A DNA stretch of 64,000 nt from Entomortierella parvispora E1425 (taxonomy: Eukaryota > Fungi > Mortierellomycota), in NCBI GenBank assembly GCA_020891255.1, contig BQFW01000011.1:186001-250000 (forward strand), in the 5' to 3' direction. This document shows, in pieces, positions 1-64,000 of this stretch. How positions within the stretch are numbered: the stretch's first letter is position 1; each line of letters begins with the position of its first letter. The notes beneath the pieces are model-generated. The model was not told the origin of the DNA, ran no database searches, and was given only the letters and a program-made list of their open reading frames with translations. Both the position numbers and the translations under genes were made by a program.

Positions 1-1342
1 GAGAGTTGACGGATGTACCTCGGTGGGAGTCAACCGACGAAACTTCTTGGAGAGAGTTACCTCTGCGCTTCTTGGCGAGTCCTCCTTTAAGCAACCAGAG
101 AGCGAGGACGAAGCCAGCGACGGCCAAGGCGACCATGGCTCCAATGACACCAGCAACAACTGGGCTGACCCTGTGTCGACCTTCAGTGCTGTCAATACTG
201 GCGTATCCTGCACCACCTGTACCGTTCAGGGCAGCAAGGGTTGCACATCCACGTTGCTCAGTCTCTCCACACTTGTTGCACCATTCGGCGAGGGTGTTGA
301 GTGAATACGGCTCCATCTGCTCCACAAAGTCGGCAATGGGGTAGGAGTTGGCATCGGAGCTTCCAAAGAGAGCGTAAGGGGTGAAGGTGGCATTACTACC
401 TCCAGTCTCGGTTCCGTTTCGGAACAAGAGTCTCATGGTGTTGTCAGTTCGGATTTCGATGATGGCAGCACTGGCGTAGTCAACAACGGAGTCCTTGAGG
501 GGTGAAGGCAATCCCCACAAGTTGAAGAGCGACAAGAAGGGCTTGTACGAAATGGCAATGTAGCTGAACTTGAGCCCAGTAGTGGCGTTGGTAATCTCGT
601 TGATGGCGGATAGGATGGGGGGCAAGATAGATTGACCGGCAACGTTTCCAACGTTGTTAAGATCATCGTCCGTGAAAGATCCAGCCTCATGGTAGTTAGC
701 CCAGTATCTCGCCTGAGACAAGGCTTGGGCGCTGATCAGGGGCGACAAGGTGGCGTTATGGATGGACTCGACGTTGAGGAAGTCGAACAAATTCCAAGCG
801 TTTTGAAGGGTGGCAGGTCGGTTACCCAAAATGCTCGACAAGCTCTCGAAGAATGGGTTGGCAATCTTGGCCTGAGCAGCAAACTCAGCAGAGTTGTACC
901 ATGCGTTGAGGCGGTTGGTCCATCCACTGCAACCAGCGTATCCTTCCAACCAGATTTCCTGGTTAATCTCAATGGTCTCGAGTTCGACGGACTGAGCTCG
1001 GTCCCATGAAATGACGGTGCCGTTGGCCAAGGTGAGAGTCTCATTGTAAGGCGGGTAGAGACCTTGCAAGAAAGCGTTGGCAGAGTCAATGATGACGGTA
1101 CCTTCACCACCAGCATCGGCCATGGCATTAAGTTCGTTCCAGTAGTAGGTGTTGGGGTCGAGACCAGGGATGGCATTGGCACCAGACAAGTAAAGATTTC
1201 GGATATCTTGACCATTCTGGTACTCTTCCAAGTAACCCAAGATGGTCAAGTTGGTAGCCACCGCATTGTAGTTGGTGGGGGACTGGTAGAAACCTTGGCG
1301 GTCACCGTGACGGGTAAGGACAATAACACCAGCGACAGACAT
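1..1342 (-). CDS. Histidine acid phosphatase family protein with C-terminal transmembrane helix; runs off the left edge of the window
   Basis: Manual translation from ATG at 1342: MSVAGVIVLTRHGDRQGFYQSP (RHGxR motif) ... DAGGEGTVIIDSANAFLQGLYP ... WCNKCGET..RGC ... hydrophobic VVAGVIGAMVALAVAGFVLALWLL then KKRRG. Open to position 1, so it is absent from the ORF track. Confidence 0.85.
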   Translation of the reverse strand, partial: MSVAGVIVLTRHGDRQGFYQSPTNYNAVATNLTILGYLEEYQNGQDIRNLYLSGANAIPGLDPNTYYWNELNAMADAGGEGTVIIDSANAFLQGLYPPYNETLTLANGTVISWDRAQSVELETIEINQEIWLEGYAGCSGWTNRLNAWYNSAEFAAQAKIANPFFESLSSILGNRPATLQNAWNLFDFLNVESIHNATLSPLISAQALSQARYWANYHEAGSFTDDDLNNVGNVAGQSILPPILSAINEITNATTGLKFSYIAISYKPFLSLFNLWGLPSPLKDSVVDYASAAIIEIRTDNTMRLLFRNGTETGGSNATFTPYALFGSSDANSYPIADFVEQMEPYSLNTLAEWCNKCGETEQRGCATLAALNGTGGAGYASIDSTEGRHRVSPVVAGVIGAMVALAVAGFVLALWLLKGGLAKKRRGNSLQEVSSVDSHRGTSVNS

Positions 1343-2577
1343 GGTTGCAAAGGGATAGAGAGAGGAGAGGAGGTAAGGGAAGAGAAGAGGAGAGCAAAGG
1401 TGGTGCGTGAGTTGGAAGAAATGTGGGGGATCTGGGAAAGTTGGCCCTTCTTATAAGTTGCAAGAGGCTGCTTTTTATCCGGTCATAACGCCCATCGTTC
1501 GTATCGCCATTTCGACCTTTTGGATCGCTCATTCACTGTCATCCCTGCATACCCCGCTCCGTTGCCCCGTTCGCGCTTACAGCTCCCTCTTCTCACTCTC
1601 GGACCCACTTTTCTTAAGGCGTGTGTGGAAGAAATTTCCTGGGTCCTTCTTTAAGGCTACCCAATCGGAGGACTCTGTGTAACCTTGACCCACTTCCCAG
1701 TTTTTCTCCATGCTGTCCCTTTCCTCAAACAGGACATTCATGATCCACTGAGGATGTCCATGGGTCATGTTTATCCCGACACGGTGGCCCCCACTTTGAT
1801 CTGCTGGACATCCTTCGTGCATTTCAGAAAAAAACGGATAAACAACGGTTGGATGAGTGATTTTCTAGCGTGCACAGAAAAATAAGCTATTGCATTCCCG
1901 GAAGGAAGACACGGTGCCACATGGCGCCAGCAAAAACATTGAAAACGGTTCCGTTGAAGGCCTTTTCTGATTGTCTGACTCGATTCTCTCTATCTCTCTA
2001 CTTTTTTTTTTTTTTGTCTATGTGTAAGTGAAAACGATGGATGGGTGACGAGACGGCGTAAAGGTACTCGCGCTCTGTTGTTATTGTTGCTCTTGTTGTT
2101 GCGGTGGTGGTTGTGGTTGCTCTGCTTCGAGCGTAAGGCTAATTCCATACTCAGACTGCAGGACTGCAAAGGGATCATGGGGCGACCCCTTGGGACTTTG
2201 GTTACAAGAAAACAAACACAAACACCATGCGCATGCGTGGGATTTTTTTTTTTTTTTTTTTTTTGTCCATCAAATCCTCCTTTCCCCTTTGGTTCTCAGT
2301 GGCAGGAATGATGATCTTCATACATGTACGTTAGTATCGGAAATGAAATTAACGCACCCCTGGGTTCGGCAAAGCCCCGAGGATAGGGTCAAAGAAAAGA
2401 AAGTAAAAAAAAAATACAGAGTGGGGATTCAGCGTTCGGTCTCAGCCTCCTCGAATAGGCAGGACAGAGTCCAAGAGAGCAATTTTTCGGCGACCGAAAA
2501 GGATGCGAAAAGCCCGAAATGGTGGGCGCCTCTTGTTTGTTACCTTTTTAGTTTCTATTCAGTTCAATAGAAAGAAC

Positions 2578-3474
2578 TTACGCCAAGGTCGATGGTCTAC
2601 TTGTCTGAACACAAAAAAAAAAAAAACCAAACCAAAGAGGTTTGTGTGTTGACTGTTTTGTCATCACACTGCCGTTAGATCGATACGCCCGTTGGAGATG
2701 GTCGAGACCATGATAAAAAAAAAAAAAAACGCACACACGTGATTCCATGTTGCCGAGGAGCGAGGACCAAGCGTCATAAGCCACCGGGAAGGGAAAATGG
2801 AGACGCGAGGCAGCGAGGTGAAGAGGGGAACGTCTTTTCTTTTGTATCCTTTGCATGAGTAGGAAGGAACGAACTCTAGGGAAGACAGTTAAAGTCAACA
2901 GTCTCTGTAGAGAGCGAGCGAACAGGGCAGCTGGAGTCCTGGAAGGAACCAGGTGGCGCAGGTCGTGTGATCTTTTAAATACGCCCCGCCTTTGAAACGC
3001 GCCGGCCTGGAGAAAGGCGGCCGTAATCGACTTGGGGCGAAGGTGAGAGCCCATCATGTCCATGACGAACTGAAGTCCAAGCTGCCGATATCGAATGACC
3101 TTTCTCTTGCGCTCGCCTTCTCCCGTACCGAAATAGACAGAGCCACCCCCTTGACCAGGCACGCGTACTTTGAAATGTAATATGGAGCGTGACCCACAAT
3201 GTTCTACTGCAAGTCCATGTTGCTGCGACAGTAGATTGTCCTTGTCCAAAGCGTCGTAGGTGGAGACTATCAATTGATACACTGGCCACTCACCGGGTCG
3301 TTTTGTCTGTGCTGACCTCAACCTGGCGACCTTTGACCTGGCACGAGTCGACGGCTTGGAGATCACCAATAGATTCTTCAGCCGCCGCTCGCGGATCACT
3401 TCCAAATCGTCGCAGAACAAAAAAATAAGTCGCAACGAATAAAAGTTGTCAGCAGAAAGGTCAGAAGTATCCAT
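2578..3474 (-). CDS. Hypothetical 298-aa ORF with no recognisable domain; the last ~70 codons run through poly(T) tracts and are doubtful
   Basis: ORF length only. Confidence 0.25.
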   Translation of the reverse strand: MDTSDLSADNFYSLRLIFLFCDDLEVIRERRLKNLLVISKPSTRARSKVARLRSAQTKRPGEWPVYQLIVSTYDALDKDNLLSQQHGLAVEHCGSRSILHFKVRVPGQGGGSVYFGTGEGERKRKVIRYRQLGLQFVMDMMGSHLRPKSITAAFLQAGAFQRRGVFKRSHDLRHLVPSRTPAALFARSLQRLLTLTVFPRVRSFLLMQRIQKKRRSPLHLAASRLHFPFPVAYDAWSSLLGNMESRVCVFFFFYHGLDHLQRAYRSNGSVMTKQSTHKPLWFGFFFFCVQTSRPSTLA

Positions 3475-3600
3475 GTCATCGGAGTCAAGATCAAGAAATA
3501 GGATGGGATTGAGGATTCACGCGGCCCCGCATTTATTTTTACGGCCTCTCGATATCGCCTTTTTTTTTTTTTTTTTTTTGGATCGTTTTGTTTCTGTTTC

Positions 3601-4900
3601 TTAGTCTTCACAACATCGCTTTTGTCCTTTTAACTTGTCCAAAAATTCGACATTGCGGCGAGGGAAGATCTTGACAAAGTTGTTGTCGTCAATCCCGATG
3701 GACACACGCTGGAGACTTTCAAGTTCAGGCTCAAGATGAGGCTAAACAACTTGAAAGTCGACAACCTCGGCAGGGTAGACGATTACCATGCTAATGTAAG
3801 CCCCAGTCGGGCAGTAATCCTGTAAACGTGAGGCCTGCACATGTTCGGACTGAGCACTCTCTGTCGAATCTTGTCTCCGCTGTTTTTGTTGCTTCCTCTG
3901 TTCCTTTGTGATTTCTATTGTCCCTGTTGCACCTTCTCTCGCTCCATTCATTCTTTCGGCATGGCCAGACTGCTGAGTCTAGAGCGGAGAGATATCTTGC
4001 TCGCCCTTTTTGAATTCTCAACGAGCGCTTTCTTCAATTTCCTGCGTAGTGAGGTTTCTGTGCGATACGGTCAGGCTTGTTTGATGTTTGTCATAACCAG
4101 TAATCATCGTATCTCCAGCAAGCTGATCCGGAAAAGGTCCCTTGGTCCACAAAGGCCGCAAGGGGAATGGTCGACTTTTGAGCGTCTCGACGAAAGCAGG
4201 CGGCATACATGCCTCCAATATAAACCCACGAACTGAGGCATTCTCTGAGTGCAGCATTGCTCGCTCTGCAGCAGACACAAGGGAAGAGTCCTCCTGGAAG
4301 TAGTTGGTGGCTTTGACGACAAAGGGCACATCCAAAACTGCTCTTGATCTGCCTCCAAAAAGTCCTGATCAGGCTAAACGCTGCTTCGACCAGACGTACT
4401 CTGTTGTCCTGTATGATCTTGGTTGCGTGTAGCAAACATTTATCGGGATGAGCAAGGGGTGAAATCCATGGGGGTTTGTACGATTATGTTCTCCAATCCT
4501 GCAGGTCGAATCACCAAAAAAATGATGTTCAGTGTGAGGCAAATATGTCATTTCAGAAGGCAACAGCGACAAAGAAGGCAACTCACGAAGAATCTCCCGC
4601 AGAGAATACCCTGATGTTCTCGATCCTTCCAAGAGGTCATCGTGGTCCAAGTGTCCGTGATTTCAGTCTCCCACTTTGTGCCATCGCCAGCCAGGAAAAT
4701 CCCCTTGATTTTGCCGAACGACCTTTGGCGGCCCGCAGACGCCAGATATAGTCCACAGGGAGTTATTGACCCCGCCTATACGCATCAAGAGATATCCAGG
4801 CAACGATCCAGGCGCGAAGAACTGGTCCGTGGTTTTATGATGTATCCGCACGGAGGTTCACCTAATTGAATGAAAGGGATGCGCGTGAGATGAAGAGTCT
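3601..4900 (-). pseudogene. Degenerate Crinkler (CRN)-like family gene relic, C-terminal portion
   Basis: Frameshifted and stopped fragments: RVRLVEAAF, DVPFVVKATNYFQEDSSLVSAAERAMLHSENASVRG, and LQDYCPTGAYISMVIVYPAEVVDFQVV*PHLEPELESLQRVSIGIDDNNFVKIFPRRNVEFLDKLKGQKRCCED*. These match my recollection of a multicopy Mortierellaceae CRN-associated family. 5' boundary approximate. Confidence 0.6.
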
Positions 4901-5724
4901 CCATTGGGCGCAATCCATGGACAGTGCAATGGCGCTTACCAGTCAGCGGTGTGCCAGGACGAGATTCATCCGAGAGGAAAGTGGAAAAGTGGAAAAATGG
5001 AACTGCGAGCACGGACCGGGACTGCAACAAGAGTATGAACTATGCCGAAGCAAAAAAAAGACGTGTGAACAGGGTCAGTGCAAGGAACAAGCTCACGCAG
5101 TCCATGGAAGCAAGAGAGGGCGACAGTACTTACCTGGCAGTGCAGTGGTCGCATGTGAATTGTTTTCTTTGGGTGGGTTTTCTTCAAAAGACAACAGAGC
5201 TAGCCGTCGGTTGGTTTGGGTTGCGTTGCCGTATTGCATCCTTTCAGGACGGTGTGTGCGTGTTCGATGAATCAACGGTCAGCAGCGACACGCGCCAGGT
5301 CTTTTCCGAATCCATAGGATCACTGTCGTCGACAAGGAGTGTAGAGTCACCGTTTCAATGCAGAGAAAGAAGAAACAAAGAGAAGGGATAAGGAAGCGAG
5401 AGATGGAAAGAGAGCAGAGTCCATGGAACGAACATGTGGCTCGAAGATACCACGTTGGGAAAAAAAAGGTGGTTTCACGTGACGATGATTTTTTGTCTTT
5501 GTCTCGCCGTCTCTCTGTCGCGACGTCCGACTGCGCTCTGTCGCGCCACAGCCGTGAACGAGATGAACGATTTGGCCGTCGTTCGGCAAGCAAGACCTCT
5601 CCTTGCCTGACGAGGATGGGCCCAGACCTTTGCCTCCAAGCTACCCACATTGGTGTGCACTCATCCATATCTTTAATGTTTTCTGCAACTTCTACCAGAG
5701 AAACCTAAAGACAAAAACCACCCT

Positions 5725-6591
5725 TTACAACTTTTGCTTCTTTAAAAAGTCCAGCATCAACTTTGAGATGTCTCCCAAATGACTCTCGAGAGCAAAATGC
5801 CCCGTCTCAAGCATGTGCACCTCAGCCTTTGGCAGATCCTTCTTGAAGGCTTGCGCGCCCGCAGGAATAAAGAATTTGTCGTTGCTGCCCCACACCGCGA
5901 GCAAGGGGACCTGGCTCTTGCGGAAATACTCTTGAAATCGTGGGTACATCTCGACGTTGTGTCGATAATCGTAAAACAGATCCAACTGAATCTCGCTGTT
6001 CCCGGGCCGGTCGAGGAGCGCTTGATCCAGTGTGTAGGCTTCCGGTTGGATGATGGAGGGATCCGACACGCCGTCTGTATATTGCCATTTTGTAGTGGCG
6101 AACGAAACAAGGACTTGGATGCTTTTGCGGTCTTCCTCAGCGCCTGTCGTCCAGTACTTTTGGACGGGCGCCCACGCTGCTCCCAGGCCATCCGTATAGG
6201 CATTCCCATTTTGTGAGATGATAGCTGTAACAGCAGATGGGTTTTCGAGGGCGAGGCGGAGACCTGTTGGGGCGCCATAGTCAAAGATATAAATGGCGTA
6301 TTTGGAGGGACTGTTCGGCAGCTCTTTGAGCCAGGTTGAGATTGTCTTGGCCAGGTTATCGAATGTGTACACGTATCCTTTGGCAGGCACGGTGAATCCA
6401 AAGCCAGGAAGATCGGGAGCAAGAACATGATATTTTGTGGCTAGTATTGGGATGAGGTTGCGGTATTGGTGGGAGGAAGTCGGGAAGCCGTGCAAAAGCA
6501 GGATGGTCGGGTTGGAGGGCGACCCAGCTTCTCTGTAAAAGACTGTGTCCCCTGAGGACAGTGAAAGGTTGTGGACTGAGGAATTTGACAT
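5725..6591 (-). CDS. Alpha/beta hydrolase (epoxide hydrolase/haloalkane dehalogenase-like), intronless
   Basis: LLLHGFPTSSHQYR oxyanion motif, APDLPGFG, nucleophile elbow FDYGAP, catalytic His in LETGHFALE. Likely start MSNSS at 6591. Confidence 0.9.
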   Translation of the reverse strand: MSNSSVHNLSLSSGDTVFYREAGSPSNPTILLLHGFPTSSHQYRNLIPILATKYHVLAPDLPGFGFTVPAKGYVYTFDNLAKTISTWLKELPNSPSKYAIYIFDYGAPTGLRLALENPSAVTAIISQNGNAYTDGLGAAWAPVQKYWTTGAEEDRKSIQVLVSFATTKWQYTDGVSDPSIIQPEAYTLDQALLDRPGNSEIQLDLFYDYRHNVEMYPRFQEYFRKSQVPLLAVWGSNDKFFIPAGAQAFKKDLPKAEVHMLETGHFALESHLGDISKLMLDFLKKQKL

Positions 6592-8689
6592 TGCGGGGAG
6601 CAGGAATAATGACAAGCAAAGCGAAGAAGAAAACAGTTTTTTTCGAACGTGGGAATCTGAAAAGGTGGGAACTCTTTACATACCTGGCAAGACAGGGGGT
6701 GCTGACCCTATTTTTCGGACCAGACCTTCAAACGCACGTGATCTGAACGAGTGTTCGACTGGCAAAAAAATGAGTTAAGAAATTACCTCAAACTAGGTGT
6801 GCCCGTGGGCTGTACCAAGGGTTCTCTTTGACAAAGATGTTGAGCAGAGAGTTTTTCTTCAGATAGCGGTTGCTTTTGGATGATGGTGCGGCTACAATAC
6901 CATGATGTTGCTTTGATAAATTCTTTGCTGATATTATTGTGCTTTGCACCTAAAAAAAAATAATCTTGCAGATATCATGATGGTAAAATGAAACACATTG
7001 AGCAGCACCGCGATCAATCTTGAAAACTGCCTGCTACGGCCAGCACCTCTTCTTTTTTCCTTTTTTTCTTTCTCAACTCACTCACCATCCCCACCCCCAT
7101 AGCCCCCAACTACCCCACCTATATATGGACACACACCTACATCCATACAAGAAGCTGGAGGAGGTCGACGAGAGGAGAGGACGATGACGAGGTAAATGTT
7201 CTGCTCTCTTTGGAAGTTTTGTACCAAGGAGCCTTGCTCCTAGAGCATCCATACTAACTTTCCTTCGTCTGGTGAACGATCGTTCCTTGCCTCCTTATGT
7301 AACCTTCAGGTTCGTGTAAAAGCTTTGGAGGACAAAGGCAGTGCCTCGCTGTGGAAGAACGAGGTCGTTAGACCTTGGCTTTTGTATCGATGCTGTAGAG
7401 AAGGTTACCTAACGTTCACTTCTTATACTGTCGTCATCTAGACTCCATCGGAGACCTGCGTGATGCGGTCTCTCCTTGCGAACACGAGTCTATTTGCAGT
7501 TTGCATGTTCGTTTGAGAGAGTTTGATCAACACTGATCCTTGGATGGGCACATGATGGTCCAAAGCTAACTTCCACCTCCACCCGCCACACTTTAGACTT
7601 GCGAATATCTTTGGCGTATATTTTTGCGAACAGGCACCATTCTTTGGTCGCACCCCCGAACGAACACAGCTCCATAGGACTGGATCAAAACCTTCCACAT
7701 GTATCGCGAGTCGATCCCATGTGCTGCAAATGCGGGAGATCTTGCTGTTGAGCAAAAGCATCATGCAGGAGATGCCTGCACATTGGGACTCTGACGACGA
7801 TGACGACAACGATGGCGACAACAATGGCGAAAGCTATGAAAAATCAGGTTACTCAACACCCCCGCGTCGTCAAATCAATTTGCCAGCGCTCCTCAGCTCC
7901 CCTACAACCAAAAAGTAACCAGTGCAACAGCACAGTGCCAATTATGTAGCATCAACTATGAGAAAAATACTGTTTAATCCAACTGCTTTTGCTCCTTCTC
8001 CCTGATGAAAGAGGATGACAAGAGTGAGGGCAAGGGAGACGATTAAGAGAAAAATAAAGTCGTGAGAACGGATGCTGAATCTTGTTGTGGTGTCTGAGCT
8101 GGCGTTTTGTAGAACGCAGTTCAAGTACAAAACGAGCTGGTGATCTAAACCTCAGCAATACTGTATGCAGGACACAGTCGAACATCGTTCAGATCAAGTG
8201 CGTTTGAAGGTCTGGTTCGAGATTACTATACCTATTTGGAGGGGAATGAGAAAGGGGCGCGACTGGAAAGGGGGGTGGTCAGGGCGTTTTGGAATGGCTG
8301 TGGGTGCAATGGACAAAGTAGAACTCGCCGAGAGTATCATAACTGCAAGAGGCATGGGAACGTAGTGGCAAGGAAGTAAATTTTATTAGCTGGAGTCTTT
8401 TATAGACGTGGATCGATGTCACCGTACTAGATTAGGCTAGATGAGATACTAACAAGGAACAACCAAGCGGCAGGCTACTAAAGAATGACGGGCTTAAATG
8501 AGAACGGCTGAATGCCCCCACCAGTGAAGGCCTTGATTCATGAGCCATGCTTTGCTCCTGCATTCCGGACTGATGTGCCTCCCAGGTCGGCTGAATCAAG
8601 ATTTCAGGGGGCCCGCCGGGGGGGGGGGGCAGAAATAAAGGGACCACAGGAGAGAGACAGAAAAAAAGGACAACAAAAAAGATCTTTGG

Positions 8690-9265
8690 GCCCTTTCAGC
8701 ACAGGCAACCGCCATTACGCCGCCATTTGTCAGTGCAGTGTCAGGACCCATGGGTTGAACCGTCCGGGGACCGGAGACCTTGCTTGATATTATAGTCGCG
8801 TCGTCGCTTGTTGTCCTGCTCGTCCTAGCGGTCCTGGAGCGCTGCATTGCATCCTGGGCAAGGATGAGAGTTGAAAGCGTCGACGGTGACGACATAACTG
8901 CTGGGATTGCTGAGGAGCATGACTGACCGGCAAGGATGTTGGCCAGTTTTGAAGAACTGTGAGTAGCCGGTGAAAGCGTTGGCTGCACTGTTGTATTCGA
9001 ACTCTAGCGATGGAAGCTACTGATCACATAATCCTAGTTCAACTGCTTGTTGTTGATAAGGCTCGTAACAGATCTTCATTGCCTTGTTCATAATTTCTGC
9101 CTGTCCATCGGTCTATGGGTGGTGAGCCGCCTGCAGCGCCAACTTCACATCCAGTCGTTCGTGCCACTCCTGCCAGAACGTCCTTGTAATCCGCGTGTTG
9201 TAGTCCGATATAATATAGTGGGTATACAATGCCTGTCACCAAAACACAATATCACGTGATTAGTA
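8690..9265 (-). mobile_element. Ty3/gypsy integrase relic, C-terminal half
   Basis: Translates with stops and frameshifts to IISDYNTRITRTFWQEWHERLDVKLALQAAHHP*TDGQAEIMNK..LPSLEFEYNSA..TGYSQF..QDR*DEQDNKRRRDYNIKQG. This matches the gypsy integrase consensus (IVSDRD..FW..TAYHPQTDGQTE..LPLAEFAYNS..ANKRRR). Confidence 0.8.
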
Positions 9266-9279
9266 TCAGTGTTTACAAT

Positions 9280-9415
9280 TCTGGATTGAAGCGAACCAAG
9301 TGTACCTCAATGTAGCCCTTTTCCGGGAGTAGCCCTTGACCCGCCTCGGGTTGAACTACGTGTTTGGATTCCAGCGTCTTGCTGGTGTTGATCGTGTTCA
9401 CACGGTTCAAGGTGT
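9280..9415 (-). ncRNA. Putative omegaRNA-like scaffold overlapping the Fanzor 3' end
   Basis: Three consecutive stem-loops (9388-9410, 9371-9385, 9329-9359) in the low-complexity ORF tail after the RuvC-III motif. This is where TnpB/Fanzor omegaRNAs are encoded. Boundaries are inferred. Confidence 0.5.
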
Positions 9416-12400
9416 GGACGAAATGGTGCTAAAGGGATTCTTTCTTGATCCTGAATAGCAGAAAACCCCGATATGCCAATGCACACGCATGCTTGCGTGT
9501 CCCGAGGTCGAGTTGTATAGCCATTCTTGAACGCAGGGCATGCCGTGTTGTCGCACTCTTTTGACCCGTTCACTAGTACGGTGTTGACCGTCTTTCCCTT
9601 ATCAGTTGTGACTAATCTCCTTGAGCGTGCCGAGTGAGTTTTCTTAAAGCAGAAGCAGCAACGTTGGGTCGACATGTACTCATCAGTAACAACCACGGTT
9701 CCAACCTGGCGATGTTGTTTCCTGATATTCTTGCCTCCTAGGCGGTAATGCCCACCAATTCTAGACCCCACACCAGTACCGGCGGCGCCCATGAATATCA
9801 CATGGCGAACGACTGGGGTAGTCTTCACACAATAGGAGGGGTGGCTGTATGGAGCTGGTATACGGGACTTGGATATTTCGACGCGCTCGCAATTGGAGCA
9901 ATAGCCTGTAGATTTGTCCACACATGGTTCGCCACGCATGTCTTCAGCCAGTCTGTTGATCGTATATTCTGCGGATCTGGAACGCAGATTACTGGTGACT
10001 TTGGCCCAAGATCTCACTGTCCGGTGTCTACAAGTTCGACGAAGCTTGATAAGCTCGGGATCTCCATTAAGAGCCTGCAGGTGAGCACTCAGTCCTTCAA
10101 TTGATCCGCGAGCGTTCATGGCTTGCTGGACACGGTCGAGAGTGGAGGCTGTCGCGAGAGATGAATCCGGGTCCGAAAGCATTTGTAGATCAGCCTTTGC
10201 CTGCTTGTGCTTGTCTGATCTGAGCAACTGCTCTCGTTTTTTGCGAAGTTTTCGTGCAAATGAGATATCGTCAACCTGGCGTGCTGTTATCCGATGAGCC
10301 TTGGGCAGTTTCATACCCTGTACAGCCTTTTTGGCATGTACACGCTGCTCCATTGTCCACGCCACTGGAACTGCATCCTCCGGCTCAGCCTGGGCCTCCT
10401 CTGGCTCTGGCTCATTGAGGTCTATAGACACATAAAATTAGAACTGTGTTCAATAGTATTGAAATCCATGCCTGTCACGTATGATGAGACTCACCTGCCA
10501 GTAGCTGAAATCTGTTGACTGATTCGCGTATTCCCTCCACGGTCAGAAAAACATTCTCTGACATCACTCTCACGCCCGGATCTTCGGCCAAGATGGCTAC
10601 TACCTGGGTCCGCTTTGAAATGGGACACGGTTTAAGATGGTGCTCAAATAATGGATCAAGATCCAGGCGCTGCGGAACGTCCTCTGCTTGCGGCCGATCC
10701 CACCTTGGAGAAATCTGAAGAGTCTTGTTTGCGCTGGCCTTGGCTCTCTTCTTTGGGTTGTCCTTTGGTGCCTTTTTCTTCGACATTGCCAAAAGTCGGT
10801 TCCAATAGTAGAGCGCTTTTTTTGATCGCTCCCACGTATCATCAAGTTGCCGGAACCTCCCTTCTTTCTTTCTGAGCGTGGCCTGCTTAACCTTGAGATC
10901 CAACATTAATTGGTTTTTGTGGCCGTCACCTTCACTGCCACCGTTGCTGTAACTCCTAGGCAAGGCTCTGATGTTGCTGTTGAGTTGGTTACAGTCTCGC
11001 CGAAGAGAAACGATCTCCTTACGAGGGCCTTCCCGCTCCTTGGCTTTCATTTCAACGCTTGCTTTGGCTATCTCCACCTGATGCTCCACGTCGCCCTTGG
11101 AAAGACCACTCCGCTCAAATTCAATACGCCAACGTGCAGTCTTCCCGTTTGATAGGCCCTTACTAGCTTTCCTATTATCATCGAAGGCGCTCCTTATTGG
11201 ATATCGAGTATCTCCGATCTGGGGCCCGGACATGTTTAGAGTAAACTCATCGACGAAGGACATTCTAAAATATTTTACCATAACATCGTTAGTCTTGCTA
11301 TGAGCAACTGTGAACTACTTCAGCTGAAACAAGGGATAGTTGCAACATAAATTACCTCGTTCCAAATTGAAATCCGTGCTTCTTGCATATGGCGTCGATT
11401 TTGTCGATATCAAAAAAATTTGCAAAGACTGCCCTTTTTGCCATCAAGGATCCAACGCAGTCTGTTACATTTGTTATAATGCCAAGGTCGCCGTTGATAT
11501 CATACCGTCCACCCATGGGGCCACTGAGCACCTCGTATATGTGGCGAGCGCCCAAGTGCAAGCCGTGCAGTTTTCCTGAAGAGATGACAGGAGACAATCG
11601 TCGAGTGAATTCAACCTGACCTAAAAGACGTAGGATGGCGTTCGATATAAGCACTATTGGAGCGCGAAGGACAATGTGTGGAGTGTGTGGGCGGTAGTCA
11701 TCGTCCTGCGCGTTCCTCCATCGGCGAGGGACATAGGGACGGAGGGCGTTGATGATCTTCTGGGCGACCATGAGCTGATTCTCCGTAAAAGATGTGCCCT
11801 TGTAAACAGTGTCTTTGATGTGGGTCATGGTGAAAGTCGAGCACGGTAGCGGTGATTCAAGCAAGGTTTTAACGATTGCTTGCAGACTGCGAAGCGTTCA
11901 GCGGCTCGGCTCCTTCTCTTTCTCTTCTGGTCCGGAAGCACTTTGATTTTCACCGCATGATATTTCTGTTTCCATCATAAACCCGCCGTCAAGTTCGTTT
12001 AGGAAGTCCTGACTCTCGAAAAGACACAAGTCAAGATCGTCATCGGCGAATAAATCCTCTGGATCGTCATCGGGCAATACATCCTCTGGATCGCCAGCAT
12101 TGCCTAGACCTGTCCCAGAGAGCTGAGTTTCCGAAAGTTTCTGGAAGGATTTGCTGGCGTTTGCATCAGCTGGGAGAGGCTTTTTGGCATAGAGCCGCAG
12201 GAGTGGAACCACAAAATGCTGGAGTTGATCCAGGCGGCCATTGGAATGGTATCGGGCAATGTTATCCATCAGCCTGGACATTGCGTGACGCCATTGGGAT
12301 CGACTAAGACTGTCTGGAATGGCGTCCTTCGCCGCTTTTTTTTCCTCCTTATTTTTGACAGCCTTAATCTTTCGCTCCTTGTGCGCCGCTGCCCGGTTCG

Positions 12401-14385
12401 GAGCCAACCATGCCGACAAAAGGTAACGGAGTAGATAGTCAAGTGCCTTTTCATACACGTTGCCTTCCCACAGATTCTTGATTGCTGTAGAGCATTGGCG
12501 AGTGTGCGCCTCGACAACTGATGAGTAGCCATCCTTGTAGGGAATAGTAACACCTGGCACTTTGTTGTCGATGATTGTCGACAACTCACGCCACTTTGGA
12601 TGGCCGTCGCCGCTCTTAGCAAGAAGTTTGCCCCGGTCGTCTCCATTCTCCTTGAATACTGTGTGCATATTACTTAGATGATTCTGGGAAAGGAGGTTTC
12701 GGATGTCGTTGTGCATGCCAGAGTTCTTGTTTTCAATGCCAGCCTGTTGTGTTGCGACTGGTGCGACGTGGATAATCCTCTGTTCTGGGGAAACGATGTA
12801 CCCTGGCGGGAGAATGTTGGTCAAATCTAAAGTGCTGTCCTGCCCCATACAGGCACCGGCTCCTGCCTGGAAACAACAACAATAAAAAAAAAAGGATCAA
12901 TTGTCTGCAACTACAGCAGCTGATGAAGGGAGCTCACCAGCTGACGATCTCGATGGCCGTTGAATGTCGACTTACCAAGATCGTTCCGATCTGTGCCAAG
13001 AGATATAGCGATCGCTCAACGTCGGTGACGTGCGCCTGTGCCTCATGAAGAAGATTAAGGATTCTGCCGTAGTCCTCGTCATTTGAAAGGCTTGGATGAA
13101 GAATCTGCTTCAAAGTCACCGTGCACGTACGCCAGTCGTCATCATTCTCCTCATCCTCGCCTGCAATAGGTGTCTTGGGCTCTCCGCCTTCATCCGGATT
13201 GGATCCCTTTCGTTTCTTTCCTTTGTCAGGTTCCGGTTGAATGGTTCCCAAATTTTTCTCGCATTCTTCCCATATGTTGTCGAATTTTGCTTCCACAACG
13301 TTGCACCATATTCGTAGGTTGTTCTTGTTGGTTGCTGTAGTAATGTCAGAAGTCACCTTGCTACGTTTCATTGGGTGGTCATTGCGATTGATGTAGATGT
13401 CGGCGGCATCCACAAGAGGACCTTTTGGTAAACTCTTTTGGTTCAATAGTCGTTGCTTGAACTCCTGTTTTCCCTCCACTTCCTTATTTTTGCTGTCGTT
13501 CAGCTTGCCAATATGCTCCTGTATTTTCACTTCCAAATGCTTATAACTAAGGAAGCAGAAAATCATCAACAAAAGTCCTCGTTTACGAGTTCTTGATCAA
13601 TACATACTTGAATATCAACCTTACCATGACTCCTCAAAGCAAACAAGTAATTCAGCCTTCATATTATCGTCCGGCCCTTTCCCATAGTGGATCTTTCGTT
13701 TGTTCGCCCGGAACGTGGCAGCATTGGTAGGTGATGAAACGGTGTCAACAGGAGACGAGTGGTTAACGGAAGACGGAACCAGCTCACTCACAGGAGCCAC
13801 CACTAAATCGTCCACCACCTGGTCCATAGGAGTAAGGATGAAATTGTCGATAGGCACAAGGACTAGATATTCCGAGAATTTCAGAAATGAGTCCACTCTG
13901 TGGAAAAATCCACAAACTCGCGGTTGAGACGGGCCTTCTCTTGTTGGACAATAGACTCTGGGTTTTCCTCGACTGGAAAATAAGAAGATTTTGCAGTTGA
14001 GCCGTTCTGCAAGAAACACGAACAGGAGCTGCGTTCTCATTGGGAGTCCTGATAAAACTGGGTTGTCGCTGGTGTTGACTGATAGCTGCAGGTCGAATTT
14101 ACCGCGTGGCTGCAAGAAATTCTGGGTAATAAAATGAGCCACTGAACTGCTAGGGTCTACGGGGTGAGGATCCGCACGGAGCCCATGGTTGCGAAGAGCC
14201 CACAAAGCCTTTTCCGCCTTTTCGCCACAAGACTGGATCCTTGGGTCCTTGGACGCATTTTCGAGAATATGCATAAAGTTGGCGGATGGTTGTGACCACG
14301 AGGACTGATGACTCTCGACGAGGCGAGAAAAGTCGTGTGGCGGATCGGTCCCAGGGCGCGCCACGACGTCAAGCGTGAATGTCAT
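9307..14385 (-). pseudogene. Giant intron-containing Fanzor (eukaryotic TnpB-like RNA-guided nuclease) gene with one in-frame nonsense codon; the true 5' end probably lies beyond the LINE insertions (ATG 17418)
   Basis: Exons 14385-13625, 13546-12976, 12866-11356, 11264-10495, 10421-9307. GT-AG introns with consistent phases; total 4,728 nt = 1,576 codons. RuvC-I EDPG (D codon 10580-10582), VIFMG, TDEYMST (E 9679-9681), CCFC...CDNTAC zinc finger, RDTQA (D 9499-9501). In-frame TGA at 11898-11900. Confidence 0.85.
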
Positions 14386-14540
14386 TGTTAGGGATGAACT
14401 GGAATCAGTTGGTCAATGAACGAGTCAGCAATCGGTCAACAATGGTGAAGAGTCAAAAACTGAAGGTCGTGGATTCGGCTTATGCCTAAGCCACCGAGAC
14501 ATAAATTGATTTGGGGGACGCGAAGTTGGAAGGTGTCTCT

Positions 14541-16059
14541 TTGGACAACCTCTCCGTCGTCAACAACTTCAACAAATTGGTCAAACACAGAGATAGGGCA
14601 ACTACCAGAGAGAAGATGAGATGCAACCTTGCAATCCAATGGGCTGTCGTTGCCCATGCATGCAACATACGACAGGGCGCGGTTGAGGTCTGCTGGGTAA
14701 AGGGACATAGTGGCGACCCAGGAAACGAGGAGGCAGATAGGACTGCTGTTAATGCGCAAACATCAGACTCAATGCCGTGGACAATCAATCAGTCACACCA
14801 ACAGGACTTTCAGTTTGGGGCACAATTCTTACAGACAAATATTGACACAGACGTCCGCCGCCTAGTTCGCCATCAATCGTGCATCAGGGACCATTGTTCA
14901 TGGATGGCACTGAAGCAAACCAAAAAAATGAACCTGGACAGCAGCGACATACACTGGCAGTCGACCCTCGACATTGTACACAACAATAACAACACAGGAT
15001 CCTTTTATACCTCACCAAGAGATTCGTCGCTACGCAGTCATCGCGTCAAGAAGCTGTGCGGAGTGCTCCCAACCCAAGATCTCCAACACACCCGTCGCCC
15101 AGACATCTACCTCAACGCTCTTTGCCCTTGTTGCGAGGACCAGGACGAGAGCAATGAACACTTGTGGAACTGCGATGCACACATTGCAGCAGAACGAAAG
15201 GTCTGGACCAAGACAATAGAGGCCATTGCAGAATGGGCACATCTGGAAGAGGCACGCTTACGGAGAACATGGGCAAAAGAGCGAGATCGTCACATACAGA
15301 ACCATCTACCTTTCACTAAGGCAGCCCCCAAAATATCAGTACCAAGCGACCGCGCCGTCTGGACCACATTACAACACATAACGGGAACAGTGGAGCGTGC
15401 TCCATGGGATGTCCGGAAAGCAGCTCAGACGGTGGCGGAGAGGGCACTCCAGCAATGGAAGGTGGCTGACCTGTACAGCGGGATCTCACCTCATAGCCTT
15501 ACCCAAGTGTGGAGCAAGCTCTTTAAGACCAACATCACCACGGCCCAAAACCTCGTCCACCGTTTCTGCCGCGCTCTCGAGGAAGGGATTCGAGAGGCAG
15601 TCTGGCTGGACCGTTGCAATAGACAGATTGCAATGGAAAAAGAACAAGCAATCACCAAGAAGATGAAGAGAACACTGCCACCGAGACAACAAGGAGCGCA
15701 AGTCAACCCATGGCGATCCTGAGTCGGAGCACCACCCGCGGAGGATGAGTGCGAATGCGGACAATTACTAGACAACCACAGGAACAACACTTGCCCCGGT
15801 TTTACGGGCGAAGCCATCGAAGCGGATATAATTCTGCTGGACACATATCTAGGTCGGCGACGACCAGCAGTGATGGAAAGGATGGGAAGTTGTAAATTTT
15901 TATTGTCGTGAGGCGACCTAGACCTCGGGTTCTTCTCTTTTTAAAAGAGGAGAGCGACGCAACGGTCGCGTACGGCTCTGGATGCAGAAGCATGCGATTG
16001 AAACAGTGGCTTAGGTCACATTTCTATAGGCCCCTTGTCAATAAAAAAAAAAAAAAAAA
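14541..16059 (+). mobile_element. 5'-truncated non-LTR retrotransposon copy 1 (RNase H C-terminus, Cys/His motifs, 3' UTR, poly(A))
   Basis: WVKGHSGDPGNEEADRTA (RNase H), CPCCEDQDESNEHLWNC, and C-terminal CECGQLLDNHRNNTC after an in-frame TGA at 15720-15722. Poly(A) at ~16043-16061. Flanked by the exact direct repeat AAGTTGGAAGGTGTCTCT (14523-14540 and 16060-16077). Confidence 0.85.
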
Positions 16060-16077
16060 AAGTTGGAAGGTGTCTCT

Positions 16078-16102
16078 CCAGGCCCCTTGTCAATAAAAAA
16101 AA
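16078..16102 (+). mobile_element. Minimal 3'-end-only copy of the same non-LTR element
   Basis: GGCCCCTTGTCAATAAAAAAAA is identical to the 3' end of copy 1 (16029 onward) and lies between two copies of the target motif. Confidence 0.6.
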
Positions 16103-16123
16103 GAAGTTGGAAGGGTGTCTTCA

Positions 16124-17348
16124 CAACGTACCATGGACAATCAATCAATCGAATCAACAGGACTTCTACTTTGGCGCACAATTCCTGCGAACGAACGTTG
16201 ATACCGATGTTCGTCGTCTTGTTCGACATCAGTCATATATCAGGGATCATTGTGCATGATTGGCGCTCAAGCAAACCAAAAAGACGAGCCTAGACAGCGA
16301 CTATATCCACTGGAAGTCCACACTGGACAATGTGCACAACAACAACAACACCGGATCCTTTTATACCAGTCCAAGAGACCCCTCGCTGCGCGGGCGTCGG
16401 GCTAAAAAGCTCCATGGAGTCCTCCCAAGACAAGACATTCAACACCACTGGCGACCATATATCTACCCCCCAGCCCTATGCCCCTGATGCCACGACCAGG
16501 AAGAAAGCAATGAACACCTTTGGAACTGTAAACCACATCTTGCAGACGAGCAGAAGGTCTGGCGCCGGACACTAGAAACCATGGCGAAATGGACACATCT
16601 GAAGGAGGTACTTTTAAGACGGGTGTGGGCTGAAGAACGAGACCTCCACCAACAGAAGCAAGAGCCTTTCAACAGAAAAACACCTAAACTGACGACGCTA
16701 GGCGACCGTGCCATATGGACATCATTGGAGCACATATCAGGCGTGGTCGATCCTGCACCTTGGGATGTAAGCAAGCCAGCTCGTACAACAACAGAGAAGA
16801 CCCTACGCCAATGACCTGTGGCAGATCTCTACCGTAGGATCTCACCCCACAGTCTCGCCCAAGTATAGGGCCAACTCTTCAAGACCAACATCACAACAGA
16901 CCAAAATATAGCTCACCGGTTCTGCCGAGCACTTGAGGGCAGCACCCGAGAGGCAGTTTGGCTGGATCGGAGGCAAATAGCGATGGAAAAAGAACAGACG
17001 GAATTTCCCCCACTGAAACAACCCGGAGAACCGACCACTGCATGGAGAACATGGGCGGGCGCAACACCAGCAGAGGATGAGTGCGACTGCGGCCAAGTGA
17101 TGGACAAACACACGAACAACAAGTGCCCAAGATTTACAGGCGAGAACATCGAAGCGGATATCTTTCTGCTGGACACATATCTTGGCCGGCATTGGCCAGC
17201 AGTGATGGAGAAGATAGGAAGTAGTAAATTTTTATTGTCTTGAGGCGACCCTTGACCTCGGGTTCTCTTCTAACAGGAAGAGAGCGACGCGGCTCTGGGT
17301 GCAGAAGCATGCGATTGTACACACCCTTTGTCAATAATTTAAAAAAAA
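16124..17348 (+). mobile_element. 5'-truncated, more decayed non-LTR retrotransposon copy 2
   Basis: Collinear with copy 1 from WTINQS onward, with multiple stops (16257-16259, 16812-16814, 16866-16868). A-rich tail. Flanked by exact TTGGAAGGGTGTCTTCA at 16107-16123 and 17349-17365. Confidence 0.85.
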
Positions 17349-17418
17349 TTGGAAGGGTGTCTTCATTTGTACACTCTTTTGCTTCGTCGTCGCCGCTCGT
17401 CTGGATATCTAATTCCAT
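17349..17418 (-). pseudogene. Probable displaced 5' coding segment of the Fanzor-like gene
   Basis: ATG at 17418 follows a pyrimidine-rich leader and gives MELDIQTSGDDEAKECTNEDTLP. Removing the LINE array joins this to TSRPPNQFMSRWLRHK at ~14524, in the same frame as the 14385 ORF. Two stops near 14410-14425 would need an intron or further mutations. Confidence 0.55.
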
Positions 17419-17769
17419 TGAGAAGAAGGCGAGAGAGGAAGAGAGGAACTTAGAGAGACTAGGTAAAGAATCAACCACCATCTGAGCACTGCAAGAAGAA
17501 GGATGTCCGGACAACGCCCACGACCAGAGGACGGAATCCGAACTCACGTCAGTCGTCACATGACACGCTTAAGGCTTTAAGGGTCTCTGCAACGCTCCGC
17601 CACGGTGCCCATGGCTCTTCTCCCACAGGTCTTTCCACCGGAAGGAAAACATAGTTTTATTTGTTGTGTTGTGAGGCTCACAGTTATGAAAAATTCTAGA
17701 CATCATGATGGCTCCTTCAAAAGTTATTGCACTTGGAGATATTCTTGTCGGGACTAGATGACTTGCACC

Positions 17770-19100
17770 ATAGACAAAAAAATGTAGTAGTACCGGGAAC
17801 AAAGTGCGCGAGCTTGGCGAGCTTGTCGACAAAGACCGTGATGGCGTTGAAGTTGCGATTTGCTGGAGGAAAGGGCCGATGAAGTCCACGGTGACTACGC
17901 TGATATGGGATCGGAAGGGCAGCCACAGTCCCGCAGGCAGTTCCTGAGATCCTTTGTTCCTTCGACACTTTTCGCAGGGCGGCAACATGGCTCCAGATGT
18001 CCTTGGCGATGTGCGGCCATACACGTAGCGGCGCAGGTTGTCGTTGGTCCTTGAAAGCCAAAGTGTCGTCAGGGGAGAGTGAGAGCATGTGATCCTCTTC
18101 GAAGTAGAGCTCATTGTGGAATGAGTAGCCATGGGCGACTTTGGCAGACAATCCTTCTTGATGGGTCCTAGTAAACGTCATTGGTAATGAGCGTTGGAGG
18201 ATAGAGACAGACTGAGGTTGTCCTTCACAGGGGTCAGGGTCGTGGTCCTCCGGCAGGCACGAGAGAGCTTGTCGACGACTGAGCATAGGATGCGTGGGGA
18301 AGCGACGGTGATCAGCGTGGTCGATGTTGACAGCGTTGCCTGGTAATGTCGAGCATGGACGACGGTTAATAGACAGCTCCTAATGGCAGAGTACATTGTT
18401 CCGTCTAGTTTGATGGTCGATGTGGAGCAGCACTGGGCCCATGGCGACAGCGGATGCATCCGTGATGATGGTCATGAGGTCAGAGTTGATGCTGTTGGTC
18501 CACATGAAGGAAAGGGAGGAAGGGAGCAAAGGAGAAAAGGAGAAAAGAGAGAAAAGAGAGAAAAGAGAGAAAAAGGAAAGAGAGAGAAGAGACTTGTCTC
18601 TTTACTGGTCTTTTTGGTCTTTGATCGGTGTCGAAGGGTTGGATATCTCCATCTGTCCTGTCTGGCTATAATAGGGGGTGGAGGCAGTGGTCCCTGGCGG
18701 ATGTTCTTTAGAGGAAACATCCTTGGGAATTAGACGGATGGTGTCCTGTGGGCCAAGGTGTTGGAGAACGAGGGTGCGCGAGAGAGGCGAGTTTTCTTTC
18801 TTTCTTGGGCAGAGAATGGCATCTCGTGCATGATGAGGAAGGAATGAGAGTCGATATTTCAAGGGGTGCATCCATGCAGGCGAACAGAGGAGAGGCCCAC
18901 TCGACTAGAGCCTTTATTGTTCTGGGCCATGATCAGGTGGAAGTGGTGGCGCACCAGGGCTAGCACCTGCGTCCTGCGCAAGGGCCCGAGGCAGCAGCAA
19001 CGACCTGCCTGGATCGGACATTGCTTCTATGGCGAAGTCCGAGGAGGCAGGTCCCTTCCTCGCTCGGTGGTTGCTTCAAGCGCTCCTCGACGGAGCTTTT
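17770..19100 (-). mobile_element. Ty3/gypsy pol relic (RT, RNase H and integrase N-terminal half)
   Basis: Fragments TDASAVAMGPVLL (RNase H), MLSRRQA, CEKCRRNK..PAGL, TVDFIGP, VFVDKLAKLAHFVPGTTT (integrase). Heavily frameshifted; no LTR identified. Confidence 0.7.
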
Positions 19101-19908
19101 TCTGAGCCAAGGATGATTTCTGTGAGCAACAATTTAGTCGTAGAGGTCCATGCACCGCACCGTGATTGATCGCCTCATCTTGACCAGTAGCACTACTAGT
19201 CTGTTGATGGACTAAATGTAAAAGGAAATAACCAATTCATGTGGCCACACTTTTGCGTTAGTAGCAAGAGCCCGGGCGAAGATTGTGGTGTCGCGATAGC
19301 AAGCCAAGCATTCACGGTTTATCCACGCGGCAGAGGGGCGAATGCCGACAAAGGAAAATCATTGCCTCGGGAGGCAATGTCCTGCAGGTGTTTTTCCCTT
19401 CCCAGCATGATAAAACGCAAATTAGCCACCCAACCAATGTCGCCTTTCCTTGCTGCAATTAATCCTAAATTGTGTGTTTGGAGTGCACTTCCCTTCCAGT
19501 GGTGCGGACATGGTTGAGTTGGGCCAATAAAGGTGAGATGAGGTCTTGTGGACAACACCTGCGACGGTTTGGGCCTCATTAAAGTCCAGCAGACACCCAT
19601 TGCCCCCCTGTGCCTGTGCCTGTGCCTGGTGTGCCTGTCTTCCCTTCCCTGTCTGGGCCGGGCCAGCACTTCTTCCGACCCCTGGCCCTGAGACGTGCGA
19701 TTGTTAAGGTTGAAATTGGGGTGGGACAAGGTCGTGGCCAATGGTAGCGCGGGGTGGCAAATGCAAACCGCAACAGCGTGTGCCCCTTGTCTGTGCCTAT
19801 TAGATTGGATCCTATTGTGTGGAAGGACTCTCCAACGTTCGATCGACTTGTTCGCCCTCATTTCCAGACGATGAACCGCCGATTGATGGCCCTTCGTTGG
19901 CAGTGTGG

Positions 19909-19915
19909 TATAAAA
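19909..19915 (+). promoter_or_regulatory. TATA-like box upstream of the chitosanase gene
   Basis: TATAAAA ~95 nt upstream of the ATG, followed by a pyrimidine-rich leader. Confidence 0.45.
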
Positions 19916-20006
19916 GTCTTTGACCTGTAGTCTTTTCCTTTTTTTTTTTTTTTTATCCTCATTGCTTTCGAGAATCCCCTTCCTCCCCACAAACCCTGCC
20001 TACATC

Positions 20007-21078
20007 ATGGTTAAAACCTCCCTCTCCATCTTTCTCCTCGCCGTGGCCGCCGCTGTTGTCAATGCAGAATCCCTTCCTTACTGCAAAGGCATGTACGCTG
20101 ACAACCACAGCAACTGCGGCAAATTCCACCTCCCTCACGGAACAGACTACAACCCCAACGCCAACGGCGACATTGGCTACATCAAAAAAACAAACCATCA
20201 CTTCTCTTCTACCGCCACCCATAACTACGCCATTATGGTGACCAACACTTTTGAGAATGGTATCCCTCAGAACGACTACTCCACTTGCGTCAACATTGGT
20301 GACGGTCGGTATGTATCTGCACCTCGCTACATTCCATGCATGATCTTTTATCTCTCCTCCATGTACCATGCACAGCCACTCTAACGGCTCATTTTTCCAA
20401 TTTATTTTGTTTCCTTGCAGCGGGTACACCTGTGGTTCTATTGGGTTTACCTCGGATGATGGTTCGATGCTTGACCCTATTGATCGATACGGAAAGCTGC
20501 TCAAGCCCAAGCACAAGAAAAACCCCTTCGATAAATACCTCAAGACCCTCGACAGGAACTCAAACTCCGAGTCCGGAAGCACTTCTGGACTCGGAGGTAT
20601 CAGCACCATGTGGACCCATCTCGGTTGCACCGACTCTTTGTTCCGAAAAGCCCAAGATGAAGCAGGCGCTGCTGAAGTCGAACCCAATGCGTTCGGCCAT
20701 GCGGCATACGCCAACGTCAAGTCAAATCTCGGATTGCTCATCTTCAGAGATTCCGAGGTCCAGCACGGCAGTGGAAACAGTGAGCCCCATATTGGTGTCG
20801 AAGCCATCATGAAAGTCACTGCTTCCGAGCTGCCCAAGAAGCACACCGAAGCTCAGTACTTGTCGAAGTTCTTGGAGGTCCGAAGACAGCTGCTTTGCTG
20901 CTACAGACCCGACGGCGATACCACATGGCCCGAATCGGCCGACCGAATCTCGGATTTGCAGTCCTTGGTCAAAACAAGGAACTGGGCCTTGAAGGCTCCT
21001 TTCAGATTGCCTGCCTACACGCAGACCATCACTCGTCGCACACCTATTTATATTCCACCTAAAAGTTGTCGAAAGTAA
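20007..21078 (+). CDS. Secreted GH46 chitosanase, one intron (20309-20420)
   Basis: Signal peptide MVKTSLSIFLLAVAAAVVNA. Spliced core VTNTFENG..CVNIGDGR|GYTCGSIGFT keeps the GH46 catalytic Glu (FENG) and Asp (IGDGRG). Later FRKAQD, DSEVQHG, EAQYLSKFLEVRR and DRI motifs are also present. Confidence 0.85.
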
Positions 21079-21378
21079 ACGAAACGAAACGACTTTCTTC
21101 TAATAAAAGCTTCCTATGTCATTCCAAAAGATGACCGTTTGGTCCTGTCCTTTCATCCAAAAAAAAAAAAAAAAAAAAGTTCTCTCCGCCTCTCCGTGAG
21201 TGTTCGCTTCTATTTTATTTGTGTCCCTCTCGTGTTTTCGTGTATTAGGCGAATGCTTGTATTATCATTTAGTGCAACAGAAACCAAGATCTGCCAGTGG
21301 AACTATAGCTCAACATCCAGGACAGCTCTCGTACCCTCACAGCTTCCTCACGTCTTGGTAAACTGATTTTAAGCCCAC

Positions 21379-24238
21379 CTAGAGCAAAATACACTTCTTG
21401 ACGGGATTCATTGGCGCACCTGCCTTGCACTTGAAGGCCTTGGCAAAATGATCAGAGTTCTGGACCACGCCGTTGATGCGCCACTTCTTGGGTGAGTGGT
21501 TGTCGTCGTTGAGCATCTTGACAGATTCCTCGGGGGCCATATTGCCACAGTGAGGTCTGGCGTACTGAATAAAGAACAGCTGCTCGGCAGTGTAATTTTC
21601 CAGACCAGGCAGCTTGTCGTTATTGTACCTAGCAGAGAAGGGGGGAATCAAACAGGTCGTAAGTTGTTAGAGACTGAAAGAGAGTAAAAAGATTGCCAGT
21701 GCTGCTTTACTTTTTTGCACGCTGGCGCTGTTTCCAGGCTTCGTAGGAAATCTTGAGGCCGCCGTTGTCGGCAATGTTTTCGCCCAGAGTACTCCAGCCA
21801 TTGACATTGTGCTTTTTGCCGTCGGCTCCATCGATGGTGAACTCGCCGTACTGCTCGATGAAGCACTTGGACTTTTCATCAAACTTTTCGAGTGAGGAAG
21901 GCTCCCACCACTATTAAGGACAGGTCATGTTTAGAACACTACTTGCGAAAATGACATGGGCGCTGCTAGTAAGGAATACAGAAATTGAGAACTCACCTCA
22001 CGGATAGCGCCATTTTCATCATAGCGCTGGCCTCTGTTGTCAAAGCCATGTGCCAACTCATGGGCAGCAACGACACCGATACCAGCGTAGTTCAAATATT
22101 CTGGTACACTGGACTGGAAAAAGGGTGCGCGCAAAATACCTGCCAAAATCTCAATGCTGTTCATGTTGGGGTTATAGAAGGCGTTTACAGTCTGAGGAAT
22201 GGCGGCCAGCTTGATGCGATTGACTGGCTTGTTCATACTGTGCAACATGAGTTCTGTCTTCCAGGAGCTGACCCTGATCTGGTTGCCAAAATAATCGCCC
22301 TCTTTGATAATAAGCGTTCTGTAGTACTCATCCACTGAAGCGGACGAGTCCACCTTAGGGCTGCTGTGTGAGAAGCCGATCTTGGGAACAATTGCCTTGA
22401 GCTTTTGGAGGGCGGCTTGGCGTGTGCGAGGATCAAGCCAGTTGTACTCCCAGAACGACTTTTCGAAGCTCCAACGCAGGGATCCAATCAGGTCTTGCAT
22501 GATATCTTGGGATTCTTGAGGAAATGTGGCCCTGACAAAGAAGTGACCAGCCAGGTCGCCAAGGTTGTCGTTCACCATCTGAACACAGCTCTCCCAGCGG
22601 CTCGTGGAGGTGCTCTCTCCTGGGATGGCCTTCTTGAGCTCCAAGAGAGGCTTTTGGTAAGGCTCAGCAAGGTGGGGACCGAGGTTGCGCATCATGGTCC
22701 AGACAAAGTAGTTCTGGGTGGTTTCGAGGGGCAAGGTCTCCAGAGCGGTCTCCAGGCGGCGGAAATAGAACTTCCACAGCATGTTAAGGTTCTCGGGGAG
22801 GGGCACATCGGCAGGGAACGCCCTCTTGAAGATCACTGTCCAGTCCAGCGAAGGGGTAATCTCGTCCAGGTCAGATATCTTGTCCCAAACAATCCCCTCC
22901 TCTTCCTCTTCTTCTTCCTCTTCTTCTTCCTCTTCTTCTTCCTCCTCCTCCTCTACCACCTTTTCCCAGCCAGCAGCATCCTCCTTCCTAAAAATATCCT
23001 CCTCCTTCTCATCCTTGATGATCTCCTCTTCAACACTGGCGCGAGTGTCAAGACGTCCTTCTCCTCTCTTGTCAATTTTGAAGGGGCCTGTCCCAGCAGC
23101 CTTGGGTGGCTCCACAACTATACCGGCGAGAATCTTTTCGAAAACAAGGACACCCTTTGCAACCTTCTGCCAGACCAGCGGGACATGATCAAGTTTTTGA
23201 GGGTTGCCTTTGCCTTGGATGATGTAAAACATCTCTGCAATGACCCTCTCGTACCGCTCCAGAAGCTTCTCATCCTTGTAGAACTCCTCGTCCTTCAGTC
23301 CGAGTCCAGCTTGAGTGGCGGTCAGCATCTTGGTGCCAGGGTTCGTCTCATCATCCCAAAGCTCCCAGACAACAGGGAGTTCGAAACCCTGCTTCATACT
23401 ATGTCCCCAGAGCTTTGACAGAGCGAGGCGGTTGGCCGGCGATAGGACGGCGCGAGTACCGTTGTGGGGAACGGAGGTGGAATCAGGGACAGGGAAGAGA
23501 TCCGTCAATTTCTTGATCTCGTCCTGGAGAGGCTTGATACCGATCTTACGGAGCTGGGAGCTGTCCATACATGAGCCGTAGTAGGACTGCAGCTTGTTAA
23601 GGTTGCGCTGGCCAGTTTTGTCATTTTTTGCGATGACAGGTCCCTTGGGATCATTACGAGAAACGATCGAGCGAATCACTTCCTGGGAGACAAAAAAAAA
23701 CGAAAATAAAGTTCATGTAAGGTTCGGCATGACCGTGAGCAGCGAAACATTCAGGTTCATGAGATCTGACTTCCTGGGAAGGGACATACAACATTCTGCT
23801 GGTTAATAGAGACCAGGTAGCCGTTCCTCTTCTCTCCAGGATGAAGCTTCTCGCGTGCATTGTATCCACCACCTAGATAAAAGAGAAGTGTTAGCACACC
23901 ATGCTCATGATTGACTCGAAGGGAGCGACGCTGGCAACAAGGTCGCTGCTGCTTGATTACATGCAAACTGATTAAAGTCGACACATGGATCGACTGATGC
24001 CTGCATATCCAACAGGATGTTGGACGCAACTTGGTGACAATGAGGGGTATTGCAAGTTCCCTAAACGAGAAATGGAGGATGGGGAAGATGGGCATGTCAG
24101 ACACCAGGTCATAATTCTTTCGCCAGGACTGGCAGGACCCTCAAGGATATGTCGCAGTACCGAGACAGGGGCAACAGGTGCCGCCGTAGACAGACCCAAG
24201 GCGGCACTGACAGCCAGCACAATGAAAATATTCCTCAT
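21379..24238 (-). CDS. Secreted M13 (neprilysin/endothelin-converting enzyme-like) zinc metallopeptidase, multi-exon
   Basis: Signal peptide MRNIFIVLAVSAALGLSTA; CNTPHC..SVDPCVDFNQFAC; VNAFYNP; HELAH; TLGENIADNGG; terminal C..PMNPVKKC. Confidence 0.92.
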
Positions 24239-25051
24239 GACTAGTGCAGATCAGAGTGAAATGGAAATGAAAAGGGTGTCTTGAGTGGATGGATGAACGC
24301 GGCCGTAAGAAAAGTTGGAGGGAGGAAAAGAGATGAAGCAAGAGTAGATCAGTTTATTTACGCAGAAGGGGTGTGCTGGCTGCGCCAAGTCTTTCAGCTC
24401 AATTGCTCTCGAAATGTCGATGTTGCTGTCTAAACTCCACCAGCTGAGAATGAATTACCGAATACCCAAAAGGCCCCACTTTTTTTTTGTTATCAGATCC
24501 TGGATTTCTTCAGACACTGTCTAGAGATTAGAAAGTAGTAAAGCGGTATAATAAAATGGACAATACTGACGGCTTCAAGTGTATATATAGTGCGAGAAAC
24601 AGAGAAACCCCGCACTTGGATAGCTGAAGCCTCGCCGATCTCCCTTTGCTGGAATTAGTCTTGAAAATCCCCTTCACTCTCATCATTGGCTCTGATATAG
24701 TATTTTTCTGTCGTATTAGCCCATGACGATCTTCTCATGGCCACTTTCTTCACCAATTCATTTTGTCTCAAAGAGCCCCCCCCCCATGCTCTTTCGCCCA
24801 TTTCTCACGCTTTTAATCCATTTCATTTATGTACTTCCCTAGTCCTGTACGGGTACGATGATACGTACAGTCAGTCCCACATGTCATAGTCAGTCTCACT
24901 GGACGTAAAAAATCCCATCAACAGGGAAGAGGACGCAAGAGACGGTAGGTTCAGAGAAAAACAACATGTTCATTCTAGCAAGTAGCTCGCTGGGCCTTTT
25001 TTAATAACCGATGGCGCAGCTTTGCACTGTCAATTGATGCTTTTTGCATCC

Positions 25052-25435
25052 TCAACTTCTAGTAGGACACCAGCACCAAACTACGAATAGTTTTTCTTTA
25101 GATAACCATGTGGTCAAATCTCGTTCGATGCAGTGAACTAAAGCCCTTCTATCGCCCTGAAGAGCCTGCGCCTGCTGTATACGCGTCCGAGCCGAGTAAA
25201 AATCACGTGCCTTAATTGCCACCTTGAGACGATTGATTGTCTTTGACGGGGGAAAATTAGCAGCGCCATGCTGTGACCCATGGTGTTGCAAAGCATTAAC
25301 AACAAAAGATGTGAGGCGGATAGTAAGAAATGAAGAAACAAGGACGGAGACGAGAAACAGGGTTGAAATTGATCGAGAATGATGTCGACTCAGCACACGA
25401 TGTTTCCATGACGAGCAATCTTTTTGGGTTGGCAC
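25052..25435 (-). pseudogene. Possible Crinkler N-terminal-like relic
   Basis: SKTINRLKVAIK resembles the CRN N-terminal T[VI]xxLKxAIK segment and the relic at 27.9 kb. Weak. Confidence 0.25.
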
Positions 25436-26500
25436 TCACAGCCCCATGTCAGTCAGTTTGACATCCTATCTACTTGTAGCTCGCTTTGGTAATCCATCTC
25501 TGCTCCGTGCCTCCTCTTTTCTTCTCCCTAACCTTGTTTTCCTCCTTCCTTTTACATCGAACGTCCAGAAAACAACATGACCATGAACTCTGCAAGCCAG
25601 TATCGCTCCCTCCATCGGCCTGTGTAATAGGCACAGAGGGGGAATACAAGGAGGAGACCGAGGAGAGGACAAGGGCAGGGAGAAGCAGAGTTAGAGAAGT
25701 GAATGATGTTTAATGTGTTGGAGGGAGGGGGTATATATATGTGTCTATCTGGATATGGTACTGTAACTATGCTGGGATTGGTGGGAGTGTTGGAGCGGCA
25801 GGGGTTGGAGTGGGTGGAGTGACAGGATCACAGAAGCTGTAGGCACGCGTTGCAGCCTGTTCTGATGAAGGAAATCTGGCAAGTATCGCTTACCAGGCAT
25901 GTCCTACAGCTACGTGGTGTTCTCCCCCGTCTTTTCATTCCGATTTACTGCCGATGCCTGCACAAAATTTGAAGAAAGTGCCAGTAGTTTGAGATATTCC
26001 GCCTCTTCGCTCTTCTCCCTCAAATTATGAGTGTGATTTCTGCCATCTTCCGCAACTTTGACATCTGTTGGTTTGTTCCCTTAAGGACCATACTCTGTAT
26101 CTACACATCACTCTCTCTCCTCTTCATCTGAGAGATGTTTCCTCTGACCGTCCACGATCCACACCCCACATTTCCTTCTTTCGACAGCCTTTTTCGACAT
26201 TGCTACCCAGAAAAAAACATTGCTGGAGGGACATTGAATCTCTGATCACACCGGAATTAAGGCTCCTTCTATGTGCCCCCTTTTTTTTGTCTCCATGCAT
26301 CCCCTTGGACAGTTTAGGAGATCTCGGCTATTTCTTTTTTCCCCTTCTGATTCGTTTCCCCCATATCATCAAGGCGCCATGTACTATTGATCTTTGCAGC
26401 GTCTCCCGCCTTGATCAATCTGCTCTTCTCAGAGTCCTTCATGGTCTCCATGACCCTCGATTTTTCTTTTCTGCGCTGGACCAAGTCACCTTGTCCTCAA

Positions 26501-26506
26501 TATAAA
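26501..26506 (+). promoter_or_regulatory. TATA box upstream of the GH24 gene
   Basis: TATAAA followed by a pyrimidine-rich leader and probable 5' UTR introns (GTAAGT at ~26539). Confidence 0.4.
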
Positions 26507-26828
26507 GGCTCTGTCCTCCGCTCTTGCCCACTCGCACTCCACTTCCTCTTCAATCAAGTAAGTAAACGACCCCTCCATTCCTCATTGTTCTTTATTTGAT
26601 CTTCTCTCAATCTCACAATCATATTCTCCAGAATAACCCCTCTGAGCATCATTTCACAGAGTCAAACCATCAAGCCCAGAACATAAAAAAATTTTATCTC
26701 CCTCTCTTTCCCACCCGCAAACATGGTAAACAAGTCTTTTGTTTGATGGTGTACGAGGCAATATTTGTGTTGTAACGTCTTGATCCTTGTTTTCACCTAT
26801 TAGTCAATATGATTCAAATTAGATCGTC

Positions 26829-27389
26829 ATGATGCAAGCATACGTTTTTGCACTTGCAGTCGCATTCATGCTTTTGTTGGGTTGCGATGGTGCTGTCTGT
26901 ACGTCAGTTAATCAAGAAAGCATCAATCTCATTGAAGGATTCCAAGAATTTGTACCCTCACCAAGACCCGATCCCATTGGACTGCCCACAGTCGGATATG
27001 GTCACCGTTGCACGTCAAGAGGATGCAGTGAGATTCGTTACCCGTTTCCTCTGACAAAGTCCTATGCCGAAGCATTACTTAAGCAGGACATTGGATCTAT
27101 CATAGCCTGTTTGGACTCTTCCATTGATAACAAGATCCGACTCAATGACAATCAGTGGGGAGCCCTTGCCTCATGGGCCTTAAATGTTGGCTGCGGTGCG
27201 GTTAGAACCTCGGCTCTAATCAGAGGGCTCAATGCTGGGCAAAATCCGAACACAGTCGCGGCTCAGGAGCTTCCTAAGTTTAGCAGAGCAGGAGGAAAGA
27301 TTCTTCCAGAGTTGGTCCGTCGCCGTGCAGCTGAAGTGAAGCTTTTCCAGACACCATCTAGCCATGAGTCTCATCCTAACTGCTCCTAG
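26829..27389 (+). CDS. Secreted GH24 (phage-type) lysozyme homolog with Gln at the catalytic Glu position
   Basis: Signal peptide; LIEGFQEFVPSPRPDPIGLPTVGYGH; LNDNQWGALASWALNVGCG; LVRRRAAEVKLF. Confidence 0.9.
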   Translation: MMQAYVFALAVAFMLLLGCDGAVCTSVNQESINLIEGFQEFVPSPRPDPIGLPTVGYGHRCTSRGCSEIRYPFPLTKSYAEALLKQDIGSIIACLDSSIDNKIRLNDNQWGALASWALNVGCGAVRTSALIRGLNAGQNPNTVAAQELPKFSRAGGKILPELVRRRAAEVKLFQTPSSHESHPNCS

Positions 27390-27799
27390 ATATTTGTAGC
27401 GTTCAATTATAAGGTCAGAGGTTGCACTGATCCTTGCAGGCATCCTAAAGAGTGATCTAGCCCGACCTCTTCTCGCGCGATATGACGCTGTACAAGAATA
27501 CAGCGCAAGCACCACATTAGTCTCATTCTTGTCCAGTACCACGTACAGAGGCTAAAGCCAGACTTCTTTACGGCATGTCCAGCCTGTCATTGTCCTTGGC
27601 TTACTCCAGAATAGAGGTCGACGTCAGTCGTCCCATATCAAATGTCGAAAGGTCAGGAAGATCCAAGGGCAGCAAACTGAGCCTTTTTAGATGGCTTCCC
27701 GCATATTTGTCGCCACGCCGCCAGCAATCCTGGTGTAGGGTTTTCAGTGATGTGTTCTCCTCTGAAAAAAGTATCGAGAAAGCTGGCGATAGGTGATCC

Positions 27800-28010
27800 T
27801 GGAGCAAACAACTTGACCGCGTTAGAGCCATGTAAACTAATATAATGCGTGTCAGAGCCATGACGATGAGCATGTCTGCATCGACAATAATGCTGAGGTT
27901 GTTGGTTCTCTTGTCCTTGATTGCTACCTTGAGGTGATCGACCGTCTCGGGCAGGTCCATGTCAATGTTATCAGCATCCTGTTGTGAGCCAGAGTCATGC
28001 GAAGCATTAT
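27800..28010 (-). pseudogene. Crinkler N-terminal (ubiquitin-like header) relic
   Basis: IDMDLPETVDHLKVAIKDKRTNNLSIIVDADMLIV resembles CRN-N (V.I..TVDDLKDAIK.KK.NDF.DVDADKLTLW). No intact downstream domain. Confidence 0.45.
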
Positions 28011-28432
28011 GACGCGTCCAGAGGGGAGGGAAACAAGAAATGAAGAAACAGAGCCTGAAATTGGATGCACCCATGCCAAGTACCATTAGCACATTCACAG
28101 CATGCCAAGCCTCCTCTTCCACCCTCGCCACTCATTCGCTCCATTCATCCCCTCACTAATCCCAGTGAATTTTTGTGTTTATCACTTGCATCTTTGGCGT
28201 ATTGCAGTAAAGACCGTGCTAAAACTGCGGATTTCCTTTGAGCAAACATCACTTTCCTTGACCCATAGGTTGCCACGATTGAAGTATAATAAAAGTAGAG
28301 AAGTCTCTGGATTGTTACACAATTCCGCAGTTTCCACCCGATAGTGAGAAAAAAAAATGCATGCTTCATCGCGTCATTCCCATCATTCTCTCACTCATCC
28401 ATCTGCATTCCCTCAGACATTAAAACCGAAGG

Positions 28433-29749
28433 ATGGCCCTGTTATCATCCGTTTCCGTGAGACTGCCTGAGGACGGAGTGCCAACGAAGACGATGGTCAG
28501 AGACATCATTGGCACATTCCTCACCAAAGAATGGCCATGTGTTGATCCAGAGACTCTCACAATGTCGTACAATGCATCGTTTGCCAACGCCCACTGCCTC
28601 GTCGAGCGCCTCAAGCCAGCTGGTACACCGATTGAGCCATTGAAGGTGTTTATCAAATTCCACAAGACCAACGTGGAAAACATTGACATTTTCAAGCATC
28701 TAGTCCCGACTAAGCAGAAGGAAGCGCTCGTCTGCCACGAGTATGGCCAATTAGGACGGGGGGCCAAGGTGTACGGGTTTTTTGAGACGCAAGATGGCAG
28801 CTTGGGTAGAATCGACGAGTTCTTGGACGCACGTAATTTGGAACCGGAGGATGTGGAAGACGTTCTCATCCGATCGGATGTTGCTAAAGCACTGGCCGTG
28901 TTTCATGCCATGGATACGTCGCTAGCCAAGAATGGGGTAGAGTTGTACTATGAAGCTGTCATCAGCGGTCTTGAAAAGTATTACAGGATGGATAAACTGA
29001 AGGCGCTTGGCAAAGAAGGAGGGGTCAGCGTGGACAATCTGATTGACTACGACTTTGGATCTCGACTGAGGCGTGTTGTAGTCAAGCTAGAATCCATACC
29101 GGCCAAGAAGGGATGGTGCATCCATGATGTCCAGTTCATGAACACCATGGTGAAGAACAATCCAAAGGAAGGAGAGAACAAAGTCGTTCTCATCGACTTT
29201 GAATTTGTGATGCAAAACTACCGAGCCTTTGATATTGGCGGACATTTCATGCAAAAGATGTTCAAGTGGTTCGATGAGGAGAGCAAGATTGCCAATTGCA
29301 GAAAGTACACCGAGGAGGAGAAGAAACATTTTTGCAACGAGTATGCGAAGCAGTGGAACAAACAGACTGGCGACTCGGATTCAGGCGATCAGGTGTTTTT
29401 GGAATCCGAGTACGGCTACATGCTGGCCATCACCTTTGATATTCACAACATGTTGTGTTTTATGAATGACGAAGATGACAAGGATCCATTAAATCTTCTG
29501 GGACTCAACAAGCTGTTCGAGGAATTTGTATGCCAAACTTGGGCTGGAAAATCCTTAATAACAAATATCACAATTCCTTTATCACTTTGCCATATGAGGC
29601 CACTACTGTTTGAATATGGTATGATACTCGCTGTTTTGAAAAAAAGGCAAACTGCAGTGCCTCGGAGGGATGGGAAAGAGCCGCCACTATTGCAGGCCAT
29701 GAATGAACGTACTCACCCTATTCCTCTGAATCTCCACGTCAAAAACTGA
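28433..29749 (+). CDS. Choline/ethanolamine kinase-like protein, intronless as predicted; C-terminus possibly frameshifted
   Basis: Brenner-type motif WCIHDVQFMN, kinase motif LIDFEFVMQNYRAFDIGGHF, GRIDEFLDARNL. Confidence 0.8.
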   Translation: MALLSSVSVRLPEDGVPTKTMVRDIIGTFLTKEWPCVDPETLTMSYNASFANAHCLVERLKPAGTPIEPLKVFIKFHKTNVENIDIFKHLVPTKQKEALVCHEYGQLGRGAKVYGFFETQDGSLGRIDEFLDARNLEPEDVEDVLIRSDVAKALAVFHAMDTSLAKNGVELYYEAVISGLEKYYRMDKLKALGKEGGVSVDNLIDYDFGSRLRRVVVKLESIPAKKGWCIHDVQFMNTMVKNNPKEGENKVVLIDFEFVMQNYRAFDIGGHFMQKMFKWFDEESKIANCRKYTEEEKKHFCNEYAKQWNKQTGDSDSGDQVFLESEYGYMLAITFDIHNMLCFMNDEDDKDPLNLLGLNKLFEEFVCQTWAGKSLITNITIPLSLCHMRPLLFEYGMILAVLKKRQTAVPRRDGKEPPLLQAMNERTHPIPLNLHVKN

Positions 29750-31608
29750 GCAGTCATGAGCAGTGTCTTCCGCTCCAAGGGTCAAAGAGACATAGTCAAG
29801 CTGGGAGATGCCGGGGATTTCCCGCAAACGGCGGAGAGAGAGATCCGTGCCCATGCTATCCCTGGGACTTCCTATAAAACCCCTTGCAGTAAGTTTCTTG
29901 CCTGGATTTAGACATACTTCCACCCACAGCGGGCAGCTTGGTGGTGCCCTCAAAGCTAGAGCAAAGTCTAGTTAGACTCTGTAGACCAGTTAGAACATCA
30001 GTACCTGAACTCGGGCAGCTTTTCTTACAGTCTCCGTTCTTTAAACGACTTGATCCTTGCATCGCCCACGTATGCTTTGCCCATCAGAAACGCCCGCTCT
30101 TTGCAAAAAGAGCTGCGCGTCCATTTGATTCCAGAAGATGGCGTACGTAGACAAAACGCCCCTTTTGATAACCGTCTGCGTCGCCGGAGTCCATCTTGCA
30201 CATATTACATCAACAAGCGATCATCTCGGCACCACTGCAATATGTCCTGCATCAAAGTCCAACGATGTTGCAGCTTAGACGAGCCTAGACAATTAGGTAT
30301 ATTTAAATGTTTCTTAGTAACGAGAAGCTCTGACTTTCATCGTCGAATATCAAATGGCATTGGAATATGGGATGGACTCTACCTGAACTGAACTGTGACA
30401 GGACCTGGTCGAGCCTGACCCTCGACGGCCAGAGTAATTTCTGATTGACGCTCTGTTTGAGTTTCGATAGCTGTCGGTTGGTCGAGATCCGGGACATTGG
30501 AGACAGGCGCCTCTAAGTTACGAGCGGATTGTATTTCGAGAGTTACACTGGCGACTCCTGATTGATTGAGACTCTGCACGGCAGTAACAGCCAGCAACCT
30601 TTGACTGGTGAGCCGCCGACTCTCGACGTTGGCAACAGCGGCTCCCGATTGAAGGCGATCCTGGATGGGGGACAAAAATACTGACCGGTCTTGTTCCCCA
30701 ATGAAATCCAGTCACCCTCGGCCGTTTCTCAACCTATTCGCCTCTGCAGAGCCAAGCACTGCAGGTACATTCCTCGATAAAATATCACGGTCAACAAAGC
30801 ATTTCAGCGTCGGTCTGACATGAGCTTGGATGCAGTTGAATGCGCAAGTTCAACCCTCATTCTCCCGATGCAGACAGATTGTCTTCCAGCGCTCCTGTTG
30901 ATACTCCTGTCTCTTTTGTTGACCATGCTAGTGAATGTCCGCATGTCTAGGTAATGAAACAAAAAAAGGAGTGAGTTCACTTGGCCACACAGATATGCAG
31001 GGATGCAGAGCGTCTTACCTCCATCAACGTCTAAATCAGGTTGTCTTGTGGAGTGGAGGTGGAAGCAGATGGGGCTGTCATGTGGATGGCGGAAGGCAAT
31101 GGTGACAACATGAGAAGGAAACATGAGAAGGAAATGAATGGAGGCAAGGGACCCTGCCAGTCGAGCTACGTAAAATAATGCGCATCAGAGCCATGTAAAA
31201 TAATAGTGTGTCAGAGCCATGTAAAATGATACTGAGCCTGTTTGACAGGATCGGGCCACGCGTTTGGTGGCGTTGGACGCGTTTGGGGTGGCCCTCAAGC
31301 CTCCGCATTGGAGCCCGATCACCTCCCTTCATCTCTGCAAATGCATTGATTTCCTCCGCGTCATCTTGACTCTGGCCCCAACCGACTCACAATCATCCCC
31401 CCCACCGTGAGGGTAAAACGAACCTATCTCACGGCGGCCTAAACTCAGCCCACGTTGGGTGAACGATCCACCCTTTCTGAATTCTGCTTCAGTACGATAG
31501 AAAGAGACGGTATCAAAGAACCATCAGGCAACATCACTTTGAACGCCTGTAGGCGTTAGGATTTTTTCTATTATTAATTAATATTATTCATATGATTACA
31601 ATAAACGA

Positions 31609-33380
31609 TTACTGAGTTCTCTTCACGTCGATCGAGTTGCGATGCTTCAGCTCCATCTCTTCAGCATCGGACGAGTCACGACGCGAAGTAGAAATGGGCA
31701 ACTCCGAATCGCCCTTGGGTGAGTCGGCAACCATCATGACCGGATTGGCACCTTTGCCCTCCTTGGACCTGCCGACCAAGTGGCGGAAAATATCGCCCCA
31801 ATCCTCCCGCAGGATCTGGTACAAGATAATAGCCGATAGCGTCGAGCAACCGATACCATCAATCTTGACAACACCAAACGAGACAACGAGTCCATTGACC
31901 ATACCACAGCCCAGGACAACCGACACACCTGCGGTAATCAGGTTACGGGGGCGAGAGAAGTCTACGTTGGACGTGACCCAGATTCGAGCACCAGTAACTG
32001 CAATAAGACCAAAGAGAATGATCGACAGACCGCCAAACACACCTGAGGGGATCGTCTGGATGATAGCGCCAAAACCGGGGATAACTCCGAGAATAATGGC
32101 CACCACAGCAGCAAACAAGAAAGTTTGGGTAGAGAAAATCTTGGTGATGCTCATGACTCCAATGTTCTCAGCTATTTGTTGTGAAAGTTTTAAAAAGAGA
32201 AGAAATGTCAGTCCACTTGTTTGTTCCGCGGAAGCAAAAACTCTAACCAGTGCCCCTCTTTTTTTTCCCCGGGCGAGCGACATAAACACCCCCCTCTCGA
32301 CAGTTCGCCGCATTCAACCGTTCCCGATTGATCCTTTGTTTCCCTGCGCCGTTTTATCCCTGCGCCGTTTTATCCCTGCGCCGTTTTATCCCAAAATCCT
32401 GCTATCCGCATCCTGTCCTGAAAAAATGTGGAGTGATTATTACCATATGTCGTAACACCGGTACTGCCACACGCAGCCGAAACCATGGTGGCAAGAGCGT
32501 CGCCCAAAAAGGCCCGACCCATGTACTTGTCCAATGAATGACCTGTCATCGCACCGACGGCCTTGACGTGGCCCGTGTTTTCAACAATCAGCACCACAGC
32601 AACGGGAGCAATGAGAGAGATGGCTGATCCTTCAAAAACGGGCACATGGGTAGGAGGCATGCCGAACCACTTGGAGTTCTTGACGTCCGTGAAATCAATA
32701 CCAGGACCAACACCGCAGTAGCCAAGGATCATGTGGACCAGGTATCCCGTAATGCCGCCAAGCAAAATAGGCAGACGACGCAAGGGACCAGGTGCATACA
32801 TGGTGATTAACGCAACGGCAATAACGGTCGTAAATGACATCCAGGCGTCAAAACCGGAGGCAGAAGCCTGAGCCAAGGCGGCGCCGGCCAAATTCAAGCC
32901 GATCGCCACCACGACGGCACCAGTCACCACGGGGGGCATGATGTATTCAATCCAACGATGGCCTGCAAGCATGACAATCAAGGCAACAGCAAAGTAGATC
33001 GCACCTGCGACCAAGATACCGCCAGAGGCCAGGGGCACATTGGGGTTGCCTGGTCCACCAGGCACATACTTGAATCCCGTGGCCGAATTGACGACACCGA
33101 TGAAGGCAAACGACGAGCCGACGTAGGAAGGAACCCGACCTCCCGTGCAGATGTAAAAGAGAATGGTTCCAATGCCTGAAAAGAACAGGGCCGTGTTAGG
33201 GCTGAAGCCCATCAGCAAGGGGCCGACGACGGTAGAGCCAAACATAGCCAGGACATGCTGCAATGACAAAAAGACCGTCTCGGCTACGGGCAAGCGCTCT
33301 GTCGGATTGACAACGCCACCACTCACATTCAGAGTGTAGCGGGGGAAGTAGTTTCTCAACCACTGCTTGCTTGCCTCCAT
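31609..33380 (-). CDS. NCS2/NAT nucleobase permease of the UraA/RutG (uracil) type, one intron (32172-32443)
   Basis: QHVLAMFG, PSYVGSSFAF, ENTGH, and spliced TTY|AENIGVMSITK NAT motif (E-N-x-G); many transmembrane segments. Confidence 0.92.
32342..32392. repeat. 16-bp tandem repeat (CCCTGCGCCGTTTTAT) x3 inside the permease intron
   Basis: Seen directly in the sequence. Confidence 0.9.
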
Positions 33381-34826
33381 AGTTGTCTTTTCTTCTTCTT
33401 GTTCTCTGGATATGGGAAATGAGAAGGGAGGAGTGAGGAAGAAGAAAAAAGTGAAGAGAACAAAAAGTTGATTGAGAGAAGATGTGAAAAAAAAAAAAAA
33501 AAAAAAAATGCTCTCGTGCTGCACTGTTTGGTCCCGGGGTTTGTTTTCTTTGTCAAACTCAAAAAATACGTCAGTATCACGTGTTTCAATTTAGAGAGGT
33601 TTATTCGTTTTTACATTGGGGAGGTTTCGAGCTTGCTCGCGTTATTCCAGCCGATCGAGGAAGGATCTCGAACTGTTGGCGTAGTAGCCTTCCAGTTTAC
33701 ATAAAACCTCCAGGTTCGCAGATGGTTCCCTAGTCTTGCTCACCTAAAAATCTTCGAACCAGGTAAGTTTATTTTCTTCTACGAACACGAGAATGCGCAG
33801 AAATTATTCATTTGTAGATTCCAGAACATCATACGACAGTTGCGCGGTGCTAACTGTGCTCCACTGTCATTAAACAAACCAGCAGCCAAACCAACGTAGC
33901 ATACAACCGTTGACTACAATCTGCAACAACAACCCATCGCCAGGCCCCCATACGAACGATCTCTTAACAGAATCGTCGCCCGATCACTATAGACCCTATC
34001 AAGAATTTCACAGGACCACCTAGCGAAGCCCCTATCTGCCGAAGAAACAATCATGCCCCGAGCCTTATTCTCTACAACTATCAAACAAATAGCGAACTTG
34101 GGCACAAATGGTGATGAAACTTCCTCTTTCCTGTACTGGGACGAAGATAGAAACATCGACAAGCTCATAATCATCAACAACAAAAGGGCTTTTGTAGTGA
34201 TAAACGTGGTAAAGGAAATAGAAACAGGGACACTGTATGAATGGCTGATATCAAGTTAGGGTCCATGAAAAAGAACGCGTCAGAGCCATGTAAAAGATCG
34301 TTTCTTTGCCTTCCTCTTGCGCGCTTCTTGACCGCGCTGTCTTCTCTGTCAACGCGTCTTACGCGTCTGTGTCCATCGTTCGAGGCGAGGTTGAATTTGA
34401 CTAAAAAAAAACACGGCACCTAGCATTTTCGGCATCCTTCCCCTTTTACCCAACCTGCATCTGTCCTTCCCCGTGGTAATCTGTTGCTCTTTTTGTGTGT
34501 TTTCTTGCAAGTCCCTGTCCTTACTTCCCTGCCCTTGCTCTCTTGTCTTCTCGAGACTCAATTTCTTCTCACCTACCGAACTTTAATTTCTTTTCACGTC
34601 TCATCGGTTTTTTTTAAACACCTCGAAAGATCTGGGAACGGCAAGAACCCCGTCTGCACCCCTTTTCTCCCACACTGTATTTCTTTTCTTCTTGATATTG
34701 GCTTTTTCGCTTCTATCCCTATTCCTCCACTTTTTCCCCATGTTTTTTCTCTGCCTTCCTTCCTATATCTTATGAATGCCTTTTCTATCGCTTTGATTTC
34801 CTGGCCTCTGATGACATCCTTTGAGA

Positions 34827-34869
34827 TTGACCCCTTGATGTTGACCCTTGATGTTGACCCTTGATGTTG
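34827..34869. repeat. 13-bp tandem repeat (TTGACCCTTGATG) x3
   Basis: Seen directly in the sequence. Confidence 0.85.
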
Positions 34870-35335
34870 TCCCGATTGATGCCCTCCTTAGTTCATCCCT
34901 AGATTTATCCACCAGTGCTGTCCCTTGATCCGTTATTCTCAGCGCGCGCACTTACTACACAACTCCGTACCGTCCACCTTCACCTCCGCGTTACGGCCAT
35001 CTCTAAATTCTCCTATCTCCTACTTTATATAAATACTCGGCGTCCTGTCCCAAGTCAGCACATACAACACTCAACAGCTTCTACAAGTACACTGCACAGC
35101 ATCGCTGCAAGACCCATTACACAATCAAACTCCGTCACAGAAAACTCTCGCAAGAGTATCACTGACCCCCCCCCCCCAAACATCAAGAACTCTCGCAGGT
35201 GCACTCTCAGTGTCTGACGACCTTCTACGTAGAGTAAGGCTTTCTACTAAATTCTTGGTGGTTACCCCACAGGGGAAAAAAATGCCCGGATGTTTGTTCT
35301 GCACACTAACGAAACTATTCTTTACCGATGTAGAG

Positions 35336-36094
35336 ATGAAGTACAGCTACCTCTTTTTCTTTTCCCTGGTCATCTTTTCAGTTGCTGTGATGGCTGTCAC
35401 GGCTGAAGAGCCTGAGCCTGAGGAGACTGAATATACTGAAAAGGAAAAACTTGAAAAAAAGTTGGAAGAATTACATACCATCTTCTGCAAAACAGAGAGA
35501 GGCGTCGTTGGGCCGAACGGCCCTGATCAGCTGAGGGATGATTTCAACAGTTGTCTTGCTTGTTGTCAATCCATGAGCCCGATGAGCGCTTTGGATGATT
35601 ATCAAGCCCGCGTCAGGAAAAGACTGACCGGTAGTCGAGAATTCACAGACGCATATCGAAAGACTGTGTGCGACGGCAACCAAAACACTCTGGCCAATTT
35701 GGTAGCTTATTCCAAGGAGGCAAAGCAGCAAGTGAACGCCAAGCTTCTACCCGAATACAGCACAGAAGCGGGCTTGGTCGCTTTCTATGACAGCCAGTAC
35801 AAGTGTTACCAGAACTGCAGGGACTCAGCAACTCCCGCAGACAAAAAATTCTGTATCCCCTTTAAACTCGACCCCAACGCTGAAGTCTGCGATTTCCAAA
35901 GGGACTTCCGAAAGCCGACTGCCTGGGAACACATAACTTTGAATTTTGATCAACTTCACAAGGATTTGGAGAAGGGTACATACATCTGCAGGACCTCAAG
36001 TACTATTACGAAGTACAGGGTAGACAGCTACCTTGAACCCAGGGACAAGTGGGTAAAGATTTCCACTGTTCCATTCACCGGACAACAGGGTTAG
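35336..36094 (+). CDS. Secreted Cys-containing protein of unknown function (252 aa)
   Basis: Signal peptide MKYSYLFFFSLVIFSVAVMAVTA; acidic N-terminus; several Cys pairs. TATATAAA at 35026-35033 and a probable 5' UTR intron ending at ~35333. Confidence 0.75.
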   Translation: MKYSYLFFFSLVIFSVAVMAVTAEEPEPEETEYTEKEKLEKKLEELHTIFCKTERGVVGPNGPDQLRDDFNSCLACCQSMSPMSALDDYQARVRKRLTGSREFTDAYRKTVCDGNQNTLANLVAYSKEAKQQVNAKLLPEYSTEAGLVAFYDSQYKCYQNCRDSATPADKKFCIPFKLDPNAEVCDFQRDFRKPTAWEHITLNFDQLHKDLEKGTYICRTSSTITKYRVDSYLEPRDKWVKISTVPFTGQQG

Positions 36095-38361
36095 CTTACT
36101 AGCGATCTCTTTCTTTGTCCATCCAATTCACCTATTCACCAATCACCTCACTTGAAGGTATAGCTCAGCTCCTGCGTCGATAGTTTTTTGTCTCTCTATC
36201 ACCACAGTGCATTTAGATAATATAAATGAGGATATATAATCATAAAAGGCCGTATCATAATTCAACCCTTTTGCGAAAAATATGGCTTTACTCGTATTTA
36301 GTCGCTGGTTTAGTCGTTGGTTGAGGTTTGGGTGCTTCGAGTAGGTTTTACTTGGTTTTTCGAACAGGGATCTCGACCACAGACTAGAGGCTGGGACTGG
36401 GCGAAAAAAGAAGAACCGGTGCACTGCGTCTCTTTAAAAAAAAGGCGGCGCACCGAACCGGCTCACTGCCAAAACCGCTCTCACTCTCAATTTTTTTTCT
36501 TTTTTTTTCTCACTGGACCTATTATTCATTGAGCCCGAGAAGGGTTGTGAAAAGAATGCAGAGGTCTCCAAGTGTAATGGTAGTGTGAGAAAACAATGTC
36601 GCCAACGGCTGTGGCATCCCTGAGGGGATTGGAAGGAAAAGAGAGGAGAGGTGGGATCTGCATTTCAGGCTCTGACTGCGTGCGATCAAAACAATAGACA
36701 GGGGAAAAAAAAACACCAGAACCGCGATTCCAAAAAAGTACGATTTTGGTGCACCGACCTCCAAAAAAAAAAAAAAAAAAAAAAAAAGAGAGCCAAGATA
36801 CGCCACAGGGTGTACCACTAATCAACATAAGAAAACGTTTGCAGACTAGTGTAGTATGTTAGTTCACCCGCAGGAAAAAAGTGGAATCGCGCCAGGGATT
36901 CGATGTGGCGACAGTGGTTGATGGTGTTTTTATTGGTGTTGTGTGTCGCTGCGATTGCTCCAGTGTCCAAGGCATGATGATCAGTCGTCGAGGTAGGCTG
37001 AGATTCGAATCCCTTTCCGACGTGCCCAACGTAGAACCGGGTGGAGGATCTTGGTGAAAATTAACGGTGGCAGCGACAGGAGCGTCCTGAACTGATATCT
37101 TTGGCCCTACCATGAGAACTGGAGATACCATCAGTTCCATTGCATTTAGAATACTCATCCATGTCATCTCACGCATCGGAAAACATAATCTTATCACAAG
37201 TTCATCTAATTGGCCTCGCTCATTCCTTCTCCCTTTTTTTTGTGGATGTGTTCCCGAGTGCTGTGTGCTACCTTTGACGGACGGTTAAATCAGCCCGCTA
37301 GTGCATGACTGTATGTACAGTATGTACTTTTGGCCGGGAAAATCTTCTGCTGTTGGACGAAGAACCAGCCCGCCAATGCTTTTTATCCTGCCAAAGTACT
37401 GTACAAGAATGAAAGCTGACAGCACCGCACCCTATCTAATTTAGTTTTGAAGGACTGGAAGTTAAAGTTTGAAGCGCTGTCCATCTGCCATTTTTGACCA
37501 ATCTTGGTAATTGTTCCCATACAACATCCAAGTCGCAAGCTCGCGGATTTGCACCGCCGTGAAGGCTCCATCTTCTGCTCTATTTAGGTCCTGCGATGAT
37601 CATACGCTTTTGCGACTGAAATTTGGTTCCTGATGACCCACAGCACTTAGCGAATGTGGATCCTCGATCGAAATTTTGTGTGGGAACATTAACCAAGCCT
37701 GATCAAATGCAAGCAGTAATTTTTTTTTTGTCTGGCTGATGTTGAGAAAGCGGACTTTGGATCAGCCCAGTGCCACATGAAGTACCTTGTGTGAGCGTAG
37801 CCGAAGCCATGGGAAAACCAAATCCTCCTCTTCTTTCAATTCATAACCAGATGCCGCCGCACGGAAGCCATTCGTAGAGAGAAATATCTCGGCTCTCCAT
37901 GATCAGGCAATTTTGCATGATTTTTTCAGCCCTCTCTCTTGAACCTTTCTCCAAGCCAATTTTTCCAAGCCGATCTCCCGATTTTCGCTTCCAAGCCCAA
38001 ACGACTGGATATCAACGTCTCGAGAATGGCCTCAGCAGGCGTGATGAAGCGCGCGAGCACGAACTCGAGCCCCGCCTCCTCATTCTCTCATCCCGATTCC
38101 TTTTATCCAGAATACCCTGACACGTTGCATGTCCTTGACAGTTGGTTTGATATGGGATGTGATATAGAAATATCAATCCACTCAACCACAAGGAGGTGGG
38201 AAAGTGCCATATATAAAGAGAGGGTGCGCGCTTGTCATCCTCAATACACAATCTGCTCTCTTCACATTCAAGATAACACCACACGGACTACAGGCACCAC
38301 TAAGAGTCGTCACAAGAACCACCACAAGTAACCCCAACCAACTCTCTGAACCACAACAAAA

Positions 38362-38742
38362 ATGGTCAAGTCAACCACCCTCATGATGGCCGTTCTTGCC
38401 ACCGTCGTTGGCTCCGCTTTTGGCGGCTACTCTGATAACTGTCACGGATCATCCCGCTGCAACAAGGGTATGGGCCCCGCTTGCCGATCAGCGTATGCAC
38501 GCTTCACGGACGGTACCGTTTACAACGCCTACGTCTCGCGGACATTTGGCCACTGTACTGCCATCTACCGCTGCAACAGCGGTTACCCTGCATTGACCGG
38601 TGCCCAGCTCAAGGGTTTTTTCGCCCCCATCTTTGCAGGCCAGGGATGCCAGGGCTGTGGAAGCCACGCGTTCGACGGAGGCAATTGCGAGGTCACGGTG
38701 AACTATTGCTCCAACTGTGTTGATTCTGGCAATCCCAACTAA
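38362..38742 (+). CDS. KP4-like killer toxin family secreted protein
   Basis: Signal peptide; NCHGSSRC, GCQGCGS and EVTVNY match the KP4 pattern (NCRGSSQC..GCRVCGS..LTVNY). TATATAAA at 38210-38217. Confidence 0.8.
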   Translation: MVKSTTLMMAVLATVVGSAFGGYSDNCHGSSRCNKGMGPACRSAYARFTDGTVYNAYVSRTFGHCTAIYRCNSGYPALTGAQLKGFFAPIFAGQGCQGCGSHAFDGGNCEVTVNYCSNCVDSGNPN

Positions 38743-38852
38743 GTCCCCTCGACCTCTTGGCAAAGAAACCAGGTGTTGCTCAAATGGTGCTTAGTGTCCG
38801 ACCTTCTGATCTACAGCAGAGATATTATAATAAAGCGCCTTCCTCTCCCAGC

Positions 38853-38995
38853 TTTCTAGTACGCTTCTCGTTGAAAACAAAATCATCAGGCCTGGTTTTT
38901 CCTGTTTTCCTTTGCCTTCCCGACTGTTGCCAACACGACCGCTGGCTCTATCGCCTTGACAAACGTGTTTCCAGCTGCGCTGTTGCATAGACACG
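38853..38995. repeat. Dispersed ~145-bp repeat, copy A (copy B at 47254-47404)
   Basis: Shared blocks TTTCTAGTACGCTTCT, TCATCAGG, CCCGACT, CTCTATCGCC, GTGTTTCC.GCTGCG.TGTTGCATAGACACG. Confidence 0.8.
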
Positions 38996-40926
38996 TAGAT
39001 GAACCTTACTTGCTGGAAGCTGTCGCGAGGCACGCGGACTTTATCACAGTGACCGTCTCAACCATGGAGTCAATTGTTGCTTTTAAGCCCAGTGTAGAAT
39101 CAAGACAACCAGCAAACGCGTCGGGTGCAACAGTGGCGCTTGGAGGTCTTCCACAGCGGTTGGCTGGATCATACAGGGAGAGAGGATCTGAGATCCTGAT
39201 CGAAGCGACGTTGCGGTTGGGGGGTCACTACCGACTGGTTTGCCGCCCTTTGGGGTCTACTCGTTCAGGGACGTGGGTAGGAACAGGGCTCATGCAGAGG
39301 ACTTATGAGAGGAAAGAGCATGGGAACAGACCTGACCGGGATTGTTTGTAGGCGTAGTACATTTATGGTGAAGAGAAGGGACAAGCATCTGCCTTTTGTT
39401 CCCGCCATGGTGATGTGAAAATGGCCACAGGCGGGTGACTTGCACATGCCACCACTCTTTTATTAATTAATGACCAGTGCTCATTTGGTTCCTCTTCCCT
39501 TCCTGCCTTGCCCTTCTGCTTCCTTCTTGACCCGTTTCTGATATACCAGCCGACACGAAGCCGCACATGCCCACGACAAACCCCAGTAATGTCTCTGCTT
39601 CAGCTTACCTCCCAAGGATCCAGCCGAGCGGCATTGAATTGATGCTAAAGTAAACCGTTGCAACTGTTTCGCCGTGCGTTCAATCGATATATGCTCCAAG
39701 GAGGACAGTTTCAATGCCAGCGCATGCATTATCCACATTCGACATGTCTGCAGCATCAGCAGTATCTCCCAGGGCGGTCAATGCAACAATGAAGGCCGTG
39801 TTCGAGATGAATCAGACACCAAAAAAAGACATGGCAGTTCAGGCACGTCAACCTACCCCAGCCACAGAAGGTAAGGAACTAGCCGCGGTTTGATGTCTCT
39901 TCATGAATGTACTCTAATCATACTTGCTTTTGTCTCTAGACCTTGCGCACCGCCCCATCTTTTTTGAGTATGATCGGTTCTTTGACAGAGTTATTGTTTC
40001 AGAGAGGAGCTGCGAAGACACCTGGACTCCTGGAATAGCTGTTTTTGCCAGACTGGATTCCGGGAACAGGACTGCGGAGAAGACTCGGCTCAAAACGAAG
40101 GACTGGAGCCTACACAGTGGCACTGAGGCTAGCACCAGATCCACTTCCACCACCAAATAGCAGCAAATCAACAGAGAGGACGTTCCACCTCCAGGAATGG
40201 AGCAGCAGTATGGGGAAGATGATCAGGAATCAGAACTCCCTCTTTTATTGGCGGTCATCACTGTAACAGGAACTGTAGCCCTTGTAGTGCTCTTCAGCTG
40301 CAACCACTACAGTGGATTTAGTCATTTGATGCACCTTAACTCCTGCGGCTCAGGATCTCAGTCGTCTTAATCGCCAGCTCATCCTAGCGGCAAGGTCACC
40401 CACCACAAAGTACAAATCGGAGCGAGCGCTGATATGGTGAACTTTCATATGAACTGAGGCTGATATGAATAGATGGACATCGGATGAGTCCAGAAATTTC
40501 GTACCCGTGAGTGACCGATTGACCAGTTACTAGATCCAGTCAAAAGATGCAGCTGCTCTTGGCAACTGAGATCGGGATACCGGGATGGACTATATCGAAA
40601 GGCGCTCTTCAAGAGCATTGGGATGCTGTGGCAGCACACCGACAGGACGTGGCCACCTTCCCGGACGAACTTTACCCAGCGCAGGAGAAAAAAATACTGC
40701 ATGAGTGAGGACATTTTTGACACTCTCATGACAGGTTGTGAAAATAAACATGATGCGATTAACGACAACAACACTTCAATAAAGGTTTCGCCTACGCCGT
40801 ATATCTATGTAAAAAGAAGACAGCGGACTCTTTCGTCCTATCTTCCTACACCTGTCCTACTTACACAGATGCTTCCAGTTCATCGTTTCCGGTCCAAGTT
40901 CAATGATCCTCAGATCGCGCAGGACT

Positions 40927-43900
40927 TTATTTGAACAGCTCCGCAACTTTGTGCATCACTAAGTCAACCTCTTGCACATCAATTTGTTCCTCCATCCATC
41001 CCTTAGCCTTATACACCACCAGCTCCCATGTATCCTTCTCCTTGGTTTGTTTCTCCTCCAAGAACACAATCGCAAATGCCGTAGCCGCGATCCTGAAATT
41101 CCATTCATGGGTTTTGACCATGTCTGTAGCCAGTTGGGGATCCACGTCGATCCGAGACAACAAGCTCTCCTGCCATTCCCAATACCCCTCAAACGTTTGC
41201 AAGCTTATCAGCGCCTCGGCTTGATTCTGGCGCGGATATAAAGCTCCAAGTCCATTTTCTCCTGCAGTCTCGTCAGTCGAGACATCAATTTCCTGGTCTG
41301 CGACGACCTGCTCGCGGCTGACTTCAGTAGAGATCTCGGTCTCATCAACAACCTCCTCAATTTCCTCAGTCTCCTCAAATGCCTCGTAGGTCTTGATCTC
41401 ATAGGACCAAATGCCTACAATAAATATTATAAAAAAAAAAAAATGAAAAAGGAAAAAAAAACTGATCAGTCTTTCTAGCATGCGTGATTAGGTCCAACAT
41501 CCTCAAATTGACTATACCATGGACTGCAGTCTCGCGTTCGGACCAGTGGATCCCAAAGGTCTGGTAGAATGCTTCTTTAAAGGCATCCTTTGCATCTTCA
41601 GCAGCCCTGTAGGGTCCGTTCAACTTGTAGTCAATTTCGTTCCAGCGGACGTAGACGTAGTAAACGCTCTCGGTGCTGTTGTACAGCAGTTGGGTGACAT
41701 AGGTGACGCCAGTCGACTTCTCAGTCAAAATAGCATCGTACACCTCGTCGTCATAGTAGACATAGGAGGTCTTAGCAATGGGGCAGACCTTGTCAACATG
41801 AGCCTTGCGGGTGGTAAGGACCTGGACAGTGCGCTTCCAGACGCCATCGACCTGAGTCAAGGCACCAGCAGCAGTAACACCAGCGCCAGTGGCAAGGCGG
41901 CGGAACCAGGAAGATCCCTTGGAAACGGCGGGCTTGGCAACGACACCAGCCTCCTTGGTAATGACGGTATCCTTGGCACCTTCCTCGACGATGACATCCG
42001 TGGTAGTGGTAGAGGTGTGCTTCTCGACCTCAACCTGCCCGTCCTTCTTCTCAACCATCTCCTCGCGGACAATCTCGGTGGTGATGGCAGTCTCATCAAC
42101 AACCTCCTCAATCTCCTCGGTCTCCTCGAAGGTCTCGTAGGTCTTGACCTCATAGGTGAAGGAATCTAGATATCCAATTAATATAAAGTTATTAATAACA
42201 AAAGCACAAATTCACTAATATCCACTGCGAAATGATGCCTGACTGTACTTACCATTGACGGCAGTCTCGCGCTCAGTCCACTCAACTCCGAACTTGTCGT
42301 GGTAAGTAACCTGGAAAGCGGACTTGGCCTCCTCGATGGTCTTGTGGGGTCCCTCGAGCTTATAGTCAATCTCGCCCCACCGGACGTAGACGTAGTAAAC
42401 GCTCTCGGCGCTGTTGTACAACAACTGGGTGACATAGGTGACACCAGTCGACTTCTCAGTCAAGACAGCATCGTACACCTCGTCGTCATAGCAGACATAC
42501 GAGGTGTTGGCGATGGGGCAGACCCTGTCGACGTGGGCTTTGCGGGTGGTAAGGACCTGGACAGTGCGCTTCCAAACACCATCGACCTGAGTCAATGCAC
42601 CAGTAGCGGCAACACCTGCGCCAGTGGCAAGGCGGCGGAACCAGGAAGATCCCTTGGAAACGGCGGGTCTGGCAACGACACCAGTCTCCCTGGTAATGAC
42701 AATCTCCTTGGTGATGACAATCTCCTTGGCGCCCTCCTCAACAATAACTTCTTCCTGTGCGGTGTGCTCAAGAACAACCTCATCGGTGGTGGTAGAGGTA
42801 TGGGTCTCGACATGGACCTCCTCATCCCACTCATCCACAGTCTCCTCGCGGGCGACCTCAGTGGTGATCTCGGTTTCGTCAACGACCTCCTCAATCTCCT
42901 CAGTCTCCTCAAATGTTTCATAAGTCTTGGCCTTATACGTAAAGAAATCTGGATACGACAAGTAATATGAATTTACCATTAGTAAAAATTCATTGAAATC
43001 CATCTCAAACAGTTGGCTGGCTATATGTACCATTGACGGTTGTTTCGCGTTCAGCCCACTGGACTCCAAACGTGTTATGGTAGGTAGCCTGGAAATCAGA
43101 CTTGGCCTCCTCAATGGTTTTGTGGGGTCCGTTGATCTTGCAACTACTGTCGCCCCAGCGGACATAGACGTAGTAAACGCTCTCGGTGCTGTTATATAAT
43201 AACTGGGTGACATATGTACCTCCAGTCGAATTCTCAGTCAACACAGCATCGTACACCTCATCGTCGTAGTAGACAAACGAATCCTTCGCGATAGGACAGG
43301 CCTTGTCGACATGGGCCTTGCGGGTAGTAAGGACCTGGACAGTGCGCTTCCAGACGCCGTCGACCTGAGTCAAGGCACCAGAGGCGGCAGCACCAGCACC
43401 TGCGGCAAGGTGGCGAAACCAAGATGATCCCTTGGAAACAGCGGGTTTGGCAACAACTCCAGTCTCCTTGGTGCTTACTACCTTAGCTTTAACAGCGCTG
43501 TCCTTTTCACTGTGAGCCTCAGTCGCTACAAAAGAACACCATTTACCTCCGACCTGAAACTGGACTCCAAGGCGGACGGCCTCACGCTCAACCATTTCAG
43601 AGAATCCATTCGCGTACTTCAAACGGACGAGTTGCCCGTCAGACTCATCCTTGAGGTCCATCATCCAACCGCGCCCCTGCTCCAATTCCGAAATAGCTCT
43701 CTTTGCAGCAAGTTGATGGATGGTTTCTCCAGGTGTGTCGAGGACCTGTATCGGTATTTCGACCTCAAGAGGAGTATCTTTGTAGATTCCGCGAAGAACA
43801 ACAGATGTTGGGGCCAGGGAGCTGCAATCTTGACTCATGAGAAAGTAGACGTTGGTTCGACTGAAGTTATAGAGAGGGGGGATAGTATGTGGTGTCTGAA

Positions 43901-45566
43901 GCAACTTTGGTGTCTCTGTAAGCAGACCGGCGAACGCTGCTTCACTCGTGTCAATGTCCTTAGGGGTAGCGGCCTCCAATTTTAAGTTCAATGACGGATC
44001 AAAAAGAGAGAGGGGTTCCCTCTCCATCGGGGCTGCCACAGATTCGCCCTTTGACTCATCTGCACAGTGTTCTACAACATTCAAGCTGTTGGTGACCTTC
44101 TCAATGATCTCAAAGTCGTCCATATCGTCAACGCCATTGTCCTTGACCTCGGTGGTGGCATATTTAACCTCCAGAGTGTAGTCGAGGACATGAGGGGTCA
44201 ATGCTTCCTTAAGCATACGAACAACCTTGCCTTCCATCTTTTCACCCTCACCTACCGACTGTGAAAATCCATTTCCAGCCTTTGCCACACCTTCGATCAG
44301 AGCATGGGAAACTCCATTGCCGATGCCGAGAGTAAAGACGCGGATGGGTGCCTTGGTCTCGACAACTTCCTTGTTAAGATAAGTAAAAAGACGATCTTGA
44401 TCCCAAACTTCCCCATCTGTCAGAAGCATGACTGCAAGAGGGATGTCCCTGTATCGTTGATCGAGCACTGCCTTGAGTGGGTCAAACATCTCGGTCCCAC
44501 CCAGATCCGCCGACATGTTCTCAACGTGCTTAACTGCTTGATCCAAAGTGGATTTGGAGTATGTTGCGCTCTTGGGCCACAGGAACGAGTATGAACTGCC
44601 AAAAGAACAAAGGTTGAACTTGATGCCAACAGGAAGACTCCTCAGGAATACCTTCAGAGCTGACTGGACAAGACTAATGTTGATACCTGACATACTGCCA
44701 CTACAGTCACACATGAATACGATCTCGGGCCTTTCAGCAGGGAGCGCAAACTTTGGAACGAGTGTTGTCATCAGAGCGCGTTGGTTTGGGATGCTTGGAT
44801 GGGTCTCAAGTATTGCTGTTGGTGTACCAGTATCCTTCGATACGACCTGGATGATGAAATCCTTGTCCAGAGCAGTGTTAACTAGACTTAGGGTTGCGGA
44901 CGCCTTCGACAAGACTGCATCGGCAGTGGGCGCAAACGAGACTGTTCCTAAGGAAACGGCAATTGGATGGCTTGGGGAGTGGATGCTCTGAATAACATTC
45001 ATCTGAGCCAGAATGACATCGACAGTGACCTGAAGACGACGCCCACGGGACATTGCAGAGTCGGTATGGAGCTCAGTTGGAAGGCTACCATAGCGAGGCA
45101 TGATGGACGTCGGGACCGTGAATCGGACGCCATTGACTTCAGCATCATGCTTCAGCTCCCCAATGTAGGTAATATGGACAACCACATCGACACCCCCAGG
45201 TACATTTCCGATAGTAGTGGTGAAAACGTCTGAGGCTTTCGTAAGTTGCTCCAGAAGAGCAGCTTTGTAGCCTCGGGCCACTGCCTTCTTGAAGTCCTTC
45301 TTGGCCCGCTGTCGCTCCTTGACCTGACCAATGATGGTTCGATCGCCGATTCGGCAGGTGAAAGCAACAACACTCACCCCATCATAGAGGGGGAACGTGT
45401 ACCGCAGCTCAGAGAGGGCCTCACTTGTCGAAGGGTTGAAATACGTTTGGGTAAGAGTTGTTCTCGAGGTTGTCTCCAGGATTGTTGCATGGGCCTCAAC
45501 ATCAACAAGAGGTATGAACAGCTTTGGTGAGCTGACGAAGCTAAGTCCACAGATAGGAGGCGTCAT
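40927..45566 (-). CDS. VIT-vWA (VWA5A-like) protein with three internal WGR-like repeats; 4 exons, ~1,455 aa
   Basis: Exons 45566-43031, 42948-42253, 42165-41518, 41414-40927 (4,368 nt, all introns phase 1). VIT (YTFPLYDGVSVVAF), MIDAS DCSGSMS, repeats YDAVLT..YVTQLL..YVYVRW(G/N)..GP...EEAK..F...FG..W.ERE, and C-terminal LISLQTFEGYW..WELVVYKAKGWM. Confidence 0.85.
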
Positions 45567-47253
45567 GGTTCCTAAGCAACCAAGAGGAGAGACACGGCAG
45601 TCAGTCAGCTATACAACGTCAAAAAAGCGGAGAAGTGAAGGTGGAATATACACGGTTGGGTTTGTTTAACATATAATTTACCTTGATAAAAATGGCAGAG
45701 GGAAGGGAGATGTGATGTTTGTTGGGTGAGTGTAGATTCGATGAGGGGGGGTTTGAAAGAAAGAAAAACAAAAAGAGAAAACTGGCAATCGTTTTATGGG
45801 CTCGATCAATCCATAGCTCGCGTCAATGCTGCTGAGGCAAAGTTGAAAAGAGACCTCACTTGGCGAGGCAAACACATCCACCCAGAGCAAACAAAAGAAA
45901 CAAAACGTGCAGGTGAAGCATGACCTTGTGCACAGAAATATTACATGCATGCACGAGAAAGAATGTTTGAGTGATCGGTGCACAGGACCTCTTTCTTTTT
46001 CCTTTGGACTTTCCTAATTTGCATGACTGATTGTCCACTTCTCCTTGTTGCTTCGACTACACACGCTGCCCGACACTGTTATTAGCCGCCCTCCTTTCTT
46101 ATGTGCCCAAGAGAATCACTTGTTGATTCTCTCCGGAAATCTGCTTTTTTCTGCTTTCCAGCGAAAATCAAGTTACACAAAATCAAAAGAATCAAGAAAG
46201 TGATTCTCTTGGCCTCGAAGAAAGGAGGCAGACTATTGTTATCTTTTTTTTCATATTCACAAGTATATTCTTTGTGACCACGGCCATCCATTTGATGGCG
46301 AAGCTGGATAACGCAGAGGACCCACACTTGATTGTTGGTTTGATTTGCTGGCGCGGGATTCTCTTCACAAAATGACAACATCCCGCTGAGGCTGGAAGGG
46401 GTATAGAGATCCCAAATGCAGCCTACTTCGCCTTGCTTTGCGCCTGGCTGACTGAGCCGTACATGATTCTGATTTCATGTTCGACGATAGCCCTCAGCAA
46501 GGAAATTGTCTTGAAAATCAATGCCCGTATCGATCGTTCCTAATCCCGCAAGGGTCTAGGTCTAGATGGCTGTGTTTCCATTTGCACCCTTCTCGCCACA
46601 ACTGCAGGGCTTGTACAGCAAACAACCCCCCCCCCCCCAAAAAAAAAAAAAAAAAAAAAAAAAAACTGTTAAACTTCCAAACAGCATACCTTTTATATTT
46701 AATGTGATGCTTGCAATACCAGGTTTGCCGCCGGTGTGACTAGAGTATGCATCACGCTATTCTCATCACCACCATTGCAAGCAGCCTCAACGTGGGCATA
46801 GAGCTCCAAACACGCGGATCAAGCTGACATGGTTGTTGAAATAGCCGTAGGTGTAGACTGCATTTTCGATGCTGAATTTCCAGGTCCTTTGTTTCGAACT
46901 GATTTGCCCTCATCCCGTAGCCTTCTCCTAGTGCGTTGCAAATCCAGGATGTTCACCGTGCCCATAGCTAGTGCTCACGACTTTTCTGCACCCTCTTCTC
47001 AAAAACGACTCTATCAGACAACTCTGCAGTCTTTTGGATGAAATTTTGCTGCAGTCATCGTATCAAGGCGTCTTCCAGTGGTTAATTTAGGCGATTCCAG
47101 TGAGAAGATATTCAAAAAGGCGCATCATCGAACCCAGAGCGGATCAGAAGAACAAGGGTTCATACCTTCTCCATCGTGTGGTTGCCTGTGGTCTCTTGAT
47201 GAACAGTTCGATCACCGAGAGAGTGGATGGAGAACAAGCCCAAATCGCCCGGG

Positions 47254-47404
47254 TTTCTAGTACGCTTCTTGTTAGGGACTATATCATCAGGTCGAAGCTC
47301 TTCCTGTCTTCCTTTGTCCTCCCGACTATTGCTGCTAACATGGCTGCTGACTCTATCGCCGCCTTTGACAAAAGTGTTTCCGGCTGCGTTGTTGCATAGA
47401 CACG
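47254..47404. repeat. Dispersed ~150-bp repeat, copy B (copy A at 38853-38995)
   Basis: Direct-orientation similarity to 38853-38995. Confidence 0.8.
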
Positions 47405-48659
47405 CATATCGCTCAAGTTTATCCGTGCTTGAGGGAGGGTGTCGACGCCATGCCAGCGGACTTTGTCCCAGTGACATCGGGTGCGGAGCTTATTGCTGCT
47501 TCAAGACTCAGCATTGAATCACAATTCGACATAGTAGAGCAATAAAGCTGACGCTCTGGTCTCGACGGTAGCTTGGACAGCCGTCTACGACGTTTGGCAG
47601 GAGGGTGGAGGGAATGAGTCAAAGCTAGGTTGATGTCGGAGGATCGGCGCTAGCGGTCGTCGTTTAAGGCTATTAATGCGCCTGTGCGGGCCCGATGGAG
47701 TCATTCAGGGGGGTGGGCAGGACCAAAGCGAACGTGAAGGTGAACGCGCGGGTTTTCGCGAAGGGACGGGTGAGGGTTGGAACAATAGCAATGATGCATG
47801 AGGACAATGATTTGAACACGGATGCACGCCATCTACATGTACTACATGCCATTCCACGTGGGACAACCTCTGACAGTCACAGATCAAAAAAGCGCGCGAT
47901 TCCCGTGCACAGGAAGCGTGTCGTGCCCATGGTCGACTCTCGCCAGATCACCCACCCGTTCAATGCTGGACATGCATGGACTTTTTTTTTTTTTATGGAT
48001 GGTTGTAGTCCTTTACTTTGAGCAACCGCTTTTACGGGGTTGTGCTCTCTACTCAGCAGCATTTGTGTTGGCCACTTCTCCCACGCCTTTTTTTTCTTTC
48101 ACCGACCAATTTATTTATATAAAAAGACTTCGTCCTAAACTCGACGGGATGTCAAGGGGATGCAGGGACCATCGTAGTATGAATGCCCCTGACAGCGCAG
48201 CTTGCCAACGAGAAAGGGTAGTCAGCTGTTTGGTCTAGGCCTCAAAGCCCAATGGTTTTTGCTCCCAACCCCACACTGGACAGACTCCTTGGATCTCTCC
48301 ACACAAGGGGTAGGGGCGTTAGCGGGTTGGGGGTGTGGAGTTGGAACAGTATTCTCTCCCCCCACAGGATCTGGGTTGTATTGTGAAAGGGGTTTTTTTT
48401 CGTGCCTGGCGAGCAAAATGAAAGATGACAGAAGAGGGAATTTCGGGCTTTCATTTGTTGGGTGCATCCCTTTCATTCACTCTTCAGACACCGAACTGGT
48501 CTGCTCAAAGGATAACTTCTTACTGAACCATTGTCCTCCAACTCCGAATGCTCCTTACTTAAATACCCTGAACCGTCCACCCGTGCCTTCTTCCCGCTCC
48601 TCTTTATTCCTACCAGTCCTCCTCCTTCCTTGCGTTATCGCAATTCATCTCCAAGCGTC

Positions 48660-50320
48660 ATGGACACTTCAACTCCCAACTACGACTCAGGCTCCATTAC
48701 CTGGATTTTGGTAAATAAGAGGATGCATTGGCTACTTTTGCCTGTGTGTATACATGGACTGATCTGAGTCTATGTCTCTTGAATGTAGATGTCTACGGCG
48801 CTCGTTTTAATAATGGTTAGTGTTGCCTTGTGCTGTTGTACATGTGTTTCGATGCCTCATATTTTCCACATTTCCCACCACCCACTGTACTTCATGACGA
48901 GACAAGTAACATCCCTTGCTGCCTTCTGTGTATAGTGCCCGGGACTGGGTCTTTTCTATAGTGGACTTGCCCGTGCCAAAAATGCACTGTCGCTCATGTT
49001 CTTGACCATGATCGCCGTATCTGTCGTGTCTTTTCAGGTAAGAGTTGAGTTGGTTACAGTTAACAGAGTCTGCTGCGGAATGGTTTGCCGTGTTCTCGCT
49101 CCTAATGTTAGACCTTCTATGCAATCTTCTCGCAGTGGTTTTTCTGGGGCTATTCTCTTGCGTTCTCCGAGACTGGCGGGCCATTCATTGGCAACTTGGC
49201 CCATGTCGTCGGCAAGAACGTTGGCTGGAACGCCCACCCAAACGCGCCCACTATCCCCTCTTCGACATTCTTCATCTTCCAGCTCATGGTTGCCTGCATC
49301 ACCTCTTCTCTCGCCTTTGGCGCTTCAGCAGAGCGTATGAGAATGGGCCCTTCTATCCTTTTGCTGTTCATCTGGTCCACTCTCGTCTATAACTTCACGA
49401 CTTATTGGATCTGGGCCCCCAATGGATGGCTATCCGTTCGCGGCATCATGGACTACGCCGGAGGTACTCCCGTCCATATCTCCTCAGGATCAACCGCTGT
49501 GGCCTACGCTCTTGTGCTGGGCAAGCGCAAGGACTATGGCAAAACAGCTCAGCCCCATAACGTCTCCTTGGTTTACATTGGAACTGGTCTCCTGTGGTTC
49601 GGATGGTTCGGATTCAACGGTGGCTCGGCTCTCGCTGCCAACGCGCGTGCAGTCCAAGCAATGATCAATACCCATTTGGCCGGCAGCGTTGGAGGACTTG
49701 TGTGGATGATGCTTGACTATCGTCGTGAAAGGAAGCTTTCCTTGGTCGGTTATTGCACCGGTGCCATAGCCGGGCTAGTTACAATCACCCCTGGCTGTGG
49801 TTACGTTTCTGGAGCATCATCCTTGATCTTTGGACTGTTAGGTTCGGCTCTCTGCAACATGTGTGTAGCCTGGAAGTCCAAATATCATTTTGATGATGCT
49901 TTAGATGTGTTTGCCGTCCACTACGTCGGAGGCTTTGTGGGATTGCTGTTGACAGGTATTTTTGCTGAGCAGTCCATCATCGGCCTTTCATACCCTGCAG
50001 GTGCCACTGATGTTCCTCTCGGTGGCTTCCTCGACGGCGACTATCACCGTATCTTGATCCAATTGGCTGCAATTGGCTCTGTGACCGCGTGGAGTTTCTG
50101 TATCACCTACGTGATTCTGAGTATCATGAATCGTATCCCGGGCCTGCATCTGCGACTGGATGAGGATGGGGAGGAAATGGGTACAGATATGGCTGAAATA
50201 GGCGAGACTGCGTACGGTTTCATGCTAAAATCAATGATGGACAGCTCCCTGACGGTTGATGCCTTTCATCTGAGGGCCATGGAGGAAGCGACACCAAGCG
50301 CGGCGCCGCTACAAGGATAA
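48660..50320 (+). CDS. Ammonium transporter (Amt/Mep family), multi-exon
   Basis: DSGSITWIL; PGLGLFYSGL; FQLMVACIT; DYAGGTPVH; WFGWFGFNGGS; DDALDVFAVH. Both twin-His residues are present. Confidence 0.95.
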
Positions 50321-50890
50321 GTAGTTTTGTGCAATAAACTTGAATTTCATGAATGGTCTTACTCCAGTCGCACGCGTCCTGAAAAGTACCCAATCCTTTT
50401 ACACGGGCTGGAACCATGGGTCCTCTTCAGCCAAGTCACCCAATTCGCGTGCAGTACCTGATCTGCTTTAGGGAGCCGCGCCACTGTGTCCCGTTGAAGA
50501 TCGCCACTGACTGGACCGCGTCGACCGTCTCCAGCACATTGGTATCCAGCTCTTCAAGTCGATTGCTACTCATACTATAGCTCTGTCCATCGTGCTGTTT
50601 GTTCTTCATGAATGTCATGATTAACCCAATTCAACCAATTAGATGGCTCCAGTAATGCATGTCCACATCTTGTCTCACGCGCACGTTCATCTGGGGTGTA
50701 TTTTCTACTTTTCATTGGAGGAGCAATAGCTATGATTCGCGGTAGGCGACTAGAGGAGATGAGTGTAGATGCAACAACGTAGAAAAAAAAATCTAATCAT
50801 GGGGCACAAAAGGAGAAGGAGGGTATGTCTATTTGTGGCAAAGACAACGCAGACATTGTGAATGCAACGTCCAGCGGCAGCTACTCGGGG

Positions 50891-52046
50891 TTAATAAATA
50901 CGCGATCGGTCGCCACTTTCACTGCTTGGAATGCGCATGCGGGAAGAGTTGCCCATTTCCATGTTGTAAACCAGCGTTCCTTGGCGAACTTGGTCTGAGA
51001 TCCTATCAAGCAAAGGTGTGGGCCAGTTGACAGCCCAAACTCCAATGGCAAGGACGAGAGGAACGGCATCGAGAAGAAACATGTAGACTACGTGGGGCAA
51101 AAAAAAAAAGGGTTAGAAGACAATTCCTGGACAATACCGAGATATCACTTCAAAAGCAGAGGTCCGATAAAAGCAGGAACTTACTCTCTTTACTGATCAA
51201 TTGCCCTGCGTACCCTTGGGCGAATTCAACAATACGATAGACCGATCGAACCTATGATGTTGATTCCAACCATGTTAGCATGGACCCGATATGGAACGTT
51301 GAACTCAGTACAAAATGTGGATTCGTGTACGGGCTCACAACACTTACAATGATAAACAGGCTTGACATGTAAAAGCCGACCACGATTAAGGTTGTGTTAC
51401 GGTCGAGACCCAGGCAGCCGCGATTTTGCCGGGCAACACCCGTTGTTTGTCTCTCCCTGATCAAACGTTTCAAGGCAACTGTGAGCAGGGCTGTGAATAA
51501 ACAGTAGGAAACTCCTTGGGCCGACACTCCAACCAAGAACATATTGTTGCCGAGGTTGGCAAGCGATTGATTTTTGCTTCCTCCAGCAGCTTGTAAACCT
51601 CCAGCAGTCATTTGGATAAAGAACGTGATAACATCGGACCAGACAAAGGTGCGACCAACGATTCGAGGAGGAATGAAGGAATAGCGAGACTTTTCCGTCT
51701 TTGACTGAGCCTTGTCCATTCCAAATTCTGGGTCGATCGCGATAATAAACCGGCCATAAAGCATGTAGTTGAAAGCGAGGAAGGTCGAGGGCGAGATGAC
51801 GACAAGAGCTTGCTGTGCAATGTAGAGAGACAGCTTGAGGTTGAGAGGGTCCATCGAAGGTCTGCAAAAGTAGCCGATGGCAGAGGCGAGGGCTCCTATT
51901 GGGAGACACAGGGCCCATTTGTTTTTGCCGCGATAAATGTAAAAGAAGAACAAGAATGCTTGGACAGTATAGATGGTGCCGAGGATGACATTGCCAGCCA
52001 AACTGGGCTTGTACTTGAGAATGCTTGGATGGGTAGGCTCTGGCAT
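50891..52046 (-). CDS. RTA1-family membrane protein, multi-exon
   Basis: Y.PSLAG; QQALVVISPSTFLAFNYMLYGR; FVWSDVITFFIQMTAGGL; spliced VRSVYRIVEFAQGY; LLDAVPLVLA. Confidence 0.88.
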
Positions 52047-52409
52047 GTTTTTTGCAGATGTGTTGAGAAGTGGAAGCGAGAGGAAATGAAGAGAGAGGGT
52101 GTGTGTGTGTGTGTGTGTGTGTGCGTGCTGTGTGAAGGATATGAGTGCAATTCCACGATAGGGTTAATACGCTGCGTGTTTTTTTAATAGCTGATCGAGG
52201 GGGTATCAACGGTTACACATTCCTTCGTGGCTTTTAAGGAACACGATCAGGAACAGCCTTCGCCAACCGGTTCTTGGCACAGGCTACGATCACCGCGGAC
52301 CAACGCAACTCCGTCGGAGATGACATCCTTGCGGTGGATTTGGCCACAAATCCCCTAAGCCACCTGGGAAGAGTTTGGACGCGGTTGATGACAGAGGTGT
52401 CTTCCTTCT

Positions 52410-52935
52410 TTCGGAGCAAAAGCCCTTCAACAAAAGAGCACCCAAATTGACGACGCCAAGCGACCGTGCCATATGGACAACACACATTGCAGCACATATC
52501 AGGCGTGGTCGATCGTGCCCCCCCCCCCCGGGGATGTAAGGAAGTCAGCCCCGATAACAGCAGAGGAGACCCTACGCCAATGGTCTGTGGCAGATCTCTA
52601 CCGTGGGATCTCATCCCACAGTGTCGCCCAAGCGTGAAGCCAACTCAAGGCCAACATCACAACAGCCCAAAATTGAATTCACCGCTTCTGCCGAGCAGTT
52701 TATACAGCTGGATCGGTGCGACAGGTAAATAACGATGGGAAAAACAAGCGGTCGCCTGCAAGATGAAGACAGGAAGTATTAATAGTCAATTTTTATTGTC
52801 GTATTGTCGTGAGGCGACCCTGGTCGGGTTCTCTTCTACATATGTATACTGTAACAAGAAGAGAGCGACACTCCGACGCATCGGTCGTGCACAGTTGCGG
52901 TTACGGTACGGTGGATGCAGCAGCATGTTGAAACC
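52410..52935 (+). mobile_element. Third, decayed 3' fragment of the same non-LTR element family
   Basis: Similar to 16660-17310 (GCGACCGTGCCATATGGACA, GTGGCAGATCTCTACCGT, TTTTTATTGTC..TGAGGCGACCC..GGGTTCTCTTCT, AAGAAGAGAGCGAC, GGATGCAG.AGCATG). Confidence 0.8.
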
Positions 52936-53075
52936 ACTCCACTCCCTCACAGCCTCAGGCACAGCCCAGTGCCCACACCCCTGAGTCACCTGACCGCAAG
53001 CCAAGTGGACCCTTAATCGCTGCTCGTTCGCCCCATCCCACCTCCGTCTGCTCTTTGCGCTCTTCTCCACCACAC

Positions 53076-56000
53076 ATGTCTTCAAAGTCGGCTTCGCCTG
53101 GTCCTCTTTCCTCCACTGCTTCCACTGCCTCCACTGCCTCCTCCCCTGTTTCCTCTTCACCGAGCAATCCTGCCCGTCCAAGCAAGCGTCCTCTCGCAAA
53201 GCGCTGCTGTCTAAGCTGCCGTTCAAAGAAGGCTCGCTGCGAGCTCCCGGACCTTTTCGTTCCGTCCTCCCAGGATCCCGTCAGCAAGTCAAAGAGATGC
53301 CATCGCTGTTGTGTGCTCGACCTTGATTGCATCGTCTGGGACGGAGACAGAAAGAGAAAGCCAAAACTCCCGCCGCGCAGTCATGGCCTTGATGAGCCCA
53401 GCCAGGATAGCGCAGACCACACCAGACAAGAGACGTCGTGGAATCCCCTCGCTCACCTCGCCAGTGCTACCGAGGATGTCGCTCGACAGTCCGCCTTGTC
53501 CTCATGGTCTACGTCGTCACGGTCGTCTCTACAGCCCGATCCCATCCCGCAGTTGACTGGATCAAGATCATCGACGCCCATCTCATCACTTTCGTCACTG
53601 ATTGCCCCCTCGCCTCATTCCAAAGCGCTTGCGCCGACTGTGGCGTCCGATCCCTTCTTCCACGTTCCACCCGAGATCTTTACACAACCCTCACCAGAGC
53701 TCCACAAATCATTACCCACCAGCGCAGACACGAGCACAGGGAAGAGTGGACATGACGATTCTATATCTGGTGTGCAACCCTCGCGCAGCACTCAGGGAGA
53801 CGAACCAGGATCAACAAGAGATGAACCAGGATCAGCAGGAGACGAAGGCGGTCGATCTCGCAACCGGCGATCAGCTTGTACGTCCGTGCCTGATCGCCCC
53901 TTTACAAGTGCCGAAAAGGAGGCGATGTCTACCCTGAAATCACACGACCGGACATGGAGGTCAGTTTGGCGACCCATCTCTGTGCTTGTGGATTATGCAG
54001 CACAGCAGCCCCAGTTTGTCAGTTATCTTGCTCGAAGGGTGTTTCTACCAAATCCGAGCTACAAAGTCTTTGATCTGATGGAACTGATCGATAGGGAAGA
54101 ATGCCTCAAGCTAACAGCGTGGTAAGTAGAGTTACCGGGTGTATCCCGAAAGCCAATGCGGTGTATGGCTATGGACTGGAAAAGGAGGAGTGAATTGTCC
54201 AAAGTCTGATCCAAAGCTTTTTTTTTGATATATCGTGTTGCAGTATGGAGCCCTACCTCGCGTGGCATCCTCATCTTCCATCGCTCGAGTCCCTCTACAG
54301 TCACCACGCTCGACAGCCAACAAGGTCGAGTCTCTTCCTCCTCGCATCCATGTGTGTCGTAGCAGGTCGACATCGTCATCCGCTCTCCTCAAATCTGATG
54401 CGGATACTCTCTGCAACTGTGGATCGTCTGGGAACTCAGATACTCCTTTCAGGAACAAGCGATGTCAACACTGTTCAGGCACTTGAGATCCTACTGGCTC
54501 ATGAACCGAGCTTGATAGGTACCTCGGTCTGTGGTGGCCGAGAGGAGCAGGCAAGCAGAGGAAAAGGGCTTGCAGGCGAGAGTCTCTTGACCGCTGCCTT
54601 GAGCATCTCACGGGAGATTGGACTGGACAAGTCCGTTCGTGCACTCAAAGACGCACTGACAGCAGATTCCAACAAAACAAACAAAACTGCACGGGAAGGA
54701 GGATCACTTGCGATCAAGTTCGTGGCAGCGTCCCTATGGATCAGTCTTCGGCTCTGGGAGGGACACTATATCTTTGTAAAGTCTACTATTCGACCCATGC
54801 GGGATCTGAATGAGCTGGTTGAAGATGCACGGTGTATGATTTCGATTGACCAGCGAGGGGATAGGGTCGTAGCGAGTCTGTTCAGTTTGGACAAGTTCCT
54901 TGCGGGTACTGTCGAGAATCTCAGTCGGGACAATGATGAGTTGCTTAGATCTGCAGGTATGGATAGATTCGTGGAAAGAATGACACTTGAACCAAAAAAA
55001 AAAAAAAAAAAAAAAAAAAAACTAATATTTACATCCAATCGTGATTCATCTGACAATAGGCAGGACCATGCTTGCATACAGGATTCAAGCCATGGCATTG
55101 TTTCAGGACTCGATGGCAAAGATCCAGGACCTTGCTGCCACTGAAATAGAGGGAGTACATGGCAAAATCAGTCTGCAGTTCCGAGACAGTATCGTCGACA
55201 TGATTATGCTCGCACTTCTGGAAATGGCCCAGATCGACAATGCACAGCAGCAGAGCATGACGCCTTTTGCCTGGCATCCCTCTGCTGGACTGGTAGAGGA
55301 GTGGGCAAAGCTCGAATCCCACACCCTCTTTTCTATCCTGTGCACATTCGGCACCTGCGCCATCTACACCGGCCAGTTTGATGGCGCGTTTTCTGCAAAG
55401 GCATTCATGGAGGATCTTCAGAAGGATAGCCAACTTCGAAATCAAATCTCTTCCGTTGGCTTGAAACGAATGGATATTTCCGAGAAACTTGTCGCCTCTT
55501 TTTCGTTCTTTAACCGACGACTCAACATTACCGCTACATCCGACATTACCCTGACGTCTCGAAGGAACCCGAGGGGACTGATGGAAGCCACTGGAGCGCC
55601 CACTTTTTTGACGTGTGCGTTAGTGGTGGATGGCTGCAGGTTGTTCCTGGAGGGAGCAGCCTTTATCCTGATGGCGTATTTCACCATCGAGAGCAAGAGC
55701 GACACAAAAATGTTGCTCATGATCCAGGCCGCGCAAAGGTTAGACGAGTTTGATGGTAATATTTATCCGCTGGACCAATCAATCCGTACTGGAGGACAGG
55801 AAGAGGCGGAAGAGGCAGAGAATCATGTTTCTGGCGATGATTTGGAGCCACCACTGAGCATCTGTAAAGTGGCTGCAAAGCATGTCCGAGAGATGGCAGA
55901 AACAATACAGAAGTGGAAGTTAGCCTGTTCAATATACCGGAGGCGAAGGACTTTCTCAAAGGAGAGCTTTTTCCAAATTGGAGTGCGGGACCGAGTTGGG

Positions 56001-56564
56001 GAGGACCACACTGGAAGTCAGGGCCAAGCTGATGGCGGGGAGGACTCTTCAATTGCAGCTCCAGCGGAGTCTCACCATTCCACAACTGCAGTTTCAGGCG
56101 CCACCACCACTCAGGCGACTCTGGATCGTGAGAGCAGAGCCACTGATATGCAATACGGGAGCCAGCGAAACGCGTATCCAGTAAATGCAGAACCGGTGGT
56201 GCCGACACAGAGCAGGCGCACTGAAGATACCAGAGACACCCATAGCAACAGCAGAAGCATGGCCCACGGCCTGCACGTACCTCATCAAGGTAACATCCAC
56301 TATGGCAGTCAGTGGCCCAGCATGTATCCCGGTATGGCAGAAAACGTGCTTCAAGGGTATGCACAAGCGCCTCTTGCGTATCCGCCACCGCCGCAGGAGT
56401 GGCCACAGGATGCCGACCTGGCTGGACAGTTTGGGTCTATTGAGCAGCTTCTCTCTGGGTCAATTCCAGACTCGACGCAGCACATCACCGGTGGGACAGT
56501 TGGAGGCATTTATGACCTTCCTCTGTTGGACTCTTTCTTTGAGAATCTCTTTTTCTCCAGCTAA
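53076..56564 (+). CDS. Zn(II)2Cys6 fungal transcription factor, multi-exon
   Basis: CLSCRSKKARC-x19-CHRCCVLDLDC binuclear cluster; middle-homology-like region (VQALEILLAHEP, LWISLRLWEG). Introns at ~54122-54243 and ~54958-55068. Confidence 0.85.
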
Positions 56565-57315
56565 GATAGAAAGAATCAAAGCCTTCTGGATATAAAGAGC
56601 TCCTTTCCTTGGTCGACATGATTCTTGCTCGTTTTGGCTGTTCTCTTGGTATAAAAAACTCATGGCCTTGGCAGCTCCCGCCTTCTACTCTTCAACGATG
56701 AGAACCTTTTTTTTTTTGGGCGAGGGAAGAAAAAGAGAAAAGAGAGGGAGAGAGCCCAGTGTAAATCTGGCAACTATCCAAGAAGACAGGCTCTTCCTGG
56801 CCTGGCATTTCATGAGGCAGTGCAAACCTCGGTAACTCCAACCAGGTAACCTTCGCTTTGGCATTCAAACTTTCCTTTGTGTCCCTCTGGTGAGCTAATG
56901 AGAGCTTGAAGGGCGTATCTTCGCCCCTTGCATTACAGCCGGAAAACATGGAATGTGGATAGGGTGAGCGATGTTCAAAGTAGGCGGTTGCAAGTCCGTC
57001 CCTCTCGGCTTCTGGGGGCACAGCAGCTGCATGTTTCATCGGGGTGTGGTGATCAGCCACTTTCCTGCCTTACATTCATTTGAAGGTCCGGAGCGTCCTC
57101 CTCCAAGAATTGCGGGCGAGCAAGAATCCCTGGCGAGCAAAGACTACCTGTGAGCCAAGAATCTCCTGAGAGCAAAGAGGCAATTGCGCTGGCACACCAA
57201 CGAGAGGGCATTAACAACAGAACCTATAAGTACCATTCACATTCACCCCTCTGTCCATACATCACTGCCCTCATTATCCCCCCACCCACCCACCCATCCT
57301 CCTGCAGCATCCATC

Positions 57316-57963
57316 ATGAAGACCTCATTCATTATCGCCACCCTTGCCCTGGCCGTCTCCGTCTCTGCCCAGACCACCTCCGATGACGACCTCAGTGCCA
57401 AATGGTGCAAAGTGTACAACGATGCCTGTACCGCGGCATCGGCCGTCCATTGTGGCCAAAACTTTGTCCCCCAAAACAATGACTGCGTTTCATCCTTCGT
57501 GAACGGCAAGTGCACAGACTATCAGGTCGGCTGCATTTGTGCGACTGCTGCTGGTGTCGTGCTGAACGGCAACGTTGCTGTTTTGGAGACTACATTTTCT
57601 AGTAAGAATTCATGTTCTTGACTGCTCTTCATCTATTTCGACTAAATTACAAAAAAAAAAAAAAAAAAAAGGCGCGGTACTCACAGTAGTTTTTCCTATA
57701 CTCCTGCCCTTTTCTTTCTTCTTGGAATAGAGACACAGGGTGCTTGCTCTGATCTGCAAAGGCATACTGTCCCCATCAATGCCACCTCGCCCAGCACTTT
57801 GCCCGTCACCACTGGATCTACTGGAGCTGTCACTCCCACTTCATCAAGCTCTCTTCCATCAGGCACTGTTCCTCCTCAGAAGGGTAACAGCGCCAGTAAG
57901 ACTGCCACCAACTCTTTCCTGGCTGTCGCTGTTGCTGTCGGGGTTGCCGCCCTTGCGCTTTAA
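57316..57963 (+). CDS. Small secreted, probably GPI-anchored Cys-rich protein, one intron (57602-57730)
   Basis: Signal peptide MKTSFIIATLALAVSVSA; 8-Cys domain; Ser/Thr/Pro stalk; GNSAS followed by hydrophobic tail FLAVAVAVGVAALAL*. Confidence 0.85.
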
Positions 57964-58197
57964 TGTGCTGCCTGTAGTAAATATCTGAGACCTGCACAAT
58001 GAAGAAAAAGCCTAGAAGGGCTACATAATCCTCCTTTTCTTGTACTCCTCTTTTCGCCTCATTTCGGGCAACAATAAATCAAACGCCAATTCCATCTCTC
58101 CATATCCCAGTTCCTGACAGATACACCCTGGCAACTACAGAAGAAGGAGACGCTGCTGTGAGATCTTTTTTAGTAGAGCCATAGACCTCACTATATC

Positions 58198-59157
58198 TTA
58201 ATTTTTTTCGAACCGCTTGTCATTTAGCAGTTTCCATGCAGTCTTGCAGGACTTTTCACGACATCCCTTGAGAAAGCCAAGGGTTTGGTCATAATGCTGG
58301 CCAGGGAACACCTGCCTAATAGTCGCTTTTCTGCATCTGGAAATAAACGTGTTTGCAATCTCGGCCAGATTCTGACTGGCGGTACAGGATGCACATCCCT
58401 TGCCGGCCTTCCCAGTGGCGTCGCAGGGGGGTGAGTTACACACCTTGCCGACAGGGCAGCAACCTCTCTGTCCAGTACTGGTGATCCAGCAGTTGTAGCC
58501 TTTGGCGCAGCATCCGCCACCCTTGCAGCAACGCGAGTTCTTGGGGCAGCAAGAATTGTTCTCGCAACCAAACTGGTCTCTTCTGCAGCAGCCCGTCGAG
58601 TAGCACCAGGAGCCACTAGCGCAGCAACCCTTCTTGCAACAGTCACCACCCAAGGGGCAGCACTTGCTCTGGCTTCCGGGGCAAAATCCATAGTTCATTG
58701 GGCACGTAGCTAATACGAAGAACAAGGAGGGGAAGGAGGGGTTTTTTTTTCAGAAAAAAATTATGTTATTCGCTCAACGCGTGTCAACCCGCTCATTTAT
58801 AAATATTCGCGTTTTTACCTCCTCTCTTCTCCAAAGAGAAAGAACCAGAGTTCTCGTCTGAAAGTGGAGCAATGGCGTTAAAGATGAGTCCAGCCGCTTC
58901 AACTAGCTCATCGGTGCGGGAGTCTGCTTCAACAAAATGGTCAATAACTTGACAAAGGATTGGAGATAAAAGAGAGAAACAAACTGCTTCGACTCAGGAC
59001 TCGATTAAATACCTTGTCTTTTATCATTGTGGGAATAGAAGGGCCTGATCTCCTCGAAGATCAGAGGACTGACTTGGTCCTGGTCATCGGCGGGTGCAGG
59101 GCTAGTAGCAACAACCACGAAGAGGGCGGCAACAGTCATCAAAATGGAGAACTTCAT
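58198..59157 (-). CDS. Secreted Kex2-processed Cys-rich (CC-repeat) protein with a short basic helical C-terminal domain; 3 exons, 261 aa
   Basis: Exons 59157-59013, 58947-58819, 58709-58198 are phase-consistent (786 nt). Signal MKFSILMTVAALFVVVATS; DKR and EKR sites; many CC pairs. Confidence 0.85.
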
Positions 59158-59959
59158 GGTGATTGAAGTAAGAATATGAGATCAAAGGAATGGAGTGGAA
59201 AGGGATGAGTCCCTTAGAAGCAGCTGTGTTTGCCCCCTGTTTTATATTCCTGCCCGTTGAGATGGCGTCGGTTGACACTAACGGAACCGATCCATGGGTA
59301 GCCAAAATGCGTCGTGATGGAAGGGCACAAAAAATGCTCAGAGCGCCGCGTTCTTAGTGAAGGACCGTGTCTTTTACATGGTGTGGCTGCGTGAGGCAGT
59401 GCCTAGATCTCTTTTTTTTTTTTTTTTTGAGACGCTGTCCATTCCTCGCAATACGTGCTTGGGGGATTGGGTTCTTGACGTCTTCTTGCTGGATATAGGC
59501 TACGTTTGTTGGGATTGCATCAATTGATACCACCGATCCACCAATAGTAAGGGCGCTGTGATGAAAGAATTGAAAAAAAAATCCCATGAATGCATGAAAG
59601 ATCAAGCATTTTCCTGTTTGAGGCGGTGCCCGATTCTCTTTTTTTCAAAAAAAAAATTATTTCGAGACGCCGTCTATCCTGGCGAGGCATGCTTATGAGA
59701 TTGGAGTGACATTAGGATATCGGCGTCAACGGATGTATGGTTTGTGGTGTCATACAAGCTTTTTCATGCATCCATAGCGGAAGTGCTGTAGGCTGAGCAC
59801 GAGCAAGCTAATAAAACCCGAAATGGGGTCATGGTGCCGTAGTTCAGGTGAGAGAGATACCTCTGCGTAAAACCATTGAGTCTCTACGACGAGCAGAAAG
59901 CTCTCTTCGAGTATTTCCGAGATTTAGGAACCAGGGATCACAGAGCAAGCCCACCTTTC

Positions 59960-60150
59960 GCCACCAACCTGATGCCTTGCCACCAAAACTCGTGGCTCGT
60001 CACTACTTTGTTCGCGTCTTGCCACCAATCTAAAACCAACTCGTTGCCTTTGCCACTAATCTTTTGTTCCTTGCCACCAACCTCGCGGATCGCCACCAAT
60101 CTAGAACCAACTTTTTGCCTCGCCACTTACCTTTCGTGCCTCTCCACCAA
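59960..60150. repeat. Array of GCCACCAA motifs (5 exact plus 3 variants; one inverted copy at 60260-60267)
   Basis: Exact copies at 59960, 59979, 60021, 60073, 60092; variants at 60052, 60122, 60143. Confidence 0.85.
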
Positions 60151-61443
60151 TCTTGCTGCCAGCCTCACGCCCTCCCACCGATCGCATATCACACACGCAT
60201 CAGTCTCACGGATCTACCTAGCTAGAAAACCGGTCAGTTGATGGTGCAAAGTCCCAGCATTGGTGGCGCAAGGGTCATTTAGAGGTCCTTTTTGGTAGCA
60301 GTGTCCTGTCCTGGTACCTTCGTACGTTGGCTCAAGATATTCCTTTGGTGCGGATTTCTGACCATGCTCTTGGGAACCTGGGACCTCAGATAGGACTCGA
60401 AGCATTTCGACGTCAAAGTTGGTCCGTCGTGCTACGAGCCGTGTAAACCTGCGGACGATTGGAGGCGCCGTACTAATGCCGTGTGGAGCTGTGGGACCAA
60501 AAGTAAATTTTCTACTTTCATCACAAATGCTACCTACAGGGAATGCTCAGTTTGGCCCATGTCCAGTTCCGCGTGGACTTGGGCATACAGACACACGAGT
60601 GTGCCCCCGTCGTGGTTTCTACTCGAGTGATTTTTTTTTTCTTGCAGAGGGCGCGGTAGCCTCGGCTTTTTTTTTTCTGCTGCGCTGTTCACAGCAGCTC
60701 TGTGCAACAAAGGACTGCTTTTTGTTAGAAGGTGCAATATTGGGGGCCGTTCTTGGTCTGCCAGACTCGGGCTGGTTTTCAATGCTGCTGTCCTATTTTC
60801 TAGAAAGATTCAGGCTGGTCCAGCAAGTTTGGACTGCCATCCAGATCTGGGACGAACCCCATTTCTTGCAAGGGCGCGGGATGAAAGTTCTACAAAAAAA
60901 CGATACGCACACTTTGTTCTTCTTGGCGGACACGGGCGCGGTGAAATGCATTTCTAAGCAAAAAAAAAATTCCACAGGCATTGCATTTCATCATCTCCCT
61001 ATACAAGCTCTCTCCATGTGCTCTGCAATTGGTAGAGATGGCGGTGATACACATCTCTAGCATACCCAGGAACGTGAGTCGGAGCACGTCAGTTTCCCAT
61101 CCCCCTACAAGGGCGTGGTCTCCTCGCCCGCTCTCCCTTCCTCGATGAAAATGGGCAAATGATGGGTGCCATGTTGCCAGTATGATGTGGCGGAAGAAAA
61201 GCTTAAAACTCTATCGATGATAAAGCACGCAGAAAGTACTCCCATCTGACAAATACGCGAAGGGAAACCATGACGGTGGGATCCTTATATAGCCTCCGTG
61301 CAAGTGCGTTCGTCCTCAAGACCTATCTCTCAGATCTACACGAATTCTGTCTTCAACTCAGACGCCCCTCTCTCTCTATTACCAAAAAAAAAAAAAAAAA
61401 AAAAAAAACACCACTCTTCCAACACCCTCAAGCTTGCTCCCAC

Positions 61444-64000
61444 ATGGTGCCCTTTTGCGATGCTGAAGGATGGGGTCCTGTGAGCTCCACAAGAGTGTTA
61501 GACGTTACCACCTGTGTTCAGGACAGGTAACGGCTCAATTAACACATGTCCGCTGCAATGTTGACTCACAGCAATGACTTAACCATCTTCTCGTATTCGA
61601 TTTGTAGTGTCCTACTGGTGTTACCGAGCGCAACCTTCTTGATAGCAGCATTCCCTCGGTTTTTCATTGTTCTATCCAAGGGTTCCCTCGAAGGCGTCAC
61701 TTCAACACCCGCCTTCCGAGCCAAGACCACGGCCATTGTTGCTGCCTTTGTACTGCAGGTTGCGCTTCTTGCCATTATCGTCCAGAGCAATGTCTACGCT
61801 TCTTCAGCCATTCTAAGTTCTGTGCTGTATCTGCTCTCGATTGTAAGTGTATTGAAGCAATCTAAGCCCATCCATACACACCGAGAACCTGTCGCTAATA
61901 TCTCTCGATGGCTATATTGTGATTAGTTGACCGCCTTTGCGCTACACAATGCAGAGCACTTCAACATGCCCAATCCCTCTGGCACCTTACTACTGTACTG
62001 GCTGTTCACGGCACTATTTTCCATCTTTCCAACCAGAACGTGGATTCAAAAGTCGCCCAATGGTCTCGCAGACCCATTACCATTGCTGAAGCTTCTCTTC
62101 ACCATCGTGACCTTCGTTGTATTTGGCCTGGAAAACATCTCAAAGTCCTGCCACCAGGAGCTGAAGCGCCCCAACGTTGAGAAGGTGGTGCAGGCAAACC
62201 CTTCTCCCGAGGCCTCCTCCAACTTCTTTGTCCGTATGACGTTCCTCTGGCTTCTTCCGTTGCTCAACAAGGGTACAAAAAAGACGCTCCGAATGGATGA
62301 CATCTGGGCACTGCACCCCAAGTTGCTGTCGTTCCCTCTTTTCCTCGCCAGTCAAGCCAAGATTGATGCCGACGAAGCCATTGCCCGCCAACGCGCCCAG
62401 AAGAAAAAGGCAGAACGTGCCGACAGTACCCCCTCCGAACAGCCATACTCGATTGACCTCTACAGTGTCCTCATGAGCACAGTGGGCTGGAGCTTCTGGA
62501 GTGCTGCTATCCCTCGCCTCCTCTACATTGCTACATTGTACATCCGACCTGTCTTCTTCACGAGCCTGCTGAATTTTTTATCAAGCTACAGCGCCAATTC
62601 GGTGGCAGGTAGTGAGCCTGAAGCGTGGAAAGGCTACGGCTATGTTATCGCCATTTTTGTCTCTGCGGTCCTTAGTGGTATCTTCAACGCCCAGTTCTCG
62701 AACATCTGCTTTCAGTCGTCGATGAAGGCCCGAAGCGCTCTTGTTAGTCTGATCTACCGGAAGGCACTGCGTCTAAGCTCGACCAACAAGCAAGAAGGCA
62801 TAGGCTCGATTGTCAACCACATGAGCGCGGACGTTGACCGCATCCTCTTGATCTTCACAAACATCTATTTCTTTGCGAGCGGTATTATCGAACTTGCTGT
62901 GGTCGCCTACCTTCTCTACCAACAGATCAAGTATTCAATGATTGCTGCCGTTGGCGTCGTGATTTTGATTATCACTGCGTGCGGGGGCATGGCACCTGCA
63001 ATTCGCGCTTCCCAAGAGCTCATCATGGTCCATGCCGACAAGAGAATGAAGCTGATCAGTGAGCTGGTCAACTCCATAAAGTCCACCAAGTTGTACGCCT
63101 GGGAGCAATACTTTGTCAAGAACATTACCGAGTCGCGCTACATTCAACTTCACTTTGTCAGGATTTATTACATTTGGACAGCAGTCAGCGCAACACTGCT
63201 CTATTCTGCCACCACCATCGCCTCGTTTGCTGCTCTGTCCATCTACGCCGCAATCGCCACTCCCGGAATGCCTCTGGATATCACCCGCATGTTCAGCGCC
63301 CTTACCTATATCAACATGATGGGAACTCCGCTCCTCCAGACCAAAACTGCCATCCCCATTATTATTAGTGGCAAAGTGTCGTACACCCGTATCAAATCGT
63401 TCCTCGAATCTGAAGAGATCAACCCCGACAATGTTGTGCGCATTCCACAAGCAGGTGCCTCTGATGTTGCGTACGAGGTCAAGAACGGCACTTTTGGCTG
63501 GTACACCCTTGAAGCCATCAAAAAAACGAATGGGAGGCGCGAGAACGAAGCCAGGGAAAAGGCAGAGAAGGCGACCAAGGAACCAGAGATGATGTTGGAT
63601 AGCGCCTCTCAACTGGACACGGACAAAAGGACAGATGAGGCAACACAGGATTCTTTGGGCCCGGTGCTCCATGATGTGTCGTTCACCGTCAAACGAGGTT
63701 CGTTGACGGCTGTCGTTGGTCGAGTCGGTCAAGGCAAGTCGTCCTTAGCCGGTGCCCTTCTTGGCGAGATGTACAAGTACAGTGGTTCTGTAATTGCCTA
63801 TGGTTCGCTTGCCTATGTAGCCCAGTCCGCTTGGATCCTCAATGACACCGTCCGCAACAACATCTTATTTGGTCACGAGTACAACAAGGAGCGATACCTG
63901 CAAGTAATCAAGGCCTGTGCCTTGATCTCTGACTTCAAGATGCTCGTCAATGGCGACCAGACACTGATTGGTGAAAAGGTAAGCAAAAGTGGGCTGTGAT
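61444..64000 (+). CDS. ABCC/MRP-type ABC transporter, 5' part; continues beyond the window
   Basis: N-terminal FC..EGWGPVS..R..D.T.C (TMD0); SPEASSNFFVRMTFLWLLPLL; TMD1; Walker A GRVGQGKSS; AYVAQSAWILNDTVRNNILFG; GDQTLIGEK followed by an intron donor at ~63979. Confidence 0.95.

Follow-up and report, generated by a model that had tools for sequence, protein, structure and literature searches.

Comparison of an Oversized Nuclease Gene of Entomortierella parvispora with Fanzor1: A Likely Decayed Mobile-Element Copy

Within the TnpB/Cas12 line of RNA-guided nucleases, the eukaryotic branch is that of the Fanzors, which have been described as compact proteins of ~600 amino acid residues (aa) and are under development as genome editors.

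The mean size of a Fanzor is 620 aa (PMC10530073), and SpuFz1, the Fanzor1 of Spizellomyces punctatus, has 638 aa (PMC10432273). The sequence motif given by Bao and Jurka is D-X(125,275)-[TS]-[TS]-X-X-[C4 zinc finger]-X(5,50)-RD (PMC3627910). In Fanzor1, the canonical RuvC-II Glu is replaced by Gly or Pro, and an alternative conserved Glu is found downstream (PMC10530073); the pair G500/E536 is conserved in Fanzor1 specifically (PMC3627910).

The window analysed here is a stretch of 64,000 nucleotides from the soil fungus Entomortierella parvispora E1425. A preliminary description made from its sequence had proposed a giant, intron-containing gene for a Fanzor/TnpB-like nuclease. We consider it likely that a mobile element has left a decayed copy in the window and that the element's only gene encodes a Fanzor1-type nuclease of 1,576 residues.

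The Mobile Element and Its Relatives

The element is present in three copies in this genome, one in the window and two others, L001 and L002. Its layout in the window is as follows.

9224..17781, minus strand: whole repeat unit, including nested retroelement DNA, delimited by similarity to L001 and L002
14541..16063, plus strand: retroelement fragment found in this copy only, upstream of the gene, with an RNase H open reading frame (ORF) at 14511-15722
from 16064, plus strand: older retroelement fragment, common to all three copies

With 98.4-99.5% identity, L001 and L002 match the window from 9224/9237 to 14540 and from 16064 to 17774/17781; beyond either end of the element, similarity is lost abruptly. 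The three copies and the defined ends show that the gene resides on a mobile element, of which it is the sole gene. The segment 14541..16063, whose ORF matches Pfam RNase_H (E=3.4e-7), is missing in L001 and L002; their sequence runs through this point with a 14-nt overlap. The older and younger retroelement fragments share ~71% nucleotide and ~65% amino-acid identity. The element is ~7 kb here and ~5.4-5.7 kb in other species. In other genomes, the three copies fetched from Mortierella sp. GBAus27b have 98.5% identity, and two copies in M. alpina have 93%; GBAus27b contains eight or more gene models of the giant Fanzor family.

Proteins collinear with the one encoded here, 1,445-1,823 aa long and all named "hypothetical", are found in at least five Mortierellaceae genera. 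By BLASTP, collinearity extends over ~1,560 residues with annotated proteins of 1,584 and 1,823 aa from other genera (E=0 to 1e-154), and because of this collinearity the gene model is far beyond chance. The intact copies that the preliminary description suggested looking for do exist: full-length collinear homologues occur in other Mortierellaceae, with intact ORFs of 1,543-1,603 aa in several species. On the evidence of these alignments, the whole 1,500-1,800-aa architecture is shown to be conserved across Mortierellaceae.

Gene Structure, Transcripts, and the Interrupted Codon

Two sequencing runs come from one and the same sample of the sequenced strain: X1, which is genome-like, and X2, which is RNA-like. 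The tool's label for X2 is 'DNA?'; we read X2 as RNA from its behaviour. X1 retains the introns of the gene. X2 yields one 4,740-nt contig in which exactly the four coding introns are removed and the five exons are joined. The gene, as spliced from five minus-strand exons separated by four GT..AG introns, comprises 4,728 nt, or 1,576 codons.

14385-14383, minus strand: start ATG, aligned with the start Met of homologues
13625..14385, minus strand: coding exon 1, codons 1-254, the last one partial (spliced model and X2 contig)
13547..13624, minus strand: intron 1, 78 nt, GT..AG, phase 2; X2 contig joint 13546/13625
12976..13546, minus strand: coding exon 2 (spliced model and X2 contig)
12867..12975, minus strand: intron 2, 109 nt, GT..AG, phase 0, the phase being conserved
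11356..12866, minus strand: coding exon 3, in which the N-terminal region gives way to the Fanzor-like half
11898..11900, minus strand: in-frame TGA at codon 767, the single internal stop
11265..11355, minus strand: intron 3, 91 nt, GT..AG, phase 2, with ACTAAC; X2 joint 11264/11356
10495..11264, minus strand: coding exon 4, ending shortly past RuvC-I
10422..10494, minus strand: intron 4, 73 nt, GT..AG, phase 1; X2 joint 10421/10495
9307..10421, minus strand: coding exon 5, with RuvC-II, the zinc ribbon, RuvC-III, and a disordered tail
9309-9307, minus strand: stop codon, at the end of coding exon 5

At intron 2, the pieces of the X2 contig stop at 12865 and restart at 12975, so that 109 nt are skipped, with an ambiguity of 1 nt. 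Introns 3 and 4 are both in the deposited gene model P0151, and the intron phases 2, 0, 2, and 1 are identical at the four positions in the gene models of M. alpina and GBAus27b. The five-exon, four-intron, 1,576-codon structure first described for the window is reproduced in coordinates and in frame, and the motifs reported with it are in place: EDPG at 1175, EYMST at 1452, CxxC at 1459-1462, CxxxxC at 1494-1499, and PRD at 1510-1512. The RNA evidence recommended for the introns is provided by the X2 contig, which is of the paralogue type and has all exons co-spliced. A proposed sixth exon at 17349..17418 (minus strand) lacks support and is left out of the gene model: the Met at 14385 corresponds to the start Met of homologues, and X2 depth is 0.44 over 14421-14541 and zero across 17325-17566.

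When rebuilt, the X2 contig is an intact ORF of 1,576 codons. It differs from the window at 21 positions, and all 21 are L002 alleles. The transcribed, fully spliced copy is a sister copy carrying the paralogue alleles, not the window copy. The latter had been described as inactivated, and it does carry one nonsense codon: at codon 767, the two paralogues, like the RNA contig, have CGA (Arg).

A different reading of this stop is that it is natural, and that two neighbouring genes were misjoined, one encoding an N-terminal protein of ~766 aa and the other an ordinary Fanzor of ~800 aa. Codon 767 is indeed at the exact end of the acidic disordered linker that separates the two halves, and several deposited models are confined to the rear half (P0001, 785 aa; P0151, 681 aa; P0008, 802 aa). 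However, the border between the halves is inside one exon, exon 3, which is uninterrupted and open in intact homologues; those of four other genera read through the border, and a single RNA contig carries both halves, with the Arg codon between them as in the paralogues. As to the short models, both P0151 and P0001 begin downstream of a lesion, the window stop and the L002 frameshift, respectively; P0008 is on a 4.2-kb contig. Misjoining thus appears highly improbable, and we treat the two halves as a single gene.

All three assembled copies in the E. parvispora genome (3/3) carry a lesion, and each has one private frame-breaking lesion only. The L002 'frameshift' is an A8 run with a single A added. 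Because the RNA contig with L002 alleles does not have the extra A, the frameshift may be an assembly error. The presence of a lesion in every assembled copy bears on the proposal that the family is a dead or domesticated relic, a set of decaying repeats with no current function whose RNA is background transcription. That the window copy is surrounded by retroelement debris, and that further runs bearing the same species label contain no words of the element, would also be in keeping with a relic. The lesions are private ones, however, and that of L002 is possibly spurious; moreover, ORFs are intact in several species, the catalytic residues are nearly invariant, and the mRNA is completely spliced. 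We give the relic proposal very little credence and retain the reading that the window holds one decayed copy of a nuclease-encoding element.

The Nuclease Module and the N-Terminal Region

The domains and residues of the protein are placed as follows.

9412..10681, minus strand: RuvC plus zinc-ribbon (TNB) module, codons ~1143-1541, from fold, profile, and conservation
10582-10580, minus strand: catalytic D1176, the RuvC-I Asp
9681-9679, minus strand: catalytic E1452, the Glu ahead of [TS][TS]xxC
9660-9538, minus strand: zinc cysteines 1459-1499 (C1459/C1462/C1494/C1499)
9501-9499, minus strand: catalytic D1512, the RuvC-III Asp
13636..14253, minus strand: N-terminal alpha/beta domain, ~codons 45-250, with a weak OTU-like fold signal
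12129..13131, minus strand: helical domain, codons ~393-690, conserved, with intron 2 inside

The RuvC plus zinc-ribbon module makes up the last ~430 residues of the protein. A family profile searched against PDB sequences finds Fanzor and Cas12f only (SpuFz1, E=1.1e-4; PpFz, 0.029). With an AF2 model (pLDDT 81, pTM 0.70), Foldseek matches SpuFz1 at E=7e-5 and probability 1.0; the order is SpuFz1, PpFz, and GtFz, with Cas12 and Fanzor2 below them. VIA-align places model residues 375-773 onto SpuFz1 residues 364-633 with Z scores of 13.9-14.2 (259 residues at Z=14.2), a coverage that is mainly RuvC plus zinc ribbon. The ESM Atlas neighbours of the model are TnpB/Fanzor clusters throughout; viral Fanzor-like clusters (601-622 aa) align over model residues 1-781 with a TM of just 0.42-0.43. 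The C-terminal RuvC and zinc-finger fold, on which the original Fanzor/TnpB identification depended, does model and does align with SpuFz1, and the profile, Foldseek, VIA-align, and ESM Atlas comparisons all point to the same identity, with Fanzor1 the closest. Word-based sequence searches found family members only, and the order of the PDB hits, Fanzor1 ahead of Fanzor2 and Cas12, is indirect evidence for a place in the Fanzor1 clade.

In the family alignment, the Glu is conserved in 44/44 sequences, the RuvC-III Asp in 44/46, the cysteines in 41-42/44, and the RuvC-I Asp in 25/29. G1416, in the sequence FMGAAG, is 36 residues ahead of E1452, a spacing equal to that of G500 and E536. The elements of the Bao and Jurka motif are found as D1176, S1455-T1456, C1459/C1462/C1494/C1499, and R1511-D1512. 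The spacing from D1176 to [TS][TS] is 278 residues, 3 above the published range of 125-275, and that from C1499 to R1511 is 11 residues, inside the published 5-50. Pfam PF07282 and PF01385 have no match in pieces of the window or in 12 full-length members (E<=0.01); two shorter relatives give sub-threshold matches to PF07282 (E=0.007 and 0.048). Identity to the solved Fanzors is 12-16%. Sequence and model together support a Fanzor/TnpB-type RuvC plus zinc-ribbon nuclease that is nearest to Fanzor1 and for which cutting activity is predicted.

The protein had been judged 2-3x oversized, and 1,576 aa against the 620-aa mean and the 638 aa of SpuFz1 bears this out, as a conserved feature of the Mortierellaceae lineage. 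The accompanying figure of ~1,000 extra residues needs to be divided: ~770 are N-terminal, and the remainder are insertions within the Fanzor-like rear half of ~800 residues, where a coiled coil is added and the RuvC insert is enlarged.

The N-terminal ~770 residues are conserved about as well as the nuclease (21-44% vs. 28-54% identity) and match nothing in Pfam or among PDB sequences. In the AF2 model of the homologue P0153, the alpha/beta domain has a pLDDT of 72-87. OTU is its top named fold in the PDB, AlphaFold DB clusters, and ESM Atlas, with scores that are weak in all three (Foldseek E 0.3-2.5, TM 0.34-0.46), and Pfam OTU has no match among 18 N-terminal sequences (E<=1). Most members have an OTU-type His in an 'HxVD' strand; two lineages have Asn or Gln instead. 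An OTU cysteine protease (PF02338) was considered for this domain and rejected, as the catalytic Cys is not conserved. The helical domain, with 21-44% identity to eight homologues, matches no Pfam entry, PDB sequence, or fold. Neither XPG_N/XPG_I nor any other Pfam domain was found in the 18 N-terminal sequences (E<=1) or in the 12 full-length members (E<=0.01), and there was no FEN1 fold match.

The 3′ End, a Proposed Mode of Action, and Known Systems

One further intron is located between the stop codon and the end of the element.

9233..9305, minus strand: 3′-UTR intron, 73 nt, GT..AG; X2 joint 9231/9305 (cut +1)

This intron begins 1 nt past the stop codon and ends 9 nt short of the 3′ end of the element. 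In the main X2 contig, the joint is followed by the last 8 letters of the element, and RNA contigs traverse these 8 nt and end where the flanks of the copies diverge. Three other lineages have splice signals that match: their donor directly abuts the stop codon, and they also have a CTRAY branch site and an acceptor. No omega or guide RNA was identified: compared with shuffles, the 3′ terminal 256 nt of the element have no advantage in folding (z = -1.09), nucleotide sequences are not usably conserved between species, and no Rfam match was found at the 5′ end.

Neither terminal inverted repeats (TIRs) nor target-site duplications (TSDs) were found for the element, no transposase was found on it, and palindromes or hairpins are close to its 3′ end. 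Together with the lack of a detected omega RNA, and with an element that has no second gene and yet has reached at least three copies here and at least eight in GBAus27b, these features could suggest that the RuvC module is not RNA-guided and that the giant protein is the element's own transposase or recombinase-like enzyme, recognising the element ends directly. Against this, the close structural relatives that have been solved and assayed are all RNA-guided nucleases (PMC10432273, PMC10530073), Fanzor elements are as a rule non-autonomous and moved in trans (PMC3627910), and the N-terminal region showed nothing integrase-like or HUH-like. A self-recognising enzyme is therefore unlikely in our view, and the nuclease is probably RNA-guided, with a presumed guide and a presumed activity.

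We propose that the rear ~800 residues would form a complete Fanzor, with a WED/REC-like part, the coiled-coil insert, RuvC, and the zinc ribbon; the WED/REC-like part ahead of RuvC is suggested by loose alignments in the models. The nuclease would bind RNA from the element's own 3′ end plus read-through transcript, and the RNA-loaded nuclease would cut matching DNA beside a short motif. Such cutting may help the element to persist or spread, as has been proposed for TnpB and Fanzor. The N-terminal ~770 residues, with an OTU-like domain devoid of the catalytic Cys, Lys/Arg-rich NLS-like linkers, the helical domain, and the acidic linker, may have an accessory role, either in bringing the protein into the nucleus or in docking to host proteins or ubiquitin-related ones, rather than being part of the cutter. 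Removal of the stop-flush intron would delete almost the entire 3′ UTR and bring the end of the coding RNA to within 7-9 nt of the flanking sequence, the would-be guide, so that the guide may depend on splicing. It is tempting to combine these ideas: an active, undescribed Mortierellaceae clade of 1.5-1.8-kaa Fanzor1-type RNA-guided nucleases would have an N-terminal region of ~770 residues (degenerate OTU-like) that couples cutting to a host pathway (ubiquitin/chromatin), as well as a splicing-dependent guide RNA. In its entirety, this combination is speculative and rather doubtful.

A conserved, expressed lineage of 2-3x the usual size would mean that the growth of Cas12 from TnpB by the addition of modules has a counterpart among eukaryotic Fanzors. 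The giant lineage would be a natural case for the role of such additions in nuclear entry, chromatin or ubiquitin links, and control of activity. The single gene, the lack of TIRs and TSDs, and a 3′-UTR intron adjoining both the stop codon and the element end offer handles on Fanzor expression and guide-RNA production in a host with a spliceosome.

Among known systems, the likeness to OTU deubiquitinases is confined to the weak fold match and the 'HxVD' His common in the family, the position of the catalytic Cys being taken by a conserved Glu/Asp. TnpB (IS200/IS605, IS607) and Cas12f/Cas12j/Cas12b have the RuvC plus zinc-ribbon fold in common with the giant protein, and IS200/IS605 elements likewise lack TIRs and TSDs and have palindromes near one end. 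Unlike TnpB and Cas12, the giant protein has the Glu in the Fanzor-type position, a eukaryotic host, spliceosomal introns, and no TnpA partner, and it is three to four times the size of TnpB. The best profile and fold matches are to Fanzor1 (SpuFz1, PDB 8GKH/9CEY; PpFz1; GtFz1). The features in common are the RuvC-I 'DPG', the Glu immediately ahead of [TS][TS]xxC, the CxxC...CxxxxC zinc ribbon followed by 'RD', and, 36 residues ahead of the alternative Glu, a Gly where RuvC-II canonically has Glu; both are also eukaryotic, intron-containing, and encoded by a single ORF on a repeat element. The giant protein differs from Fanzor1 in its length, with ~770 N-terminal residues absent from the solved Fanzors, in a coiled-coil hairpin of ~110 residues, in the wider D-to-[TS][TS] spacing, in escaping Pfam PF07282 at low identity to the solved Fanzors, and in an element for which TIRs and TSDs were not found.

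A spliced giant gene and the state of its copies

The segment 14385-9307 of the minus strand, which holds the only copy of the gene in the 64-kb window, consists of six head-to-tail ORFs of 170-374 aa each. When the exons proposed in the preliminary description are joined, a single frame of 4,728 nt (1,576 codons) results, and the motifs fall where that description had placed them.

Features of the gene and of its spliced model
13624-13547, minus strand: first intron
12975-12867, minus strand: second intron
11355-11265, minus strand: third intron
10494-10422, minus strand: fourth intron (all four GT..AG, 73-109 nt)
11900-11898, minus strand: single internal stop, TGA, codon 767
Residue 1175 of the spliced model: EDPG
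Residue 1452: EYMST
Residue 1459: CxxC
Residue 1494: CxxxxC
Residue 1510: PRD

Two sequencing runs from the assembly's own sample bear on the introns. The first, X1 (42 M letters, even depth), resembles a genome, and the introns are present in it. The second, X2 (25 M letters, 89,000 contigs), is labelled 'DNA?' in the run listing, but its depth is zero across long stretches covered by X1, and it therefore behaves as a transcriptome. A single X2 contig of 4,740 nt corresponds to 9305-10421, 10495-11264, 11356-12865, 12975-13546, and 13625-14384; that is, the five exons are united and exactly the four proposed introns are removed. Were X2 in fact DNA, a processed retrocopy would account for the contig, and co-splicing would be proven equally. 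With X2 read as RNA from its behaviour, the five-exon GT-AG structure is confirmed. The deposited 681-aa model GJJ75451.1 matches residues 895-1575 of the spliced model without a mismatch and therefore uses the last two introns. The gene models of Mortierella alpina and Mortierella sp. GBAus27b share this gene's series of intron phases, 2, 0, 2, and 1, at codon positions close to those seen here.

It had also been suggested that a sixth segment, 17418-17349, extends the start of the gene. The Met at 14385, followed by 'GTDPP', aligns with the start Met and motif of the homologues, and X2 depth is 0.44 at 14421-14541 and 0 at 17325-17566; the segment is therefore unsupported as an exon, though 17366-17781 is part of the repeat unit described below.

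The window copy is a pseudogene, as had been proposed: its TGA at codon 767 is CGA in both paralogous loci of the same genome and in the RNA contig. The lesions of these two loci are as follows.

Paralogous loci
L001, BQFW01000002: 1-nt deletion in exon 1
L002, BQFW01000010 (BQFW01000010.1): A9 for A8 at L002 ~9480, window-equivalent 12343

The extra A in this homopolymer is the sole frame-breaking lesion of L002. If the window sequence is altered at the 21 positions where the X2 contig differs and is given the contig's 3-nt insertion, it reads as an intact ORF with 1,576 codons before the stop. All 21 of these contig letters are those of L002, four of them unique to it, and the contig reads A8, without the additional A. 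Since A8 stands in a contig carrying the private alleles of L002, the L002 frameshift may be an assembly error. L002 may thus be an intact, expressed copy, although a k-mer assembler could also follow the majority path.

An oversized family with a nuclease half

An exhaustive HMMER search seeded with the last ORF retrieved 347 relatives. Homologues that are full-length and collinear (1,445-1,823 aa) come from M. alpina, M. antarctica, other Mortierella spp., Actinomortierella ambigua, Gryganskiella cystojenkinii, and Modicella reniformis, and these bear out the proposal of an oversized lineage in Mortierellaceae. Lunasporangiospora and Podila have partial or rear-half gene models, and shorter relatives are found in Halteromyces and Mucor (Mucorales). 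All of these proteins carry the name 'hypothetical'. The gene family is real, conserved, and expressed.

Word-indexed searches returned family members only, without canonical Fanzors, and Pfam gave no nuclease match for the six window ORF pieces or for 12 full-length homologues. An XPG domain is likewise absent from the Pfam results for those 12 proteins and for 18 N-terminal sequences. PDB searches with single sequences of two shorter relatives likewise gave nothing useful. The rear ~800 residues of 48 family sequences were aligned, and the resulting profile matched among PDB sequences only SpuFz1 (E=1.1e-4), PpFz1 (0.029), and Cas12f (0.14), in alignments that run from the Glu via the zinc ribbon to 'RD'. 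AlphaFold2 on this alignment gave a rear-half model with pLDDT 81 and pTM 0.70. SpuFz1 was its top Foldseek match (E=7e-5, probability 1.0), followed by PpFz, GtFz, Cas12b/h/p, and Fanzor2, and VIA-align superposed model residues 375-773 on SpuFz1 364-633 (Z=14.2 over 259 residues). The ESM Atlas neighbours of the model are TnpB/Fanzor clusters without exception; they include a Mucoromycota fragment cluster (TM 0.81) and viral clusters of 601-622 aa that align over model residues 1-781. The catalytic Glu is conserved in 44/44 sequences, the RuvC-III Asp in 44/46, each Cys in 41-42/44, and the RuvC-I Asp in 25/29. Profile, fold comparisons, and catalytic residues thus agree with the nuclease identity first suggested by the motifs.

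Conservation is not confined to the nuclease, as follows.

Identity of the spliced model to eight homologues
Residues 1-250: 24-42%
Residues 393-690: 21-44%
Residues 771-1142: 26-46%
Residues 1143-1541: 28-54%

By this measure the front half is constrained about as much as the nuclease, and any role ascribed to it is putative. A model of the N-terminal region, built on a homologue with 18 sequences, is weaker than that of the rear half (pLDDT 60) and shows an alpha/beta domain at ~85-225, a helical domain at 410-700, disordered Lys/Glu-rich linkers, and an acidic linker. Pfam at E<=1 gave no match for the 18 N-terminal sequences, the N-terminal profile found only low-complexity matches among PDB sequences, a wide VIA-align search with the model found only generic helical hairpins, and an ESM Atlas feature search gave noise (0.68). 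OTU deubiquitinase folds were the top named matches in three libraries, each weak (PDB, E 0.3-2.5; AlphaFold DB, E ~0.07; ESM Atlas, TM 0.46 and 0.34), and an OTU catalytic Cys is not conserved in the family. Calling the predicted alpha/beta domain a 'degenerate OTU-like domain' is no more than a lead. By sequence and predicted structure, the family carries a Fanzor1-type nuclease together with a large conserved addition, and it would presumably be RNA-guided.

The repeat unit and its surroundings

The gene lies in a repeat unit. Over 9224/9237-14540 and 16064-17781, L001 and L002 share 98.4-99.5% identity with the window, and an upstream retroelement insertion of 1.5 kb is private to the window copy. 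The unit has sharp ends in three lineages (E. parvispora, GBAus27b, and M. alpina) and no other gene besides the giant nuclease.

Elements in the other two lineages
GBAus27b: ~5.45 kb, three copies, 98.5% identity
M. alpina: ~5.65 kb, two copies, 93% identity

In these three families no terminal inverted repeats were found, the alignment scores being equal to the shuffle mean, and no target-site duplication is visible by eye. Two lineages have palindromes or hairpins at a distance of 14-28 nt from the element 3' end. One family has 5' TC and another has a hairpin together with CTAG, which would suit a Helitron; since these features are inconsistent across the three families, that interpretation was dropped.

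Two RNase H-bearing retroelement fragments, 14541-16063 and 16064-17365, are related to each other (~71% nucleotide identity), lie antisense to the gene, and are stacked at a single site ~155 nt upstream of the gene's start ATG. The inner fragment is common to all three element copies and the outer is unique to the window; the paralogues have a 14-nt overlap at the retroelement junction. A systematic association of the element with such retroelements was rejected, since the GBAus27b and M. alpina loci are without one.

Beyond the 5' end, at 17782-18290 on the minus strand, an open frame carries on through the flank; it contains '...ITVFVDKLAKLAHFVP', which we take to resemble retroviral-type integrase cores; Pfam gave no match for the ORFs of this flank. 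Insertion of the element into an old LTR-retroelement gene is an unconfirmed reading.

A 734-nt X2 contig shares 135 nt with the element 5' end (17639-17773), its remainder being absent from the window and from loci L001-L010. Its depth is ~1,980, against 56 for the nuclease mRNA, and X1 depth at 17639-17773 is ~1.5 times higher; there are therefore extra copies of the 5' terminal piece, at least one strongly transcribed. Seven runs from other samples under the same species label (X5-X11) contain essentially none of the element's 31-mers, so that either the element is strain-limited or the label is loose and covers diverged isolates. In X3, also from another sample, a 329-nt contig (depth 584) aligns, with 3 mismatches, to the element's final 40 nt alone (9225-9264), and the remainder of the element is absent.

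The 3' end and comparison with known nucleases

X2 has an additional joint, 9231/9305, which is GT..AG after a one-nt shift of the cut. The intron thus defined starts 1 nt past the stop codon and finishes 9 nt short of the element end. In three other lineages a GT donor is flush with the stop codon and is accompanied by a CTRAY branch site and an acceptor; the acceptor-to-end distance is 7-9 nt in two lineages. The arrangement is absent from a further lineage, P0016.

3'-UTR introns or intron signals
Window 9233-9305, minus strand: 73 nt, X2 joint
GBAus27b, L003 11184-11265: TAG/GTATGT, 82 nt
M. alpina, L006 9465-9538: TAG/GTAAGC, 74 nt, acceptor 7 nt from element end
Actinomortierella, L009 7841-7945: TAG/GTATTG, ~105 nt

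The main X2 contig continues through the element's final eight letters and stops where the flanks of the copies diverge. Given this intron and a contig running to the element end, the message must end in flanking DNA. Folding of the 3' end is not unusually stable against shuffles (z = -1.09), Rfam gave no match at the 5' end, and cross-species nucleotide similarity is too low for omega RNA covariation. That the 3'-UTR intron bears on guide-RNA formation is speculation.

No publication was found on a 1,500-aa Fanzor class, or on 'Fanzor' together with 'Mortierella'. The portion of the Saito et al. supplement searched contains none of eight family accessions, which does not prove their absence from the whole, and the Yoon et al. 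supplement contains none of four, nor the names Mortierella and Actinomortierella. The published mean length of Fanzors is 620 aa (PMC10530073), and that of SpuFz1 is 638 aa (PMC10432273), in contrast to the 1,576 codons here. G1416 is located 36 residues ahead of E1452, the spacing of the Fanzor1-specific G500/E536 pair (PMC3627910), and the position of E1452 agrees with the 'rearranged glutamate' of Fanzors (PMC10530073). For TnpB and Fanzor nucleases, the guide would lie in flanking DNA, where the message here must end.
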